A model generated the notes under the pieces. That model saw only the letters and a list, made by a program, of their open reading frames with translations, ran no database searches and was not told the origin of the DNA. From positions 1-64,000 of IMG/VR virus record IMGVR_UViG_3300045971_000431: a stretch of DNA of 64,000 bases. One strand, 5' to 3'. Origin of the DNA: a virus. The translations under genes and the position numbers were made by a program. Shown one piece after another: positions 1 through 64,000 of the stretch; the first letter of the stretch is position 1; each line of letters starts with the position of its first letter.

Positions 1-159
1 ATTGAAGATGATGGCATACTCGTAGGCGGCCAGCGCATCCATCACTTGTGCCTGCCAGTCGGCAGCCTTGCCCATCTCAATGGAGCCGGCCAAGAAGAGC
101 AGCACAGCTTCCCTGTCGAAATCGTCAGGCACGTGTTCAGGTGCAGTGTAGACCTTCAT
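1..159 (-). CDS. Nucleoside 2-deoxyribosyltransferase-like protein (truncated by window edge)
   Basis: Manual translation MKVYTAPEHVPDDFDREAVLFLAGSIEMGKAADWQ...; FLAGSI..G...WQ motif of the Nuc_deoxyri_tr2 family. Confidence 0.7.
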   Translation of the reverse strand, partial: MKVYTAPEHVPDDFDREAVLLFLAGSIEMGKAADWQAQVMDALAAYEYAIIFN

Positions 160-160
160 G

Positions 161-1288
161 TCACTTCCTCCGGTAGTTGTTCGTCGTACGTGGGTAGAAA
201 CTCTGGCCGTTGGCGAACCACACGCCTGCGATGCCACCGATGATGATGAAGGCGCCCAGCGCAGCGAGCAACCACGTCGGCGGGTCGATCTCATTCGAGA
301 GGTACTTGAACTCCTTCATGTGGCGCCGCTCGAAGTTCGTGTCGATCTGCGCCGCCAAGATGCCTAGGATCGGGTCCCTCTGGATCTGGCCGAGTGCCAT
401 CACGTTGTCGCGCAGCTGCACCTTGAAGAGCTCGCGCTTCGTCCAGCTGATGACATCCACGAAGTCGATCTTGGGCCATGCTGCAGAGCCGATCACAAGC
501 ACGACGTCATTCTTGTTCGCGCCTTCCCATGCATCTTGCAGGGCATACACGTAATTCGCATCAGCCGTCTTGGCAACCACCACGATCACGTTCACCTGCT
601 TCGTCGGCCCGCGGTCCTTGAGCAACTCGCTGATGCCAGCATTCCAAGCAGGTGCATCGGGGGAGTTGTAGCCAGGAGTCAGGAAGCGGTTGAGCTTGTA
701 GTAGTCGAACACTTGATCGGGGTATGCAGGAACCAGCGAGGCGAACTGCGCCTTCAGCGAGGCCGATGACGGTTTGAACAAGCTCTCAGGTACCGCTTGT
801 ACGTAGTTCGTGTAGGAGTGGGTGCGAGCCACAGGATCGCCAGGCTTGATGATCGTCCAGCGCTGTGGGTTCGGGAGCATGTACACCGAGCTCGAGGTCC
901 AGTCCTTGCTGTCGATCGTGTACTTGCCGACGGTGGAGGCACAGTCCCAGTTCACCGTGTAGTGGTCCTCGGTGCAGGTCTGGCAGGTCTTCGTGCATGA
1001 TCGTTGTGCACCAGTGCCCGAACAACTCTCGGTGCAGTTGCATTCGTAGGTGCGAACATACGAGCCATGGACTCGGTCCTTGCTGGTGATCTTGCCGTTC
1101 CAGATCTCGGTGTCGGACGTTGCCAACCCATGCGAAGCCGCAAACACGATCACCGTGGCAATCACCCCGCCCAGGAACACAGCGCCGCCGGCGATCTGCG
1201 CTTCACGTCGCTGATAGCCGGCAAAGATGAGGGTGAGAACGCCCGCGAACAGCGGGACGATCATGTAGAGGATGAGTGTGGTGTTCAT
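161..1288 (-). CDS. Conserved phage membrane protein with Cys-rich extracytoplasmic region
   Basis: Two N-terminal TM helices, Cys-rich segment, C-terminal TM helix; start reassigned to MNTTLILY. Confidence 0.7.
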   Translation of the reverse strand: MNTTLILYMIVPLFAGVLTLIFAGYQRREAQIAGGAVFLGGVIATVIVFAASHGLATSDTEIWNGKITSKDRVHGSYVRTYECNCTESCSGTGAQRSCTKTCQTCTEDHYTVNWDCASTVGKYTIDSKDWTSSSVYMLPNPQRWTIIKPGDPVARTHSYTNYVQAVPESLFKPSSASLKAQFASLVPAYPDQVFDYYKLNRFLTPGYNSPDAPAWNAGISELLKDRGPTKQVNVIVVVAKTADANYVYALQDAWEGANKNDVVLVIGSAAWPKIDFVDVISWTKRELFKVQLRDNVMALGQIQRDPILGILAAQIDTNFERRHMKEFKYLSNEIDPPTWLLAALGAFIIIGGIAGVWFANGQSFYPRTTNNYRRK

Positions 1289-1289
1289 G

Positions 1290-1412
1290 TCAGTCTTGAC
1301 GAGGTTGTCCTGGCCGCGCCGCCGCACCATCATTGGCGCCCCGCCAGATCAGCACGAAGGCGTACAGAAGGCCGAGGCAGTAAATGCCTGCGACGATGTG
1401 GGTGGGGTTCAT
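1290..1412 (-). CDS. Small membrane protein (40 aa)
   Basis: Manual translation MNPTHIVAGIYCLGLLYAFVLIWRG...; fills gap in operon. Confidence 0.5.
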   Translation of the reverse strand: MNPTHIVAGIYCLGLLYAFVLIWRGANDGAAARPGQPRQD

Positions 1413-1539
1413 GTGGTCTCCGATCAAGCGCGTGGAGCGCGCTTCAGCTGGTGATCGCCGAAGTCGTTCTCGATGTTGGCTTGGAGAACGATCATCGAGA
1501 AGGTGTAAACGTTCGCGTAGAACAGCCAGATGCCGAAGA

Positions 1540-1758
1540 TCATACGGTTCTCCCGAGCTTCTTGTCGATGGCCTTGATCTTCTTGGCCAGTGCGAGGAGG
1601 TCTTCTTGACGGCCGATCTGCGCAGACTGGGTCTTCGAGCGAAGCGGCTGCATGGACAGCACCTCGATTTCGGTCACGATCGTGGCGCGCTGTGCGAGCA
1701 GTTTCTCGCGAGCATCACCAGCAACACGGCCTTCGGTTTGGTCTGCATGCCAGGTCAT
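1540..1758 (-). CDS. Hypothetical protein
   Basis: ORF directly downstream of an early-type promoter (~1785-1815). Confidence 0.55.
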   Translation of the reverse strand: MTWHADQTEGRVAGDAREKLLAQRATIVTEIEVLSMQPLRSKTQSAQIGRQEDLLALAKKIKAIDKKLGRTV

Positions 1759-1814
1759 GATGATCCTTAAGAGTTGATAAGGCTATTCTATCACAACCAT
1801 GGAGGTTGTACACA

Positions 1815-2090
1815 TCAAATTGCAGCGAGTTCAGCCTCGAACATCTGCGACATGGCTTCACCCCAGAACTCACACGGATCGCCCGTACGGCCCTTCTTCG
1901 TACCGTACGGCATATCTTCGAAGAAGTAGTTGTAGAGGAAGTCCTCGGCGATGGCGCGCTCGTTGTGCGTCATGTTCTCGCCAGTGACCTCGAGAGCAAC
2001 CAAGCGGGCAAGCTCTTCGTCGAGAACGTAGCCGAGGGCCTTAGCGCCAGGTTGCATTTCCAGCAGAATGGCAGCGATGAGATTATCCAT
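1815..2090 (-). CDS. Hypothetical protein
   Basis: ORF downstream of TATAAT at ~2123-2128. Confidence 0.6.
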   Translation of the reverse strand: MDNLIAAILLEMQPGAKALGYVLDEELARLVALEVTGENMTHNERAIAEDFLYNYFFEDMPYGTKKGRTGDPCEFWGEAMSQMFEAELAAI

Positions 2091-2212
2091 GAAATTTCCA
2101 GTTGATGAGGATGATGATCCCCATTATACACCAAAACACGATCTCGCCCACAGCACGATGAGCGGTTGGTTTGCCAGCCAACCGCCACATGTGATCGAGA
2201 GGTTTCACACCG

Positions 2213-3553
2213 TCAGTCCTTTTCCTTGGCCAGGAACACGTCGTTGATGGCCTTGAAGCTGAAGCCACCATCGAAGCGCTTGAACACGACACCTTCACGG
2301 ATCAGGTGCTTGATGCTCGGGCCTTCGGCGAAGTCGAGCAGATCGCCCACATCCGTGAAAGCAAGCTCTTTCAGCGTCCAGCCGATTTGGTCAGCAGCGT
2401 TGGTCTCGTCGACGAAACCGCGCGCGGTGTACGTCGGCACATGGCCGACCATCTGACGATCGACACCCAACTCGTAGAGGCGGCCAACGATGTCCTTGCG
2501 TTCGCGCGGGGTCAGGAAGCTCGAAGTGGCCAGATCCTGGATGTCGAAGATGAACAGCTTGAACTGCTTGAGCTCTTCACGGTTGCCTTGGATGTTCGGG
2601 CCCATCAGCTCGCCTTGCACGGCCAGTTGGATGCCTTCGAGGTTGCACAGTTCCTGCAGCGCACGCAGCAGACCGCTGTCGACTGCCATCTTGACGAAGC
2701 TGTTGCCGGCGTTCTCTTCATTGACCTTCAGCTGCAGGTTTCGGCTGCACACGCCGCTCTCGAACTCGGGCCCGTTCTTGCGGGCGAAGGCGGTCATGCT
2801 GCTGCCGTCGAGCTTCATCGTGATCTCGTACAGCGCCTTCGGGTCGGCCTTGGCACGCAGCGTCTTCATCCACTTGCCACCGAGACCATCGCCGACCCAC
2901 TCGAGGATACCCTTCTCCTGCAGAGCGACCAGCGCCTCGGGCAGCAGAGGAGTGACATCGAACGGCACCAAGCGGTCCTCGTAGCTGAAGATCTCGGCTG
3001 CCAGGTTCTGGCAGCGTTCCTGGTCGGTCTTCTGGATGAAGCTCGGGAACAGACCTTCAGCTTGGCCGGCCAAGCAGGCGGGCAGCGCCGCTTCCCACTT
3101 GACGATGCCCATGTACGGGGCCAGATCGTGGTCGCGCAGTACGAACTCGATACCTTCAGCCTTGCAGTCGGCTTCGAGGTTCATGATGACGGCGCCGAGG
3201 CTGTCACTCATGCCGTTACCGAGATCTTCGGGCTTCAGCACCAGGCCTTGGCTGACTTGGCCGCGCAGCTTGATGGTGCGCAGCTTGTGGCCCTTGACGC
3301 CTTCGAAGATGCGTGGGCTCTTGTCGATCAGGAACTGCCAGGCAGGGTTGCCTTCGGGCAGGAAACTGTCGATCTCGAAGTAGACGCACTGGTCGCCCAC
3401 GTTGAACTCGCCCTTCTTCACGACGACCTTCCAGCCCTCGACAGTGGCGACGACGATGGCATCAGCACCCGCGATGGGGTTGATGTCACTGATGGTCCGG
3501 ACGGTGACCAGCTTGCGCTTGTTGGCGCTGACGTCCACGATTTCAGCAGTCAT
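2213..3553 (-). CDS. RNA ligase, DRB0094/Rnl5 family
   Basis: N-terminal RKLVTVRTI..INPIAGADAI OB module; motifs KLDGSS, QGELMG, FIFDI, EGVVFK, SFKAIN; start at MTAEIV. Confidence 0.9.
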   Translation of the reverse strand: MTAEIVDVSANKRKLVTVRTISDINPIAGADAIVVATVEGWKVVVKKGEFNVGDQCVYFEIDSFLPEGNPAWQFLIDKSPRIFEGVKGHKLRTIKLRGQVSQGLVLKPEDLGNGMSDSLGAVIMNLEADCKAEGIEFVLRDHDLAPYMGIVKWEAALPACLAGQAEGLFPSFIQKTDQERCQNLAAEIFSYEDRLVPFDVTPLLPEALVALQEKGILEWVGDGLGGKWMKTLRAKADPKALYEITMKLDGSSMTAFARKNGPEFESGVCSRNLQLKVNEENAGNSFVKMAVDSGLLRALQELCNLEGIQLAVQGELMGPNIQGNREELKQFKLFIFDIQDLATSSFLTPRERKDIVGRLYELGVDRQMVGHVPTYTARGFVDETNAADQIGWTLKELAFTDVGDLLDFAEGPSIKHLIREGVVFKRFDGGFSFKAINDVFLAKEKD

Positions 3554-3576
3554 GTGTTCTCCTTGCAGATGACCCA

Positions 3577-3930
3577 TTATACACCAACCTGAGGGTCTTG
3601 TGTAGGTTCTTGTGTAACAGTTTTGGGTTGACCATCGGGTGTAAGTGTCCGGGAGGCCAGCAGCCACTCGATGTTTGACCAGATCGACTTGCCGTTCTTG
3701 GTGAAGGCAACCCAGTTACCGAGCGAGCTTAGCTTGCCGTATGGCGCCTCGTCAGTCCGGCGCAGCAGATGCACCTCATCGCCCGGTTTGTAGATGTTTC
3801 CAGGCGCGAAGCCGGGCAAGCCCCAGTGCTCAGTGAAGATGAGGATGTCACCCTCTTCGGGCATCACCTCAGGCCGCTCCACCTCCAACGGGGTTTTGCC
3901 TTCGATGTGAATGAGGTAGTAGTCGTTCAC
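3577..3930 (-). CDS. Hypothetical protein
   Basis: ORF coupled to upstream HNH gene. Confidence 0.55.
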   Translation of the reverse strand: MNDYYLIHIEGKTPLEVERPEVMPEEGDILIFTEHWGLPGFAPGNIYKPGDEVHLLRRTDEAPYGKLSSLGNWVAFTKNGKSIWSNIEWLLASRTLTPDGQPKTVTQEPTQDPQVGV

Positions 3931-4463
3931 AGGTAGCCCATCTGAATGTACGGCTTCAAGGCAGCAATGATCTCGTTCACGTTCTCACGGTGGATCTGCT
4001 TGACATGCCGCCTGACGGACTCGATGCCCTTCTTCACACGGTGATTGTCGATCAGTTCAGGGTGAGTCTTCGCAAAAGCGATGTCCTCGTCAGTGATGAT
4101 GTTGCCGCGTTCGCCATTGCAGTCAGTGCACCCAGGCCGGAGGTTCGCGACCGCATCAACCCCACCAAGGCTCTTCGGGATGATGTGGTCGCGGGTCATC
4201 AGCACTACACCCTGCGGGGTGGAGGCATACAGGTTGCAGTCTGGTGCACCGATGAGATCCTTCGGGTGCTTCTCGACGATCCACTGATCAGCTTCGGCGC
4301 CGCAACACCAACACTTGATGGGCTGCCCGCGCATATGACTGAAGAGGGCCCAACCATTGGGGCGAGCCACACGACGACCACGAACCAATCGCTGTTGCTT
4401 GTCAGAAGGTGCGAGCGCCTCGAAGCCAGTCTCGAGGTCAACGCCCGTGAAGTAGATGTGCAT
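3927..4463 (-). CDS. HNH endonuclease
   Basis: CWCCG...TRDHIIPKSLGG...NLRPGCTDCN HNH motif. Confidence 0.85.
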   Translation of the reverse strand: MHIYFTGVDLETGFEALAPSDKQQRLVRGRRVARPNGWALFSHMRGQPIKCWCCGAEADQWIVEKHPKDLIGAPDCNLYASTPQGVVLMTRDHIIPKSLGGVDAVANLRPGCTDCNGERGNIITDEDIAFAKTHPELIDNHRVKKGIESVRRHVKQIHRENVNEIIAALKPYIQMGYL

Positions 4464-4465
4464 GA

Positions 4466-4792
4466 TCAGATCCGCTTGACGCGTCCGTGTTGGCGCGAGG
4501 TGCGATGCTCGTCAGTGTCCAGGACTGTCACGACCGTGTTGTCAACGATCACGAATAGGACGTTCTTGTACTCCTTGAAGCGGAGTTGAGCGTCGAAGCC
4601 GTGACGTTCACGGAGGCGGTCCATGAAGAGGGTGTCGTTCAGGTGGCGGTTGGTCCACGTTGCTTCGTCGAACAGCGCGTAGCACGAGCGAATGAACTCG
4701 ATATGGTTCGTGTAGTGCAGCAGATGCTTGTCATGCCGTTCACGCAGACGATCCTTGGCATGTTGCGACAACAACAGGGTGCGAGTGCCCAT
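4466..4792 (-). CDS. Hypothetical protein (HA..R..ER motif, small RelE-like fold possible)
   Basis: SQHAKDRLRER...FVIVDNTVVTVL pattern. Confidence 0.55.
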   Translation of the reverse strand: MGTRTLLLSQHAKDRLRERHDKHLLHYTNHIEFIRSCYALFDEATWTNRHLNDTLFMDRLRERHGFDAQLRFKEYKNVLFVIVDNTVVTVLDTDEHRTSRQHGRVKRI

Positions 4793-4794
4793 GA

Positions 4795-5193
4795 TCAGAC
4801 TCCACCCTTCAGGATGATGCCCTCGTGTTGGTAGGTCAGCAACCGCTGGCTATCGGGGGTGGCTGCCTTCTCGGCGAGGACACGACGGATCTCAAGGTCG
4901 AAGCGTTCGAGGTCGAGACGGGTCGAGGTGCCGCGGGCGCCAAGGTCAGTGGGCTTGAACTCTTCGGGTGCAAGGCTGCAACGGAAGCACTCGACGACCG
5001 AGGCATCTTCCAGGAAGGTGAAGCCGGGGCGGCCCGTCTGCTCGTGTACGACGATGCCAGTGACGGTGTTGACCTTCAGCCCGCTCTTGAAAGGCTTAGG
5101 CTGGAACTTCGTGGTTGTCTTGGGGTTCTTCCAGACCTGCTTGCCGATCATGGCTTGCCAGGTTTGGGTGTCTTCTTCGGTGAAGTTGCGCAC
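4795..5193 (-). CDS. Hypothetical protein
   Basis: Operon-fitting ORF. Confidence 0.6.
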   Translation of the reverse strand: MRNFTEEDTQTWQAMIGKQVWKNPKTTTKFQPKPFKSGLKVNTVTGIVVHEQTGRPGFTFLEDASVVECFRCSLAPEEFKPTDLGARGTSTRLDLERFDLEIRRVLAEKAATPDSQRLLTYQHEGIILKGGV

Positions 5194-5210
5194 TTCGTAC
5201 TCCTTGGGGG

Positions 5211-5585
5211 TTATTCGGGGATGTTGACGCGGTAGAGAAGGGGGTGGACCTTGGTGACTTCGACGCGGTGGAGAACACCAGCAGAGACCATCTCAGTGGG
5301 GCTCCAGTTGCCGTTGCTGTAGACGATGCAGTAGAACGGGGAGCGAGTAGCAAGATCGATCTTGACCAGCTTGCCAAGCCGAACGCCCTTGCGGAAGATT
5401 TCGACGACAGCGGCCTTGGACCAATTGGCGATGATGTTGATGATGATCGGGTGGTCGAAGTCGCGCCAGCTGCCAGCGCGCGCGAGGAGAGCGGGAGGAG
5501 GCGTGATGGCGTGGGCTTCCAAGGCCTCGATCTGCGCGTCGAGGTCCTTCAGAGTGAAAACCTTGGTGAGGTATACGGTGTCCAT
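5211..5585 (-). CDS. Hypothetical early protein (probably leaderless)
   Basis: ATG 6 nt after TATAAT. Confidence 0.6.
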   Translation of the reverse strand: MDTVYLTKVFTLKDLDAQIEALEAHAITPPPALLARAGSWRDFDHPIIINIIANWSKAAVVEIFRKGVRLGKLVKIDLATRSPFYCIVYSNGNWSPTEMVSAGVLHRVEVTKVHPLLYRVNIPE

Positions 5586-5591
5586 GATGCT

Positions 5592-5636
5592 ATTATACAT
5601 CAAGACATGCTGTCGTACACATCAAGATTGTAACAG
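5592..5636 (-). promoter_or_regulatory. Early-type promoter element
   Basis: CTGTTAC...GTGTAC-N17-TATAAT, repeated many times in window. Confidence 0.8.
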
Positions 5637-6050
5637 TTAAGGACCGACTACAGTCCTTCGGAGCTTCTGGAAGATGAGAATGTTACAAGCCCGAGCATGC
5701 GCTTCGAAGGCCATGTCAGGTGTCTCGACGAGAATGTCGCCATAGCGGAAGCAGGCCCGCCAACCGATCTGTGAAGGACCATTGATGCCAGGTGCCCACA
5801 CTCCCGGGTGGATGCCAAGCTTCTCTTCTAGCGTCGCCAGCTCAGTGAGATTGGACAAGTAGTTGGTGAATGGTCTGAGATGTGAACCGCACGAGGTCTG
5901 GAAAAACTCGACGAGCTTGTTCGCCTTGGCAAACCTACTCCACTCATCCATGACTGAAGTGGTACAGAACGTCACAAGTTCTTGTGGCGTAGGATCAGGC
6001 GCTTTCTTGCGGAAGTCAGCGATGTTGACGACGTTGTCAGTCACCTGCAA
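5637..6050 (-). CDS. Hypothetical protein
   Basis: Operon-fitting ORF. Confidence 0.6.
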   Translation of the reverse strand: MQVTDNVVNIADFRKKAPDPTPQELVTFCTTSVMDEWSRFAKANKLVEFFQTSCGSHLRPFTNYLSNLTELATLEEKLGIHPGVWAPGINGPSQIGWRACFRYGDILVETPDMAFEAHARACNILIFQKLRRTVVGP

Positions 6051-6339
6051 GCACCTCGGCGATGGACCAACCTCTCGGCCAAAGCGTCCACCCCCACTGT
6101 GTCAAGATCCATGCTGTTTCGAGCGAGAACCAGATGTAGAGGTTCTCGGGGTTCCGGTAGAACACCAACGGAGCAAGGACTGGATGGTCCTTGCTCGAGA
6201 AGACTTCGACCGCGTTGAACTTCATCAGATCAAGACCCATACGCCTTCATTGAGAACACGATGCTCATCCTTCGAGTTGGTCCAGAAGTGGACCTCATCG
6301 TTGCGTGGTGGATGCAGCGGCTTCGGTTCAGCGTCACCG

Positions 6340-7284
6340 CTATACATCACGAACTTCGGATTCTTCTGTGGTTCCAGGATTGAGTTGTCTGCCATTTTGA
6401 ATGTCTCCTATGTTGACAAATAGGCCCTTGGCCCGAACGAACTTCTTCCCCTCTGGAGTCTCGTATGGTTCCATGAAGGTGTTGAATTTGGTGTTCCACT
6501 CGCCACGATACCCACACGGGTTGCAGATGATGCGGGTCTCCCAGAGCTTCGTGTCGATCGTGTCGTGGGTGTGCCCGTGGATCCAAAGATCAGGCGCGTG
6601 GTCATATGCGAGAATGCTGTCGCAGTCACCAACAAACCCACCATTTGCGCCGTCTGAACCATCGCGCTCAAGGAACCGTTCAGACACGAGACGGCGAGAA
6701 GGTAAATGATGAGTGATCACGACGGTCTTACCACTGAACCGCATCTTCAGGTACTCGTCAATCGTCGCCTTCTGTTCCTGGTAAATCCGCTTCATGTCCT
6801 GAACGGTGAACCGAAGCTTCGCACTGCCGCGAGAAGTCTCGCCATTCGAGATCAGACGGAAGTCGTTCAGGTAGAACCCGACCTTGCCTTCATCGCCGAG
6901 TGTAGGGCCACCATCACCCCACAACGTGCCGTAGATGAAACGAACGTCTTCGATCTCCACGTACCCAACAGCGCCCAGCGCGTAGATCAGACCGGGGCAG
7001 TACCGCTGGAAGCGATCAGACATCTCACTGTTCCACGCCTTGTAGTCGTGCTTGTAATACTCATGGTTGCCCGCTATGAAGATCACTTGTGGGAACCGTT
7101 GCAGACAGACCTGCAAGAACCCGACGAGCTGGTCCGGTGCCGACGAGATGTCGCCAGCTAGAACGAGGATCGACTCAGGGTCGCGGTCATCGCGAGGCAA
7201 GAAGTCGATCGCCAGCGTTTCGGGATTTCGTTGAACGAAGCCCTCGAGGTGCAGGTCAGAAGCGATGCGGATGTACTTGATCAT
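6340..7284 (-). CDS. Calcineurin-like metallophosphoesterase
   Basis: SDLHLE, LAGDI, GNHEYY, HHLP, HGHTH motifs. Confidence 0.9.
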   Translation of the reverse strand: MIKYIRIASDLHLEGFVQRNPETLAIDFLPRDDRDPESILVLAGDISSAPDQLVGFLQVCLQRFPQVIFIAGNHEYYKHDYKAWNSEMSDRFQRYCPGLIYALGAVGYVEIEDVRFIYGTLWGDGGPTLGDEGKVGFYLNDFRLISNGETSRGSAKLRFTVQDMKRIYQEQKATIDEYLKMRFSGKTVVITHHLPSRRLVSERFLERDGSDGANGGFVGDCDSILAYDHAPDLWIHGHTHDTIDTKLWETRIICNPCGYRGEWNTKFNTFMEPYETPEGKKFVRAKGLFVNIGDIQNGRQLNPGTTEESEVRDV

Positions 7285-7330
7285 AGCCTATTCTACACCA
7301 ATCGTGATGAGGCGGACGCAAAAATGTAGG

Positions 7331-7495
7331 TCAGCCGACCCTGCGAGTGACTTCTTGGTGGAGCTGCAGCCACGTAGAAACATGTTGCTTCAGCTCGATG
7401 ATCACGCCTGGCTGGTCCAGATGCGATGCAGTCTCAACAACGGCCCTGGCGGCGTTGCGCTGTGCTGCGTAGAGACTGAAGTCGAAAAGACGCAT
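7331..7495 (-). CDS. Small late protein (54 aa)
   Basis: Manual translation MRLFDFSLYAAQ...; GGAG RBS and TAAATA at 7520-7525 upstream. Confidence 0.55.
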   Translation of the reverse strand: MRLFDFSLYAAQRNAARAVVETASHLDQPGVIIELKQHVSTWLQLHQEVTRRVG

Positions 7496-7531
7496 GATGC
7501 TCCATGGTTATCATGAAGCTATTTACAGCCG

Positions 7532-7792
7532 TCAATCCGTCGGTACGTCTCGGTAGACCTTCAAGATGTATGCGGGGTTGCTGTACCATGTGCTGCAACT
7601 CGGCAGAAGAGAGACCTTTTCGCTGTACGCCTCAAGACTGAGACGCTCCAGGGCTGCACCCATCGTGATGCCCAGGTCTGTCAGATCGAAGAAGTAGCCG
7701 GCCGTGGCATGCTTCTTCTGTTTGAAGGTCCGCAGGATTTTCCTGGCATCCGCCATCGTCACCAGGTGTTGAACAACAAGAACCTTGGTCAT
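7532..7792 (-). CDS. Hypothetical protein
   Basis: Operon-fitting ORF. Confidence 0.55.
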   Translation of the reverse strand: MTKVLVVQHLVTMADARKILRTFKQKKHATAGYFFDLTDLGITMGAALERLSLEAYSEKVSLLPSCSTWYSNPAYILKVYRDVPTD

Positions 7793-8085
7793 ACGAAGAA
7801 CCTAACGAAAGCTGCCAGCCCTGATGCGATCATCACGGGGATGATCAGGGCCATGGCAAGGATGAGCCAACGTATGACTGTTGGCAGAGGAACCCCGTGA
7901 TCGAGGTTGTACTCCCTCTTCGGATCGACAATTCTGATGAAGATCCGTGTGAGGAACTTGTAGCTGCCCACGACCATCGCCAGGTAGATCGCGAAGGTGA
8001 TGAGCTCGAAGGTGATGTCGCTCAGTTGCACTTCGGCACCTGTGCAGCCGAAGCTGCATAAGCCGCGGACTGCGCCTTGTAGCAT
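7789..8085 (-). CDS. Membrane protein (2 TM)
   Basis: Two hydrophobic helices; start uncertain. Confidence 0.55.
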   Translation of the reverse strand: MLQGAVRGLCSFGCTGAEVQLSDITFELITFAIYLAMVVGSYKFLTRIFIRIVDPKREYNLDHGVPLPTVIRWLILAMALIIPVMIASGLAAFVRFFV

Positions 8086-8197
8086 TCAGCCTTGACGCCA
8101 TTGAAGCTGAACAGCCCGATGGAAAAGGCGGCTGAAACGCCAGCCGCAATCATGGTGCCTATCACCATCCAGGCCCCGCCCTCGTTGCATTCGATCT

Positions 8198-8470
8198 TCA
8201 TTCAGGCCTCGCGGTTTGAATTGCAGCACCCATCATGGCATCTTCGAAGAAGGCGTCGCGCACCGCCCACAGGAGATTGTCGGCGAACATCTGGACGTAT
8301 CGTTCCTTCTCTCCACGGCTGATGCCGATACGATTGCCGTTCTCGACGTACGAGCCAGTGGCCTCAGCCATGGCGTAGATGCGCGCCTTCTCGATCACGG
8401 TCGCCCAAGCACCGCCCTGAAAGCGTTGGGCTCGAAGGAGAGCCTCGAGGGTTTCGGGTGAGACGGTCAT
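8198..8470 (-). CDS. Hypothetical protein
   Basis: ORF immediately after DNA ligase. Confidence 0.6.
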   Translation of the reverse strand: MTVSPETLEALLRAQRFQGGAWATVIEKARIYAMAEATGSYVENGNRIGISRGEKERYVQMFADNLLWAVRDAFFEDAMMGAAIQTARPE

Positions 8471-8472
8471 GA

Positions 8473-9804
8473 TCAGATCTCCAGGGCCGGCACGACCTTG
8501 TCGTCTCGCAGCAGTTGCTTGATGGTCGGGAAGCGGAGCGCGTAGATCTTGGCGCCCTTGGCCAGCGACATTTCCTGGAACGTGATCACCGCGGTGGAGC
8601 CCTCGTACAAGGACCAGTTGTCGCGAATGTGGTCGCGGTCCTTGTCGCTGAAGCCGCTACCGACGTTGGTGCGGAAGGGCTTGCCTTGCTCGTCACGGCC
8701 TTCGACCGTGATACCGCCGACGGTGCCTTCCAGGCGGGACTTCTTGCGGCCGGGATACCAGGCGGTCACGCGAGCATCGACGTCGTAGAAGCGCTTGACC
8801 TTGCACCAGTCGATGGTGCGATCCCACTGGTAGACGGCTTCCCAGTTCTTGATGATCAGACCTTCCTGCTTGTGGACGTCGATCACCTCGTTGCAGTAGG
8901 CCACCATGTCGGCGTAGTCCTTGACTTCGCGACCTTTGGAGATCTCGATGCGCTTGCAGTTCGCGTGCTCGATGAGGTAGGTGAGCTTGATGCGGTTCTC
9001 GCGCATCGTGATCTTGGTCGACTGGTTCATCCAGTCGGTCAGCGGCATCAGGAAGAAGGCGCGCAGGCGGAGGGCGGCCTTGGCGGCGTCGTTGCCGGCC
9101 TTCTTGGCGTTGATGGTCTCGGTGAAGTCGGAAGCGAAGGACTCGCCGTCCATCACGAAGTCGTAGCCGAGGTTGTAGCGGATGTTCGCCAGATCTTCGT
9201 CGTAGGTGCCGACCAGGTGGTCCATCGGTTTGCCGCTGCGGGCGCGGTACTCGACCGGTTGGCCTTCGCGGACGAGGCAGATCGTGCGTTGACCGTCGTA
9301 CTTCCAGTCACCTTGGGCCGGGAAGGTGAGGCGCGCGAGGAACTCTTCCGGCTCCTCGCACTTGTCAGCGAGCATGACCTCGAAGGTCGGAATGCGGTCG
9401 TAGAGACCCGTGCCACCGTCGAAGACCTTGTTGAAGGTGTCTTCCGAGAAACCGCAGCCCTTGAGATCCTTCTCGATGACCAGCTCGAGCAGATCGGCTT
9501 CCTCAGCCGTGTAGAGGGCGAGGACGTTGGTGACGGCCTGCGATGCAGCACCACCCGTCAGCGTGCGGCTCGAGAGCGCTTGCAGCAGGTCCAAGAAGTT
9601 GCCGACACCGGCGTAGCCTGACTTCTGGTGCGTGGCCGGCTTGTTCCATTGGCGAACGCCGTAGGTCAGGTAGGGGTTCAGCGCGTGCCAGATGAGGGCC
9701 TTGGTGTCTTCGTCAGCCACGGAGAGGGCAGCCTTGATGGCGTCCTTCTTGCCGGCGCCGCCAGCAGCTTGACAGGCCTTGATGACTTGAACGAAGTTCT
9801 TCAT
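8473..9804 (-). CDS. ATP-dependent DNA ligase
   Basis: KYDGQR adenylation motif, MDGES, QEGLIIK, WCKVK, OB domain VGSGFSD...LRFP. Confidence 0.95.
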   Translation of the reverse strand: MKNFVQVIKACQAAGGAGKKDAIKAALSVADEDTKALIWHALNPYLTYGVRQWNKPATHQKSGYAGVGNFLDLLQALSSRTLTGGAASQAVTNVLALYTAEEADLLELVIEKDLKGCGFSEDTFNKVFDGGTGLYDRIPTFEVMLADKCEEPEEFLARLTFPAQGDWKYDGQRTICLVREGQPVEYRARSGKPMDHLVGTYDEDLANIRYNLGYDFVMDGESFASDFTETINAKKAGNDAAKAALRLRAFFLMPLTDWMNQSTKITMRENRIKLTYLIEHANCKRIEISKGREVKDYADMVAYCNEVIDVHKQEGLIIKNWEAVYQWDRTIDWCKVKRFYDVDARVTAWYPGRKKSRLEGTVGGITVEGRDEQGKPFRTNVGSGFSDKDRDHIRDNWSLYEGSTAVITFQEMSLAKGAKIYALRFPTIKQLLRDDKVVPALEI

Positions 9805-9868
9805 GGAATTCCTTGATGCGATGGAGCCATTATACCACACCCGCGGGTGGTGTACACAGCAAAATGCG

Positions 9869-10291
9869 TTAGAACAGCAGCTCGAGCCGGCCCGAGTTGA
9901 CGTCGTCGAGGCGCGTCCAGAAGCGGACCATCGGGCCCTTCTTCTTGCTGCCAGGTGGCTTGTTGAGGACGAAGGTGACGCTGTCGAAGTCGCCCTTACC
10001 CTTGCGCAGATAGATGCGATCGATGGTCAGGACCGAGCCCTCGGGGATCGACGCCATGGTGTGACGCAACTCGGGCCTCGGGACGTTGTTCTTGTCGGCC
10101 CAGTGCGCTTCCATCGCGGCCCTGCCGCCCTCGTACTCGTCCCAGTAACTCTCGATCTGGGTCCGATATGGTGTTCCAGTGAAGTGCTCGATGGCCCCCT
10201 CGTTCCGGGATTCCCAGTAGATCTTGACGTTCCAGATCTGACCGTCGAGGACTCGGACCTTCTGTCCGATGGTTGGCATGCAGAGGATCAT
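9869..10291 (-). CDS. Hypothetical protein
   Basis: Operon-fitting ORF. Confidence 0.6.
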   Translation of the reverse strand: MILCMPTIGQKVRVLDGQIWNVKIYWESRNEGAIEHFTGTPYRTQIESYWDEYEGGRAAMEAHWADKNNVPRPELRHTMASIPEGSVLTIDRIYLRKGKGDFDSVTFVLNKPPGSKKKGPMVRFWTRLDDVNSGRLELLF

Positions 10292-10295
10292 GATG

Positions 10296-10658
10296 TCAGT
10301 CGTACAGCTTCTTGATCTTCCAGTCGTACGTGACTGTCGGCGTGATCTTCAGGCCGACAGTGCCGACAACTTCTACGTCGCTGGGCTTGACCATCTTGCC
10401 CTTGCCGCCCATCGAACCGCCATGGAGGTAGTACGAGGTGACCTTCGGATCAGTGGTCACGCCTGCGCGGCCATAGTCGGAGGCAGTCTTCGGGGTGCCG
10501 GACATCTCGATCGTGTCGAACTCGTCCACGACGTACGGACAGCCGTCACGCGGGTAGTCTTCCTTGCGTTCAGAACGAACGACGATCACACGACGACCGC
10601 TATTGATAGAGACAATGTCTCCGACTTTGAGTACACGTTGGTTTGTCATGGTTACCAC
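10296..10658 (-). CDS. Hypothetical protein
   Basis: Operon-fitting ORF. Confidence 0.6.
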   Translation of the reverse strand: MVTMTNQRVLKVGDIVSINSGRRVIVVRSERKEDYPRDGCPYVVDEFDTIEMSGTPKTASDYGRAGVTTDPKVTSYYLHGGSMGGKGKMVKPSDVEVVGTVGLKITPTVTYDWKIKKLYD

Positions 10659-10984
10659 CTGATGAGGATGACGTGGTTGATGTGTGCGGGGCCTTCGCCG
10701 GCGTCGTCAGCGAGTCCGCGGGGAACGTAGGCGTCGCCGTGTTGGACAACCGAAGCGCCGAAGCCGAAGCGGTTCAGAGCGGCGCAGAGGCGGGCTTGGA
10801 TTGGCGTCTCGGTCACCCGCAAGTATGTCTCGGCATTGCTCCAGAGACCTTCTTCGTAAACGGCGAACTCGCGTTTCCCGGCTTCGGCAGCCGCCGCGAT
10901 CTTGGGTTCCAGCTTCTCGAGGAACTTCTCGATCGCTGAGTCGCTGGTAGCTGCCAGTTCCCTGGCTTGTGCAGCAGTGATCAT
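10652..10984 (-). CDS. Hypothetical protein
   Basis: Operon-fitting ORF. Confidence 0.6.
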   Translation of the reverse strand: MITAAQARELAATSDSAIEKFLEKLEPKIAAAAEAGKREFAVYEEGLWSNAETYLRVTETPIQARLCAALNRFGFGASVVQHGDAYVPRGLADDAGEGPAHINHVILIRW

Positions 10985-10986
10985 GC

Positions 10987-11439
10987 TCAGACCTCTTGCG
11001 CTTCGCGCTTGGCTTGGAGGGAGATGGCACGCTCGATGTCGGCATCGTAGTCGCCGTGGCCGGCCTTGCGATCAGCGGCCTTCCACTGGATCAGGCGTTC
11101 GATGTACTCGATGGCCAGGTACTTGTCGTCGAATTCCCAGACCTTCTCGCCGAGCCAGTCGCGAGCTTCGGAAGTGATCTTGAACTTGCCTTCTTCCGTG
11201 ATCGTGATGGGGTACATCAGCTTGACTTGGTCCCACCAGTCGGAGCCTTCGTGCTTGGCTTCGAACTTCATGCCCTTGATCTTGAGCTCCGACGTGAGCA
11301 GCTCGGTGGCGCGCTTCGTCAGGTTCTGTTGGGTGGTGGTCAGACGGATGCGAGCAGCTTCGTCGACGGCCAGTTCGATGAGGCGCACGTAGGTGGCTGC
11401 CGTTGCGAAGAGGCTCTTGGAGGTTTCACGCTTGGACAT
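10987..11439 (-). CDS. Hypothetical early protein
   Basis: Start MSKRET downstream of early promoter. Confidence 0.6.
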   Translation of the reverse strand: MSKRETSKSLFATAATYVRLIELAVDEAARIRLTTTQQNLTKRATELLTSELKIKGMKFEAKHEGSDWWDQVKLMYPITITEEGKFKITSEARDWLGEKVWEFDDKYLAIEYIERLIQWKAADRKAGHGDYDADIERAISLQAKREAQEV

Positions 11440-11470
11440 TTTGCATTCCGGTGGTTGAGTCGATAGAATG

Positions 11471-11515
11471 ATTATACACCCCACCACCAAGATGTACACA
11501 TCTCAAGTGTAACAG
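11471..11515 (-). promoter_or_regulatory. Early-type promoter element
   Basis: CTGTTAC...GTGTAC-N17-TATAAT. Confidence 0.8.
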
Positions 11516-11516
11516 T

Positions 11517-11738
11517 TCAGCGAAGCAAGACCAGCCCCACCACTGAAAGAACGAGGCAGGCGACACCGCCAAAGATCGCACGAACGTAGGCGTACTGGAG
11601 GGGTGTCAGATCCTTCCACAGCGTCCACATTCCGACCCTGCCTTGATGAACCTCCCACGCGTAGCCGAGGAAGCCGACCCAGCCGGTGAAAGCACCGATG
11701 GCGAGGGTGATGCGTAAGAGGGTGTCGAGGTCAAACAT
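11517..11738 (-). CDS. Small membrane protein
   Basis: Two hydrophobic segments. Confidence 0.6.
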   Translation of the reverse strand: MFDLDTLLRITLAIGAFTGWVGFLGYAWEVHQGRVGMWTLWKDLTPLQYAYVRAIFGGVACLVLSVVGLVLLR

Positions 11739-12060
11739 GATCTTGGAACACCAGGTCAGACTCGACGCTGTCGAGTTCGATTGTCAGCTCGTAGTCGGCA
11801 CGACTCCTGATCTTGATGATCTGCGCCAGCTTGCCATTGTGCGCGTCCACTAGCCACCGCGCCATGTGGATGTCGGGTTCAGCGAGGCAGAAGAACCGCT
11901 TGTACCACGGCAGCGCCTCGAACTCGGCTTTCAATCGCCGCGCTTCCACCAGGTCGGCCCGAGCCTTCTCGACGCGCGCCTCGATCTTGGGGATGGCAAC
12001 GGCGATCAGCGCTCGCAGAGCGCGATGACTGTCGACGTGTGCGTTGGAGATGATGCGCAT
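11731..12060 (-). CDS. Hypothetical protein
   Basis: Operon-fitting ORF, start MRIISN. Confidence 0.55.
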   Translation of the reverse strand: MRIISNAHVDSHRALRALIAVAIPKIEARVEKARADLVEARRLKAEFEALPWYKRFFCLAEPDIHMARWLVDAHNGKLAQIIKIRSRADYELTIELDSVESDLVFQDHV

Positions 12061-12062
12061 GA

Positions 12063-12536
12063 TCAGCCTTTCAGCTTCTTCTGTTCGTCCATGTACTTCC
12101 ACGAGTTGACGAGGACGTCACCCAGGCGGTTCATGAAGACCTTGTCGAAGGACCACATCACGTGGTTGTCGACGTCCCACCAGAAGTCGGTCTCGAGGTG
12201 GTACTTCGTGCGGCCTTCTTCGAAGTGGCTGAGCTCCTTCATGTTGTGCGTGTCAGCACGCATCTTCAGGAGGTACGTGAAGTACTCCTCGAAGGTGGCC
12301 TCGTCGAAGGTGTGCAGGACCCGCACCGACTTCTCGTTCTCGGTGATGCGCGGATCCACCGTGATCTTGATGGCGTCGACTTGGGCTTGCAGAGCGCGGA
12401 GCGACTTCGGCAAGGCGCCCCACTCGAACTCGGCGGAACCCATGTAGTCGAGGTTCACTGCATCGCTGAAGCGGCCATCGACGAGGGGGCGGCGGATCTT
12501 GCCGCGTTGGACGAGGTAGGGGCGTTGGTCGAGCAT
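12063..12536 (-). CDS. Hypothetical phage protein (DYMGSAEFEWG motif)
   Basis: Start MLDQRP; operon-fitting. Confidence 0.65.
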   Translation of the reverse strand: MLDQRPYLVQRGKIRRPLVDGRFSDAVNLDYMGSAEFEWGALPKSLRALQAQVDAIKITVDPRITENEKSVRVLHTFDEATFEEYFTYLLKMRADTHNMKELSHFEEGRTKYHLETDFWWDVDNHVMWSFDKVFMNRLGDVLVNSWKYMDEQKKLKG

Positions 12537-12538
12537 GA

Positions 12539-12919
12539 TCAGACTTCCGTGGTGGCGAGCAGCGTCTTGACGAGGACCGGGTCTTGCTTCCAGAACTTCA
12601 AGTCGGGCGACTGGACGATGGCGTAGCGACCCTTCATGCCGACGAACTTCATCGGGCCCTTGGCGCTCTTGTAGGTCTGGCCGATCTGCTTCGTGTCCAG
12701 GCCGAACTGCCAACCGTAGCGAGCGCAGTCCTTGAAGTAGACGGGGTTGACGTCGCCGGTCGAAGACTTGTCGCCGAACTCGACGGTGAACTTGAACGTG
12801 GCTTCCGTGTACACGATGCGGCTGTTGCCCTTGGACAGCTTGTGCTTTTCGGCGAAGGTGGCCAGCAGCGTGTCCAGTTCCTTGTGCATTGCAGCAACGG
12901 CGATCTTGTTCAGGGACAT
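12539..12919 (-). CDS. Hypothetical early protein
   Basis: GGAG RBS, follows early promoter. Confidence 0.65.
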   Translation of the reverse strand: MSLNKIAVAAMHKELDTLLATFAEKHKLSKGNSRIVYTEATFKFTVEFGDKSSTGDVNPVYFKDCARYGWQFGLDTKQIGQTYKSAKGPMKFVGMKGRYAIVQSPDLKFWKQDPVLVKTLLATTEV

Positions 12920-12952
12920 TTGGATTGCTCCAGTTGTTTAGTCGATAGAGCT

Positions 12953-12997
12953 ATTATACATCAACCTGCGAAGATGTACACCATCGAGATGTAACAG
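12953..12997 (-). promoter_or_regulatory. Early-type promoter element
   Basis: CTGTTAC...GTGTAC-N17-TATAAT. Confidence 0.8.
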
Positions 12998-12998
12998 T

Positions 12999-13400
12999 TC
13001 AGCCCCATGCTTCGTTGCGCATCACGCCAGCCAGGAACCTCTTGCAGAACTCGATCGCTGCTGCAGCATCGCCCTCGGCACCTAGACGGGCGAGCTCTTC
13101 GGCTTGAGAGTACTCAGCACATCGCGCCTCGTACGCATCGCGCCACGGGTTCGGTGCTTCGATGATCGTGTATTCCCACGGTGCCGGCGACAACATGCTC
13201 AGCCGATAGGCGATCCCGTAGTCGGTCGTTTCCCAGACATTGCCCGCCCGCAGGTCTCGCGAGATGGCAAGTGCCTCAGAAGTTGTAAAGCCAGGTGCAA
13301 CCATGCGCACAAACTTGGCTATCTGCGGAACACCAACCAGCTGGTCAGTGAGAACAACACGAACGGTACCCATGGAAAGTCCTTGAGAGTATGTCCGCAT
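12999..13400 (-). CDS. Hypothetical protein
   Basis: Follows TATAAT at ~13399-13404; true start probably MGTVRV. Confidence 0.6.
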   Translation of the reverse strand: MRTYSQGLSMGTVRVVLTDQLVGVPQIAKFVRMVAPGFTTSEALAISRDLRAGNVWETTDYGIAYRLSMLSPAPWEYTIIEAPNPWRDAYEARCAEYSQAEELARLGAEGDAAAAIEFCKRFLAGVMRNEAWG

Positions 13401-13459
13401 TATACACCGGGTCGGGGCTACGTGTCAAGAGAAGTGTAACAAGTGCCTCCCGTAACCCG

Positions 13460-13465
13460 TAAATA
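13460..13465 (+). promoter_or_regulatory. Late promoter core TAAATA
   Basis: 30 nt upstream of the + strand gene at 13496. Confidence 0.6.
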
Positions 13466-13495
13466 TCCCATTGAAAACAAGAGGACCGTGCAACC

Positions 13496-13972
13496 ATGGC
13501 CAAGCGTAGGATTCCAGAACTGATCATCGAGCGGGCAGAAGACGCCGGCAATATGCACCTTCTAGCCGTGCTAGAATATCGACGAGAGAACTACCTCTGC
13601 GTCATCGACAACATCACCGAAGAAGAAGTCGGCGCCTACGTTCTGGACTACGCTCAGCAAGAAGGCATGAGCATGCAGAGCCTGATGTCGGTCATCATCT
13701 ACTGGTTCTACCGTGGATCGCAGAACTATCCGCTCTCATTCGAGTTCTCACGACTTGGTATCGCAGCTCGCACGACCAGGATCTACAAGACCTTCGAGTT
13801 AGCACACGTCACTCGCTTGATTGGCAAGGACTTCACCTACGACTTGAATACGCCGCCGAAGGTGAAACGCCGGCGGGTCAACAAGATCCCAGCCGGCGTC
13901 GAAATCAAACTGAAGCGGACGTCAGTCCCAGTTGCCGGGCAACTCGTACAAGCTACCGAGTTGGCTGAGTAG
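13496..13972 (+). CDS. Conserved large-phage hypothetical protein
   Basis: GAGG RBS, late promoter; one of only two clear + strand genes. Confidence 0.75.
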   Translation: MAKRRIPELIIERAEDAGNMHLLAVLEYRRENYLCVIDNITEEEVGAYVLDYAQQEGMSMQSLMSVIIYWFYRGSQNYPLSFEFSRLGIAARTTRIYKTFELAHVTRLIGKDFTYDLNTPPKVKRRRVNKIPAGVEIKLKRTSVPVAGQLVQATELAE

Positions 13973-14941
13973 CCAACGATCGAACTTCGCGCTCAGTGTC
14001 TGCGAGCCCGCCTGCAGATTGAGCGGGTTGCGCTCGACCATCGTGGCCACGTGCTCTTCGAGTTGGAGCAGCATCAGCTTCGTCGTCTCGAGCGGTGTCT
14101 CCAGCGTCTTGATGGCCAAGAGTTCCCGCACATTCGGACGCGGGAACATCAGACCGCCAGTCACAAGCAGCTCGATCGCCTGCTGGTAGACACGCACTGC
14201 GTGCATCAGTGACTTCGGATCCACTTCCTTCTCGGCAGCGTCCTTCGACCGTTCGCCGTAGCCGTCGACCAACTTCTCGACAGCGTTCAGCAGGTGCTCA
14301 ACCGTCGTCGTCTCGAGGTATTCGCGACCGTTCAACTTGAGGGTCTCCATCTCCCTGTTGTTGTTCACTGTCGTGCCCAACTCCAGTTCGAGGATGTTCG
14401 CGATCGTGTGGATCACCTTCTCGTTGTTCAGCACGGTGTCGAGCCGCAGCTTCTTGCCATTCAGGCCGTAGTGCTTCTCGTTGCCATGGAGGACGGTCAG
14501 CACGGCAGCAAGATGCCGCGCCTTCTCGAGACGTGCACCACGATGGACGTAGTCGAAAGTCTGCTTCATCGCGAAGCCGGCCATCGAGCCAACGTTGTTG
14601 GTCAGGAAGCCGCCGATCAAACCGTGCAGCCAGACGGGAACTGCAGGACGACCAGCAACAGCGAAGGCGATTTCGAGCGCGTAGGTCTGTCCGCCCATGA
14701 AGTCGCGGCAGAATGTCTGGAATGGGATGAACTCGGTCTCGGTGCCGCCATCGGGCATCTTCGCATCGTCAGCAACCTTGTTGCCCTCAGCGTCCACGCG
14801 CACCTTGTAGATGTGCAACTTCTTGCCGAGCAGCACGTCATCGAAGTCGGGCAGGTACACCACCTTGATGTCGGTGTCCGACTTGGGCGTGCTGGTCCCG
14901 TAGAGGTGCGACCCGTAGACCTGGCGGATGAGTTCTCTCAT
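13922..14941 (-). CDS. Pol-beta superfamily nucleotidyltransferase (RlaP/NrdC.11-like)
   Basis: YGSHLYGTSTPKSDTD (GS...DxD) and C-terminal KSLMHAVRV; start MRELIR. Confidence 0.85.
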   Translation of the reverse strand: MRELIRQVYGSHLYGTSTPKSDTDIKVVYLPDFDDVLLGKKLHIYKVRVDAEGNKVADDAKMPDGGTETEFIPFQTFCRDFMGGQTYALEIAFAVAGRPAVPVWLHGLIGGFLTNNVGSMAGFAMKQTFDYVHRGARLEKARHLAAVLTVLHGNEKHYGLNGKKLRLDTVLNNEKVIHTIANILELELGTTVNNNREMETLKLNGREYLETTTVEHLLNAVEKLVDGYGERSKDAAEKEVDPKSLMHAVRVYQQAIELLVTGGLMFPRPNVRELLAIKTLETPLETTKLMLLQLEEHVATMVERNPLNLQAGSQTLSAKFDRWLLSQLGSLYELPGNWD

Positions 14942-15243
14942 GATGTCATGGCCTTGATGAACGACTCGAGCTTGTCGAATTCGGTGTAGTGGAACGTGGC
15001 GAGCTCGTCGCCTGTGGCGTTGGTGACCGTCGCAAACTCTGGGCTGCGACCGTTGTGGTGGACATACGCCTTGATACGCGTGATGCCCTTGCCAATGTAG
15101 ATGACGCGGCGTCCGACTTGAAGGTGGACACCAGCGTCTTGAAGTTCCTTGAGCAGCCGTACAGCGTTGTCGGCGAACAGTTCGGAACTCCAACCGTGGT
15201 TGGCTTCGTACTGCTCGATCGATTGGCTGAGGTTGCGGCTCAT
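14938..15243 (-). CDS. Hypothetical protein
   Basis: ATGA-coupled ORF. Confidence 0.6.
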   Translation of the reverse strand: MSRNLSQSIEQYEANHGWSSELFADNAVRLLKELQDAGVHLQVGRRVIYIGKGITRIKAYVHHNGRSPEFATVTNATGDELATFHYTEFDKLESFIKAMTS

Positions 15244-15407
15244 TGGATTGTCTTGTGAGGTGCGAAGGTGAAGACCCCGGGGCGTTCGAGAACCTTCTTG
15301 GCAACTGCGGCGAAGACCAACTTCTCGAGCTTCTTGATCTCCTTGTCGGTCAGATCCTCGTCCTTGAGTTCACCGTTGTACCACTGTTGAAGTCGTTGCT
15401 TGTTCAT
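15240..15407 (-). CDS. Small hypothetical early protein (55 aa, leaderless)
   Basis: Manual translation MNKQRLQQWYNGEL...; ATG 6 nt after TATAAT. Confidence 0.6.
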   Translation of the reverse strand: MNKQRLQQWYNGELKDEDLTDKEIKKLEKLVFAAVAKKVLERPGVFTFAPHKTIQ

Positions 15408-15446
15408 GGTACCATTATACCACAGCAGCAGAACCCGTGCAACCTG

Positions 15447-15809
15447 TTACAGCTTCTTCAGCTGCTTAGCGAGTGCCTCTTTGCGACGCCCATCAAGTTC
15501 GTCGTGGGTGACGCACTTGTAGAAGGTCACGACGTCCTTCTTGTCGCTGTAGATCAGCAAACAGTTTCTGTCGAGGTGACACTCGTTGTAGTCAGCGAGC
15601 GGCCCTGGCGACAGCGAATGGTCGCTCAGCCCGTGGGACGTAGAACTTGGTGGCCGCTGCACCTTGGCATTCTTGAAGTCAGCAAATCTGCCGACGGCCT
15701 TGGGCGTCTTCAATCTGCTCCAGCTTTCCTCGAAGATGGAGCTGAACGCGAACGTTGCTTTGCGCTCTGGTGCGGGTGGCTTTGCCTCGAACAGTTCCTG
15801 CAGGATCAT
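15447..15809 (-). CDS. RelE/YafQ-family mRNA interferase-like protein
   Basis: DHSL..G.LADYNECHL..NCLLIY...THDEL; start MILQELFEA. Confidence 0.8.
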   Translation of the reverse strand: MILQELFEAKPPAPERKATFAFSSIFEESWSRLKTPKAVGRFADFKNAKVQRPPSSTSHGLSDHSLSPGPLADYNECHLDRNCLLIYSDKKDVVTFYKCVTHDELDGRRKEALAKQLKKL

Positions 15810-15970
15810 TGCTTGGCCAGCCAAGCATCGAATTCGTCGGAGGTCAGCGTCTTGACGGTCTTTGCTGCGTCCAGTTCTTCGCGCAGAAGCTGCTGAGCAG
15901 CGACCGGGAGATCGGCGGCAGATTGTTCCTGCTTGGTCGAGGGCGCGAATTCTTGGAGGGTCTTGGTCAT
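15806..15970 (-). CDS. Putative antitoxin (54 aa)
   Basis: Manual translation MTKTLQEFAP...KTLTSDEFDAWLAKQ; ATGA overlap with toxin; TAAATA at 15992-15997. Confidence 0.55.
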   Translation of the reverse strand: MTKTLQEFAPSTKQEQSAADLPVAAQQLLREELDAAKTVKTLTSDEFDAWLAKQ

Positions 15971-16009
15971 GATGTGCTTTCTGCTGCCAAGTATTTATCC
16001 GATGTAGCT

Positions 16010-16054
16010 ATTATACCACACCCCGCTAACCTGTGCACATCAAGAGTGTAACAG
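16010..16054 (-). promoter_or_regulatory. Early-type promoter element
   Basis: CTGTTAC...GTGCAC-N~17-TATAAT. Confidence 0.7.
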
Positions 16055-16055
16055 T

Positions 16056-16529
16056 TTAGAGCGACCTGATCAGGGTGTCAAGGACCAGCTTCATGTTGCC
16101 GTCGATGGTGCCGATGGTGAAGTTGCGTGGAGTCGGGTCGTACATGCCGCGCTTCTGCATCTCGACGATCAGCAGTTCGACGACGTCCTTCGCTTCCTTC
16201 AGACCGAAGCCGCAGACTTCGCGGATCTTCTTGATGGAGGCGATCAGCGGTGTGCCTTGACCGGGAATGTTGGTAGACATCAGCATCCGCTTGATCTCGC
16301 CGCAGTCGAGGCCGAAAGCGATCTGCTTGTTGGCCATGATGGAGAACATGGCGGGGTCAATCTTCAGGAGCTTGTGCGCCAGCGCCAGAGCGTCGCCATC
16401 GATGAGCTCGAGGAAGTGTGCCGGCTGCTGCGTCGCCAGATCGATGATCATGCGGTTGTAGTCAAGCTCATGGTCGAGCGAGAGGGCAACGGCTTCCATG
16501 ATGAGAGCCTTGATGTCTTGTGCGTCCAT
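16056..16529 (-). CDS. Protein with ribosomal L7/L12 C-terminal-like domain
   Basis: IASIKKIREVCGFGLKEAKDVVE. Confidence 0.75.
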   Translation of the reverse strand: MDAQDIKALIMEAVALSLDHELDYNRMIIDLATQQPAHFLELIDGDALALAHKLLKIDPAMFSIMANKQIAFGLDCGEIKRMLMSTNIPGQGTPLIASIKKIREVCGFGLKEAKDVVELLIVEMQKRGMYDPTPRNFTIGTIDGNMKLVLDTLIRSL

Positions 16530-16534
16530 GATGC

Positions 16535-16578
16535 ATTATACATCAAGCAGGGTTCTGTACACATCAAGAGTGTAACAG
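16535..16578 (-). promoter_or_regulatory. Early-type promoter element
   Basis: CTGTTAC...GTGTAC-N16-TATAAT. Confidence 0.8.
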
Positions 16579-17112
16579 TCAGAAGTCGAATGGAAGCTTC
16601 TTGCCTTCGAGCCAGTCCTTCTTGACCTTGCGCCCGCCGCGCCCACGACTAAGGTTGTCGAAGTTCATGCCGTACTTCTCTGACAGGTCGATCATCATGA
16701 CCCGCTCAGCGAGCAGCTTGCCATTCGGCTTGTAGCCCCACACTGGGATCATCATCACGAGCACGTGGCCACCGCCATGGTCGAGGACCAGCTGGTGCAT
16801 CTTGGCTGCCGTGGGAACCTTGCCGCCGCCGGTGTTGACGCCTGACGAGAGGGTGTCGAGGCGGTCCATGAAGAGGTTGCCTGCTTCGACTTCACCGCCC
16901 TTCCAGAGGGCGTGACCACCTTCGTTCTTGAACTGGTCGATCTGCTTCAGCAGGGTCTTGGGTGAACGTGCCTTGGTCTCAGCAAGTTCGATGAGCGCTT
17001 CGCGTTTGGCATGGTACGCGAAGAGGCAGATGTAGGTGCCGTCTTGGTCGTCTGGGGCCCGAACGTTTTCATCAGCCTGCAAAATTGGCAAAGTTGTCTT
17101 GTCAGCAATCAC
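16579..17112 (-). CDS. Hypothetical protein
   Basis: AGGAG RBS, GTG start. Confidence 0.65.
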   Translation of the reverse strand: MIADKTTLPILQADENVRAPDDQDGTYICLFAYHAKREALIELAETKARSPKTLLKQIDQFKNEGGHALWKGGEVEAGNLFMDRLDTLSSGVNTGGGKVPTAAKMHQLVLDHGGGHVLVMMIPVWGYKPNGKLLAERVMMIDLSEKYGMNFDNLSRGRGGRKVKKDWLEGKKLPFDF

Positions 17113-17185
17113 GGGTGGCTCCTTGGTTAGGAGCCGATGTGCTATCTTATTCCGGCGTGTTAGCTGTTACAGAACTTTGTGCAGG

Positions 17186-17812
17186 TTAGACGGGGTACTT
17201 GGCCTGAATGGCGTCAAGCTTCTTGTCGTAGGCCTTGCCCCATGACTTCACTTCGGCAACGAAGGCACGCCAGGCACGCTTCGCGATTTCAACTAGACCT
17301 TCGGAGATTGTCTTTGACTTCACCTTGAGAGCCATAGGAGTGTCCTTGGCTTGCACCATCTCGGTGTACTTGGCAAGAATTTCCTTGGCCTTGTCTGTGA
17401 GTTCAGGGATCAGTTGGGCGAGCTCAGTGTAGGCAGCTTCGTAGTTGATGACTTCCTTCTTCGGCTTGTCTGCACCCTTCTCGGAGGCGGTGAGCATGAC
17501 CGTGTAGGACGCAGTCTCAACAATGCGGGTGACGAGAGAATCTTCGGCATCGAAGAAGGAGTCGCCGAGCATCTTCATATTGGCATTCAAGGCATCGCGA
17601 CGATCCTTCAGCAGCTTGGCTGAGATGTCCAGACGATCGTAGCGCTTGGCCAGACGGGTGACAGCACCAGAATCATTACCTTCGAGGTGAAGGATGACCT
17701 TCTCGATGGCGCCGATCGCATCGGTTGGAGCACCCTTTGGAAGCTTGGCGCGCTTCTCGGCGTAGGTCCAGCCCTTTTGGCGTTCTTCGGCAAACAGTTC
17801 GCGGGTCAACAT
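17186..17812 (-). CDS. Putative internal virion protein
   Basis: MLTRELFAEE N-terminus; TAAATA at 17838-17843. Confidence 0.65.
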   Translation of the reverse strand: MLTRELFAEERQKGWTYAEKRAKLPKGAPTDAIGAIEKVILHLEGNDSGAVTRLAKRYDRLDISAKLLKDRRDALNANMKMLGDSFFDAEDSLVTRIVETASYTVMLTASEKGADKPKKEVINYEAAYTELAQLIPELTDKAKEILAKYTEMVQAKDTPMALKVKSKTISEGLVEIAKRAWRAFVAEVKSWGKAYDKKLDAIQAKYPV

Positions 17813-17852
17813 GAGATAGGCTCCGTAGATGGTAGCCTATTTACAGCCAGAC

Positions 17853-18200
17853 CTACAACAAAGCTGCCAGTTCCAACAGTTCCCGAGTGAAGGCATCTGC
17901 TTCAGCCTGGGATGTATCGAAGAGGATCTCGTGGGCTTTCGGGAAGCGTTCGAGAAGGTAGGCTTCAGTTCGAGTCTCCCACTCGGAGGTGGTTGGCTCG
18001 CCCATCGTCCAGACATTGACGACATTGCCTGTGGCACGAATGTGATGCACCAAGCCGCGCTTCAACCAGAAGGGGAGTGTGTCAACACCAACGATAACAG
18101 CCACACCTTCTTTGGCGGCAAGAGCCATCCCGTCGAATGGATCAAAGGCTACCCAACGCTGGCCTGGAGGGAGAGCGAGTGCTTCGTCGATTGCTGTCAT
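17853..18200 (-). CDS. Hypothetical protein
   Basis: Operon-fitting ORF. Confidence 0.55.
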   Translation of the reverse strand: MTAIDEALALPPGQRWVAFDPFDGMALAAKEGVAVIVGVDTLPFWLKRGLVHHIRATGNVVNVWTMGEPTTSEWETRTEAYLLERFPKAHEILFDTSQAEADAFTRELLELAALL

Positions 18201-18571
18201 AGACCAGTTTTGTGTTGTATCCAGGCTTTAGCAACTGCTTTCAGCGCATGCACAGGATAGATGCGTTGCCCGAAATCCCAATCCCCATCACCGCTCTCTG
18301 TGCGCAGCTCGCGTTTTCCTAGGTGCCGCCAGTAACTAGCCATCCACTGGTCAAACCCGTTTGAGAACGGAGAAAAATGCTTTGGGTGTGTGAGCGATAG
18401 ATACTCGCTAACGCTCTGCAACGTTTGATCTTCCTCGTCATCATTACGCTCGATTGACAAGTTGCGCTTGTTCTCATTGAGTATTCGTGTGGTTTGCTGC
18501 TTCTGTTTTGTGCTTACCATGTTGCGTTCAACCCTCTTGTATTGTTGCGGGAACCAAGTAGATGTACACAC
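18197..18571 (-). CDS. Hypothetical protein
   Basis: ORF; start probably MVSTKQ. Confidence 0.5.
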   Translation of the reverse strand: MCTSTWFPQQYKRVERNMVSTKQKQQTTRILNENKRNLSIERNDDEEDQTLQSVSEYLSLTHPKHFSPFSNGFDQWMASYWRHLGKRELRTESGDGDWDFGQRIYPVHALKAVAKAWIQHKTGL

Positions 18572-18585
18572 CCAACCTGTAACCG

Positions 18586-19050
18586 TTACACCAGCACGAT
18601 CCCTGCCTGTCGATAGGCTTCAGCGGGATCTTCCCGATCCTTGGAGAAGCCCAGCTCGTTGAGCTTGTCATTCTCAGCATCTGTGACCCACACAATGCTG
18701 GCTGACATCATGATGGCAGCTGCATCATCTGGGTGGTTGATGATGGCCCACATCATCCTCTTCACCGGCACCTGATGCTCGAAGGTGACAGTCCCAGGTG
18801 GGAATGCCTTCAACATCCGACGACGATCTGTTGCCAACTTCTCCACATTCAGACCAAGCTTGTCAGCCAGTGCCTGCACGGCCTTTGACCAGCGCGGCTT
18901 GAACGGCATGTGGTTCGTACCGTAGCGAATGATCATGTGGATCTGCTCGCGGCATGCAAGTTCACATGCCTTGTCGCCCTTCAGCTCGTGATACGCCTCG
19001 ACAGCGTGTTTGAGGATTCGGGCGGTGGATTCGATGAATGGTTGGGTCAT
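18586..19050 (-). CDS. Hypothetical protein, possible His-Me finger nuclease-like
   Basis: TFEHQVPV...WVTDAENDKL pattern. Confidence 0.5.
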   Translation of the reverse strand: MTQPFIESTARILKHAVEAYHELKGDKACELACREQIHMIIRYGTNHMPFKPRWSKAVQALADKLGLNVEKLATDRRRMLKAFPPGTVTFEHQVPVKRMMWAIINHPDDAAAIMMSASIVWVTDAENDKLNELGFSKDREDPAEAYRQAGIVLV

Positions 19051-19057
19051 GGGCTAT

Positions 19058-19342
19058 TTACACCTCTATGAAGACCGGGTCCTTGAAACTGGCAAGGATC
19101 TTCTCAGTCCGTTCTCTGACCAACCGGCGCTGCTTGTACGGTGGTGCAGTCAGATGAGCCCGCTTCTCCGTACGAAACATCGGCGGGTGTCTGCGGCGCT
19201 GTACGTACTTGGGCGCCGGCGTGTAACGGCGCTTCTTCTTTTCCCAAATCCGAAACTGTAGGATCTCGCGGGTTGTCCAACCGCAGTTCAAGCACCGACA
19301 TTGGGTAAGCGAGACTCGCGGGTAGTGGTTGTAAGGTGTCAT
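19058..19342 (-). CDS. Basic hypothetical protein
   Basis: CxxC, K/R-rich ORF. Confidence 0.5.
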   Translation of the reverse strand: MTPYNHYPRVSLTQCRCLNCGWTTREILQFRIWEKKKRRYTPAPKYVQRRRHPPMFRTEKRAHLTAPPYKQRRLVRERTEKILASFKDPVFIEV

Positions 19343-19524
19343 TTGGTTCCTACATCTCCAACTTGGGGTGCCGCTCGGTACAAGCGTTCATAGTGGGCAT
19401 TCCGAAGACGGATCGCAATCTCAAGCTTCCACTTCGCTTCGACCAAGAACCGCTCAGCCTCTTCAGCTGAAGCGCCCGTTCGATGGGTGAACCACACGAC
19501 CTTTGCTTGCTGCTTCGCGTTCAT
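19339..19524 (-). CDS. Small UBA/EF-Ts-N-like helical protein
   Basis: TGASAEEAERFL..AKWKLEIAI pattern. Confidence 0.5.
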   Translation of the reverse strand: MNAKQQAKVVWFTHRTGASAEEAERFLVEAKWKLEIAIRLRNAHYERLYRAAPQVGDVGTK

Positions 19525-20093
19525 ACACGACCCTGCGCGATCAAGTGAAGCTGCAACCAGACCACGAGCGAGTAGCCGAGAGCGTGGGACTTCTTGAAAC
19601 TGTAGCCTTCATCGTCCTTCGCGAACAGACCCTGTCGGGTTCCTTGCTTCGCTTTCAGGTAGAGAGGGAGCAGCATCTTCTTGCCTGGGCGGATAAGGGC
19701 CATCACGTCAGCAAGATCTTCAAGCGACTTCGGCTTCACCTTCTGCAGGAGTTCACCGTGCTTCGACAGTTGGAACAGCTTTGGCCAGGTGGATGGTAGC
19801 TGGAGCAGGGTCCAGTCGGGCTCCACTTTCAAGAGCGCGTCGATCTCGGCACGTGTCGTGAAGTTCTTGTAGAATTCGAGGTGAAGGAAGTCGACCTTCA
19901 AGTAGCCGAGATCCTCAGCATCCTCGTAGGGAATGGCCGCCAGGCCCGTGAATGGATCCTTTGGGATGGCTTGCGGATAGACACCGCATGGGTGTGAGGA
20001 GACCCGACCGTCCTTCATGACAGCAGCTCTCACCCAACCAGGGAAATACTTCTCGGGGCGGAACGCGGGGTGCGTGTCAATGTCGACGTCCAT
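19521..20093 (-). CDS. DNA polymerase III alpha (DnaE)-like, catalytic C-terminal part
   Basis: MDVDIDT, HPCGV, YLKVDFL, ALIRPG, YSFKKSHA. Confidence 0.85.
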   Translation of the reverse strand: MDVDIDTHPAFRPEKYFPGWVRAAVMKDGRVSSHPCGVYPQAIPKDPFTGLAAIPYEDAEDLGYLKVDFLHLEFYKNFTTRAEIDALLKVEPDWTLLQLPSTWPKLFQLSKHGELLQKVKPKSLEDLADVMALIRPGKKMLLPLYLKAKQGTRQGLFAKDDEGYSFKKSHALGYSLVVWLQLHLIAQGRV

Positions 20094-20842
20094 CAGAGAC
20101 CTTCCTCGATCATAGCACGACCAAACTCTCTGAAGAGCGCTGTCTCTTCACCGATCCGTATCGATGCAGCGTGGACATTCAGTGCATCTGCTACCCAGGT
20201 CTGCTCTTCCGAGCCCAGCGACAGCAGGTACTGCTTGAAGCGCGACGAAGCCATCAAGCCCCAGAACGTCAGCTTGCGGCGGCGAATGAGGTCAGAGAGG
20301 GCTGACGGGCCGATGGCTTGGAAGACGTCCTTCAACTCCACATGGTGGTCGGTAGCCAGAGACTTCAGCTCATCGATGGTGCGTAGGAACTGGGTGATAG
20401 GCGGCACCGCTTTGTCGTACACCTTCAGGTAGATCGAGTAGATCTCGTCACGAGACCACAGCGCTGGGTCATCATTGCCATGACGACACATCAGCTGAAT
20501 GAACGCCTCGGGATCGGGCAGCTTCGTCTTCACGACATGGTTCGCGAACTTCAGGAACGTCGTGTAGTAGCGCGAGTTGCTGAACGTCTCGAGCGATTGT
20601 GGCGACCGCTTCTTGGCTCGCATCCACTCATTGAAGTAGGCGAACGCGGCTTGGCCCATCGGAGTGCGCAGTTCTTCGAAGCGCACCTTCTCCTGGCAAT
20701 GGTGTTTGAAGAAGACCTTCTCGTGTTGGAGGGTACGACCACAATGGTGACACGTCCAACCGGCCTTCTGTGGCTCTTCAGCCACAGGCATCTCACCGCT
20801 TCTTCGGCGACTTGCTTGGCTTCGTAGCGTTTCCCGGTTCAT
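20093..20842 (-). CDS. Conserved protein with C2H2-like zinc finger
   Basis: WTCHHCG...FFKHHC. Confidence 0.7.
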   Translation of the reverse strand: MNRETLRSQASRRRSGEMPVAEEPQKAGWTCHHCGRTLQHEKVFFKHHCQEKVRFEELRTPMGQAAFAYFNEWMRAKKRSPQSLETFSNSRYYTTFLKFANHVVKTKLPDPEAFIQLMCRHGNDDPALWSRDEIYSIYLKVYDKAVPPITQFLRTIDELKSLATDHHVELKDVFQAIGPSALSDLIRRRKLTFWGLMASSRFKQYLLSLGSEEQTWVADALNVHAASIRIGEETALFREFGRAMIEEGL

Positions 20843-21290
20843 CCTTGGCGACCTCTGCTTTCAGCTTCTTGAGTTGGTCATCATCCCACCCCAACTCTTC
20901 TGCCATAGCCATTATATCACCACTGTCGATGTTCAGGTCAGCGGCTTCTCTGGTTGACATGGCATAGTAGGATCGAATGACCTCGAGGCGGAGCTTCTCC
21001 GCCTTGGAGCCTGGGCCCTTCTGCCAATAGTAGCGAGCGGTGTTGCCTGTAGCCGCTGCGGCCAGCAGCGAGAGCAACAACCCCTTCTCGGCACCGAGCG
21101 CGAAGATGTAGGGATTGACGAAGGTGTTGATGCGAACGATTTGGGCAGGGTCGGATGTACCCGTCATCCAACGCATCAACACGAAGGGAGCTGCTTGCTT
21201 CTTCGCCTCAGGAGACAACTTCTCGTAGGCGCGAAGGTCGCGCTTGGAGAGGGTGCTCAAGAAGCCGAAGAGGTCCAGCTCATTCGCCAT
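20793..21290 (-). CDS. Clamp loader small subunit (gp62-like)
   Basis: PFVLMRWM...YYAMSTREA; adjacent to gp44-like gene. Confidence 0.65.
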   Translation of the reverse strand: MANELDLFGFLSTLSKRDLRAYEKLSPEAKKQAAPFVLMRWMTGTSDPAQIVRINTFVNPYIFALGAEKGLLLSLLAAAATGNTARYYWQKGPGSKAEKLRLEVIRSYYAMSTREAADLNIDSGDIMAMAEELGWDDDQLKKLKAEVAKDEPGNATKPSKSPKKR

Positions 21291-21567
21291 CAGCATCTCG
21301 CATGTCGATGAACTGTTCGCCTTGCTCGTCGGTGTTGAGGAAGAATTCGACGCGGGCTGGTGCCTCGGGAATCTCGAGGTCGGTGGTATCTGCAACCAGA
21401 ATGCCACGGCCGGTGATGTCGCGCGTGTTGAGCAGATTGATCATCGCCCGCTTCTGCAGCACCACGATGGTGTTGGCGATCTCGAGCTCTTCCTTGAGAG
21501 CAGTGAGTTGATCATCAGCAGTAGCAAGCAACGTTGCTGCGATTTGTTCGAGGGCTTCCTTGTTCAT
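21280..21567 (-). CDS. Hypothetical protein
   Basis: Operon-fitting ORF. Confidence 0.6.
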   Translation of the reverse strand: MNKEALEQIAATLLATADDQLTALKEELEIANTIVVLQKRAMINLLNTRDITGRGILVADTTDLEIPEAPARVEFFLNTDEQGEQFIDMRDADGE

Positions 21568-22487
21568 AGTGCATCCAGTTCACAGAAGAGAGCGGCAATG
21601 TTGATCTCGGTGTCGCCAACCCGAGTGTGCATGTCTTGGTACTGCGCGATCAGAATGACGGCCTGATCGGTCTTGCCCTTCAGCGTCTTCATCTTGGGCA
21701 AGCTGTTGTAGACGAAGCGGAAGACGTCTTGAATCTCCTCACGCGTGGCATTCTCGCACACGAGCTTGCGAGCAGCCTTGAGGTCACCGGCTTCCAGGAG
21801 CGGGAGCAGACCCAGCTTCCAGTCTGCGGCTGACTCTTCGGTGCCGTGGAGGATGAGGACGCCTGTCTTGGTGTTGGCTTCGAGCAGCTTCAGCACCTTG
21901 CGAAATGATGGCCATGCAGCAGCCACCACCGCATCGAGGTCATCGAGTTGGAATTCGATGCCGCGCTTCTCAAGAATCTCGGCCGCACGTAGCGTAGCTT
22001 CACCGATGTCCGGACCCTTGAAGTGGTAGACCGTGAAGCGATCCTGCAGCGGTGGCAGAACCTTGTTGAGGTAGTTGCAGGTGGCGATGAAGCGGCAAGA
22101 CGCCTGAACTTCTTCGATCAGCGAACGCAACAGCTGTTGGGCATCTTGGCTGAGACCGTCGATCTCCTCCAGCCGCACCACTTTGTAGTCGCCATACGGC
22201 ATGGTGGTGGCGAAGCTCTTCACCTTGTCGCGGATGGCTTCGATCTTCTCGTCAGAGCAATTGATCTTGAGGATGTCCATCTCATCCACGCCACATGAAC
22301 GTGGGAGAGCATAGGAAATGGAGCTCTTGCCAGTGCCTTGCGGTCCATGAATGAGCAGACTCTGGAAGTCACGCTCCTCGACCATCTTGCCGAACAGCTT
22401 GGCCGTGGCCTTATCGCTGAACAGCATTTCGGATACGAGCTGCGGGGAGTGGGCAAGAACCCACGGCTTTTTTGGTAGTGTCAACAT
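21564..22487 (-). CDS. Clamp loader ATPase subunit (gp44/RFC-like)
   Basis: GPQGTGKS, LEEIDGL, FIATCN, LQDR. Confidence 0.9.
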   Translation of the reverse strand: MLTLPKKPWVLAHSPQLVSEMLFSDKATAKLFGKMVEERDFQSLLIHGPQGTGKSSISYALPRSCGVDEMDILKINCSDEKIEAIRDKVKSFATTMPYGDYKVVRLEEIDGLSQDAQQLLRSLIEEVQASCRFIATCNYLNKVLPPLQDRFTVYHFKGPDIGEATLRAAEILEKRGIEFQLDDLDAVVAAAWPSFRKVLKLLEANTKTGVLILHGTEESAADWKLGLLPLLEAGDLKAARKLVCENATREEIQDVFRFVYNSLPKMKTLKGKTDQAVILIAQYQDMHTRVGDTEINIAALFCELDAL

Positions 22488-22553
22488 GTACTCCTATTTC
22501 AGATAGGAAATTGTATCACGGCGGGGTGAGAGATGTTGCGAGAACAGCGATTG

Positions 22554-24044
22554 TCAGTTCGACGGCGGCATGTCGTCTGAGCCAGTCTTTGTGGCTGGAT
22601 CTGGCTTCACCTTGCTCAGCGAGGAGAGGGTGATCTGTTCCCGAGCCGGCTCGTCATGGCGACGATACCAGCGGCCTGCTGGAGGCGGGATTCGTGGGCT
22701 TGGCACACCCACAGATTCAGCAAGGGCATCAACACCTTCTTGGATGCGGTCAAGCTTCTTCAACTGCTCGGCCCGCCACTCTTCAAGAGACATGCCAGCT
22801 GCTTGAGCAGCTTGTCGGTCGTGCTGTTCCTGTGCAGCATCGATCAGCGTTTGCGACGGGTCTTCTTGGTCGGCTTGATGAACAGGCTCCAGAACTTCAG
22901 GCTCAGGTTCAGGAACTTCCCGTACGTCAGGAAGAACAGATCGGACAGGTTCAGGATCAGGTACATGCTTGACCTCTACTTCTTGGATGCCGCCCGTTTC
23001 CGGGTTGTACTCGCCGCGCAGGCCGAGTTCTCTCAGTCTGCGTTTTACGCCAGCAAGATTCAGTACTGGTCTGTTGACTTCAGCGAACGCTTCCTTGACA
23101 TCAACCGGTCGGGCAGGCCGATCAGCAAGATCAACGTCAGGGCTAGGAGGGACGATGACAGGAAGAGGAGCTTCTTCACGTGGCGGTTCCTTCACGACAT
23201 CTGGAATGGTATCAAGATCTTCAATCTCTGGCGCACCATACTTGGCAACGAGACGATGTTCCCAGCCATGAGCGGGTTGGCGATCAGGGGGCGTTGGGAA
23301 GATCACCTGTTCACGTGGAAAAGTACTTGGCTCTTCCAAGTCTTTCTCGACTTCCTTCTTGCGACCTGGACGTTGGTCCCACAGGAAGTTGCCAGCGATG
23401 ATCAGGAACACAGCCAGTGGATCGAACACGACGATGATCAGCAGAATGACCCACTTCACGGCCTCTTCGATCGTGACGTTGAATGCCTTCGAGATGTACA
23501 GGATTGGACCAGCCTTTGCCTCAACCCCGATCTGCTTGATCTGCAGGGCCGGTAGATCCTTGTCGATGGCAGCGATCTTGTCTTGCAGGTCCTTCTGTTC
23601 CTGCTTGTACTGACCCATCAGCTTGATCTTCTGGTTCGCCGAGTATCGGTCTGGGATGGCAGCGATCGTGGCATCGATCTGCTTCTTCCGCTCTTCATAC
23701 TTCGCGATCTGACTCTTGAGAACGTCAACCTTCACCGTCCCCTCTTGGACGCCCATCACAGCCTTCTGGAACTCGCCTGACAGATAGCCTGCGGCGCCAG
23801 CTGAAGTGATCGTCATAGTGACCACTGCAGCAATCAACCCGTACCCTCGCATCGTGTACCCAAGCCGGGTCCAATGCTTGTAGAGCAGGGTGACGACCAC
23901 CAACTTTCCCACATCCAATGCCACCGCCAGCGCGATGATGATTGGGTTGGCACCAAACAGGGCCGAGAGACCGATCACCGAAACAACGGTGCCGATCGCC
24001 TCGATCGAGAATGCTGCGAGGAAAGTTAGTAGTGCGAGGATCAT
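22554..24044 (-). CDS. Membrane/coiled-coil protein with Pro/Glu-rich tail
   Basis: 3 TM, coiled coil, GP..Y, IVVFDPLAV TM, disordered tail. Confidence 0.75.
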   Translation of the reverse strand: MILALLTFLAAFSIEAIGTVVSVIGLSALFGANPIIIALAVALDVGKLVVVTLLYKHWTRLGYTMRGYGLIAAVVTMTITSAGAAGYLSGEFQKAVMGVQEGTVKVDVLKSQIAKYEERKKQIDATIAAIPDRYSANQKIKLMGQYKQEQKDLQDKIAAIDKDLPALQIKQIGVEAKAGPILYISKAFNVTIEEAVKWVILLIIVVFDPLAVFLIIAGNFLWDQRPGRKKEVEKDLEEPSTFPREQVIFPTPPDRQPAHGWEHRLVAKYGAPEIEDLDTIPDVVKEPPREEAPLPVIVPPSPDVDLADRPARPVDVKEAFAEVNRPVLNLAGVKRRLRELGLRGEYNPETGGIQEVEVKHVPDPEPVRSVLPDVREVPEPEPEVLEPVHQADQEDPSQTLIDAAQEQHDRQAAQAAGMSLEEWRAEQLKKLDRIQEGVDALAESVGVPSPRIPPPAGRWYRRHDEPAREQITLSSLSKVKPDPATKTGSDDMPPSN

Positions 24045-24376
24045 AGGGACTGGGGTTGGCAGGACGCGAAGTCGTTGGTGACGGCCATGATCTTGGAGTC
24101 ATCCGTCTTCCACAGCTTCTCGCCTTCGAACTTGATGCCTTCCATCCACATCAGTGCTTCGACGAGGATGTAGTCGCCTGGGTTCAGGCCAGCTTCAGCA
24201 GCCTTTGGACCAACCGAGACCACTTGACCCCAACGTGCCACCTTCTGGGCAGTCACAGTCGATGGGATGATGATGCCAGATGCACGTACGCGTTCAGCGA
24301 AGCGGCCCTTGGAGCCGCTCGTCTCTTCGACGAACTTGAACATGACGACGTTATTCAGCGGGCGGAGTGTGGACAT
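24041..24376 (-). CDS. GroES-like co-chaperonin
   Basis: LRPLNNVV...SGIIIP...GQVVSVGP...PGD. Confidence 0.85.
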   Translation of the reverse strand: MSTLRPLNNVVMFKFVEETSGSKGRFAERVRASGIIIPSTVTAQKVARWGQVVSVGPKAAEAGLNPGDYILVEALMWMEGIKFEGEKLWKTDDSKIMAVTNDFASCQPQSL

Positions 24377-24590
24377 TGGAAGCCTCTGGTTGTTTACTGA
24401 AGATCGACCGCAGCGCGGCTGTCAGCTTCAGTTCGTTGATGATTGTCTTTTCCTCGTCCGTCAGATAATTCCAGGCGTCAGAGGAAACGTATGCTTCAGT
24501 GATTGGAACAGGCTGGCCGCGCTGTTTGCGAATGCATGGGCAATCGCCAGGCGGACCCATGCAGGCGCACAAGCTCATCTCAGAGCTCAC
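24351..24590 (-). CDS. Small Cys-rich hypothetical protein
   Basis: CACMGP..CPC. Confidence 0.5.
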   Translation of the reverse strand: MSSEMSLCACMGPPGDCPCIRKQRGQPVPITEAYVSSDAWNYLTDEEKTIINELKLTAALRSIFSKQPEASNVHTPPAE

Positions 24591-24826
24591 TTCTTCTTGA
24601 TCTGCTTGCCAGTGGAAGCAGACGTCTTGGCAGCCTCAGTTGACACAGCGAAGATGTCCATGTTCAGGTCAGGGACAACATCGGTCTTGACGCCGTCCTT
24701 GAGATCGATTGCGACCTTGCGTTGCTCAACAGCCTTTGGGACTGGGGCTGAAGCAAGTTGGGCCTTGATTGCCAGAAGCTCGAAGTCGACGACTTCGCCT
24801 CGAGCGCTGCGGGTGGTACGAGCCAT
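24587..24826 (-). CDS. Conserved late protein
   Basis: RSARGEVVDF; TATAAATA at 24869-24876. Confidence 0.7.
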   Translation of the reverse strand: MARTTRSARGEVVDFELLAIKAQLASAPVPKAVEQRKVAIDLKDGVKTDVVPDLNMDIFAVSTEAAKTSASTGKQIKKK

Positions 24827-24897
24827 TGGTTAAGTCTCCGGGGTGTAGTGCCCTATACGGCACGCTCGTATTTATACTTGCCCGCTCATGAGCGGGG

Positions 24898-25371
24898 TCA
24901 CACAAACTGGTTGGTGACGTTCTCGACGTTGTCAGGGAAGTAGAAGACTTCGGCGTCGTCGAAGACCCGGCAAAAGCGGGTGTACTCGTAGCGATACATC
25001 TCCTCGACGGGCTGGCCGAGAATGCGCCCGCAGAGCAGGTCGTACCAGCGGTCGGCCAGAAGTTCGCCATCCAGGTCATCATCGTCATCGACTTCTTCGC
25101 GTTCCTGCATGAACAGCTGGGTCAGATCCCACGATGGGTGGTACTTCTCGATCAGGTTTTCGATCAGGTCGATCAGTTGGTCAGGAGTTGTGCCGCCGTT
25201 GCCGAGACCCTGCACTTCGCTGTTCTTCGACACGAATGCGCCAGCCAACGCCAGCAAGAACTTCACGTCATCAGAATTCTGGATGCCAGACCAGATGGTG
25301 GTCAGACGAGCATCGGCGTCGTTTTCCCAGGTGTTGAAGTGGATCTGGTAGCCAGCGAGAATGTCAGTCAT
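24898..25371 (-). CDS. Hypothetical protein
   Basis: GGAG RBS; acidic ORF. Confidence 0.65.
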   Translation of the reverse strand: MTDILAGYQIHFNTWENDADARLTTIWSGIQNSDDVKFLLALAGAFVSKNSEVQGLGNGGTTPDQLIDLIENLIEKYHPSWDLTQLFMQEREEVDDDDDLDGELLADRWYDLLCGRILGQPVEEMYRYEYTRFCRVFDDAEVFYFPDNVENVTNQFV

Positions 25372-25380
25372 GGGATCTCC

Positions 25381-25935
25381 TCAATCGTGGAAGAATTCTT
25401 CCATTGGAACGTCGTATTTGATGCAGTCCACTGCGTGTAGACCGAGAATGAACAACAGGTAGCAAGCACACGACGACCCGCGGCCAACTCCCCAAACAAC
25501 GCCCTTCTCGCGAAAGACGTCTAGCACGTAGATGATGGTCTTCATGAACAAGCCCATCCCACGACGCTGGATCTCAACGTACTCCATCTCCATGCGAGCG
25601 AGCGCATGGTTTTCTTCTGTCACGTTGTACTGCAGATCTCGCTCGCGATCGGCGTAGGCATCTGCGAAGCGTGTCCACAGATCCATTTTCAGGTACTCGT
25701 CAGGCATCTTCCAACGGAAGTCGAGGTTGATGGGTTCCTCGACTGCTGGCTTGATCTCGTCTTCAGCTGCCACGTTGGCGTTGAACTGCGACAACTCCCA
25801 GGTGTCGCCAGTCACACGCAGCTGAGCAGGATGGATGCCACTCAGAAGGCAGTGTGCAACCATCTCAGCGTCGATGATCGAGACCCCGTCGAAACGGAGG
25901 ATTCGACCATCGAGGGAGGTGCTAAGCCGCTTCAT
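25381..25935 (-). CDS. DnaE-like N-terminal part (GRGS motif)
   Basis: WGVGRGSSCACYLLFILGLHAVDCIKYDVPMEEFF. Confidence 0.85.
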   Translation of the reverse strand: MKRLSTSLDGRILRFDGVSIIDAEMVAHCLLSGIHPAQLRVTGDTWELSQFNANVAAEDEIKPAVEEPINLDFRWKMPDEYLKMDLWTRFADAYADRERDLQYNVTEENHALARMEMEYVEIQRRGMGLFMKTIIYVLDVFREKGVVWGVGRGSSCACYLLFILGLHAVDCIKYDVPMEEFFHD

Positions 25936-26215
25936 GCAACGTCTTGGCCGCCAGCCGCTCGCTGCGTTCAATGGCGGTCTCGCGTACCACACCTTCGGTG
26001 TACATGGCCGCCTTCATCAGCACGGTCATGGGCACGTCGGTGTACGGGTGCTCGCAGTAGAACTGCACATCGCCCCAGTTCCCGGTGCGCAGGAACGTGC
26101 GGAACGATTCGAGATGTGACTCGAGCGACGGGTCGAAGAAGGTGCGGTTGGCGCCCGAACGACGAAGCGTCGTGGACAAGTTCAGACAGTCGGGAATGTC
26201 AGTGAAGTCGGGCAT
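25922..26215 (-). CDS. Hypothetical protein
   Basis: Operon-fitting ORF. Confidence 0.6.
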   Translation of the reverse strand: MPDFTDIPDCLNLSTTLRRSGANRTFFDPSLESHLESFRTFLRTGNWGDVQFYCEHPYTDVPMTVLMKAAMYTEGVVRETAIERSERLAAKTLHEAA

Positions 26216-26233
26216 GGTGTCCTCTGTGGTTGA

Positions 26234-26503
26234 TCAGTCGCGAATGAGCATCTTGTAGATGTGGCGGAAGGCCAAGACCGAACCGAGTTGGTTCTCGTTC
26301 GGCTCGGCGACGATGACGCGGGTGATGGGTGAACCGTGGCCGCAGTCGTCGTCTTCGACGATTTGCCCCTCGAGCGAGAGGTACGCGTCGTACGGAATGC
26401 CGACAGATTGGTAGACCTTCTTGCGCAGCGCCTCGAGCATCTCACCAGCGTCAATGTCAACTTCGACTTGACGATGGGTGACTTCGGTTCCCTTGATTCT
26501 CAT
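26234..26503 (-). CDS. Hypothetical protein
   Basis: Start MRIKGT, ATGA-coupled to dCMP deaminase. Confidence 0.55.
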   Translation of the reverse strand: MRIKGTEVTHRQVEVDIDAGEMLEALRKKVYQSVGIPYDAYLSLEGQIVEDDDCGHGSPITRVIVAEPNENQLGSVLAFRHIYKMLIRD

Positions 26504-26976
26504 GACGTTGCCTTCAGTTGTTCGGTTGGAATTCCGAGTCGTTCGAGCATTTGGATTCCGTCGAGAAGACGGTACTGACGCCTGAACACGACGCGCTTGA
26601 TGCCGCACTGCTTCGCAAGTTTGGCACACTCGGGGCAAGGCGAATCCGTGGTGTAAAGCGTACCACCACTCGCTCGGCCATGGCCGTCTCGGGCGATCTT
26701 GGTGAGGGCGTTCGACTCGGCATGGAGAAGTTCAGGCTTCGTGAGGAGGTTCCCATCGGGACCCCAAATTTCACAGACGTCGTCATCCCAGCCGTGTGGC
26801 ATTCCGTTGTACCCGTCGGAGATGATCTGGGTTCCGACGACCACAAGGGCGCCGACCTGTAGTCGGTTCGCCTTAGATCGCTTGGCCCAGACTTCGGCCA
26901 TTTGCATGTAGGCTTCATCGAGTTCGATGCGGTTGGGATTGACTGTGATTGATGGCTGCATGAGCCATTGTATCAC
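26500..26976 (-). CDS. dCMP deaminase
   Basis: GYNG, HAESNA, PCPECAK. Confidence 0.95.
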   Translation of the reverse strand: MIQWLMQPSITVNPNRIELDEAYMQMAEVWAKRSKANRLQVGALVVVGTQIISDGYNGMPHGWDDDVCEIWGPDGNLLTKPELLHAESNALTKIARDGHGRASGGTLYTTDSPCPECAKLAKQCGIKRVVFRRQYRLLDGIQMLERLGIPTEQLKATS

Positions 26977-27623
26977 AGTTCCTCGAAGTAGAGACCGCGG
27001 CCGGTCAGGATGGCGATCTTTTGGTCAGGAGCGACCCACTTAATGGTGCCTTGGACGTTCAGGCGGATGCCCTCTTCCAAGCACTTACGAGCGACGTCCA
27101 GAACCTTCTTGGAGGTGGTGTTGACCTGGAAGGGACGGCCGTAGTGAGCGGTGAGCTTCACCTTCCAGAAGATGCCGTAGTCGTTCGAGCGTTGTTCGAT
27201 GCTGACGATGCGGGCCAGGAATGCGACCTTCTGACCTTCTTCGATGTGCGGCCAGACGGCGACTTGGGCGGCGGTTTCCAGCTGCTTGTCGTACTGCTTG
27301 ACGACGATGGCGATCTGAGCGGGAGAGAGAAGACCGCGGTTCTTGAGCTGGGTGGCCAGGCTCTCGATGAACTCGTTGTCGTATTGGTCGTGAGCGCTGC
27401 CGTCGATGTTGTCGTACGTGGTGCGCGACGGCTTCAAGATGGCAGCGATGGCAGCCTTGACGTGGTCCGTCAGGCTGGCCTCGAAGGCTTGGCGAGCGGC
27501 CAGACGTTCGGCTTCCCATTGTTGTTGACGCGCCTTGTAGGCGGCTTCCCGTGCTACGATCTTCGCGGCCTTACGGTCGATGTCACGTTGTGCACGTTCT
27601 TCGGGGGTAAGTTTCTTTGCCAT
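26973..27623 (-). CDS. Early protein with probable C-terminal OB fold (leaderless)
   Basis: Start MAKKLT 6 nt after TATAAT; LSPAQ helix then beta-rich domain. Confidence 0.65.
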   Translation of the reverse strand: MAKKLTPEERAQRDIDRKAAKIVAREAAYKARQQQWEAERLAARQAFEASLTDHVKAAIAAILKPSRTTYDNIDGSAHDQYDNEFIESLATQLKNRGLLSPAQIAIVVKQYDKQLETAAQVAVWPHIEEGQKVAFLARIVSIEQRSNDYGIFWKVKLTAHYGRPFQVNTTSKKVLDVARKCLEEGIRLNVQGTIKWVAPDQKIAILTGRGLYFEEL

Positions 27624-27629
27624 GATGCT

Positions 27630-27674
27630 ATTATACTCCAACCTGACTTCTTGTACACATCTAGAGTGTAACAG
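27630..27674 (-). promoter_or_regulatory. Early-type promoter element
   Basis: CTGTTAC...GTGTAC-N17-TATAAT. Confidence 0.8.
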
Positions 27675-27675
27675 T

Positions 27676-28074
27676 TCAATAGGCGTGTACCGCGTAGATG
27701 TGTGCAAGCACCGATCCTACCAGTATGTAGAGCAGAGGGATGTGGAAGACATGCCAATGGCCGAAAGCTTTCTGCCAAACAGTGCCAGGTTTGGCGCGCC
27801 GCAGCAGGAATCTACCAACCACCCCACTAGAAACAACGATGAGCATGCTGTAGTACGCGGCCCCTCCATTGATCGACTGTGGGTGAAGCTTTGCGTGAGC
27901 CAAAACGGTGAAGGTACACAAACAACCGACAATGATGTGCACTCTAAACCAATGCCACATCGGGCCCAATCGATGAACACGTCGAAAGTATTTGCGGATA
28001 GGGTACGTGAACAAAACAAGCATCATGATGCCTGCTACTAACCCGGAGTAGTAGGTGAATTCGTAAGGTCTCAT
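27676..28074 (-). CDS. 4-TM His-rich membrane protein, ferric-reductase/cytochrome-b-like
   Basis: WFRVHIIVG, LAHA, WHVFHIP, LAHI within hydrophobic helices. Confidence 0.7.
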   Translation of the reverse strand: MRPYEFTYYSGLVAGIMMLVLFTYPIRKYFRRVHRLGPMWHWFRVHIIVGCLCTFTVLAHAKLHPQSINGGAAYYSMLIVVSSGVVGRFLLRRAKPGTVWQKAFGHWHVFHIPLLYILVGSVLAHIYAVHAY

Positions 28075-29012
28075 TGATTAGGGAAAGCAGCAGTAGGCGG
28101 AGTGAAGCCTGTAGTGTAACGCGCGATGCCATGAGTCCAGCGGAATCCATCAATGTACCCATTGATTGATGGATACCCTACTGATGGGCTTGGTGTACCG
28201 CCGATGTACAACGGCGACGTACCTGCACTGCTGGCCGAAGCAGTCGTGAACGTTGACTTCGCAACGCCGTTCGCATAGAACGTGAATACGTTCCCGTTCC
28301 GAACCATCGCGAGGTGTTGCCATGCATTAAGCACGAGTACTGGCGGGTACAAGTAGAAGAACCCACCAGAGTTTCCAACGTATGCCTCGACGCTGCCATC
28401 ACCGCCCTCGAGAAATTCTTGGTACGATGTGGGAGTGATACGTTGGAAGCTTTCAGCATTCATGGTGAATGCATTCAGGTACTGCCACCACTCGATGGTG
28501 AAGTTGCTAGACCCCAGGTCAAAGTCGGTGCTGTTCGGAACCATCACGTGGGAACCGAGTGTGCCGAACTGCATCGATGTTCCGCCGAACTTCGATTGCG
28601 TTGAACTCAATTGCGCGCCACCGACCATTGAGATTGTGCGATGGTATCCAGAACTGTCGGTGGTAGTTGTTGCGCCATTAGCGCCATCACCCTGCAACAG
28701 AAGTCGAACGTTAGCGAAGTACGGATCTGTTGGTTGAGCAACGTAGTTGGGCTGATAGAGACCCAACCCAATGGTGGCCACTGAGGTTCCTACCACACCA
28801 TTGGGCGATGGCTTCAGACCGAGACCTGGTTGAACGAGTAGACCGCGTGCAACGTTCGGCTCAGCACTAAGCCCAAGCTGTGCAACAGTGGTGACTTTGG
28901 ATCTGGCAGTGTTGGGGCTTTCTGACAGCGCAACAGGAAACGCTACAAGCTTACCTGTTGCGATGTGGGCATTTCGTACCGCCGCCAAAATGCCAGTAAT
29001 GGCTGCATGCAT
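28071..29012 (-). CDS. LamG/concanavalin-A-like domain tail-associated protein
   Basis: DPYFANVRLLL, NFTIEWW, WQHLAMVRNG, GYIDGFR...ARY. Confidence 0.85.
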   Translation of the reverse strand: MHAAITGILAAVRNAHIATGKLVAFPVALSESPNTARSKVTTVAQLGLSAEPNVARGLLVQPGLGLKPSPNGVVGTSVATIGLGLYQPNYVAQPTDPYFANVRLLLQGDGANGATTTTDSSGYHRTISMVGGAQLSSTQSKFGGTSMQFGTLGSHVMVPNSTDFDLGSSNFTIEWWQYLNAFTMNAESFQRITPTSYQEFLEGGDGSVEAYVGNSGGFFYLYPPVLVLNAWQHLAMVRNGNVFTFYANGVAKSTFTTASASSAGTSPLYIGGTPSPSVGYPSINGYIDGFRWTHGIARYTTGFTPPTAAFPNQ

Positions 29013-29570
29013 TTAGTACACCCAAGACGTTGGGAATTGCAGTCGAATGTTCATGACACGGTATTGCTCGCCGACGACAATGTTCGTTGAGACCATTTCA
29101 AGGTCTGCACCCGAGCCAGTGATGCCAACGGTCCCAATGATCTGGTGCGCAGGCGCAATAGTCTGATCACGTTGTCCTGAGCCCAATGTGTAGGGTACAA
29201 CCCACCAGAACCATGTCGCTGTGCCTGCAACTGATGCGCTTGCATATTGGGTAGAGATGACTGCTGGATTCACGTTGACTTGGGATGTAACGAAATCACC
29301 GGCAGTTCCAGCAGTACCAGAACCAAACGTAACGAGAATGTCTGAGGCTCTTGCATTGATGGTGGCTGTGGCAGTTGCAGAAGCAGGGATGACTCCCTTC
29401 ATCAGATAGATTGTGCCAACGAAAGCACCGCTGTAACTAAAACCGCTGTGGAGTAGACCAGCACCTGCCACGCCAGTGGCGCCTGCTGTAGCTGGGCTTC
29501 CGTCAGCCAATCTGAAGATGCGCGGCATCATCGAGGTAACCCATCCGGAACTTAGTTCAATTGTTGCCAT
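29013..29570 (-). CDS. Virion structural protein
   Basis: A/G/T-rich beta protein in tail cluster; GTATWF motif. Confidence 0.7.
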   Translation of the reverse strand: MATIELSSGWVTSMMPRIFRLADGSPATAGATGVAGAGLLHSGFSYSGAFVGTIYLMKGVIPASATATATINARASDILVTFGSGTAGTAGDFVTSQVNVNPAVISTQYASASVAGTATWFWWVVPYTLGSGQRDQTIAPAHQIIGTVGITGSGADLEMVSTNIVVGEQYRVMNIRLQFPTSWVY

Positions 29571-29579
29571 GGTTGTTCC

Positions 29580-30041
29580 TTAGACCAGGGTAGCGCCAAT
29601 GGATCCATCAAGGATCACATTCGAGACGCCAGCCGTGAAGCTGAGTGATGTGAATCGGACAATGCCTTGACCAACTGAGTCTGATACCGGACCAACAATG
29701 AATGCTGTCGATGGCAGTGTTGACAGAGCGACGGTTGCAGCTAAGACGTTGGAGCTCCACACAATGCACCAAGTTCCAGTGCCGGTGTTTGTCGCATTGA
29801 CGGTGGGTGGTACCGTCAATTGAAGTAGGATGCCATTAGACGGTTGCGTCCAAACGGCACCAACATAATGCGCAAGGAATGATGCATTTGTGGATGCATA
29901 AGTTGGCCAGCTTGCAGCGATCTGCGCAGCTGTCGGTTGAACGCCGCTGTAGACGCTGATGGCGGAAGAAGCAGAGAATCCTGCTTGCAGGCCTCGACCG
30001 ATAAAGAGGTTTCTAAGACTTGGGCTGAAGAGCATTGTCAT
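29580..30041 (-). CDS. Virion structural protein (probable paralog of 29013)
   Basis: VYSGVQP, GTGTWC, GPVSD motifs. Confidence 0.7.
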   Translation of the reverse strand: MTMLFSPSLRNLFIGRGLQAGFSASSAISVYSGVQPTAAQIAASWPTYASTNASFLAHYVGAVWTQPSNGILLQLTVPPTVNATNTGTGTWCIVWSSNVLAATVALSTLPSTAFIVGPVSDSVGQGIVRFTSLSFTAGVSNVILDGSIGATLV

Positions 30042-30050
30042 ACATAGTCC

Positions 30051-31598
30051 TTATGCTGAGGCGAGGTTGCCTTCGAGATCCCACTCATTAGGACCGACCT
30101 TCATGAGCATGATCTTGCCATGCATCTTCGTGATTGTCAATGTCTCGGGAGTGTTGATGGTAACACCAGGTGCGCCAGCGATGATTACATTGCCGGCCCC
30201 ATGCTTGCCGAACATGATGACACCACCCGGTGGCATTGGAGATGTAGAGGCCGTGTTGCTCCACCACTCTCCTGTTTGGGGGAATGCTGAATCAGCAAGC
30301 ACGTGATAGGTGACGTTTGTCGTGGCTTTGCAGCGGTAAAGCGTGTTGTGATCAGCAGCTGATCCAACATCCGTGTTCACGCCAAGAGCAATGAGCGCAT
30401 CGTCTAGGGTACTGATACCGATTGGCTTTGGGTTAGGCTGAGATGCCCATTGCGGTGGACTCACCGGACCCGTAGACATCAAGACCATACCTGCTTCGTC
30501 TACGCCTCCTTGACCAAACACAAACGAACCAACTGGATTGATACGGAGGTGACGAATGCTACCAACGTAGAATTCAATTGCGCCTGACTGGGTGGGCTCA
30601 ATTACCGAACCCTCACCGCTGAAGATCATATGTGCGCCAGCGGCAATACGAATATCACCACCACGATTGGCCGTGTTAGCCGATGGGTGCACGCTACCAC
30701 CGGTAATTTCAACACTGCCACCATCACCGTCTACTGCATAGCCGCCAACGATTCTAATGCCACCAGCATTGTAGATGCTATCTTGAGGAGCACCCCAAAG
30801 GTTGATACCTGCAGAACCTTGGCGAACTTCGATAAGGCTTGCACCCCATCCATCAGCACCGACCACACGTTCAGGGGCGGTTTCCAATTGGACATAGCTG
30901 CCTGGAATTGCAACTGGATTGAGAATTCCAAATTTCAAGATCGCTGTTGCTGGATCGAAAGTGAAACGTGGTGATGATGTTGAACTCGTTCCCGTGCCAA
31001 TGACAACTTCAGTTGCCGGATGTGCAGTCACTGATGGCAGTGGATAGAGGTGCATGTCCCATTCAGTTGCGGACACTTGCGAAACTCGTGCATACTCTCC
31101 CTGCTTGATGAAGGCAGTGCCGCTCAGTGTGGTAAGAGTAACACCAGCGAATCCAACGAGCTTAAGTGGTGCTGTTGCTGACAAGTTGACAACTTCAATG
31201 AAGCAGCCAGTTGGCCAGATTTGGCCCAAGTCACCAACTACAACATGGATCTCATTCGATCCATATGAATTGATTCGCACCCGCGTCGTATGATCTGCTG
31301 GGGTAAGCGAATGCATGACATACGCAGGTGCTGTTGCGGTGATGAAGCCCGCCTTGATCTGTGAACGCTGCGTACCATTGAAGTCTGCAATCAGTGTGAC
31401 TGTGAATGTCCCGGCCGTTGTGTATGTGTGGGTAGGATTCTGATCAATCGATGTGTTGCCGTCACCGAAATCCCAATTCCAACTTGATGGCGATGTAGGG
31501 CCGCCTGGACTTGAGAGGTCAGAGAATGTGACGACAAGCGGCAGCGTGCCCGTTACCGGAGATGCTGTGAAATCAGCTGAGTAAATTACTGCTGGCAT
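30051..31598 (-). CDS. PKD-domain tail fibre protein
   Basis: WNWDFGDG...NPTHTY..AG.FTVTL PKD motif. Confidence 0.85.
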   Translation of the reverse strand: MPAVIYSADFTASPVTGTLPLVVTFSDLSSPGGPTSPSSWNWDFGDGNTSIDQNPTHTYTTAGTFTVTLIADFNGTQRSQIKAGFITATAPAYVMHSLTPADHTTRVRINSYGSNEIHVVVGDLGQIWPTGCFIEVVNLSATAPLKLVGFAGVTLTTLSGTAFIKQGEYARVSQVSATEWDMHLYPLPSVTAHPATEVVIGTGTSSTSSPRFTFDPATAILKFGILNPVAIPGSYVQLETAPERVVGADGWGASLIEVRQGSAGINLWGAPQDSIYNAGGIRIVGGYAVDGDGGSVEITGGSVHPSANTANRGGDIRIAAGAHMIFSGEGSVIEPTQSGAIEFYVGSIRHLRINPVGSFVFGQGGVDEAGMVLMSTGPVSPPQWASQPNPKPIGISTLDDALIALGVNTDVGSAADHNTLYRCKATTNVTYHVLADSAFPQTGEWWSNTASTSPMPPGGVIMFGKHGAGNVIIAGAPGVTINTPETLTITKMHGKIMLMKVGPNEWDLEGNLASA

Positions 31599-31612
31599 GT
31601 TCGTTCCTTATT

Positions 31613-33877
31613 TTACAGTCCTGGACCATACGCAATCAGTGCCCTGACATCATACAGCGACAGCATTAGCGGCGTGGTCAGCACCAACGCACCATTCTTG
31701 AAGAACGAAATTATCGTATCGCCATATCCACCAGGCCGCTGTTCAATTACTACACCGACAACATCACCAGCAGCTAGTGTTGGATTTCCGGCATTAGGTA
31801 CACCTTGCACGTTTATTACGCCTGTTGCTGCGTATGTCAGTGCATTTCCACTATTGACGTAAGAGGTATTTGGTTCGACGAATGCGCCGGGACTAATGAC
31901 ACCAATAGCAGTGTTAGTATCAGCGATTGATACTTCGAAGCAAACAGTGTTGCCGCCACCAGGAACCATGTTGGCGCCTGCTGCACTGCCTGGACCAGAA
32001 AAGGAAATCGTTCTATTGCTATTGCTTAGTGTTGCGCTTGCTGCGATCCAGCTCGGATCAAGATTACCAACTGCCATCTGCGCTAAAGCTGGATATGCAG
32101 CTTGGTAGTTTGCCAAATATGTTGGTGTTGTTGTAGCATCCCAATGTGTGAATGTTGTTTGTGGCGGCGTGCCAAACACGATGGTGTTTGTTAGCAAGGA
32201 CGCGACGAAAGTTACGGTACCAGGCACCCAATTGGATCCATCCCACACGAGCGCTTGACCCGTAGATGGGGCTGGCGCAACAACATCTGACAGGCTGTCA
32301 AGAGTATGAGTGTGCGTGATGTCTGACTTGAATGCAAGAGCAGCTGTCAAACCCGCCACATCAGCCATCACGTGTGTGTGACCGATGGCCGACTTCCCAG
32401 CAAGAGCAGCTGTCAAGCCAGTCACGTCAGCCATCACGTGGGTGTGAGCAAGATCCGCTCTGTTATTGATGTTGAGCTGCAGATTGTTGAGCGCGTCTTG
32501 CAGACCTGACACATCATTGATGTTGTGTTGGTGACCCAGCAGTGAGTAGACCAGATCATGGTTGTGGTTCAGGGCCGCATACAGCAGATCGTGGTTGTGA
32601 CCAATGTTCGACTTCGCGGCCAGCAGACCCGCGAGGTCAGTGATGTTGGCTGCAACGTGGGTGTGTACCGTGTTTGCCTTGTTAGGCAGAATGCTTTCGA
32701 CATTGGTGAGGCGTGTGCCCTGATCTTCGAGAGCAAGCACCTGAGCGATGCTCATGTATCCATCAGTTGCATTTGTGGCGCTTTGAATCTGGATAGACCA
32801 GATCCGCTCGCCAACTGGATTCGTTGAGAACGAAGTGAAGACTGGTGCGACACCGTTGATGATCAAGCTGTTGGCATTTGCTTGGTAGATCTGCGGCTGT
32901 GTTTCACTATCAATGCCAAACAGAATCGTGTTGGCATTCTTGACGAAGCCGATGCGGAATGCTAGCAGCCCATTGGGACGGACTGGGGTGATCTCGCCAT
33001 TGCTGCCACAGTAGAGTGGCTTGCCAATATGACCCGACCAGTTCCACTGATCCCATTGGATCTCGCCGCTTTGGGTGACGACACCAAACTCGCCATTGTT
33101 AAGGTCTTCCTGCACAACGCCAATTGGCGTCTTTGGGTTGATCAATGCTGGGTTGCTAGAGGCAAGACCAACTGCATCAGGGCCAGAGAAGTAGACGAGG
33201 CTGAACTGAGGGATGTTCTCAGAGGCCTTGACTGGAATGAAAGCATTTGGCGGAATGGCCAGAATACCCGAGGTGCCTGACGTCGTCTGAATCCGGATGG
33301 GAGATGTCGTCGTGAGGAACTCGAGATTAGTGTTGGCACGGATTGGACGTTGCTGAGAATCCAGCATGATGTATCCAGGATCCGATGGGACATTCAAGCC
33401 TACCTGAGACATGCCGATCGGCATGTAGATACGAGATGTGATGATGCCGCCCGGAACCGTTCCGGCGAACACAGCAATCTTCGTGTCCCACTTCGCGCCA
33501 TTCCATACTTTCATGGTAGTGGCTGTGGTGTCGAACCAGTGCTGGTCGTTTGCCGGATTGGTTGGTGCAGTAGGACCCGAGATTGGAGCAAGGGTCGTGA
33601 TGCGATGGTAGACTTCAGGCTTCCACGATGCAACCTTCGAGACAATTTCCCAGTAGAGGTAGCTCGTCACGCCCGATTGGATAGGGCCCCAAGCCAAGTC
33701 TACGTCTTGTGAAAAGACCTGGAGGTAGTCACTTGAACCGTGCGCGAAGGCAACCACTGTTGGGGTGGGAGCCACCGTGAACGAGATGTAGCCGGCGGTG
33801 GTGGACTGTTGAAGAAACTGTGGGTTCACCCCCGCCATGTAGGCAGAGACAATGCCCTGGCGGAATGAGATCTTCAT
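31613..33877 (-). CDS. Tail fibre protein with HxH repeats
   Basis: Repeated HTHVMADVxGLTAALA units; beta-rich tip. Confidence 0.85.
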   Translation of the reverse strand: MKISFRQGIVSAYMAGVNPQFLQQSTTAGYISFTVAPTPTVVAFAHGSSDYLQVFSQDVDLAWGPIQSGVTSYLYWEIVSKVASWKPEVYHRITTLAPISGPTAPTNPANDQHWFDTTATTMKVWNGAKWDTKIAVFAGTVPGGIITSRIYMPIGMSQVGLNVPSDPGYIMLDSQQRPIRANTNLEFLTTTSPIRIQTTSGTSGILAIPPNAFIPVKASENIPQFSLVYFSGPDAVGLASSNPALINPKTPIGVVQEDLNNGEFGVVTQSGEIQWDQWNWSGHIGKPLYCGSNGEITPVRPNGLLAFRIGFVKNANTILFGIDSETQPQIYQANANSLIINGVAPVFTSFSTNPVGERIWSIQIQSATNATDGYMSIAQVLALEDQGTRLTNVESILPNKANTVHTHVAANITDLAGLLAAKSNIGHNHDLLYAALNHNHDLVYSLLGHQHNINDVSGLQDALNNLQLNINNRADLAHTHVMADVTGLTAALAGKSAIGHTHVMADVAGLTAALAFKSDITHTHTLDSLSDVVAPAPSTGQALVWDGSNWVPGTVTFVASLLTNTIVFGTPPQTTFTHWDATTTPTYLANYQAAYPALAQMAVGNLDPSWIAASATLSNSNRTISFSGPGSAAGANMVPGGGNTVCFEVSIADTNTAIGVISPGAFVEPNTSYVNSGNALTYAATGVINVQGVPNAGNPTLAAGDVVGVVIEQRPGGYGDTIISFFKNGALVLTTPLMLSLYDVRALIAYGPGL

Positions 33878-33883
33878 GGGGTG

Positions 33884-34333
33884 TTATGCCTTTGGTGGCT
33901 TGAGCGATGGGTCGGCTGCGTCAACAGCGTCAGAACCTGTGGCGTCCTTGACGGAAACTTCCTTGTAGCCGTGCTTGGCCGCAACGTACTTCGAGTAGCC
34001 TTCGATGGCGCCGACATAGGTGAGGTAGACACCGAGCAGAGACTCGGTGATGGCACCAGCCAGTGTCAACTTGATGATGACCCACGTTGCAGTGGCACCG
34101 CCCAGGAGCTGGAGAACCTTCGTCAGAGACACAGTGCGGCCGTCCTTCGTGATCATGTCGGCGAAGTCCAACTTCTCTGCACGCTGAATGCGCCAGAAGA
34201 GCATGAAGATGCCAAACATCAGAACAGTGATCATGACCAAACCGAAGTTGATCTGGTACCCGAACAGTTCAATGAGGACAGAAGATGAGGTGAGGGGTGC
34301 GGAAGCTGAAGCTGCGGATGCTGCGGGTGTCAT
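33884..34333 (-). CDS. Putative holin / membrane protein
   Basis: 2-3 TM helices, charged C-terminus, TAAATA at 34360-34365. Confidence 0.55.
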   Translation of the reverse strand: MTPAASAASASAPLTSSSVLIELFGYQINFGLVMITVLMFGIFMLFWRIQRAEKLDFADMITKDGRTVSLTKVLQLLGGATATWVIIKLTLAGAITESLLGVYLTYVGAIEGYSKYVAAKHGYKEVSVKDATGSDAVDAADPSLKPPKA

Positions 34334-34387
34334 ATGGAACTCCATTGGGGTGTCAAGCCTATTTACGGGACCGAGACCCGGGCAGCA

Positions 34388-34410
34388 CAAAGGGCCCGGA
34401 GGCCCTTTCA
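34388..34410 (-). terminator. Putative intrinsic terminator
   Basis: AAAGGGCC-CGGA-GGCCCTTT hairpin after glutaredoxin. Confidence 0.6.
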
Positions 34411-34461
34411 AAACGCGCGCGCTATCTTGAAGCTAATGCTATAAATCGCGCGCGGTGGGTG

Positions 34462-34728
34462 TCATGCTGCTTGTTGTGTTTGTTGTTCAAGGTAGCGACG
34501 CAGCTCCGTGGCTCCGCCGATCTTGATGTCGCCGCAGGTGATGAACGGCACAGTCCGCAGGTTTGGGTGTTCGGCCAAGACGGCCTCGCGAGTTACGTAC
34601 TCCTCACCTTCAACGCGCGGTTGACCGACGTCGATGTTGATGGCCTTGTAGGTCAGGCCTTTCGATTTAAGGAGGGCTTTCGCCTGGTCGCAGTACGGGC
34701 AATTGGGCTTGCTGATCACAGTGAACAT
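34462..34728 (-). CDS. Glutaredoxin
   Basis: CPYC, TVP, IGG. Confidence 0.95.
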   Translation of the reverse strand: MFTVISKPNCPYCDQAKALLKSKGLTYKAINIDVGQPRVEGEEYVTREAVLAEHPNLRTVPFITCGDIKIGGATELRRYLEQQTQQAA

Positions 34729-34897
34729 GTTTCTTCTCCGGGTAGTTTTGGAATGCCTCTAAGAGGACACGAGTATAGATCTGTTCCCGCTGGTCATTTG
34801 TGAGGTACATCCAGTCGGAAATCTCTTTTGATGTTCTACGGCAGCCCGTGCACTTCTCATCCTGCAAGTTGCAGGCGCCGGCGCACGGGCTGAGCAT
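34667..34897 (-). CDS. DUF1289-like putative Fe-S protein
   Basis: SPCAGAC...CTGCRRT..EI..W. Confidence 0.75.
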   Translation of the reverse strand: MLSPCAGACNLQDEKCTGCRRTSKEISDWMYLTNDQREQIYTRVLLEAFQNYPEKKHVHCDQQAQLPVLRPGESPP

Positions 34898-34899
34898 GG

Positions 34900-36789
34900 T
34901 CAGATCTCGCAGCCGCCAGCCGTGCAGGCCAGAAGCTGAGCACCTTCGACGTTGTCGTCGACCTCGACGATGCTGTCCCAGTTCAGGTTGCCCGGAATCT
35001 TGTCCAGCAGGTCAAGGTACTGCTTCTCAGTGCAGTCCTCGTACGGGGCTTGACGATAGGAACCGCCGTCGTATGGCAGGAATGACACCCCTGACATCTC
35101 GTCGAAGTGGTCCCACACGAAGGCACCGACGGCCGGCCATTCCTTTTCAGTGACGGAGATGGTGACCGACGGCTTGTGCTCGCAGTAGTGTCGCTGGAAC
35201 ACCAACCAGAGCTTCAGGTGTTGGATTGCTGTCAGATCCTTACGCAGGAGAGCGCCTTCCGGTGCCTTCTTCGGAAAGGTGAATACCGTAGTAGACCCAG
35301 GCTTCGTGACATCAGGTTCGTGCGGAACGCCAGCAGCGATCATGAACTGCGTCAACGGATCCTTGTTGTCAGCACGAACGCGACGGTAGTAGTACGCGGC
35401 GTGACGAGCATGCAGACCGGAGGCGGTGTCGCAGCGTTGGCTGACCGTGCCCGATGGCTTGATTGCTGTCGTGGCGGTAGCTTGCGGGATGCCGAGTTCT
35501 TCAGCGAAGACGCGGTTGATGTCGATGACATGGTCCCGAATCTCTTCCAGAATGCGAGCCATCTCAGGATCGTCTGGGTTCGTGAACATGTGGTTGTCGA
35601 ACACACCTGTCATCGAGACGCCGAGCAGACGCTCAGCTTCGGTGTTGTCGCGCCAGACCTTGCGAAGGTACGGGAAGTGGGTCAGTGTCGACTGGAACGT
35701 GCCGAGAATGGCAGCAACACGGGCCTTCCGCTTCAGTGACTCGACCGTATCTTCAGCGCGAACGATCACTTCGGTCAGGTTGCAGAACTGGTACGGACGG
35801 AGGATGATCTCGGAGCACGGGTTCGTGCCGAAGTCGAAGTTTGGATCACGACGACCATTCTTCTTCACGACCTTGACTGCAGCTTCGCGATTGAAGATGC
35901 CGCGCTCACCTGACTTCGACTCGTACAGGGACAGCCATTCGCGCATGAACACGCCGACGTCTGGCTTCTCGGTGTAGCATGCCGAGTTGTTGGCGAGAGC
36001 ACGTTGGCCTTGGGTTTCCCACCATGCACCGCTCTTCGCGTGACGCATCCGGTCATCGGACAGGTTCGACAGCGAGATCATTGCCGAGCGACGAACGCCG
36101 CCGACGACCACAACTTCACCGATCTTGCACATGATGTCATGGCACTCGAGCGAGTTCAGCTTCCGCCCTTGAGCGTTCTTGAACGTGCGAACCACGAACT
36201 CGAACAACGCGATCAGCGGCTCAGGACCCGAAGCACGACCACCAAACGTCTTCAGGCGGGCGCCAGCTTCACGAACCTTCTCAGTGTTCCACCGTGGTGC
36301 TTCACCGGCGTACAGCAACGTGATGATCTGGCGCAGTGCCTTGGACCAGCCTTCCTTGGAGTCGGACACCACAACCGTGGTCTCGCTGTCATAGATGCGC
36401 TCAGGAATCTCAGGCAGCTTGTTCACGTACTGGCGTTCGACGCTGAAGCCAACACCGGTGCCACAGAGCAGGATGTACATGGCTTCGTCGAACGACTTGA
36501 TGTCATCAACTGGCAGGTACGAGCAGTTGTAGCCAGCGGTGTTGTCACGTTGTAACGCCTTACCTGAGGTCATCAGGGCGCGCATTGACGGCATGGCTTC
36601 TTGGAAGTTGATGGCGTCATGGAGCTCCTGATAGAGGTCCACGGGCATCCGATAGTTGTGCTTGGCTTCGAGGTGGCCCTTCATGAAGTCCATGTAGCGG
36701 GTGACAGTCTCGCCCCAGTTCTCACGACGGCGTTCCGCATCGATGTAGCGGGCGTAGCGGGACTTGGCAATGAATGTTTCGTAAAGCAT
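34900..36789 (-). CDS. nrdJ: Class II (adenosylcobalamin-dependent) ribonucleotide reductase
   Basis: YNCSY, GTGVGF, TNPCSEI, KPSGT, C-terminal CTAGGCEI; no R2 gene adjacent. Confidence 0.93.
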   Translation of the reverse strand: MLYETFIAKSRYARYIDAERRRENWGETVTRYMDFMKGHLEAKHNYRMPVDLYQELHDAINFQEAMPSMRALMTSGKALQRDNTAGYNCSYLPVDDIKSFDEAMYILLCGTGVGFSVERQYVNKLPEIPERIYDSETTVVVSDSKEGWSKALRQIITLLYAGEAPRWNTEKVREAGARLKTFGGRASGPEPLIALFEFVVRTFKNAQGRKLNSLECHDIMCKIGEVVVVGGVRRSAMISLSNLSDDRMRHAKSGAWWETQGQRALANNSACYTEKPDVGVFMREWLSLYESKSGERGIFNREAAVKVVKKNGRRDPNFDFGTNPCSEIILRPYQFCNLTEVIVRAEDTVESLKRKARVAAILGTFQSTLTHFPYLRKVWRDNTEAERLLGVSMTGVFDNHMFTNPDDPEMARILEEIRDHVIDINRVFAEELGIPQATATTAIKPSGTVSQRCDTASGLHARHAAYYYRRVRADNKDPLTQFMIAAGVPHEPDVTKPGSTTVFTFPKKAPEGALLRKDLTAIQHLKLWLVFQRHYCEHKPSVTISVTEKEWPAVGAFVWDHFDEMSGVSFLPYDGGSYRQAPYEDCTEKQYLDLLDKIPGNLNWDSIVEVDDNVEGAQLLACTAGGCEI

Positions 36790-37065
36790 TTACTCTCCGT
36801 TAGATTGTTCGTTCAGTTGTTTTCGGGTCATTTGGGGACGGAGTTTGATTGCAGCTTCGGCATCGCCTTGAAGGACAACTTTGCCAATCAGCTTACGTCG
36901 GTACTCACCAGTTTCCCACTGTGTCAATGCAGGTTCTCCAGCCACCTTTCGGCGGACAGTCTCCTGCGAAATCAGATACTCCACGAAGTCCATGTTGTAC
37001 GTCACATTCGCAGATGTAACGACACTGAATACCCGAGGAGGTTTCATATCAGAATTGTAACTCAC
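36790..37065 (-). CDS. Hypothetical protein
   Basis: ORF abutting nrdJ. Confidence 0.5.
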   Translation of the reverse strand: MSYNSDMKPPRVFSVVTSANVTYNMDFVEYLISQETVRRKVAGEPALTQWETGEYRRKLIGKVVLQGDAEAAIKLRPQMTRKQLNEQSNGE

Positions 37066-37116
37066 GGCGACAAGTCTCCAGAGACAACAACAGGCTGACG
37101 ATGCAGCCCGTGTAGG

Positions 37117-37719
37117 TTAGGCGAAGGACTTGGCCGGGTCAGTCGTGAACGTGCGCATTTCGTTGATGCGCCGCAACCAACCATTGAGGTACTTGGCTTG
37201 TGTCGGCTTGTTTGCGACGATAGAGCGGTAGAACGCCTCACGCAGATCGCAGACGCGATTGCATGCAGCAACTTCGTCCATGGCCTTGGCATGAGCGATC
37301 GTGTTCGGACCAATGTCACCATCAGGATCTACCTCGACGGCCTTCTGGAGAAAGACTGCTGCACGGCCCACGCCGTGATTGACGGCACCGTCAAAGTGCA
37401 GAACAGCAAGACGAGGCGCAAACACAGTAAGTTCATCGCAATGCGCCGCGAGCCAGTAGCGGCGGAAGTAGATACGCTCGGCTCCAGCCCAGTCGAGCGT
37501 CGTGATGTCGAGATCGGGGTTCGGGTTCTTGGCAACGCCATACTTTGTCTCACCGCCCGGATCCACTGGATCGTTGACATAACCGCAGGCGCGCTTTTGC
37601 GCAGTCGTCGAGATAAGACCTTCACGTACCCCCGGAGTGTCAAGGTTCCAGAACCCGCCCACCTCATAGAGCATTGCATGATTGACTGCTTCTTCGAACG
37701 ACTTAGTGTACTCTGCCAT
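37117..37719 (-). CDS. Endolysin, glycoside hydrolase family 108 with PG-binding domain
   Basis: YVNDPVDPGGETKYG, FDGAVNHG, DGDIGPNT, GWLRR; TAAATA at 37742-37747. Confidence 0.9.
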   Translation of the reverse strand: MAEYTKSFEEAVNHAMLYEVGGFWNLDTPGVREGLISTTAQKRACGYVNDPVDPGGETKYGVAKNPNPDLDITTLDWAGAERIYFRRYWLAAHCDELTVFAPRLAVLHFDGAVNHGVGRAAVFLQKAVEVDPDGDIGPNTIAHAKAMDEVAACNRVCDLREAFYRSIVANKPTQAKYLNGWLRRINEMRTFTTDPAKSFA

Positions 37720-37766
37720 GATGGTCTCCTGTGGGGAGACCTATTTATCCAGGGCCGGTCGGCCGA

Positions 37767-38276
37767 TCAGGTAAGCACGTCGCCTACGGCTTTTCCACCT
37801 ACCCAGCGGTAAAGGTCATGCGGGCCCATCACGATTCCGTAGAAAAGCGACTTGCCGTGTGAGAGTTCGGGACCCGTGGGATGCACCATGGCTGAACCCT
37901 TGGGTACCATAGGGTGGTATACCGAAGCCTTCGGGCTGAAATCCACGATGTTCAACCTGGTTGTCACGAGCTTCCCGTCATCTGGGGAGAAGAGCAGGAT
38001 GTCATGTTCGAACGTGGCGATCGCCGGAACAGGAATGCAGTCGACTGAATACGTCTCACGATCAACTGCCATGATGTGCCAGCTGGTCGGGATGTCGATC
38101 TCGAGGTTCTGCACCCGCACCTTCACAGTCGGGCCGATGGTCTCTTCGAGGTACGCGAGCTCCTCCAGTTTGAAGTCCATCATGTGGCCACTGAATGACC
38201 AGAAATGGGAGACACCCATCGGAGCCGTGAGACTGTCGATGATGTAGGGACGGGAGACTTCAGATAGGATTTGCAT
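37767..38276 (-). CDS. Conserved large-phage hypothetical protein
   Basis: Operon-fitting ORF. Confidence 0.7.
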   Translation of the reverse strand: MQILSEVSRPYIIDSLTAPMGVSHFWSFSGHMMDFKLEELAYLEETIGPTVKVRVQNLEIDIPTSWHIMAVDRETYSVDCIPVPAIATFEHDILLFSPDDGKLVTTRLNIVDFSPKASVYHPMVPKGSAMVHPTGPELSHGKSLFYGIVMGPHDLYRWVGGKAVGDVLT

Positions 38277-38279
38277 GGG

Positions 38280-38498
38280 TTACTTGATTCGCAGCGATTG
38301 GTTGAAGAGTGAAGTCACGGCTTCATGCCATTCGAAAAGGGCAGTCTTGACGCGTCGATTGTCTTTCTTGTCCGTCTCCAAGCAGATGCACCCTGGGCCG
38401 AGTGCATGAGAGTACGCAATCTCTTCGTGCTTGAAGATGACAGCCAGCGCATCAGCTAGCGCAGGCGTGCATTCAAACCGCATGCTTGCCACCGTCAA
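38280..38498 (-). CDS. Hypothetical protein
   Basis: Operon-fitting ORF. Confidence 0.5.
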   Translation of the reverse strand: MTVASMRFECTPALADALAVIFKHEEIAYSHALGPGCICLETDKKDNRRVKTALFEWHEAVTSLFNQSLRIK

Positions 38499-38748
38499 AG
38501 AAGTCGGGGTAGAGCTTCATGAGACCTTGAACGCTCTCAGTCTTCTCAACGATCTCCTCGTCCGTGCAGCCGCATGTGCACTGGTAGACGGCCTTCACCT
38601 TCAGCTCATCACCACTGATGGTGAAGCTGATGGTCGGTTGTTCCAAGCCCCGCTCCTGACGAATGAGATTGAAGAGCTTGATCATGGCGATGGTGGCATG
38701 TTCAGCCACGTCGAGATCGCTTGGATTGGTACGGGTCTTGATGAGCAT
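38473..38748 (-). CDS. Hypothetical protein
   Basis: Start MLIKTR. Confidence 0.55.
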   Translation of the reverse strand: MLIKTRTNPSDLDVAEHATIAMIKLFNLIRQERGLEQPTISFTISGDELKVKAVYQCTCGCTDEEIVEKTESVQGLMKLYPDFFDGGKHAV

Positions 38749-38749
38749 T

Positions 38750-39070
38750 TCAGCGCCTGAATTCGTAGGTGAGTTTGATGGCGTACCACTCTTTGCCGTC
38801 ACCAGAGAAGTGCACGAGCTGCGCCCACTTCTCAAGTTCGTAGGTGGACTTGTTGCTCTCCAGCGGAGTGTCGATGCGGAAGGTGTTCAGCACCTTCGCA
38901 GCCACCAGCGTGCCGAAGATGATCCTCAGCATCAGCCCGTACTGTGGCAGGCTGGGCACCACGTGCTTTGGCTGGAGGTCTCCTCCATTGACACGATAGA
39001 GCTGGTTTAGAGCTTCGAGAACGACAGGCTCACATGCCTGCGCTTTGATTGGACGTGATACGATCTTCAT
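38750..39070 (-). CDS. Hypothetical protein
   Basis: Operon-fitting ORF. Confidence 0.55.
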   Translation of the reverse strand: MKIVSRPIKAQACEPVVLEALNQLYRVNGGDLQPKHVVPSLPQYGLMLRIIFGTLVAAKVLNTFRIDTPLESNKSTYELEKWAQLVHFSGDGKEWYAIKLTYEFRR

Positions 39071-39459
39071 GCGCCGTCCTTGACCATGTTGATTGAGTGG
39101 ATGACGAAGTCCTTGACCTCGCCGAACACCGAGACGGTGCCGTACCCAGCAGTGCGGAAGTCGTAGGACACCCCCGCATCGAGCAGCTCTGCAGCGATCT
39201 TCCCTTGCGGGGTTTCCATCAGCACCACATCACCGATCAACTCATTCGCCTCGTTGAAGCGGAGGTTGCCCACGATGTGCGATGCCTTGGCTAGGTCGAG
39301 CCCACCTTCTGGCATACCGATCTGACCGAAGAGGCGGCCATGAAGGCCAGCACTATCCTCGACCTTCTTCACGGCAGCTTCGAGAGTTGCGCGTGAATAG
39401 ATCCGGCCGTTGGCATTGGGAGTATCGGCCTTCATGATGACGACAGTAAATTGTTTCAT
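39067..39459 (-). CDS. Prohead protease (gp21/U9)-like protein, degenerate active site
   Basis: ADTPNANGRIYS, SHIV, TPQGKI; lacks GELxHP His and SSRG Ser. Confidence 0.75.
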   Translation of the reverse strand: MKQFTVVIMKADTPNANGRIYSRATLEAAVKKVEDSAGLHGRLFGQIGMPEGGLDLAKASHIVGNLRFNEANELIGDVVLMETPQGKIAAELLDAGVSYDFRTAGYGTVSVFGEVKDFVIHSINMVKDGA

Positions 39460-39499
39460 GAGTAATTGTAACACGCTCAGGTGTTTATCTTGGTCGTTT

Positions 39500-39871
39500 T
39501 CAGGACCGGTTTTGGGCTTTTAGCTGAACGTAGCTGACACCGGGATTTGGATCACGTATTGTGAAGTAGACACCACCTTGCTGATCTTCAAGCCAAAAGG
39601 TGGTTCCGCCAGGCTCTTGATACGCATCCATTAGTCCTGTGCTGTTGCCAACCTTGAGGCATAACTCGTGGCCGTTGCGCGTTATGAAATCAATGATGCC
39701 AGTTGTATCTTCATCCAACCCGGTAACATCTATTCTTCCAAACATGCCCAACGTTGCCAACACATTGATGGCTCGCAAACCCAATGCGATTTCGCTGTTA
39801 GACACCTCGAGATCAATTCTGCCAAAAGCATAACCAGGACTTGTCATCGGTTTCTCCGTATAAATAAGCAT
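39500..39871 (-). CDS. Hypothetical protein
   Basis: AT-richer ORF; start probably MTSPGY. Confidence 0.55.
   Translation of the reverse strand: MLIYTEKPMTSPGYAFGRIDLEVSNSEIALGLRAINVLATLGMFGRIDVTGLDEDTTGIIDFITRNGHELCLKVGNSTGLMDAYQEPGGTTFWLEDQQGGVYFTIRDPNPGVSYVQLKAQNRS
39859..39866 (+). promoter_or_regulatory. Late promoter TATAAATA
   Basis: Exact T4 late consensus upstream of GIY-YIG gene. Confidence 0.7.
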
Positions 39872-39887
39872 TTGCGGGAGAGCAGTC

Positions 39888-40508
39888 TTGTTCTACGTCT
39901 ACACGTATTCTTCCAACGGCGTTCCCTACTATGTGGGTAAGGGGCAAAAGGCTAGAGATGTGGTGCATCTCAACATGGCGAAAAATCCAAAGGTCGCGAA
40001 AGAAACCGCGTGCATCGCCGAAACGCGCAGGCTTCTAGAAGGTAACTCGCCAGTTGAAGTCAAGCGAGTGGCAGATGGTCTGTCCGAAGTCGAGGCTTTC
40101 GAATTGGAAAAAGCGCTCATCACCCAACACGGAAGACGCCAACATGGTGGGCTGCTAGTAAACAGGACCGCTGGAGGGCAGGGCGCCTGCGGCGCGGTTC
40201 GATCACCAGAAGAGCGAGCACGTGTTGGCGCAATGTTTAGGGGCATCAAACTTTCACCGGAACGCTGCAAGAAAACGTCTGATTGGAACAAGGCCCATGG
40301 TAAGCGGCCACCGCTAAAATATGGCGCAGAACACCCACGTGCGAAGGCGGTTACTGTGCGCCTGCCGGACGGCACACACCACTCTGTACCCTGTTTGAAG
40401 GAATTTTGTAGCGTGAATGGGCTAAACATGTCGACGGTCCGCAACACTCTTTACGAGAAGAGACCCATCAAGCGCGGGCCATGGGCTGGCTTGATGCTCA
40501 TGTGTTGA
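39888..40508 (+). mobile_element. Free-standing GIY-YIG homing endonuclease
   Basis: FYVY...YYVGKG...R...E..LI...N plus NUMOD-like C-terminus; opposite strand. Confidence 0.85.
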
Positions 40509-41907
40509 TCTTGGTTGTCTTCAGGACTGGGTACTTCGCTTCCGTGTACCATTTTTTACGTTCACGAAAATGTTTGCGAGCCCACTTCAGACAGGAGTGA
40601 ACGTCCACACAGTGCACACGATCCTTGTCGTGACCCTTGCGGAGCGACCGGCCGATGGACTGGATAGAGCGGATGAACCCCTTGCCAGCATCGATCATCA
40701 TGAAATTAAAAATCCTATCGATGCTGATGCCTTGCGAAGCAATGCCGAAGGTTGCGATGACGATGAGGTCGTCACGGTTTTCGAACAAGTGGTACCACTC
40801 AGCCCGTACCTCGTTCTCGGTCTCACCTGCCAGGAACACGGAGTCCTTGATCAACTTCTGCAGCGCCTTACCCTGCTTGATCGAGTTGACCAGCACCAGC
40901 GTGTTGCCGTACTGGTCTGCGCGAGTGATGACGAGGTCAGCGATCAGATCCAGGCGGGCTGGGTTCTTGTTGATGAATGACCGCTCGGTGCCGTAGTCAG
41001 GGAACTCCTCATCTGCTGTCTCTTGAATCTCGATTGGTTCAATCTCGAGCTGAGCAAGGTAGCCCATAGCGATCAGTTCGTGGGCATGGATCTCGTAGAG
41101 GATCTCACCGATGGCACCACGCAGGGTCATCTGATCGATCTTTGGTTTCGGGAAGGTGCCCGTGCAGCCGAAGCGGTAGGCGCAGTTCTTGCCATGGTTG
41201 TTGATGAGCTCGCCCACCACCTTGGCTGAAGCGCCGTGCGCCTCGTCCACGATGATGCAGTGGAAGCTCTCAACGATGGCTGGGTTGTTCTGCAGCGCCT
41301 GCCACGTGGCAACCACGACCGCATGGCTGATGTCCTTCTTGGCTCCGGAGTATGTGCCAACATCAAGATTGCACATCGTGAAGGTGCCAACCGTCTGGCT
41401 CACGAGGTCCGAGGATGGCACGATGACCATCGTCTTCAGTTCGTTCTGTGCCATCACATCTGCAAGTGCAGCGCAGATGAGGGTCTTGCCAGCACCCGTG
41501 CCAGCGATGATGAAGCCGGAGGTGGCGTTCAGGGCGGCATTCACCGCGTCCACCTGGTACGGCCGAAGCTTGACGCCCAGCTTGTGCTCAGGCTTGCGCA
41601 GGAACCATTCGGCATCCATGCGGGTTTCGATGATGTCGACTGGCCGGCGAAGGTCTCGAATCTCGATGTCGTAGCCCCAGGTTTCCAGGTACGGTGTGAT
41701 CTCGTCCAACAACCGGAAGTAGACCTTCCCGGTCTTGTCAAAGAACCGAACCTTGCCATCCCACCGGCCGAGCTTGTAGAGCGGCATGAAGAACGCGCCC
41801 TCGACCATGATGGCGAACTTGTTCTCCAGCACTTGGTGGTCAGGCGGCTCGAGGCCAGAGATCTGGCAGTAGACCTCGTCTCGAACGGTGATGTAGGCCT
41901 TCTTCAT
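40498..41907 (-). CDS. uvsW: UvsW-like SF2 helicase
   Basis: GTGAGKT, DEAH, TGT, QSIGRSLR. Confidence 0.92.
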   Translation of the reverse strand: MKKAYITVRDEVYCQISGLEPPDHQVLENKFAIMVEGAFFMPLYKLGRWDGKVRFFDKTGKVYFRLLDEITPYLETWGYDIEIRDLRRPVDIIETRMDAEWFLRKPEHKLGVKLRPYQVDAVNAALNATSGFIIAGTGAGKTLICAALADVMAQNELKTMVIVPSSDLVSQTVGTFTMCNLDVGTYSGAKKDISHAVVVATWQALQNNPAIVESFHCIIVDEAHGASAKVVGELINNHGKNCAYRFGCTGTFPKPKIDQMTLRGAIGEILYEIHAHELIAMGYLAQLEIEPIEIQETADEEFPDYGTERSFINKNPARLDLIADLVITRADQYGNTLVLVNSIKQGKALQKLIKDSVFLAGETENEVRAEWYHLFENRDDLIVIATFGIASQGISIDRIFNFMMIDAGKGFIRSIQSIGRSLRKGHDKDRVHCVDVHSCLKWARKHFRERKKWYTEAKYPVLKTTKINT

Positions 41908-42380
41908 TGCGCGAAGCGGAAGTGGCGTTCGAGGTTGTGGGAGCGGATGTAGGAGATGGGCTTCGCGTCATGCAGCGGAGCAAGCATGAGACCCGCAGTG
42001 CTGAGGTGTGTCACGAGCAGCATGATGCGCATCGTCTCGATGGCAGAAATCTGTGCATCGGGTTCCAGACGAGCAGACACACGCACACCGTTCTCTTCCT
42101 CGTAGAAGGTGACAGAGCTGGTGGGGCCAATCGGATCCCACATGAGTACAGGCGGGGTCGACTTGATGGAACTGCCGCTGCTGTTCGAGTAGTTCAGATG
42201 GGCGACGCCTGCACCAATCGTGTAGGTGGTTCCCATTGATGGCTGTGGTGCAGCAGTCGGTATCGGCTGGTTGCTGAAGCCGTAGTTCTGTGGGTTGCCA
42301 ACAACGGGTGCACCATTGCCGACATTGCCGTAGCTGTAGCCGCCATGGTATGGCTTTACTGAGGGATCAGAGGATGACAT
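41904..42380 (-). CDS. Hypothetical protein
   Basis: Start MSSSDP; low-complexity N-terminus. Confidence 0.55.
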   Translation of the reverse strand: MSSSDPSVKPYHGGYSYGNVGNGAPVVGNPQNYGFSNQPIPTAAPQPSMGTTYTIGAGVAHLNYSNSSGSSIKSTPPVLMWDPIGPTSSVTFYEEENGVRVSARLEPDAQISAIETMRIMLLVTHLSTAGLMLAPLHDAKPISYIRSHNLERHFRFAQ

Positions 42381-42828
42381 CTTGTAGTTCCGCAACTCGT
42401 AGTTTGGTGATATTCTGCAGCATCCAGCCCATCTGCTTGAACGCCTCGACGATTTCTTCCAGCTTGTCCCGCACGAGGGAGACCTCGATGACGAGCTGAT
42501 TGTGTGCGACCATCTCAGGGCTACCGGCAATGAAGACGGTAGTCTCGCGGGCTCCGTAGGCGCGCTGGCCCTGCATCAGGTTCTTCAGCAGGCGCGACTC
42601 CAGTTTGCAGCTGAAGTTCTCGAGCAGCTTGACGACGTGCTTGGCTTCCTTGGCCCGCTGGCTGTAGAAGGCTTGGTGTTGTGGGAGGGTGCGTGCGATG
42701 ACCTCGAGTCGCTCACCTGCAATCTCGAACATCTTCTCGGCGCCAGCAATGTCTTCCTCGAAAGCGTCGAGGATAGGACCGAGCTGCTCGGCAAGGCGAG
42801 ACTCTTCAAGATCGAGTAGAGGACTCAT
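42367..42828 (-). CDS. uvsY: UvsY-like recombination mediator
   Basis: Helical ~150 aa with FKQMGWMLQNITKLR C-terminus; between uvsX and uvsW. Confidence 0.8.
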   Translation of the reverse strand: MSPLLDLEESRLAEQLGPILDAFEEDIAGAEKMFEIAGERLEVIARTLPQHQAFYSQRAKEAKHVVKLLENFSCKLESRLLKNLMQGQRAYGARETTVFIAGSPEMVAHNQLVIEVSLVRDKLEEIVEAFKQMGWMLQNITKLRVAELQDVIL

Positions 42829-43091
42829 TCGTGACCGCGATTGGAGATGATGAATTCGTCAGTGTTGTAGTCGAAGTCGACCGTCTGATCGACTAGCAGA
42901 TTCACAGTCTGCATGTCGGCGACTACCTTCGGCACTTGGAGTATTGTACAATCGAACTGACGCTCATCAGCGTTAGGTATAAGGTCCACGTGCTGCCCTG
43001 CATGAGGAAGGGTGGTCACCTGGACTCGAAAGGAACTACCCGGCTCCAAGAGTTGAAGGATCTTGGACCGGGCACAGAGAGTGATTCGCAT
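42825..43091 (-). CDS. IscA/HesB-like protein lacking Fe-S cysteines
   Basis: ITL.A..KI.....FRVQV...VVAD..T..LL....VDF...F.I.N. Confidence 0.55.
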   Translation of the reverse strand: MRITLCARSKILQLLEPGSSFRVQVTTLPHAGQHVDLIPNADERQFDCTILQVPKVVADMQTVNLLVDQTVDFDYNTDEFIISNRGHE

Positions 43092-43123
43092 GATAGGGCG
43101 GGGCCGTAGTGGCCCTGCTCTAT

Positions 43124-43303
43124 TTACTCGGCTGCGTCGTCGGCTTCTGCCTTCTTCGGCAGGAGCGAGAGCTCGTCGATGGCGGTGCGAACTGCCTTGA
43201 TGAGCTTGCCTTGTGACACAAACACCGTGGTCTTGGTGTCGGAGTCGGTGTCAACGGTCAGGACGAAGCCGCCGTCGGCGAAGTGGATTGAGAGTCCGTT
43301 CAT
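43124..43303 (-). CDS. Small hypothetical protein (59 aa)
   Basis: Manual translation MNGLSIHFADGGFVL...; ATGA-coupled to uvsX. Confidence 0.6.
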   Translation of the reverse strand: MNGLSIHFADGGFVLTVDTDSDTKTTVFVSQGKLIKAVRTAIDELSLLPKKAEADDAAE

Positions 43304-44424
43304 GTGGTTTCCTTCTTGGCCTTACGGCCCTTTGTGGTTGGTGTTTCGTCTTGGTCGACGATGTTTTCGATCTCGTCTTCGCTGGGTTCCAAAGCCAACC
43401 CACGAGCAGCGATCGGCACGCACGCTTCATGAGCAAGCAGCTTGAGCGCGATGGTGTCATCGAACTCCTTCTCCTTGAACACGATTCGTTCGCCGTTGAT
43501 CTCAGCGACGTAACTGAGCTTCTCGCCGGGTTGGGTGCCCTTGCCGGTCACGCCCATTTCAACGAGCAGGTCCAGCAGACCAGACGTCGATGCCATGCCG
43601 CGGTTGTACGGCACGTCGAGCTCGACCTTGGTACCCAGCTTTGCGAACCGTGACTTGTAGGTCTCGAATCGCATGCGCACACCGGTGACAACGCCTTCAT
43701 CCTTCAACTTCAGCTTCGTGACGATGCCGATGATCGAGGACGAGAACTTCGTCGAGTTGGTGATTGCCCAAGCACCGTCACCCATCATGACGTCTTGTGG
43801 GTACACGTGGTCCGTCACAAGCATCGTGATTGGCAGCCGACCCAAGTGAGCCACCGCCAGCCGAAGCATTGCCTTGCGGCGCTTGGCCAAGATGCCCTGG
43901 TCGGACTTGATCGTACCGTCGCGGTCGTAGTTCTCAAACTCCGTGGTGGAGCTGAGCATCGCCAACGAGTCAAGCACGATGATCGTCTTCTGCACCGCTT
44001 CACCGTAGTTGTCCTTGCCGTACGTCTTCTGGTAGTTCGAGAAGAACTCAGCAAGAACGCGGTTGACGTCTTCGATGGTCGCGACAGAGATATAGGTGAG
44101 AGCTTCTTCACGGATGTCGCACCCGATCTTCGACAGGTAGTCCACGTCGATGGCGTGTTCACTGTCAAGGAAGAGTACGTGGTAGCCGAGAAGCTGCGCC
44201 TGAAGAGCAATGTTCGACACGATGAAGCTCTTGCCAGCGCCGGATGGGCCTGCGAAAAGCGTAATCTTGCCGAGTGGAATGCCCTTCTTGAAGTCACCAC
44301 TCAACGCGCGATTGAGGGCGTAGTTGCCAGTGCTCAACCAATGTTCGACAGTCCGCAGACCGACTCCCACTGTGTCAAGCTTCGCAACTTCCTTCTTGAA
44401 CTTGTCAAGGAATGGTAGTGCCAT
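43300..44424 (-). CDS. uvsX: UvsX/RecA-like recombinase
   Basis: STG..ALN..LSG, GPSGAGKS, DSEHA, LDSL. Confidence 0.93.
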   Translation of the reverse strand: MALPFLDKFKKEVAKLDTVGVGLRTVEHWLSTGNYALNRALSGDFKKGIPLGKITLFAGPSGAGKSFIVSNIALQAQLLGYHVLFLDSEHAIDVDYLSKIGCDIREEALTYISVATIEDVNRVLAEFFSNYQKTYGKDNYGEAVQKTIIVLDSLAMLSSTTEFENYDRDGTIKSDQGILAKRRKAMLRLAVAHLGRLPITMLVTDHVYPQDVMMGDGAWAITNSTKFSSSIIGIVTKLKLKDEGVVTGVRMRFETYKSRFAKLGTKVELDVPYNRGMASTSGLLDLLVEMGVTGKGTQPGEKLSYVAEINGERIVFKEKEFDDTIALKLLAHEACVPIAARGLALEPSEDEIENIVDQDETPTTKGRKAKKETT

Positions 44425-44490
44425 TGATCCTCCTGATGATTAAGAACAGAAGTACCAGTTGCCTAGTACTTCCGTTCTACATGGACCGAG

Positions 44491-45384
44491 TTACTCGGCA
44501 GCGCTGGCTTGTGCAGCCTTGGCAGCAGCGCGTTGGCGGAGCTGCTCAACGACGGACAGCTTCGGAGCTGCGGTCGTCGTGGTGTCTGCTGCAGGAGTTG
44601 CAGCAGCTTGCACGGCAGGCTTGGCCGTCACGGCAGGCTTGGCGGCAGGGGCCGGAGCTTCGTCGTCACCACCGCTTTCGGGCATCGAGGCACCAGTCTG
44701 ATCGGCGATCAGCATGGCTTCGAGCTGCTCACGACCCGTCTTCGGGGTACGGTAAGCCTTCAGGTCGTACAGCGTGATGGCTTCGATGATGTCATCAGCC
44801 ACGTCGGTCTGCTTCGGTGCGAAGCCAGAGGTCTGGTACGAGGCGTACTCACCTGACTTGGTCTTCTTGATGCGGAAGTTGTAGCCGCCCTTCAGCTCGT
44901 ACGGAGCCTCTTCCAGATCGCCAGACTTGAATGCTGCCTGGATCTGGTTGAAGATGGCCGGACCGAAGTCGATCAGCTTCACGAGTTGCTCAGCGTCATG
45001 TTCGACAGGGCTGTCGATCACGAGCACTTGGCCGAGGTAGCTCTTCTTGCGGTAGTACTTCTTGCCCAGGGTCTGGTTGTGGTCTGGGGACTTCTCGTCG
45101 TAGTAGCCCTGCGACAGCGTGCAGATGGGGCAGTCTTCGCCGTACATCTTCAAGCACGCGACAGTTTCCTTCTTGCCGTTGATGACGAGTTCGTGCGTCA
45201 AGTTCTCCACAAGGAAGCCCATGCCGTTGTCGTCGTCTTGGTCGGGGAGGAAGCGCACCGTGGAGGTGCTATCGTGGGGAGCCTTCCAAAATGGAAACTT
45301 CAATTTCCACGTTTGGTCTCCACCACCGCCTTGGGTCTTCTGGGCGAAGTTTGCGGCGAGTTCTGCGAGTGTCTTCTTAGCCAT
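44491..45384 (-). CDS. gp32-like single-stranded DNA-binding protein
   Basis: VRFLP, H...C..CPIC zinc site, GYNFRIKK. Confidence 0.9.
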   Translation of the reverse strand: MAKKTLAELAANFAQKTQGGGGDQTWKLKFPFWKAPHDSTSTVRFLPDQDDDNGMGFLVENLTHELVINGKKETVACLKMYGEDCPICTLSQGYYDEKSPDHNQTLGKKYYRKKSYLGQVLVIDSPVEHDAEQLVKLIDFGPAIFNQIQAAFKSGDLEEAPYELKGGYNFRIKKTKSGEYASYQTSGFAPKQTDVADDIIEAITLYDLKAYRTPKTGREQLEAMLIADQTGASMPESGGDDEAPAPAAKPAVTAKPAVQAAATPAADTTTTAAPKLSVVEQLRQRAAAKAAQASAAE

Positions 45385-45452
45385 GGTTCAAAACCTTTCA
45401 AAGTTACAAATTGATTGAGTGTACAAAAGTTGCACGTCTTCCGACGTGCAAG

Positions 45453-45460
45453 GTATTTAT
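45453..45460 (-). promoter_or_regulatory. Late promoter TATAAATA upstream of SSB
   Basis: Exact consensus. Confidence 0.7.
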
Positions 45461-45551
45461 ACGGAACCGCCTGCTTTCAGCGACTCAACCTGCAAATGTC
45501 AGTGTACTGCGGTAACGCAAGTGCTTAACTGACAAGAGCTATTGTAACCAG

Positions 45552-45575
45552 AAGGGGGACCACGTGGTCCCCCTT
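45552..45575. terminator. Perfect 24-bp palindrome, probable terminator
   Basis: AAGGGGGACCACGTGGTCCCCCTT downstream of HD-Pnk. Confidence 0.6.
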
Positions 45576-45597
45576 TCAGGTCGGTTACAACCTAGAC

Positions 45598-46743
45598 TTA
45601 GGTCTCGCGATGGTAGACCTGGATGACTGCATCTACCTCGCTGCCCTTCCACGCAGAGGTCTGCGCGAAGTACTGCTGCTTCAAGGCGGTGTACGGAACC
45701 TCCTTGTCGCCACGCGTCTTCTGACGGGCCAACAACGTCTTGAACGTCGTCCAGAATTCCACCGCCACGATCTTCATGTGCAATGCGCGGGCTTGCTGCA
45801 CGTACTGCGCGCGAACCTTCTTCGAGCCGTTGGTGTTGTCGACGATGACATCAGCCGAATTGCATGGGAACACACGCAACTCCTCGAAGCGGTCAGCGAT
45901 CCTCGCATTGGCGAAGGCACGAAACGCGCTGTCGTTGGCGAAGGTGTAGGCCACCGCATCGCGGTAGTCTTGCTTCACGTCCGTGCCGGCACCGAACGGC
46001 GTCGTCATCTTGTTGAAGTACTCCAAGCGCATCTCATCCAACGACAAGACGACCGACGACCGCTTCTCGTACTGAGCACGCCACGTGGACTTGCCCGAAC
46101 CTGACGGCCCGACCAAGATGTAGCAGATGCCCTTGCGAGGATCCACGACATGCGTCTCCAACGGAACCGCCTTGAACTGCGCGATCCAATCTGCGACGGC
46201 CTTCAACTTCTCTTCCATGCCGTCGCTGATGCGCCCGAAAGCGTCCGACTGCAAGTGGTCGTAGAAGCACTCCTCGTCCTCACGCAAGGTGTGGGCGACG
46301 GCCGTGCGCAATGCAGAGACCTTCACCTTGTCCTTGTAGCCGAAAGGCAAGTGATGTTCGATGATCCAGCGGACCTGACGTGCTTCATCCGGCGTGAGCA
46401 ACTGCTGCAAGAACGGGTCCGTCAACCACGTTTCCGTGAAGGTGACAGCCGAGTCCTGCTCGTGGCCTGCGTACCGACGGTACGTGCCAGAGCCGTCCTT
46501 CTTCTCGAGTACTTCTTCGGCAGCAGGCTTGCCCGTGTCGTGGAACAACAAGGCGATCGACGTGATCTTGTTCTGCTGAGGCGTGCGGAGAGGTGCGAGG
46601 TTCGTCGCGTACCAGTCCAACGCCATCTCGGTGTGAACCGCTACGTTCTCTTCACGGTGCCAAGGGGAGGCCTCGACAGTTGCGACCAAGCCGGCCCACG
46701 CTGGGGTCTGCTTGAAGTGTTCGATGTATTGCTGGTAGTCCAT
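45598..46743 (-). CDS. HD-Pnk (HD phosphoesterase + polynucleotide kinase)
   Basis: H.E..V..H, FHDTGKP, GHE, HH, SD..GR; P-loop GPSGSGKST, DNTN. Confidence 0.85.
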   Translation of the reverse strand: MDYQQYIEHFKQTPAWAGLVATVEASPWHREENVAVHTEMALDWYATNLAPLRTPQQNKITSIALLFHDTGKPAAEEVLEKKDGSGTYRRYAGHEQDSAVTFTETWLTDPFLQQLLTPDEARQVRWIIEHHLPFGYKDKVKVSALRTAVAHTLREDEECFYDHLQSDAFGRISDGMEEKLKAVADWIAQFKAVPLETHVVDPRKGICYILVGPSGSGKSTWRAQYEKRSSVVLSLDEMRLEYFNKMTTPFGAGTDVKQDYRDAVAYTFANDSAFRAFANARIADRFEELRVFPCNSADVIVDNTNGSKKVRAQYVQQARALHMKIVAVEFWTTFKTLLARQKTRGDKEVPYTALKQQYFAQTSAWKGSEVDAVIQVYHRET

Positions 46744-46755
46744 GGAGCCATTATA

Positions 46756-47247
46756 TCACGGCTTCCTGCGGATGTACACCTTTTGTGTGGTCACGTTGAT
46801 CGCATCGGACTTGATCGTGATGGGGCCGGTGATGTTCAGATACGGCGGCCAAAGATCCTGACGTGTCGGCTTCGGCGCAGCGATTGGCTCGAAGTAGACG
46901 ACCAGCATGCGTGCACCACCGGAACCCACGAATCGATACTCGTAGCCCTTGATCTTGAAGCCAGGAATGGTCAGGGTCGGCAGCGCGCGCCAGTCGTTGA
47001 CACCGCCTTCCTTCGTCAGACACTTTCCTTCATCGCGCCACGTAACGAACGAGGTGCGCGGGCAGATGAGGATCTGGCCGTCGGCTGCAGTGTCGTTCTG
47101 CAGTGGGCCGAACACCATGACGCGAGGCGCTGTGTCGAACGACACCATGCTCGATGGGCTCGTGCTGTCCGACTGGGGCGGGTGCGAGGAGCCGTGGGCG
47201 AACGCCGAGGTGGCGGTCAGAAGGGCGAGGGCGAGGAGATGGTTCAT
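46756..47247 (-). CDS. Secreted protein
   Basis: Signal peptide MNHLLALALLTATSAFA. Confidence 0.65.
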   Translation of the reverse strand: MNHLLALALLTATSAFAHGSSHPPQSDSTSPSSMVSFDTAPRVMVFGPLQNDTAADGQILICPRTSFVTWRDEGKCLTKEGGVNDWRALPTLTIPGFKIKGYEYRFVGSGGARMLVVYFEPIAAPKPTRQDLWPPYLNITGPITIKSDAINVTTQKVYIRRKP

Positions 47248-47459
47248 GGTGCGGTGGGTTCTTTGGTGCCGTCGGAGAAGCCAAGTTGATAGGCCCCGTT
47301 GAGAAGGAAGACGTGCTTCTTGAGCTCTTCGTCGGTCCAGCCCGAATACGTGCGAACTCTCTTCCCCTTGTACAAAACCTCGGCCTGGCCCGGCAGAAGA
47401 AAACCGCGTGATTCTTCGGTGATCTTGTAGGTGTATGGCTTGCGTTGACCGAGGTTCAT
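47244..47459 (-). CDS. Hypothetical protein
   Basis: Start MNLGQR. Confidence 0.55.
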   Translation of the reverse strand: MNLGQRKPYTYKITEESRGFLLPGQAEVLYKGKRVRTYSGWTDEELKKHVFLLNGAYQLGFSDGTKEPTAP

Positions 47460-47710
47460 CGCTGCACCTTCGCTGTGTACGACGGTCCTTGACCCTGCTT
47501 TGCTGGCCGCTTGCGGATCGTCTGCTTGTGGGTGACTTGGCCGAACCACTCAGCAGGGATCTCGACGAGCACCCCACGGCGGAGACGGTGCGGCTTGCCA
47601 TCGATCATCTGCACCTTGGCCCGAGACCGCCGTGGCCGGTTCTGAAGCTGCTCGAGCAGCTCAGCCATCGTACGAGCGGTGAGCGGTGTCTTGGGCCGAA
47701 GCTTGCTCAT
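47456..47710 (-). CDS. Basic hypothetical protein
   Basis: R/K-rich ORF. Confidence 0.55.
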   Translation of the reverse strand: MSKLRPKTPLTARTMAELLEQLQNRPRRSRAKVQMIDGKPHRLRRGVLVEIPAEWFGQVTHKQTIRKRPAKQGQGPSYTAKVQR

Positions 47711-48055
47711 TGCTCTTCAAACCACCGGCGGCCGGTGCTCCAGAGCACCGCGCTACCCAAGACGAGCACCACGAGGATGAACGGGCTGAGCACGATCCAC
47801 GCGAGTAGATCGAGCACCGGATTCTCAAAGCGACCAACGCGGTTCATGATTGGCTTTCTTGGTTCTGTGCACGAACGACGAAGCGTGCTAGCTCGGTGAG
47901 CAGCTCATCCGTCATAAAGATCACGTGACCGTTGGAATCGTGCAGCGTGACCCCAACGCGTGGAATGCGGGTGAAGACGGAGGAGTTCTCCTCACCCGGG
48001 TTGACGACTTCTTCCAGTTGACCGCAGTCATTGGTGTGTAGAAGAGTGTGCATGA

Positions 48056-48394
48056 TCAGTCCATCCTTTCGACGGCGTAGGCACGCATTGAAGGGTAGTA
48101 CTTCTTCAGGACTTCCACGTAGGCACGTGAGCCGGCCATCTTGGCATCCATCCACTGCGTGTGGTTGCCGGATGGGTTGTAGACCTGCAGCCCGCCCTCG
48201 AAGTCGTCAGTGCGACCCATGCCGAGGTGCTTGAGCGCAGCGACCAGCGGGCCACGAGCCGGCTTGATCTTCACCCACGAGAAACCGCAGGGATACCACT
48301 GCGTGGGGTTGGCATCGATCATCGCCTGCGCAGCGGCCTTGGCTGCGTCTTGCGCTTCCTGGATGATCTTGAATTCAACAGCGTACTTGGTCAC
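48056..48394 (-). CDS. Conserved phage protein (PCGFSW motif)
   Basis: CGFxWV motif, C-terminal RMD. Confidence 0.7.
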   Translation of the reverse strand: MTKYAVEFKIIQEAQDAAKAAAQAMIDANPTQWYPCGFSWVKIKPARGPLVAALKHLGMGRTDDFEGGLQVYNPSGNHTQWMDAKMAGSRAYVEVLKKYYPSMRAYAVERMD

Positions 48395-48603
48395 AGGACA
48401 TCTCCATCAATGGTGATTGCTGCCAGCCGATCTTCGGCTTCGCGGATGTAGCTGTCACGCTGGAAGCTGAAGAGCTGGTCCAGCATGTCGTCCGTCAAGA
48501 AGATCTGTGTTCCATTGGGTGCCGTCAGCGTGAAGCCGACGTCAGCATGGCGCTCGAACTTCAACTCGTCGGCCTTGCCAACGTTGATGTGTTGGACTAG
48601 CAC
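48391..48603 (-). CDS. Hypothetical protein
   Basis: Operon-fitting ORF. Confidence 0.55.
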   Translation of the reverse strand: MLVQHINVGKADELKFERHADVGFTLTAPNGTQIFLTDDMLDQLFSFQRDSYIREAEDRLAAITIDGDVL

Positions 48604-48824
48604 GTGAGATACTCCGGGTGAAAGATGATGGTGAGCGGCTTCCCGAGGTGGTCATGCTCGATTGTCTCCTTGCACAACATGTCGACTGTCGCACCGAAAT
48701 CGGTGGCGATCACTTCATCGGCAGGAATGTGCTCAAGGTACACGCCGTGAAAACCTTCGCGCGTGTGGAGACTACGAAACGCACATTCAAACGCTTGACG
48801 TTGGATGGTCGTGAGACGGTTCAT
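48597..48824 (-). CDS. Hypothetical early protein
   Basis: Follows TAGAAT promoter ~48858-48900. Confidence 0.55.
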   Translation of the reverse strand: MNRLTTIQRQAFECAFRSLHTREGFHGVYLEHIPADEVIATDFGATVDMLCKETIEHDHLGKPLTIIFHPEYLTC

Positions 48825-48914
48825 TTGAACGGGAAAGGCCTTGGTTGCGATAGAGTAATTCTATCACAACCAAGGCCCGAGATGTAGATCAGTGTGTAAC
48901 TGACCTGGCGTTCG

Positions 48915-49568
48915 TTACACCGGTAGGATTGTCCAGCAGTCTGTGACCTTGCCAGTGGTGACATTGGCGAACCACTCGTAGCCGAACCAGCAGTAGCCTT
49001 CTTGGCCGAAACCGGTGCCGAACGAGTTCCGAACGAGGACCATCTGGGTGGCGTCATCGAAGCCGCAGGCGACCATGCAGTGGCTTCCGATCCAGCGAGT
49101 TGTAGCTGCAATGCCTGGCTGAACGCCTGAGTACTTCGTCACCGAAGCGAAGGTGTCAGGCACCATGAGCGCGAACAGAACAGGCAGGCCCTGTGTTAGG
49201 GCAGTCTTCATTGCAGCGAAGGACTGCACTGACTGGTAGGCCTTGATCTTGGTGCGCAGTGGTTGAGCCACGTTGTAGGCATTGGCATCAGGCTTCGTGA
49301 CGATCTTGGTCGTGTCATACGGCCATGCGGTCTCAGCAGGAGCACCATACTGGGAGAGGCCCTTCATGGCGTTTCGTGGCTGGCAACCGAAATCGCCGCC
49401 AGTCTGGTTCGCATACGAGCGTGCATTCCAGTACACGAACAGGCGTGACAGATCGGAGACGCCAAGAACGGCTTCAACGACTGAGGTGGCAGCATGGGCG
49501 ACGCACGAATTTGGCAGGCCTTGTTGTTCGATTGGACCGAACTTTGCGCGGAGATCTACTGAAGCCAT
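48915..49568 (-). CDS. Papain-family (C1A) cysteine protease, mature domain
   Basis: VDLR, QQG..NSCVAHA, GSHCMV, RNSFG..FG..GY. Confidence 0.9.
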   Translation of the reverse strand: MASVDLRAKFGPIEQQGLPNSCVAHAATSVVEAVLGVSDLSRLFVYWNARSYANQTGGDFGCQPRNAMKGLSQYGAPAETAWPYDTTKIVTKPDANAYNVAQPLRTKIKAYQSVQSFAAMKTALTQGLPVLFALMVPDTFASVTKYSGVQPGIAATTRWIGSHCMVACGFDDATQMVLVRNSFGTGFGQEGYCWFGYEWFANVTTGKVTDCWTILPV

Positions 49569-49569
49569 T

Positions 49570-49719
49570 TCACTTCTCCCCAGTGAAGATCTGGTCGCGC
49601 GGGTCGGCGACATCCTTGATCACGCCCGCGAAGACTTGATCGACTACTTGCTCTACGGCCTTCTCAGCAATCTTCTTTCCGAAGAGGCTGAGGAGCCAAT
49701 TGATGAACGCTTGCCACAT
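49570..49719 (-). CDS. 49-aa peptide resembling a C1A propeptide
   Basis: Manual translation MWQAFINWLLSLFGKK...GVIKDVADPRDQIFTGEK. Confidence 0.6.
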   Translation of the reverse strand: MWQAFINWLLSLFGKKIAEKAVEQVVDQVFAGVIKDVADPRDQIFTGEK

Positions 49720-49742
49720 GAAATGGTCTCCCTGAAATGGAT

Positions 49743-49763
49743 GAAGGACCCCGAGGGTCCTTC
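49743..49763 (-). terminator. Hairpin after PEP-CTERM genes
   Basis: GAAGGACCC-CGA-GGGTCCTTC. Confidence 0.5.
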
Positions 49764-49786
49764 TATTTATGCTGATGGAACCTGAG

Positions 49787-50020
49787 TTACTGTGGGCGAC
49801 GGCGACGATGGAGCATCGTCAACGCAGCCACACCAGCCACAAACAGCGACAGCGTGCCTGGTTCCGGCACTGGTGGGGGCGGCGGTTCAGCCACGGCCAG
49901 GATCGTGATCGCCGAGCAGAGTGCCATGCCTTCGAATGACGTCGAGTCACACGGAGGGGCGATCGATGCTTGAGCAGCCGAAGCCGCCAGAAGCATCAGA
50001 ACGAGCAGCGACTTCTTCAT
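49787..50020 (-). CDS. Small PEP-CTERM protein
   Basis: Signal peptide; VPEPGTLSLFVAGVAALTMLHRRRR. Confidence 0.85.
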   Translation of the reverse strand: MKKSLLVLMLLAASAAQASIAPPCDSTSFEGMALCSAITILAVAEPPPPPVPEPGTLSLFVAGVAALTMLHRRRRPQ

Positions 50021-50023
50021 CGC

Positions 50024-50809
50024 TCAGGCCTTGCGTGCGCGACGAGCTGCACCAGTGAGACCAACCAGACCGATGAGCGCGAGCGCCAGTGAAGAAGGCT
50101 CCGGAACCGTGGTCACATCGCAGCTGTTCGTCAGTTCGCAACCGCTACCTGGCAGGATGCTGACGCTCATGAACGACTGATGCAGCGGCTTGCTTGCATA
50201 CGTGTCGTTGAATGCTGTGAGGGTAGCCCAGTTCGCGCCGATTGCGGCACCGCCGGCCAGAAGACTGTTCGCTTCTGTCTTGGCGCTGTTGAACGCTGCA
50301 ACTTGGCCAGAATCCCACGAGTACAGCGCGCCCGCGGTAAAGTTTCCGCCAGACAGGTTGCCTGGAGCAGTGTCATACAGCGTTTCCCAGACGGCGAGTT
50401 GGAGTGCAACTGAGTCGGTCGTGGTGCCTTGTACGTCACCATTCTGGTTCAGCAGGCCTTGGGTGAAGGCATACGTGAACATCTTGCCGAGGGCCGTGCC
50501 GGCAGCAACTGCAGGAAAGCTGTCCTGGATGTACGTGATGCCTGTACCGAACGGAGCTGCACTGGTGTACAGGTCGGTGCAGAACACAGTGTACGGAATG
50601 TCATCGAAACCAGCGGTGCCACCGACCGGCAAGAACGTTGCTGACAGAGCGCCAACACCAGCAGAGACGTTCGGTTCACCGGTTTGAACCAGCTTGCCTG
50701 CGAGAGCACCAGTGCTGAACCCGTTCAGGGTCAGGGTACCAGTGACTGGGCCAGCAGACGCGGTGAATGCGGCGACTGCCAGTGCGATTGCGGAGAGAAT
50801 ACGCTTCAT
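50024..50809 (-). CDS. PEP-CTERM protein with thioester-like domain
   Basis: Signal peptide; FCTDL...ALQLAVWE; VPEPSSLALALIGLVGLTGAARR. Confidence 0.9.
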   Translation of the reverse strand: MKRILSAIALAVAAFTASAGPVTGTLTLNGFSTGALAGKLVQTGEPNVSAGVGALSATFLPVGGTAGFDDIPYTVFCTDLYTSAAPFGTGITYIQDSFPAVAAGTALGKMFTYAFTQGLLNQNGDVQGTTTDSVALQLAVWETLYDTAPGNLSGGNFTAGALYSWDSGQVAAFNSAKTEANSLLAGGAAIGANWATLTAFNDTYASKPLHQSFMSVSILPGSGCELTNSCDVTTVPEPSSLALALIGLVGLTGAARRARKA

Positions 50810-50968
50810 GGTGAAGACCTTTTCTGTGGTAGATGAGGGGTGCGAAATGCACGGATCAAGAACCCGCAGTGCAACGGCGGTCAGCGTCGATCGCCTCACG
50901 GCGATATCGTCCATCTCATTGCGAGATGTCCGCGGCAATTCTATTGTCCTGTGGACAGGATCTGCTGC

Positions 50969-50976
50969 TATTTATA
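50969..50976 (-). promoter_or_regulatory. Late promoter TATAAATA for PEP-CTERM operon
   Basis: Exact consensus. Confidence 0.65.
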
Positions 50977-51218
50977 CATTCTAAGCCCACAGGCACCCAC
51001 GTGTTAACCTTGTGCAGGTTGAACCGGTTCCACATAGACCGAGAATCTCATGCCCTGGGCGAGGTACTTGATGCGCACCTCCATCACCCTGAACTTCACC
51101 AGACCATCCACGATCAGGTCGTCTTTACGAGGAACGAACGGCACCGCGTCGGTCTGACTGGTCTGGAGAACGTCGTCGCCCATCAGGACGCAGACTTCGT
51201 AGATGCCGTTTGCCATGA

Positions 51219-51680
51219 TCAGAAGTGCGGGTTCTGTTCGGACACAATGCCATCCACCATCCACCAGGTGCCGCCGACCATGCGCCATCCGCCGGATTCC
51301 TTGTAGCGGTTGAAGGTCTTGCCGCCGTCGGTCGTAACGCGCCAGCCCTTGGTGATGCGGATGATCTTGCCGCAGGGGTAGTAGTCGCCGTTGAAGCCGT
51401 AGGAGACTTCATCGCCGAGACGGGGAGCCGCAACGACGGTGTAGCGCGGGTAGTGGCCGGGACCAGCATCGCAACCGAGGTAGGCTGCACCCTTCATCGC
51501 GGTCAGGTACTTGGCCATCGAATCGGCATCGGCCTTGTTCTCGAAATCGCGAGCGCTGATCCAGCCGTTGGCATCCACCAACAGGGTAGTGCGCAGCTTG
51601 GCCCAGATGTTGGGGCCGCAGCCGGGATGGGTCTCGGAGGTTTCGACTGGGAGTCCGTTTTCGAGTCGGATGTAAAGCAT
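51219..51680 (-). CDS. Conserved early hypothetical protein
   Basis: GDEVSYGFNGDYYPCG; promoter ~51709-51746. Confidence 0.65.
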   Translation of the reverse strand: MLYIRLENGLPVETSETHPGCGPNIWAKLRTTLLVDANGWISARDFENKADADSMAKYLTAMKGAAYLGCDAGPGHYPRYTVVAAPRLGDEVSYGFNGDYYPCGKIIRITKGWRVTTDGGKTFNRYKESGGWRMVGGTWWMVDGIVSEQNPHF

Positions 51681-51740
51681 CTGAAGCTCCATTGGGTGTA
51701 TGTTGCAATTATACACTGCAACCTGCGCCCGTGCAAACTG

Positions 51741-52154
51741 TTACATCTTGTTGCAGGCTTGGTGGTAGAGTAAGACTTCCATGGACATTGCTTGAATCTC
51801 CCATGGATGTTCAAGCCACGGGGTCTTCTCAAAGTCGACGATCTTGCCCATCCAGGATCGTAGGCCACCCTCGAGGATCTTCATGGCTCCTCGAATGAAC
51901 TGCTTCACGTGGATCATCTCATGGGCGAGGGTGCGACCGATGTTGTCAAGAGACATGGAAGACTGCAACACGATCCAGTAGAGGTTGCCAAACTGCATCG
52001 TGATGCCATCGGCGCCGTACTCAGATCGAACGTCCTTTCGGAGGGTGATGAGGAGCAACGCTTTCGAACCAACGATCCTCAGCTCACGCGCTACCGCGTT
52101 TGCAAAGCGCTCGATGGACTTCTTGTTTCGTTTGGCCTGTACCTCGATTAGCAT
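51741..52154 (-). CDS. Zinc metallopeptidase-like protein
   Basis: LAHEMIHVKQ...PWEIQA. Confidence 0.8.
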   Translation of the reverse strand: MLIEVQAKRNKKSIERFANAVARELRIVGSKALLLITLRKDVRSEYGADGITMQFGNLYWIVLQSSMSLDNIGRTLAHEMIHVKQFIRGAMKILEGGLRSWMGKIVDFEKTPWLEHPWEIQAMSMEVLLYHQACNKM

Positions 52155-52402
52155 CAGACACGCCGCTTCTTCCAGTCGTAGGCAACGCCGTCAGGGCACT
52201 TGCCATCGACGATGGAGTCGACGCCGGGCTTGCCTACGCTGTCAGGGTTGTCGACAGACATGCAGACATGGGTGGCACTGATCGTGCGCAGGTGCTGCAT
52301 GCGGTCAAGAGCCTTGGACATCTCGTCCATGCCGAAGTACTCGGCTTGTGGCCAGCGGTCGCCAGCAGGGTCCGGCTTGTGATAGTAGATAACGATTGAC
52401 AT
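52154..52402 (-). CDS. Hypothetical early protein (leaderless)
   Basis: ATG 7 nt after TATAAT. Confidence 0.65.
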   Translation of the reverse strand: MSIVIYYHKPDPAGDRWPQAEYFGMDEMSKALDRMQHLRTISATHVCMSVDNPDSVGKPGVDSIVDGKCPDGVAYDWKKRRV

Positions 52403-52454
52403 AGGACCAATTATACACTGATCCTACTACAATTGTTGCTCTTTACAACCTGTT

Positions 52455-52488
52455 ACTTGTTGAACCTAGGGGTCTAGGTTCAACAAGT
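52455..52488. terminator. 15-bp perfect inverted repeat
   Basis: ACTTGTTGAACCTAG-GGGT-CTAGGTTCAACAAGT after tail fibre gene. Confidence 0.6.
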
Positions 52489-52506
52489 CGACTGGACGGG
52501 CGGTTC

Positions 52507-54963
52507 TTAGAGAGCTGCGATCACGAATGCGAGCAGTTCCTCGTATCGAATACCGAGGCGAGTAACCAGTGTAGCTCCTGCAGTTTCTGCTGGTACAGTC
52601 TCGCCATTCAGCGTGTACCAAGTGTCCTCGCAGAACAAGCCGTAATCGTTGGCATTCAATCCAGCAGCAGTAAATGCAGCCTGGACGTCTTGAGCAATCA
52701 CACCCACGTGAATGCGAGCTGCAGCACCCTTGGCAGCAACAGCATCCTTGAACTTGAAACGGCGGATAAGACCCTTGATTGCCGTTGCAACCTGAAGCTC
52801 CGCGGCTGACAAGGTAAGAACCTGCTCTTTCAGGTTTGCATCAGACGTATTGATTACGCTTGAGGAAGCATAGATAGAGCCCCAACGATATGACATGCTT
52901 CCAAGGCTTGCCATACCATCCATCACTGGCGTCAATGAGGATTCAATTTTGGTATTGCCCCATATCGTAGTGCTCGTGGAGTCAATTGAAATCTTCTTTG
53001 CATTACTAGCTCTGATGTAAACGCCACCTGAGTATGACGACGACAGCACAAGACTACCAGACATACCGCAGTCCATTACGGATCCGCTAGAATACCCAAC
53101 GTATGCATCGCTCATACCTGAGAGTGTCATTGATAGATAACCAATGCGCAATGCAGCATTTGTGCCACTCGACATTCCCATCGCGCTCATCGTACCAATT
53201 GCGATGCCCGAAGAACCCGTTCCGCTGTATGAGCCGTCAAGATACAGTTGAGCATTATCCATGGACATTGATGATCCAAGTTTAATGCTGCCGCTTCCGG
53301 TGTTGCCACTGCTTGAAAAGATTGTGGCTCCCATATAAGAGAAGGTCTGGTTACTTGTCCAAGTGTTCGAAGCAGTCAGACTGGCGCCACCACTAGACGC
53401 ATTTTGCCAAGACGGAGAACTTGAAAGTCCACCTGAAGTCAGTACTTGGCCAGAATTACCTGCACTGCCATTTATTACAAAAAGTGCGTTGGATGAGAAA
53501 GTCAAAGAATTGCTATTGATTGTGAGGCCACCGAAGCAACTCGTTGCTCCACTTACCGAGAGCGAAGTCAAGGTGCCAACAGAATTCAGTGACGAGGCGG
53601 TGACATTGGAAGCCAATGTCGTGCCGGTCAAAGTGCCGGCGGCCGCGGTAGGCGTTAACCATGTAGGAGAAGCTGATGTACCTCTCGAGGTAAGCACTTC
53701 GCCGGCAACACCAGCCGTGGTTCCTGTGTTAGCGGCGTTTTTCAAAAATAGTTGACTAATTGCCAAGCTCAAATTAGTGCAAGCTAGCTCGATAGTGGCT
53801 GCGGTGTTGCTACTAGGTGTACGGAATGCGGTAAACCATGTACTTGAAGTGTTCAATGCGTCATTGGCGAACTTAAAGCTTACTTGACCAGTAGTCGTCT
53901 GGTCAATAACCATAAGCTTGGTATTAGCAGCAGCACCGGAATTTGACAGCCATAGCGACGGAAGGCCACTAGGGGTACCGGCATAAACACCAGTTGTGCC
54001 AATCGTTGCGCTCGGGACCAGTGATGCTGTGGCGGTCAATGTTGTAACTGCAGTCGTTGGTGTCGTCCACGTAGGAGTAGCACCAGCGCCAGCAGAAGTA
54101 AGCACTTGACCAGATGTACCGGCAGAGGCACCAACTTGCAGTGGTGATGAAGCACCAGCCAAGTTGAGAGCACCAGTCTGTGTGTGGGTGCCGCTAACGG
54201 CAAGTGAGCCGAGCGTGCCTACTGAAGTCAGTGATGAGCCAGTGACACTGGCAGCAAGTGTAGTACCTGTCAGCGTTGAAGCATTGACAGAGTTGCCACC
54301 CAACTGGGCGAACGTCATCGCTTGGGTGCCGACTGCAGAAATAGTGGCAGTTTGTGTCCAAGTGGTGTCGCTATTGACCGTGCCGTCAGTGGTATACACT
54401 GCAGCGCCGTTGACTTCACCAACGTCAGGTGATCCGTCCATATCAGCAGCACGCGTCCATGCGCCCGCTGCAACAACGTAGACACCATTCTGTGTAGCTG
54501 TCGTTTGGTTCTTCGCCAACACTCGGTCACCAGCAACAAGAGCTACGCCGTCAACTGTCTGTGTGCCTGACAGCGTGATATTGGCGGTGGTAGTTGCACG
54601 TACTGCATTCTTCCAAGAGAGACCTTGCACCAAACTGTCAACATACGACTTCGTAGTCAGGTGAACAGAAGACGTTGGGTCTGCTGCAACCACATTACCG
54701 GTCACGGTAAGTGAGCCGAGGGTGCCAACGGATGTCAACGATGACGAAACGACATTCGTGGCGAGAGTTGTGCCGAGCAATGTAGCTGCATCTGCTGCTC
54801 CAGCTGAAACCCAGGCAGTGCCGCTGTAGACATACAGCGTACTATCAGTTGCTCTGAAAAACAACTCGCCGGCGTTAGCGATCAGTGGAAAAGACGTACC
54901 GGTTTCAACCGATGCGTTAGAAATTGAAGAACCTTCGACGAGACTGATGCCGTCATAAAGCAT
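52507..54963 (-). CDS. Tail fibre protein with C-terminal intramolecular chaperone (S74)
   Basis: TSDANLK cleavage motif, GVIAQDV, GIRYEEL; internal repeats; TATAAATA at 54991-54998. Confidence 0.9.
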   Translation of the reverse strand: MLYDGISLVEGSSISNASVETGTSFPLIANAGELFFRATDSTLYVYSGTAWVSAGAADAATLLGTTLATNVVSSSLTSVGTLGSLTVTGNVVAADPTSSVHLTTKSYVDSLVQGLSWKNAVRATTTANITLSGTQTVDGVALVAGDRVLAKNQTTATQNGVYVVAAGAWTRAADMDGSPDVGEVNGAAVYTTDGTVNSDTTWTQTATISAVGTQAMTFAQLGGNSVNASTLTGTTLAASVTGSSLTSVGTLGSLAVSGTHTQTGALNLAGASSPLQVGASAGTSGQVLTSAGAGATPTWTTPTTAVTTLTATASLVPSATIGTTGVYAGTPSGLPSLWLSNSGAAANTKLMVIDQTTTGQVSFKFANDALNTSSTWFTAFRTPSSNTAATIELACTNLSLAISQLFLKNAANTGTTAGVAGEVLTSRGTSASPTWLTPTAAAGTLTGTTLASNVTASSLNSVGTLTSLSVSGATSCFGGLTINSNSLTFSSNALFVINGSAGNSGQVLTSGGLSSSPSWQNASSGGASLTASNTWTSNQTFSYMGATIFSSSGNTGSGSIKLGSSMSMDNAQLYLDGSYSGTGSSGIAIGTMSAMGMSSGTNAALRIGYLSMTLSGMSDAYVGYSSGSVMDCGMSGSLVLSSSYSGGVYIRASNAKKISIDSTSTTIWGNTKIESSLTPVMDGMASLGSMSYRWGSIYASSSVINTSDANLKEQVLTLSAAELQVATAIKGLIRRFKFKDAVAAKGAAARIHVGVIAQDVQAAFTAAGLNANDYGLFCEDTWYTLNGETVPAETAGATLVTRLGIRYEELLAFVIAAL

Positions 54964-55009
54964 GGTGATACCTCCAGTGATTAACGGAGGTATTTATAGA
55001 AAGTCACCT

Positions 55010-56539
55010 CTAGGCCAGGAACGGAACTGGATCATCCCCGAACTGATCAGCCTCGTCTGCAGGGTTGACATACTCGTTGACCTGCTTGAAGGCTTCGTCA
55101 TTCCACTCGGACAGTCGCTTCAAGAGGCGGATGATGCCGACGGTAGCCATCACAGCATCGTCGGTGCTACCTGCCTTGGCCTCGTAGGAACCGCCCTTGG
55201 CCACGAAGTTCTTCAGTTCATAGAGCAGCAACTCGGAGTTGATGTTCAGGCCGTTCTTCACCTTCTCGATCAGCTGCTTCAACTGCAAGCAGGCCAGGAT
55301 CTTGGTGCGGCCAGTGGTGTAGACACCCAGCTTGCCAACAATATCACAGAACAGCTCAGCATGTTCAGGCTGCTTCTCGTCGTTCTGGTAGAGCGCAGAG
55401 ACTGCCTCACCGATACCGTTCCGTTCGAATGTCCACAGCACCTCAGCACGTCCGCGTCCTGCGTAGCCACTCAGCTTCTGGATGATCCACTTCAGCTTCG
55501 CGTAGAGGAGTGGGATGTTCACGTCATTGGTACGGTACTCAGCAATCTGATTGAGCTGTGGGAAGTCGAACACCTCGATGACCGAGAAGTCCTTGCCAGA
55601 TCCGGTTGCAGGGTCGCATGAAACCATGTACGTCTTCTGACCGCCACCGAGAGATTCATCAGGCACCCAGAACTTGAAGCCCATGTCCTCATGGTGCGCA
55701 GGTATACCCTTAAGCTGGTGGATCTTCAGCGAGTTGATCAGCATAGCGTCTGACGATAGGAACTCGCAGCCAACTTCCTGGCGGCACTTCAACAATCCGA
55801 GCTGACCGACCATCAAGTCCCAGTATGCGTCGCTACGTTCTGGGTGTTCACGCCAATGCACCTCGAATGGCTTGTAGCCATTCGTGCCACCCATGGCACC
55901 GCGCCACAGCTGAGCGAAGAGTTCAGTGTCGCCGTTTGGCGTAGACGAAATGATGGCTGAACCGCCAGTAGACAACGTTGGTGTTAACGAAGCCCACAGC
56001 TCTTCCTGAATCCGCGGCGAGATGAAGGCCAATTCGTCAAGGTAGATCTTGGTGATTGCAAGACCCCGGCCCGTCTTCTCAGTCGTGGCTTCAGAGATGA
56101 TCCGCGTGCCGTTGTCGAATTCAATATTGTGGCGATTGTAGTATTTGACGCCGCACTTGATCCATGTTGGTAACTGTTCGTAAGCGAACCGAATACGGGC
56201 GGCGATCTCAAGGGCGTGGGACTGGTTCTTCGAGGCGATCAGCAGCGTGCTGTCCTTGTTGAACATGCCGTACCACAAGAGATACATGGCTGCGGTGAGG
56301 GTCTTACCACACTGTCGAGGTTGCAGTGTGCAGACGAAACGGTTCTCCTGCATGCAGCGAACGAACCGTTCTTGGTAGTCGTACAGATCAAACGGGATGG
56401 TGCCCTTGGTCGGGTGCTGCACCATGATGTACTTGCGCATGAAGTGGACCGGGTCCTTCTGACACCGGGCCAACTCCTGAATCATTTGCGGCGTGTATTC
56501 ATCCGTCGCAAATGCCCGCTTGATTTGGGTGTTTTTCAC
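55010..56539 (-). CDS. Terminase large subunit (gp17-like)
   Basis: RQCGKT, YLDE, STPNG, DPATG..KD, DDAVMA. Confidence 0.95.
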   Translation of the reverse strand: MKNTQIKRAFATDEYTPQMIQELARCQKDPVHFMRKYIMVQHPTKGTIPFDLYDYQERFVRCMQENRFVCTLQPRQCGKTLTAAMYLLWYGMFNKDSTLLIASKNQSHALEIAARIRFAYEQLPTWIKCGVKYYNRHNIEFDNGTRIISEATTEKTGRGLAITKIYLDELAFISPRIQEELWASLTPTLSTGGSAIISSTPNGDTELFAQLWRGAMGGTNGYKPFEVHWREHPERSDAYWDLMVGQLGLLKCRQEVGCEFLSSDAMLINSLKIHQLKGIPAHHEDMGFKFWVPDESLGGGQKTYMVSCDPATGSGKDFSVIEVFDFPQLNQIAEYRTNDVNIPLLYAKLKWIIQKLSGYAGRGRAEVLWTFERNGIGEAVSALYQNDEKQPEHAELFCDIVGKLGVYTTGRTKILACLQLKQLIEKVKNGLNINSELLLYELKNFVAKGGSYEAKAGSTDDAVMATVGIIRLLKRLSEWNDEAFKQVNEYVNPADEADQFGDDPVPFLA

Positions 56540-57426
56540 CGAGTGAACTCACACATGTATTCGCGGTTGAACGCCTCTTGGCCAATCATGCTGCGACGTT
56601 CCATTGCCCACATCTCGTCAGCCCATGGTACCATTGACCACGAGATGTTGACAGGAACGAAGGCCAAACCGCCACGAAGTGAAGCACCCTTTGATGCCAT
56701 CTCCCAGAGCGCCTTAAATGGGTTCTCTGGCAGCCCCTCACCCTGACATGCAGGAGTAGAAGCAATCACGAGCTTGGTGTTACCGCCATACAAGCAAGGG
56801 CCGAAGTTCATGGCCATCTCTTGGTACGGGCCGTATGGCATATGCGCTGCTTGGTCGACGTAGAGCAGTGATACCGAAAGACCACGCCCAGCGTGTGCAG
56901 AGCAGGCAGAAAAACGGATGCTTGATCCATTGTGGAATTCGATGCATTGACGGTTGAAGTACCTGATATCGCAACGCAACCAAGATGGCAGTGCATCATG
57001 CATCTGCTTAATGCGTTTACGCATTTCCACACCAAAGTCAAACTTCGGCACGATGACCAGTGAGGTGCGATTGCTCTGGAACATGGCATCCCACAAAATG
57101 TAGGCGAGCATCAGAGTCGTGGTGCCCATCTGGCGTGCATGCTTGCAGACGATCTTGCGGTGATGCGGGTTGTGGACTGCGTCGAGCATCTGGCGCTGGC
57201 CCTCATAGAGCTTCATGTCAACTTGACCATGAACTGGATGCATCACCTTGACGTATTTCTCGATGAAGTAGGCAGGATCCTGCATGCAGCGCACCAGCTC
57301 GCCCTTCTCTTTTTCGGTGTAGACGTGTTCCAACGGATACACACGGCCTGGGCTGGACTTGATGGAACCTTGGATGCTGACGTCAGCAACAGCTTGTGTC
57401 TTGGCGCGCTTGGATAGGATCAACAT
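56536..57426 (-). CDS. TerL ATPase-domain paralog with degenerate Walker motifs
   Basis: RQMGTT, YVDQ, ASTP; ends at REYMCEF, no nuclease domain; TAAATA at 57455-57460. Confidence 0.85.
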   Translation of the reverse strand: MLILSKRAKTQAVADVSIQGSIKSSPGRVYPLEHVYTEKEKGELVRCMQDPAYFIEKYVKVMHPVHGQVDMKLYEGQRQMLDAVHNPHHRKIVCKHARQMGTTTLMLAYILWDAMFQSNRTSLVIVPKFDFGVEMRKRIKQMHDALPSWLRCDIRYFNRQCIEFHNGSSIRFSACSAHAGRGLSVSLLYVDQAAHMPYGPYQEMAMNFGPCLYGGNTKLVIASTPACQGEGLPENPFKALWEMASKGASLRGGLAFVPVNISWSMVPWADEMWAMERRSMIGQEAFNREYMCEFTR

Positions 57427-57474
57427 TGGAGAAGTCTCCTTGAAGTGGATCCTGTATTTACTTCTCGGCGGGGG

Positions 57475-64000: not shown

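Follow-up and report, generated by a model that had tools for sequence, protein, structure and literature searches.

Beside a complete gene for the large terminase subunit (TerL), the virus studied here, a giant phage from a pond, encodes a TerL paralog, P0001, that consists of the ATPase domain only and is predicted from its motifs to be catalytically dead. The account that best fits this protein, although it is put forward tentatively, is that of a non-catalytic accessory subunit which would bind TerL, probably in a regulatory role, from the genomic slot of the small terminase subunit (TerS). Both genes lie on the minus strand of the window, the whole stretch of 64,000 nucleotides that was analysed (IMG/VR record IMGVR_UViG_3300045971_000431; Table 1). 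Terminases are among the best-studied molecular motors and are viewed as composed of TerL and an unrelated TerS, and we know of no TerS identified in many jumbo phages. If the proposed role is correct, a conserved pseudo-ATPase in the place of TerS would represent a novel means of building or regulating a packaging motor, and a natural viral pseudo-enzyme that arose by domain shuffling between two partners of one machine. For immune sensing, it would be an ATPase-fold protein stripped of the features read by Avs2 and Avs3, implying that a terminase-like protein need not be a target. The presence of family members in the cultured phages Xoo-sp13 and Phosso makes the question directly testable. 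The literature searched contains no description of TerL paralogs with dead Walker motifs, of chimeras between TerL and the portal, or of decoys that imitate TerL.

Table 1. Features of the paralog-TerL locus, in window coordinates
Feature	Coordinates	Strand	Remarks
Predicted ATPase-dead TerL paralog P0001, 296 aa, ATG start	56536..57426	-	stop codon included; ORF listing, BLASTP, Pfam, fold
Complete TerL, 509 aa, GTG start	55010..56539	-	intact Walker A RQCGKT, Walker B YLDE, C-terminal domain
gp17-type ATPase-fold core, residues 36-296	56539..57321	-	BLASTP, gp17 alignment, AlphaFold2, Foldseek
Degenerate Walker A ARQMGTTT, Lys to Thr102	57115..57138	-	T102 codon 57121-57123; TerL has RQCGKT
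Degenerate Walker B LLYVDQ, Glu to Gln192	56851..56868	-	Q192 codon 56851-56853; TerL has YLDE
EGQ (residues 75-77) replacing the DYQ adenine motif of gp17/TerL, Tyr to Gly	57196..57204	-	
N-terminal motif MLILSKRAKTQAV	57388..57426	-	best-conserved N-terminal part across the clade, M-x-I-L-S-K-R-A-R
Low-confidence linker, residues 14-35	57322..57387	-	remnant where orthologs have the portal stem/clip insert; pLDDT <50 at residues 11-30
TAAATA box, candidate T4-type late promoter of the paralog-TerL transcript	57455..57460	-	34 nt upstream of the ATG

A TerL ATPase domain without its catalytic residues

The paralog and the TerL of the same virus share 30% identity over 263 residues (BLASTP, E 3e-40), and the alignment is confined to the N-terminal ATPase half of TerL (TerL residues 15-260). 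Both proteins are recognized by the Pfam model Terminase_6N, with 27.6 bits for the paralog and 45.2 bits for TerL (cut-off 22). An AlphaFold2 model of the paralog (pLDDT 85) has its best Foldseek matches in the ATPase domain of T4 gp17 (2o0j, 2o0h; TM 0.77, rmsd 2.4-2.6 A, 274 columns). The protein terminates in REYMCEF-TR, which aligns with RQEVGCEF of TerL, the boundary of the ATPase domain, and the C-terminal RNase H-like nuclease domain is absent. An earlier note on this DNA had described the protein as ATPase-only, and this end point and the gp17 ATPase fold bear the description out. The same note called it catalytically dead, a prediction that is strengthened by the alignment with T4 gp17, in which T102 occupies the position of the Walker A lysine and Q192 that of the Walker B glutamate, placing both substitutions on gp17 catalytic positions.

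The reading frame is intact and is coupled to that of TerL, as had been noted, since the TGA stop codon of the paralog and the GTG start codon of TerL overlap in GTGA. A Shine-Dalgarno sequence, AGGAGA, lies 8 nt 5' of the paralog ATG. A sigma-70 scan of the paralog's strand found no promoter. Five further genes on the minus strand have the TAAATA box at a distance of 27-36 nt on their upstream side, and a neighbouring tail-fibre gene has the full TATAAATA. The late promoter postulated for the paralog is plausible, and it is unproven. No packaging-family match was found among the neighbours of the paralog gene in the window. Identical pieces of the gene, including the short N-terminus (57261-57411), are present in contigs of two further metagenomes, one also from a pond and the other from a wetland, indicating that the paralog sequence is not an assembly artefact of one sample. 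Among public sequencing runs, no RNA data set containing the sequence was found.

A family of short, Walker-degenerate paralogs upstream of TerL

A search of 1.84 billion representative proteins yielded, among the best 150 of 5071 matches, 36 short paralogs (231-359 aa) in which the Walker A Lys is absent, the Walker B DE pair is broken, or both. Clusters of such short TerL paralogs with degenerate Walker motifs thus number at least 36 in metagenomes. A FastTree phylogeny separates the short dead paralogs from the active full-length TerLs. The window's paralog falls in a group whose 14 rows are all dead (support 89), within a wider one, at support 94, in which this is true of 17 of the 19 rows; the paralog is not sister to its own TerL. 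In a test set beforehand, the Walker motifs of the homologues proved degenerate rather than intact: the Walker A Lys and the Walker B Glu are missing in all 15 clade members and in all six contigs of the window's TerL clade (the window, L044/L153, L049/L150, L151, L152 and L154).

In each of these six contigs the paralog immediately precedes TerL and shares its strand, its stop codon overlapping the TerL start by 4-20 nt within the clade, and L151 carries two tandem copies. Other subfamilies likewise adjoin TerL on its upstream side (L077, L117 and Xoo-sp13), the placement being found in eight further contigs or phages besides the window. The only members found in cultured phages are Xoo-sp13 gene 242 and Phosso gene 344, both labelled "terminase small subunit" by annotation rather than by test. 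Phosso gene 344 is located 52 kb away from TerL, and the gene upstream of the Phosso TerL is unrelated to the paralog family. The paralog is missing from RsoM2USA and XacN1, whose TerLs are close relatives, indicating that a terminase of this type can do without it; this absence and the distance in Phosso both weigh against the accessory-subunit reading. XacN1 ORF256, which occupies the same position as Xoo-sp13 gene 242, has no similarity to the family.

Locus searches of IMG/VR with P0001, P0005 and P0024 returned no relatives, and those with P0012 and P0030 returned only ordinary TerLs with no adjoining paralog. A first DNA pattern applied to metagenomes was unspecific, with 115 of 119 loci being ordinary TerLs, because many T4-like TerLs also carry a Lys three residues before the P-loop Arg. 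A second pattern, barring Lys at the Walker position, was specific.

Selection on the paralog

The paralog diverges three to four times faster than TerL, and identity between clade members is 34-38% for the paralog and 74-82% for TerL. For L150 and L154, chosen as the least saturated pair, dN/dS is 0.38 for the paralog and 0.12 for TerL. Neutral evolution of the paralog, the other possibility for which a test had been set in advance, is contradicted by this omega; the protein is under purifying selection and is neither a one-off nor a relic. Fast divergence and tandem duplication would also be expected of an arms-race gene, an observation that counts against a subunit reading.

N-terminal modules: portal clip, its loss and a ribbon-helix-helix form

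The N-terminal motif of the paralog, in which M1 is invariant and I3 and S5 are nearly so, is also present in L044, L049/L150, both copies of L151, L152 and L154. At the linker that follows, about 51 residues are missing in frame from P0001 relative to P0002, and P0001 has no significant portal match and lacks the clip tip. In fuller relatives (the 77% and 68% identical orthologs, among others), the N-terminal region is homologous to the stem helix and clip of the portal protein. The Pfam model Portal_T4 recognizes the N-terminal part of P0002 (E 5.9e-5) and that of P0050, and a precomputed match exists for P0003. An HMM built from 43 portals matches P0003 (E 3.6e-11), P0002 (1.2e-8), P0050 (4.7e-5) and P0012 (2.8e-4); against TerLs it gave no match below E 0.47. 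In the reverse HMM search, only portal-sized ORFs were matched among 5376 ORFs, and the matched pieces tile residues 242-336 of a sister-phage portal, in order. The portal-homologous segment is present in P0002, P0003, P0050, P0011 and P0012, and is absent in P0001. The link came from profile searches; phmmer with the P0002 N-terminus against PDB sequences returned no portal.

The matched part of the portal corresponds to stem helix alpha5 and the clip domain of T4 gp20 (279-358), the site at which gp17 attaches, and T4 packaging is inhibited by a gp17-binding peptide that spans gp20 residues 288-311 (PMC4493910). The portal-derived N-terminus to which these profile matches point is new here. 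Its loss has been piecemeal, P0001, P0002 and P0003 each retaining different parts of the insert, and consequently the protein of the window's phage cannot at present work by mimicking the clip. A second subfamily is predicted to have an N-terminal ribbon-helix-helix DNA-binding domain instead of the clip, as the L077 and L117 proteins match RHH_1 with 23.4 and 31.8 bits (Pfam cut-off 20.5).

Possible functions

The accessory-subunit reading holds that a pseudo-ATPase, derived from the TerL motor domain and made from TerL's late transcript by coupled translation, would fill the slot, and probably the regulatory role, that belong to TerS in other phages. T4-type TerS (PF11053) is absent from the window's record and from four complete related jumbo-phage genomes, which favours this reading; against it, searches of Pfam and PHROGs with the paralog gave no TerS family match and no recognizable TerS fold. 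The dead ATPase domain keeps its fold and presumably the surfaces for TerL-TerL or portal contacts, which would allow it to bind TerL without using ATP or cutting DNA, and the N-terminal modules may be the source of the family's specificity. In the window's clade the ancestral module was probably copied from the stem helix and clip of the portal, TerL's docking element, and such a copy could engage or mask the portal-binding site of TerL before TerL meets the prohead; in the sister subfamily the RHH domain would provide DNA recognition. With the clip insert gone, the window's copy retains only the conserved basic N-terminal motif and the pseudo-ATPase. A wider scenario, possible but doubtful, is that this uncultured jumbo-phage clade has replaced or supplemented TerS with a fusion of a portal-clip copy and an inactivated TerL motor (an RHH fusion in the sister lineage), which would control TerL by mimicking both its neighbour and the portal.

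Several other roles have to be weighed against an accessory subunit. Incorporation of a dead subunit should poison a ring ATPase, and the paralog might accordingly be a brake or competition factor, a dominant-negative look-alike seated on the portal clip or on TerL that blocks motor assembly, whether to set the timing of packaging or to disable relatives or satellites that co-infect the cell. Fast evolution, the duplication in one contig and the inhibitory gp20 288-311 peptide (PMC4493910), to which long-form members have a homologous segment, are consistent with this notion. Nevertheless, co-translation with its own TerL at a similar dose would poison the phage's own packaging, the window's copy is without the clip tip, and the fixed synteny in every clade member suggests a housekeeping role, so that a brake appears unlikely. 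A structural member of the motor ring, in which dead and live subunits alternate or mix on the portal as in clamp loaders or F1 alpha/beta, would explain why the complete ATPase fold is kept, including the STP C-motif, the P-loop Arg-Gln-x-Gly and the GRG motif, and why the two genes are translationally coupled. Such a role is even harder to credit than the brake, given that the nearest TerL relatives work without the paralog, that the TerL motors studied so far are, to our knowledge, homomeric, and that the low identity among paralogs, set beside that of TerL, is a high divergence for a ring interface partner. Decay of a functionless duplicate would be in line with the lost catalytic residues, the eroding N-terminal insert and an evolution faster than that of TerL. 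This idea is largely refuted, and thus very improbable, as no copy seen has a broken frame, the paralog has a dN/dS of 0.38, the N-terminal motif and core positions are conserved among proteins of only about 30-37% identity, synteny and overlap are kept, and the independent clusters number at least 36.

The earlier note had offered two functions, a decoy against terminase-sensing immunity and a regulatory motor subunit. The first would make the paralog a decoy or sponge for TerL sensors (Avs1-3, Upx) or portal sensors (Avs4, Avs11), or a shield of TerL. TerL ATPase domains alone suffice as ligands of Avs2 and Upx (PMC13601566), the family unites look-alikes of the two things that Avs proteins target (the ATPase domain of TerL and part of the portal), and its rapid evolution, its duplication in one contig and its patchy presence among related phages are in keeping with an anti-defence gene. 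However, Avs2 and Avs3 read terminase active-site residues and bound ATP, and T4 vs.8, an ATPase-only protein with intact motifs, activates EcAvs2 rather than blocking it (PMC13601566). Having lost its nucleotide site, the paralog would more simply be invisible to Avs2 and Avs3 than a sponge for them. It would also be expressed with TerL from a late-type candidate promoter, not ahead of TerL; neither a place so strictly upstream of TerL nor an RHH fusion would be expected of a decoy; and the portal piece comprises the clip only, whereas Avs sensors envelop the whole fold (PMC13581612). A decoy is an unlikely proposition, less likely than an accessory subunit, and some of the evidence speaks indirectly against it. 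The regulatory motor subunit fits the new findings better, because of the fixed upstream position, the overlapping stop and start codons, and the module derived from the portal clip, or the RHH module, in relatives.

Comparison with known systems

The closest known structure is the ATPase domain of T4 gp17-type TerL (Terminase_6N; 2o0h, 3cpe), to which the paralog is alike in fold and in sequence (E 1e-21 to gp17) and with which it has in common the domain boundary, the P-loop Arg-Gln-x-Gly, the STP C-motif and the GRG motif. Unlike these TerLs, it lacks the nuclease, the Walker A Lys, the Walker B Glu and the adenine-stacking Tyr, and it is encoded on its own, next to a TerL that is complete, with an extra N-terminal motif and with relatives that carry the portal-clip insert. 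Clamp-loader delta/delta' and F1 alpha, from general knowledge, keep the fold and partner surfaces and have lost hydrolysis; they offer an analogy only and appear to have no homology to the paralog beyond the P-loop fold.

T4 vs.8 is likewise an ATPase-domain-only TerL relative, encoded separately from TerL by a T4-type phage, and is uncharacterised (PMC13601566). It differs in keeping Walker A and B and in activating EcAvs2 (PMC13601566), and its gene is in an early/middle region at a distance from gene 17, whereas the paralog adjoins TerL. BLASTP between the two gives E 1.7, no detectable similarity, and vs.8 belongs to phrog_1488, a different PHROG from that of P0001.

With the T4 gp20 clip, the long-form members of the family are homologous in order, including the tip motif D-V/T-G-N/D-M and helix alpha6. 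Unlike gp20, they hold only a portal piece of about 95 residues, fused to a TerL-like domain, and the window's protein has lost most of this piece. A ring oligomer and DNA recognition define TerS (e.g., T4 gp16, PF11053), and the paralog resembles no TerS family in sequence or fold; a recognizable DNA-binding domain is confined to the sister subfamily. It nevertheless resembles TerS in its position upstream of and overlapping TerL, in being non-enzymatic, as predicted, and in evolving fast, and the likeness extends to the N-terminal DNA-binding domain predicted for the sister subfamily and to the annotation of the two cultured-phage members as TerS.

The Paralog and Its TerL

The window belongs to an IMG/VR record from a pond metagenome (87,755 bp, 32% complete by CheckV), part of the genome of a jumbo phage that has not been cultured. 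Its TerL is a complete T4-type protein with RQCGKT and YLDE both intact, and among cultured phages it is closest to the TerLs of RsoM2USA (47% identity), XacN1, Xoo-sp13, Phosso and PA5oct, all of them jumbo phages. P0001, the protein encoded directly upstream, aligns with the ATPase half only of this TerL (30% identity, E 3e-40), reaches Pfam Terminase_6N, and is modeled (pLDDT 85) in the fold of the gp17 ATPase domain (TM 0.77 to 2o0h). In an alignment to T4 gp17, Thr102 stands at the position of the Walker A lysine and Gln192 at that of the Walker B glutamate, and Gly76 replaces the tyrosine of the DYQ adenine motif. These three replacements at the nucleotide site, together with the comparison to TerL and gp17, therefore bear out the earlier note, which had described an ATPase-only TerL paralog stripped of its Walker residues. 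The coupling to the true TerL claimed there is visible in the bases shared by the paralog's TGA and the GTG of TerL (GTGA). Unchanged pieces of the gene, N-terminus included, were found in contigs from two other studies.

Coordinates of the paralogs, TerL and neighboring features
Feature	Position	Strand	Basis or remark
P0001 paralog, 296 aa	window 56536-57426	minus	ORF listing
TerL, 509 aa	window 55010-56539	minus	ORF listing; next after paralog
TAAATA boxes, six gene starts	window 17843, 43126, 50974, 54996, 57460, 60706	minus	constant 27-36 nt upstream
Tail-fibre or tail-spike-like protein, 818 aa	window 52507-54963	minus	directly downstream of TerL
Run of ~100-aa paralogous ORFs	window 57475-60114	minus	immediately upstream of dead paralog
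Two tandem Walker-dead paralogs	L151:11839-13185 (contig G001:C1 about 35357-36832)		upstream of one TerL
RHH-bearing TerL-ATPase paralogs	L077:5742-6740, L117:1037-2008	minus	RHH_1 above Pfam cut-off
T4 vs.8, 219 aa	L149:7254-7913

A TAAATA box lies 34 nt ahead of the paralog's ATG and recurs ahead of five other minus-strand genes, with the full TATAAATA box at 54998 and 50976. Boxes so placed at six gene starts fit T4-type late promoters in this phage, and the late promoter previously proposed for the paralog is plausible as a candidate. Since no TAAATA box occurs in the stretch between the paralog and TerL, a single transcript probably carries both. The tail-fibre-like gene bears its own TATAAATA box, and the C-terminal 240 aa of its product match tail fibre/spike PHROGs; of the ~100-aa ORFs, none of those tested matched a PHROG.

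A Family of Walker-Dead Paralogs

When 1.84 billion representative proteins were searched exhaustively with HMMER, 5071 matched. The best 150 of these include 36 short proteins (231-359 aa) that stop at the boundary of the ATPase domain and in which the Walker A lysine is missing, the Walker B DE pair is not intact, or both. The lysine position is occupied by T, I, V, M, L, N, A, S, Q or F, and the DE pair is replaced by DQ, DS, DN, DG, DA, DD, GD, SD or AD. The orthologs P0002 (77% identical to P0001) and P0003 (68%) retain the degenerate G-T-T and YVDQ, against the intact motifs in homologs that the earlier note had named as a refutation. A FastTree of the domain, from which the Walker columns were removed, sets the short dead proteins apart from the bulk of the active full-length TerLs. 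All 14 rows of the group that holds P0001 are dead (support 89), as are 17 of the 19 rows at the next node up (support 94), and P0001 and its own TerL are not sisters. This quick, long-branched tree allows a single origin of the dead paralogs. All family members found by protein search are metagenomic, and only two were found among 50,697 phage records, each a singleton there: Xoo-sp13 gene 242 (Walker A RESGTS) and Phosso gene 344 (GRSMGIT and FADN), both annotated as "terminase small subunit".

Other variants were seen among the matches. P0026, P0047, P0079, P0090, P0096, P0099, P0121, P0135 and P0137 are short (233-257 aa) and ATPase-only with both Walker motifs intact, and most of them cluster with the dead proteins; these may be active paralogs limited to the ATPase domain, or else come from split TerL genes of which they represent the N-terminal half. 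P0119, P0144, P0145, P0148, P0153, P0022, P0021 and P0006 are full-length or longer homologs (429-1010 aa) in which the Walker A lysine position holds Leu, Ile or Thr and the DE pair is intact except in P0006 (ED); four of them form one clade, and they may either have a deviant P-loop or represent another kind of inactive TerL. In the long TerLs P0051, P0053, P0069, P0091, P0098, P0106, P0124 and P0154 (561-901 aa), the alignment is interrupted within Walker A and picks up again after "...THN", as is characteristic of an intein in the P-loop.

Contigs for synteny were gathered by two DNA-pattern scans, and nine contigs or phages make up the count. Every contig of the window's TerL clade (L044/L153, L049/L150, L151, L152, which carries P0011, and L154; TerLs 73-88% identical) has, directly ahead of TerL, a dead paralog whose stop overlaps the TerL start. 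Both tandem paralogs of L151 open with the family motif M-x-ILS-x-RA (MALILSKRAK and MNILSHRAR). A paralog of a different subfamily (L077, L117) likewise overlaps TerL from directly upstream, and Xoo-sp13 gene 242 is also placed directly upstream of TerL; the exception is Phosso gene 344, found close to the major capsid gene and 52 kb away from TerL. The RsoM2USA and XacN1 genomes have no second TerL-like gene. Neither the window's record nor any of the complete genomes of RsoM2USA, XacN1, Xoo-sp13 and Phosso yielded a T4-type TerS (PF11053), and genes near the window's paralog matched no packaging family.

Portal Homology and Other N-Terminal Modules

The portal-derived N-terminus of the long family members is a new finding of this analysis. 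Across the clade, the first residues, M-x-I-L-S-K-R-A-R, are followed by a linker of very variable length, and in the longer members this linker shares homology with the portal of T4-type phages. A Pfam Portal_T4 match covers P0002 residues 17-58 (22.4 bits, E 5.9e-5); P0050 has one too, and for P0003 one is precomputed. By BLAST against the RsoM2USA, XacN1 and Phosso portals, P0003 residues 9-53 align at 51% identity, and P0011 residues 37-61 align with the next conserved portal block. An HMM of the family N-termini, run against 5376 ORFs of the collected loci, matched portal-sized ORFs only, at residues ~255-350 (E 3e-6 to 2e-3), the next match being at E ~0.09 when the N-termini used to build it are set aside. 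An HMM of 43 portals, run against 169 TerL-like proteins, matched P0003 (E 3.6e-11), P0002 (1.2e-8), P0050 (4.7e-5) and P0012 (2.8e-4), and no TerL below E 0.47.

Taken in order, the segments that the various members retain tile residues 242-336 of the portal of a sister phage (G002). Through the RsoM2USA portal-gp20 alignment and published domain limits (Sun et al. 2015, PMC4493910), this region corresponds to stem helix alpha5 and the clip domain (279-358) of T4 gp20. The same paper describes the clip as the attachment site of gp17 and reports that its tip residues N291, M292, R295 and K296 are required for packaging and that a gp20 peptide, 288-311, binds gp17 and inhibits packaging (PMC4493910). 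F-S/Y-I/V-D-V-G-D/N-M and the following helix in P0002, P0003 and P0050 are the counterpart of this peptide. The insert is eroding. Of its two halves, P0002 retains both; the second is absent from P0003 and is most of what P0011 and P0012 retain. A fragment is left in P0089, in many members the insert is missing altogether, and P0001 has ~51 residues fewer than P0002 in this region. Because the portal homology begins after residue 11, the M-x-ILSKRAR motif need not derive from the portal; there is an apparent likeness to the basic N-P-x-L/I-K-K/R-A start of this group's TerLs.

The L077/L117 subfamily begins with a ribbon-helix-helix domain instead. Walker A and B read RQMGMT and YLDQ in one member, and the other combines RQMGGT with an intact DE pair. 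A third subfamily (P0029, P0030, P0075, P0120 and perhaps Phosso gene 344) has a two-helix N-terminal extension.

Constraint and Possible Function

In phages with TerLs 74-82% identical, the paralogs are just 34-38% identical. By the Nei-Gojobori method, L150 versus L154, the least saturated pair (dS is near saturation in all others), gives dN 0.076, dS 0.65 and omega 0.12 for TerL and dN 0.30, dS 0.80 and omega 0.38 for the paralog. The paralog is thus under constraint, about three times looser than TerL, and the neutral evolution considered in the earlier note does not describe it.

That this copy of the TerL motor domain is folded, under constraint and catalytically empty argues for a role with TerL in packaging and not for a relic, as do its invariable production with TerL and N-terminal modules that are a TerL-docking portal element or a DNA-binding domain. 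A duplicate without function is essentially excluded. The pseudo-ATPase would work alongside TerL, which it presumably binds, and we tentatively favor a subunit that is non-catalytic, accessory or regulatory in role and encoded in the place usual for TerS. That it acts as a packaging brake or competition factor is unlikely, and that it is a dead member of the motor ring is rather improbable.

The earlier note had proposed a decoy or a regulatory motor subunit. The former, in which the paralog would bait TerL-sensing Avs defence, is weakened and now seems doubtful, slightly more so than the brake: in published work, Avs3 and Avs2 read active-site residues and bound ATP, and it is the motif-intact, ATPase-only T4 vs.8 that activates Avs2 (PMC13601566). 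Loss of the nucleotide site would more simply render the paralog invisible. Of that proposal, we tentatively retain the regulatory subunit.

Relation to Known Proteins

A literature search found no description of Walker-dead TerL paralogs, of a TerL-portal chimera or of a TerL-like TerS. The paralogs are a new family of terminase-associated pseudo-enzymes, with a fair chance of representing a class of subunit new to terminases. Among described proteins, T4 vs.8 comes nearest: reported to be a TerL-ATPase-like activator of EcAvs2 (PMC13601566), it matches the TerL family phrog_2 weakly (E 1.7e-5), is unrelated by BLAST to the window's paralog family, and differs from the window's paralog in motifs, position and sequence.
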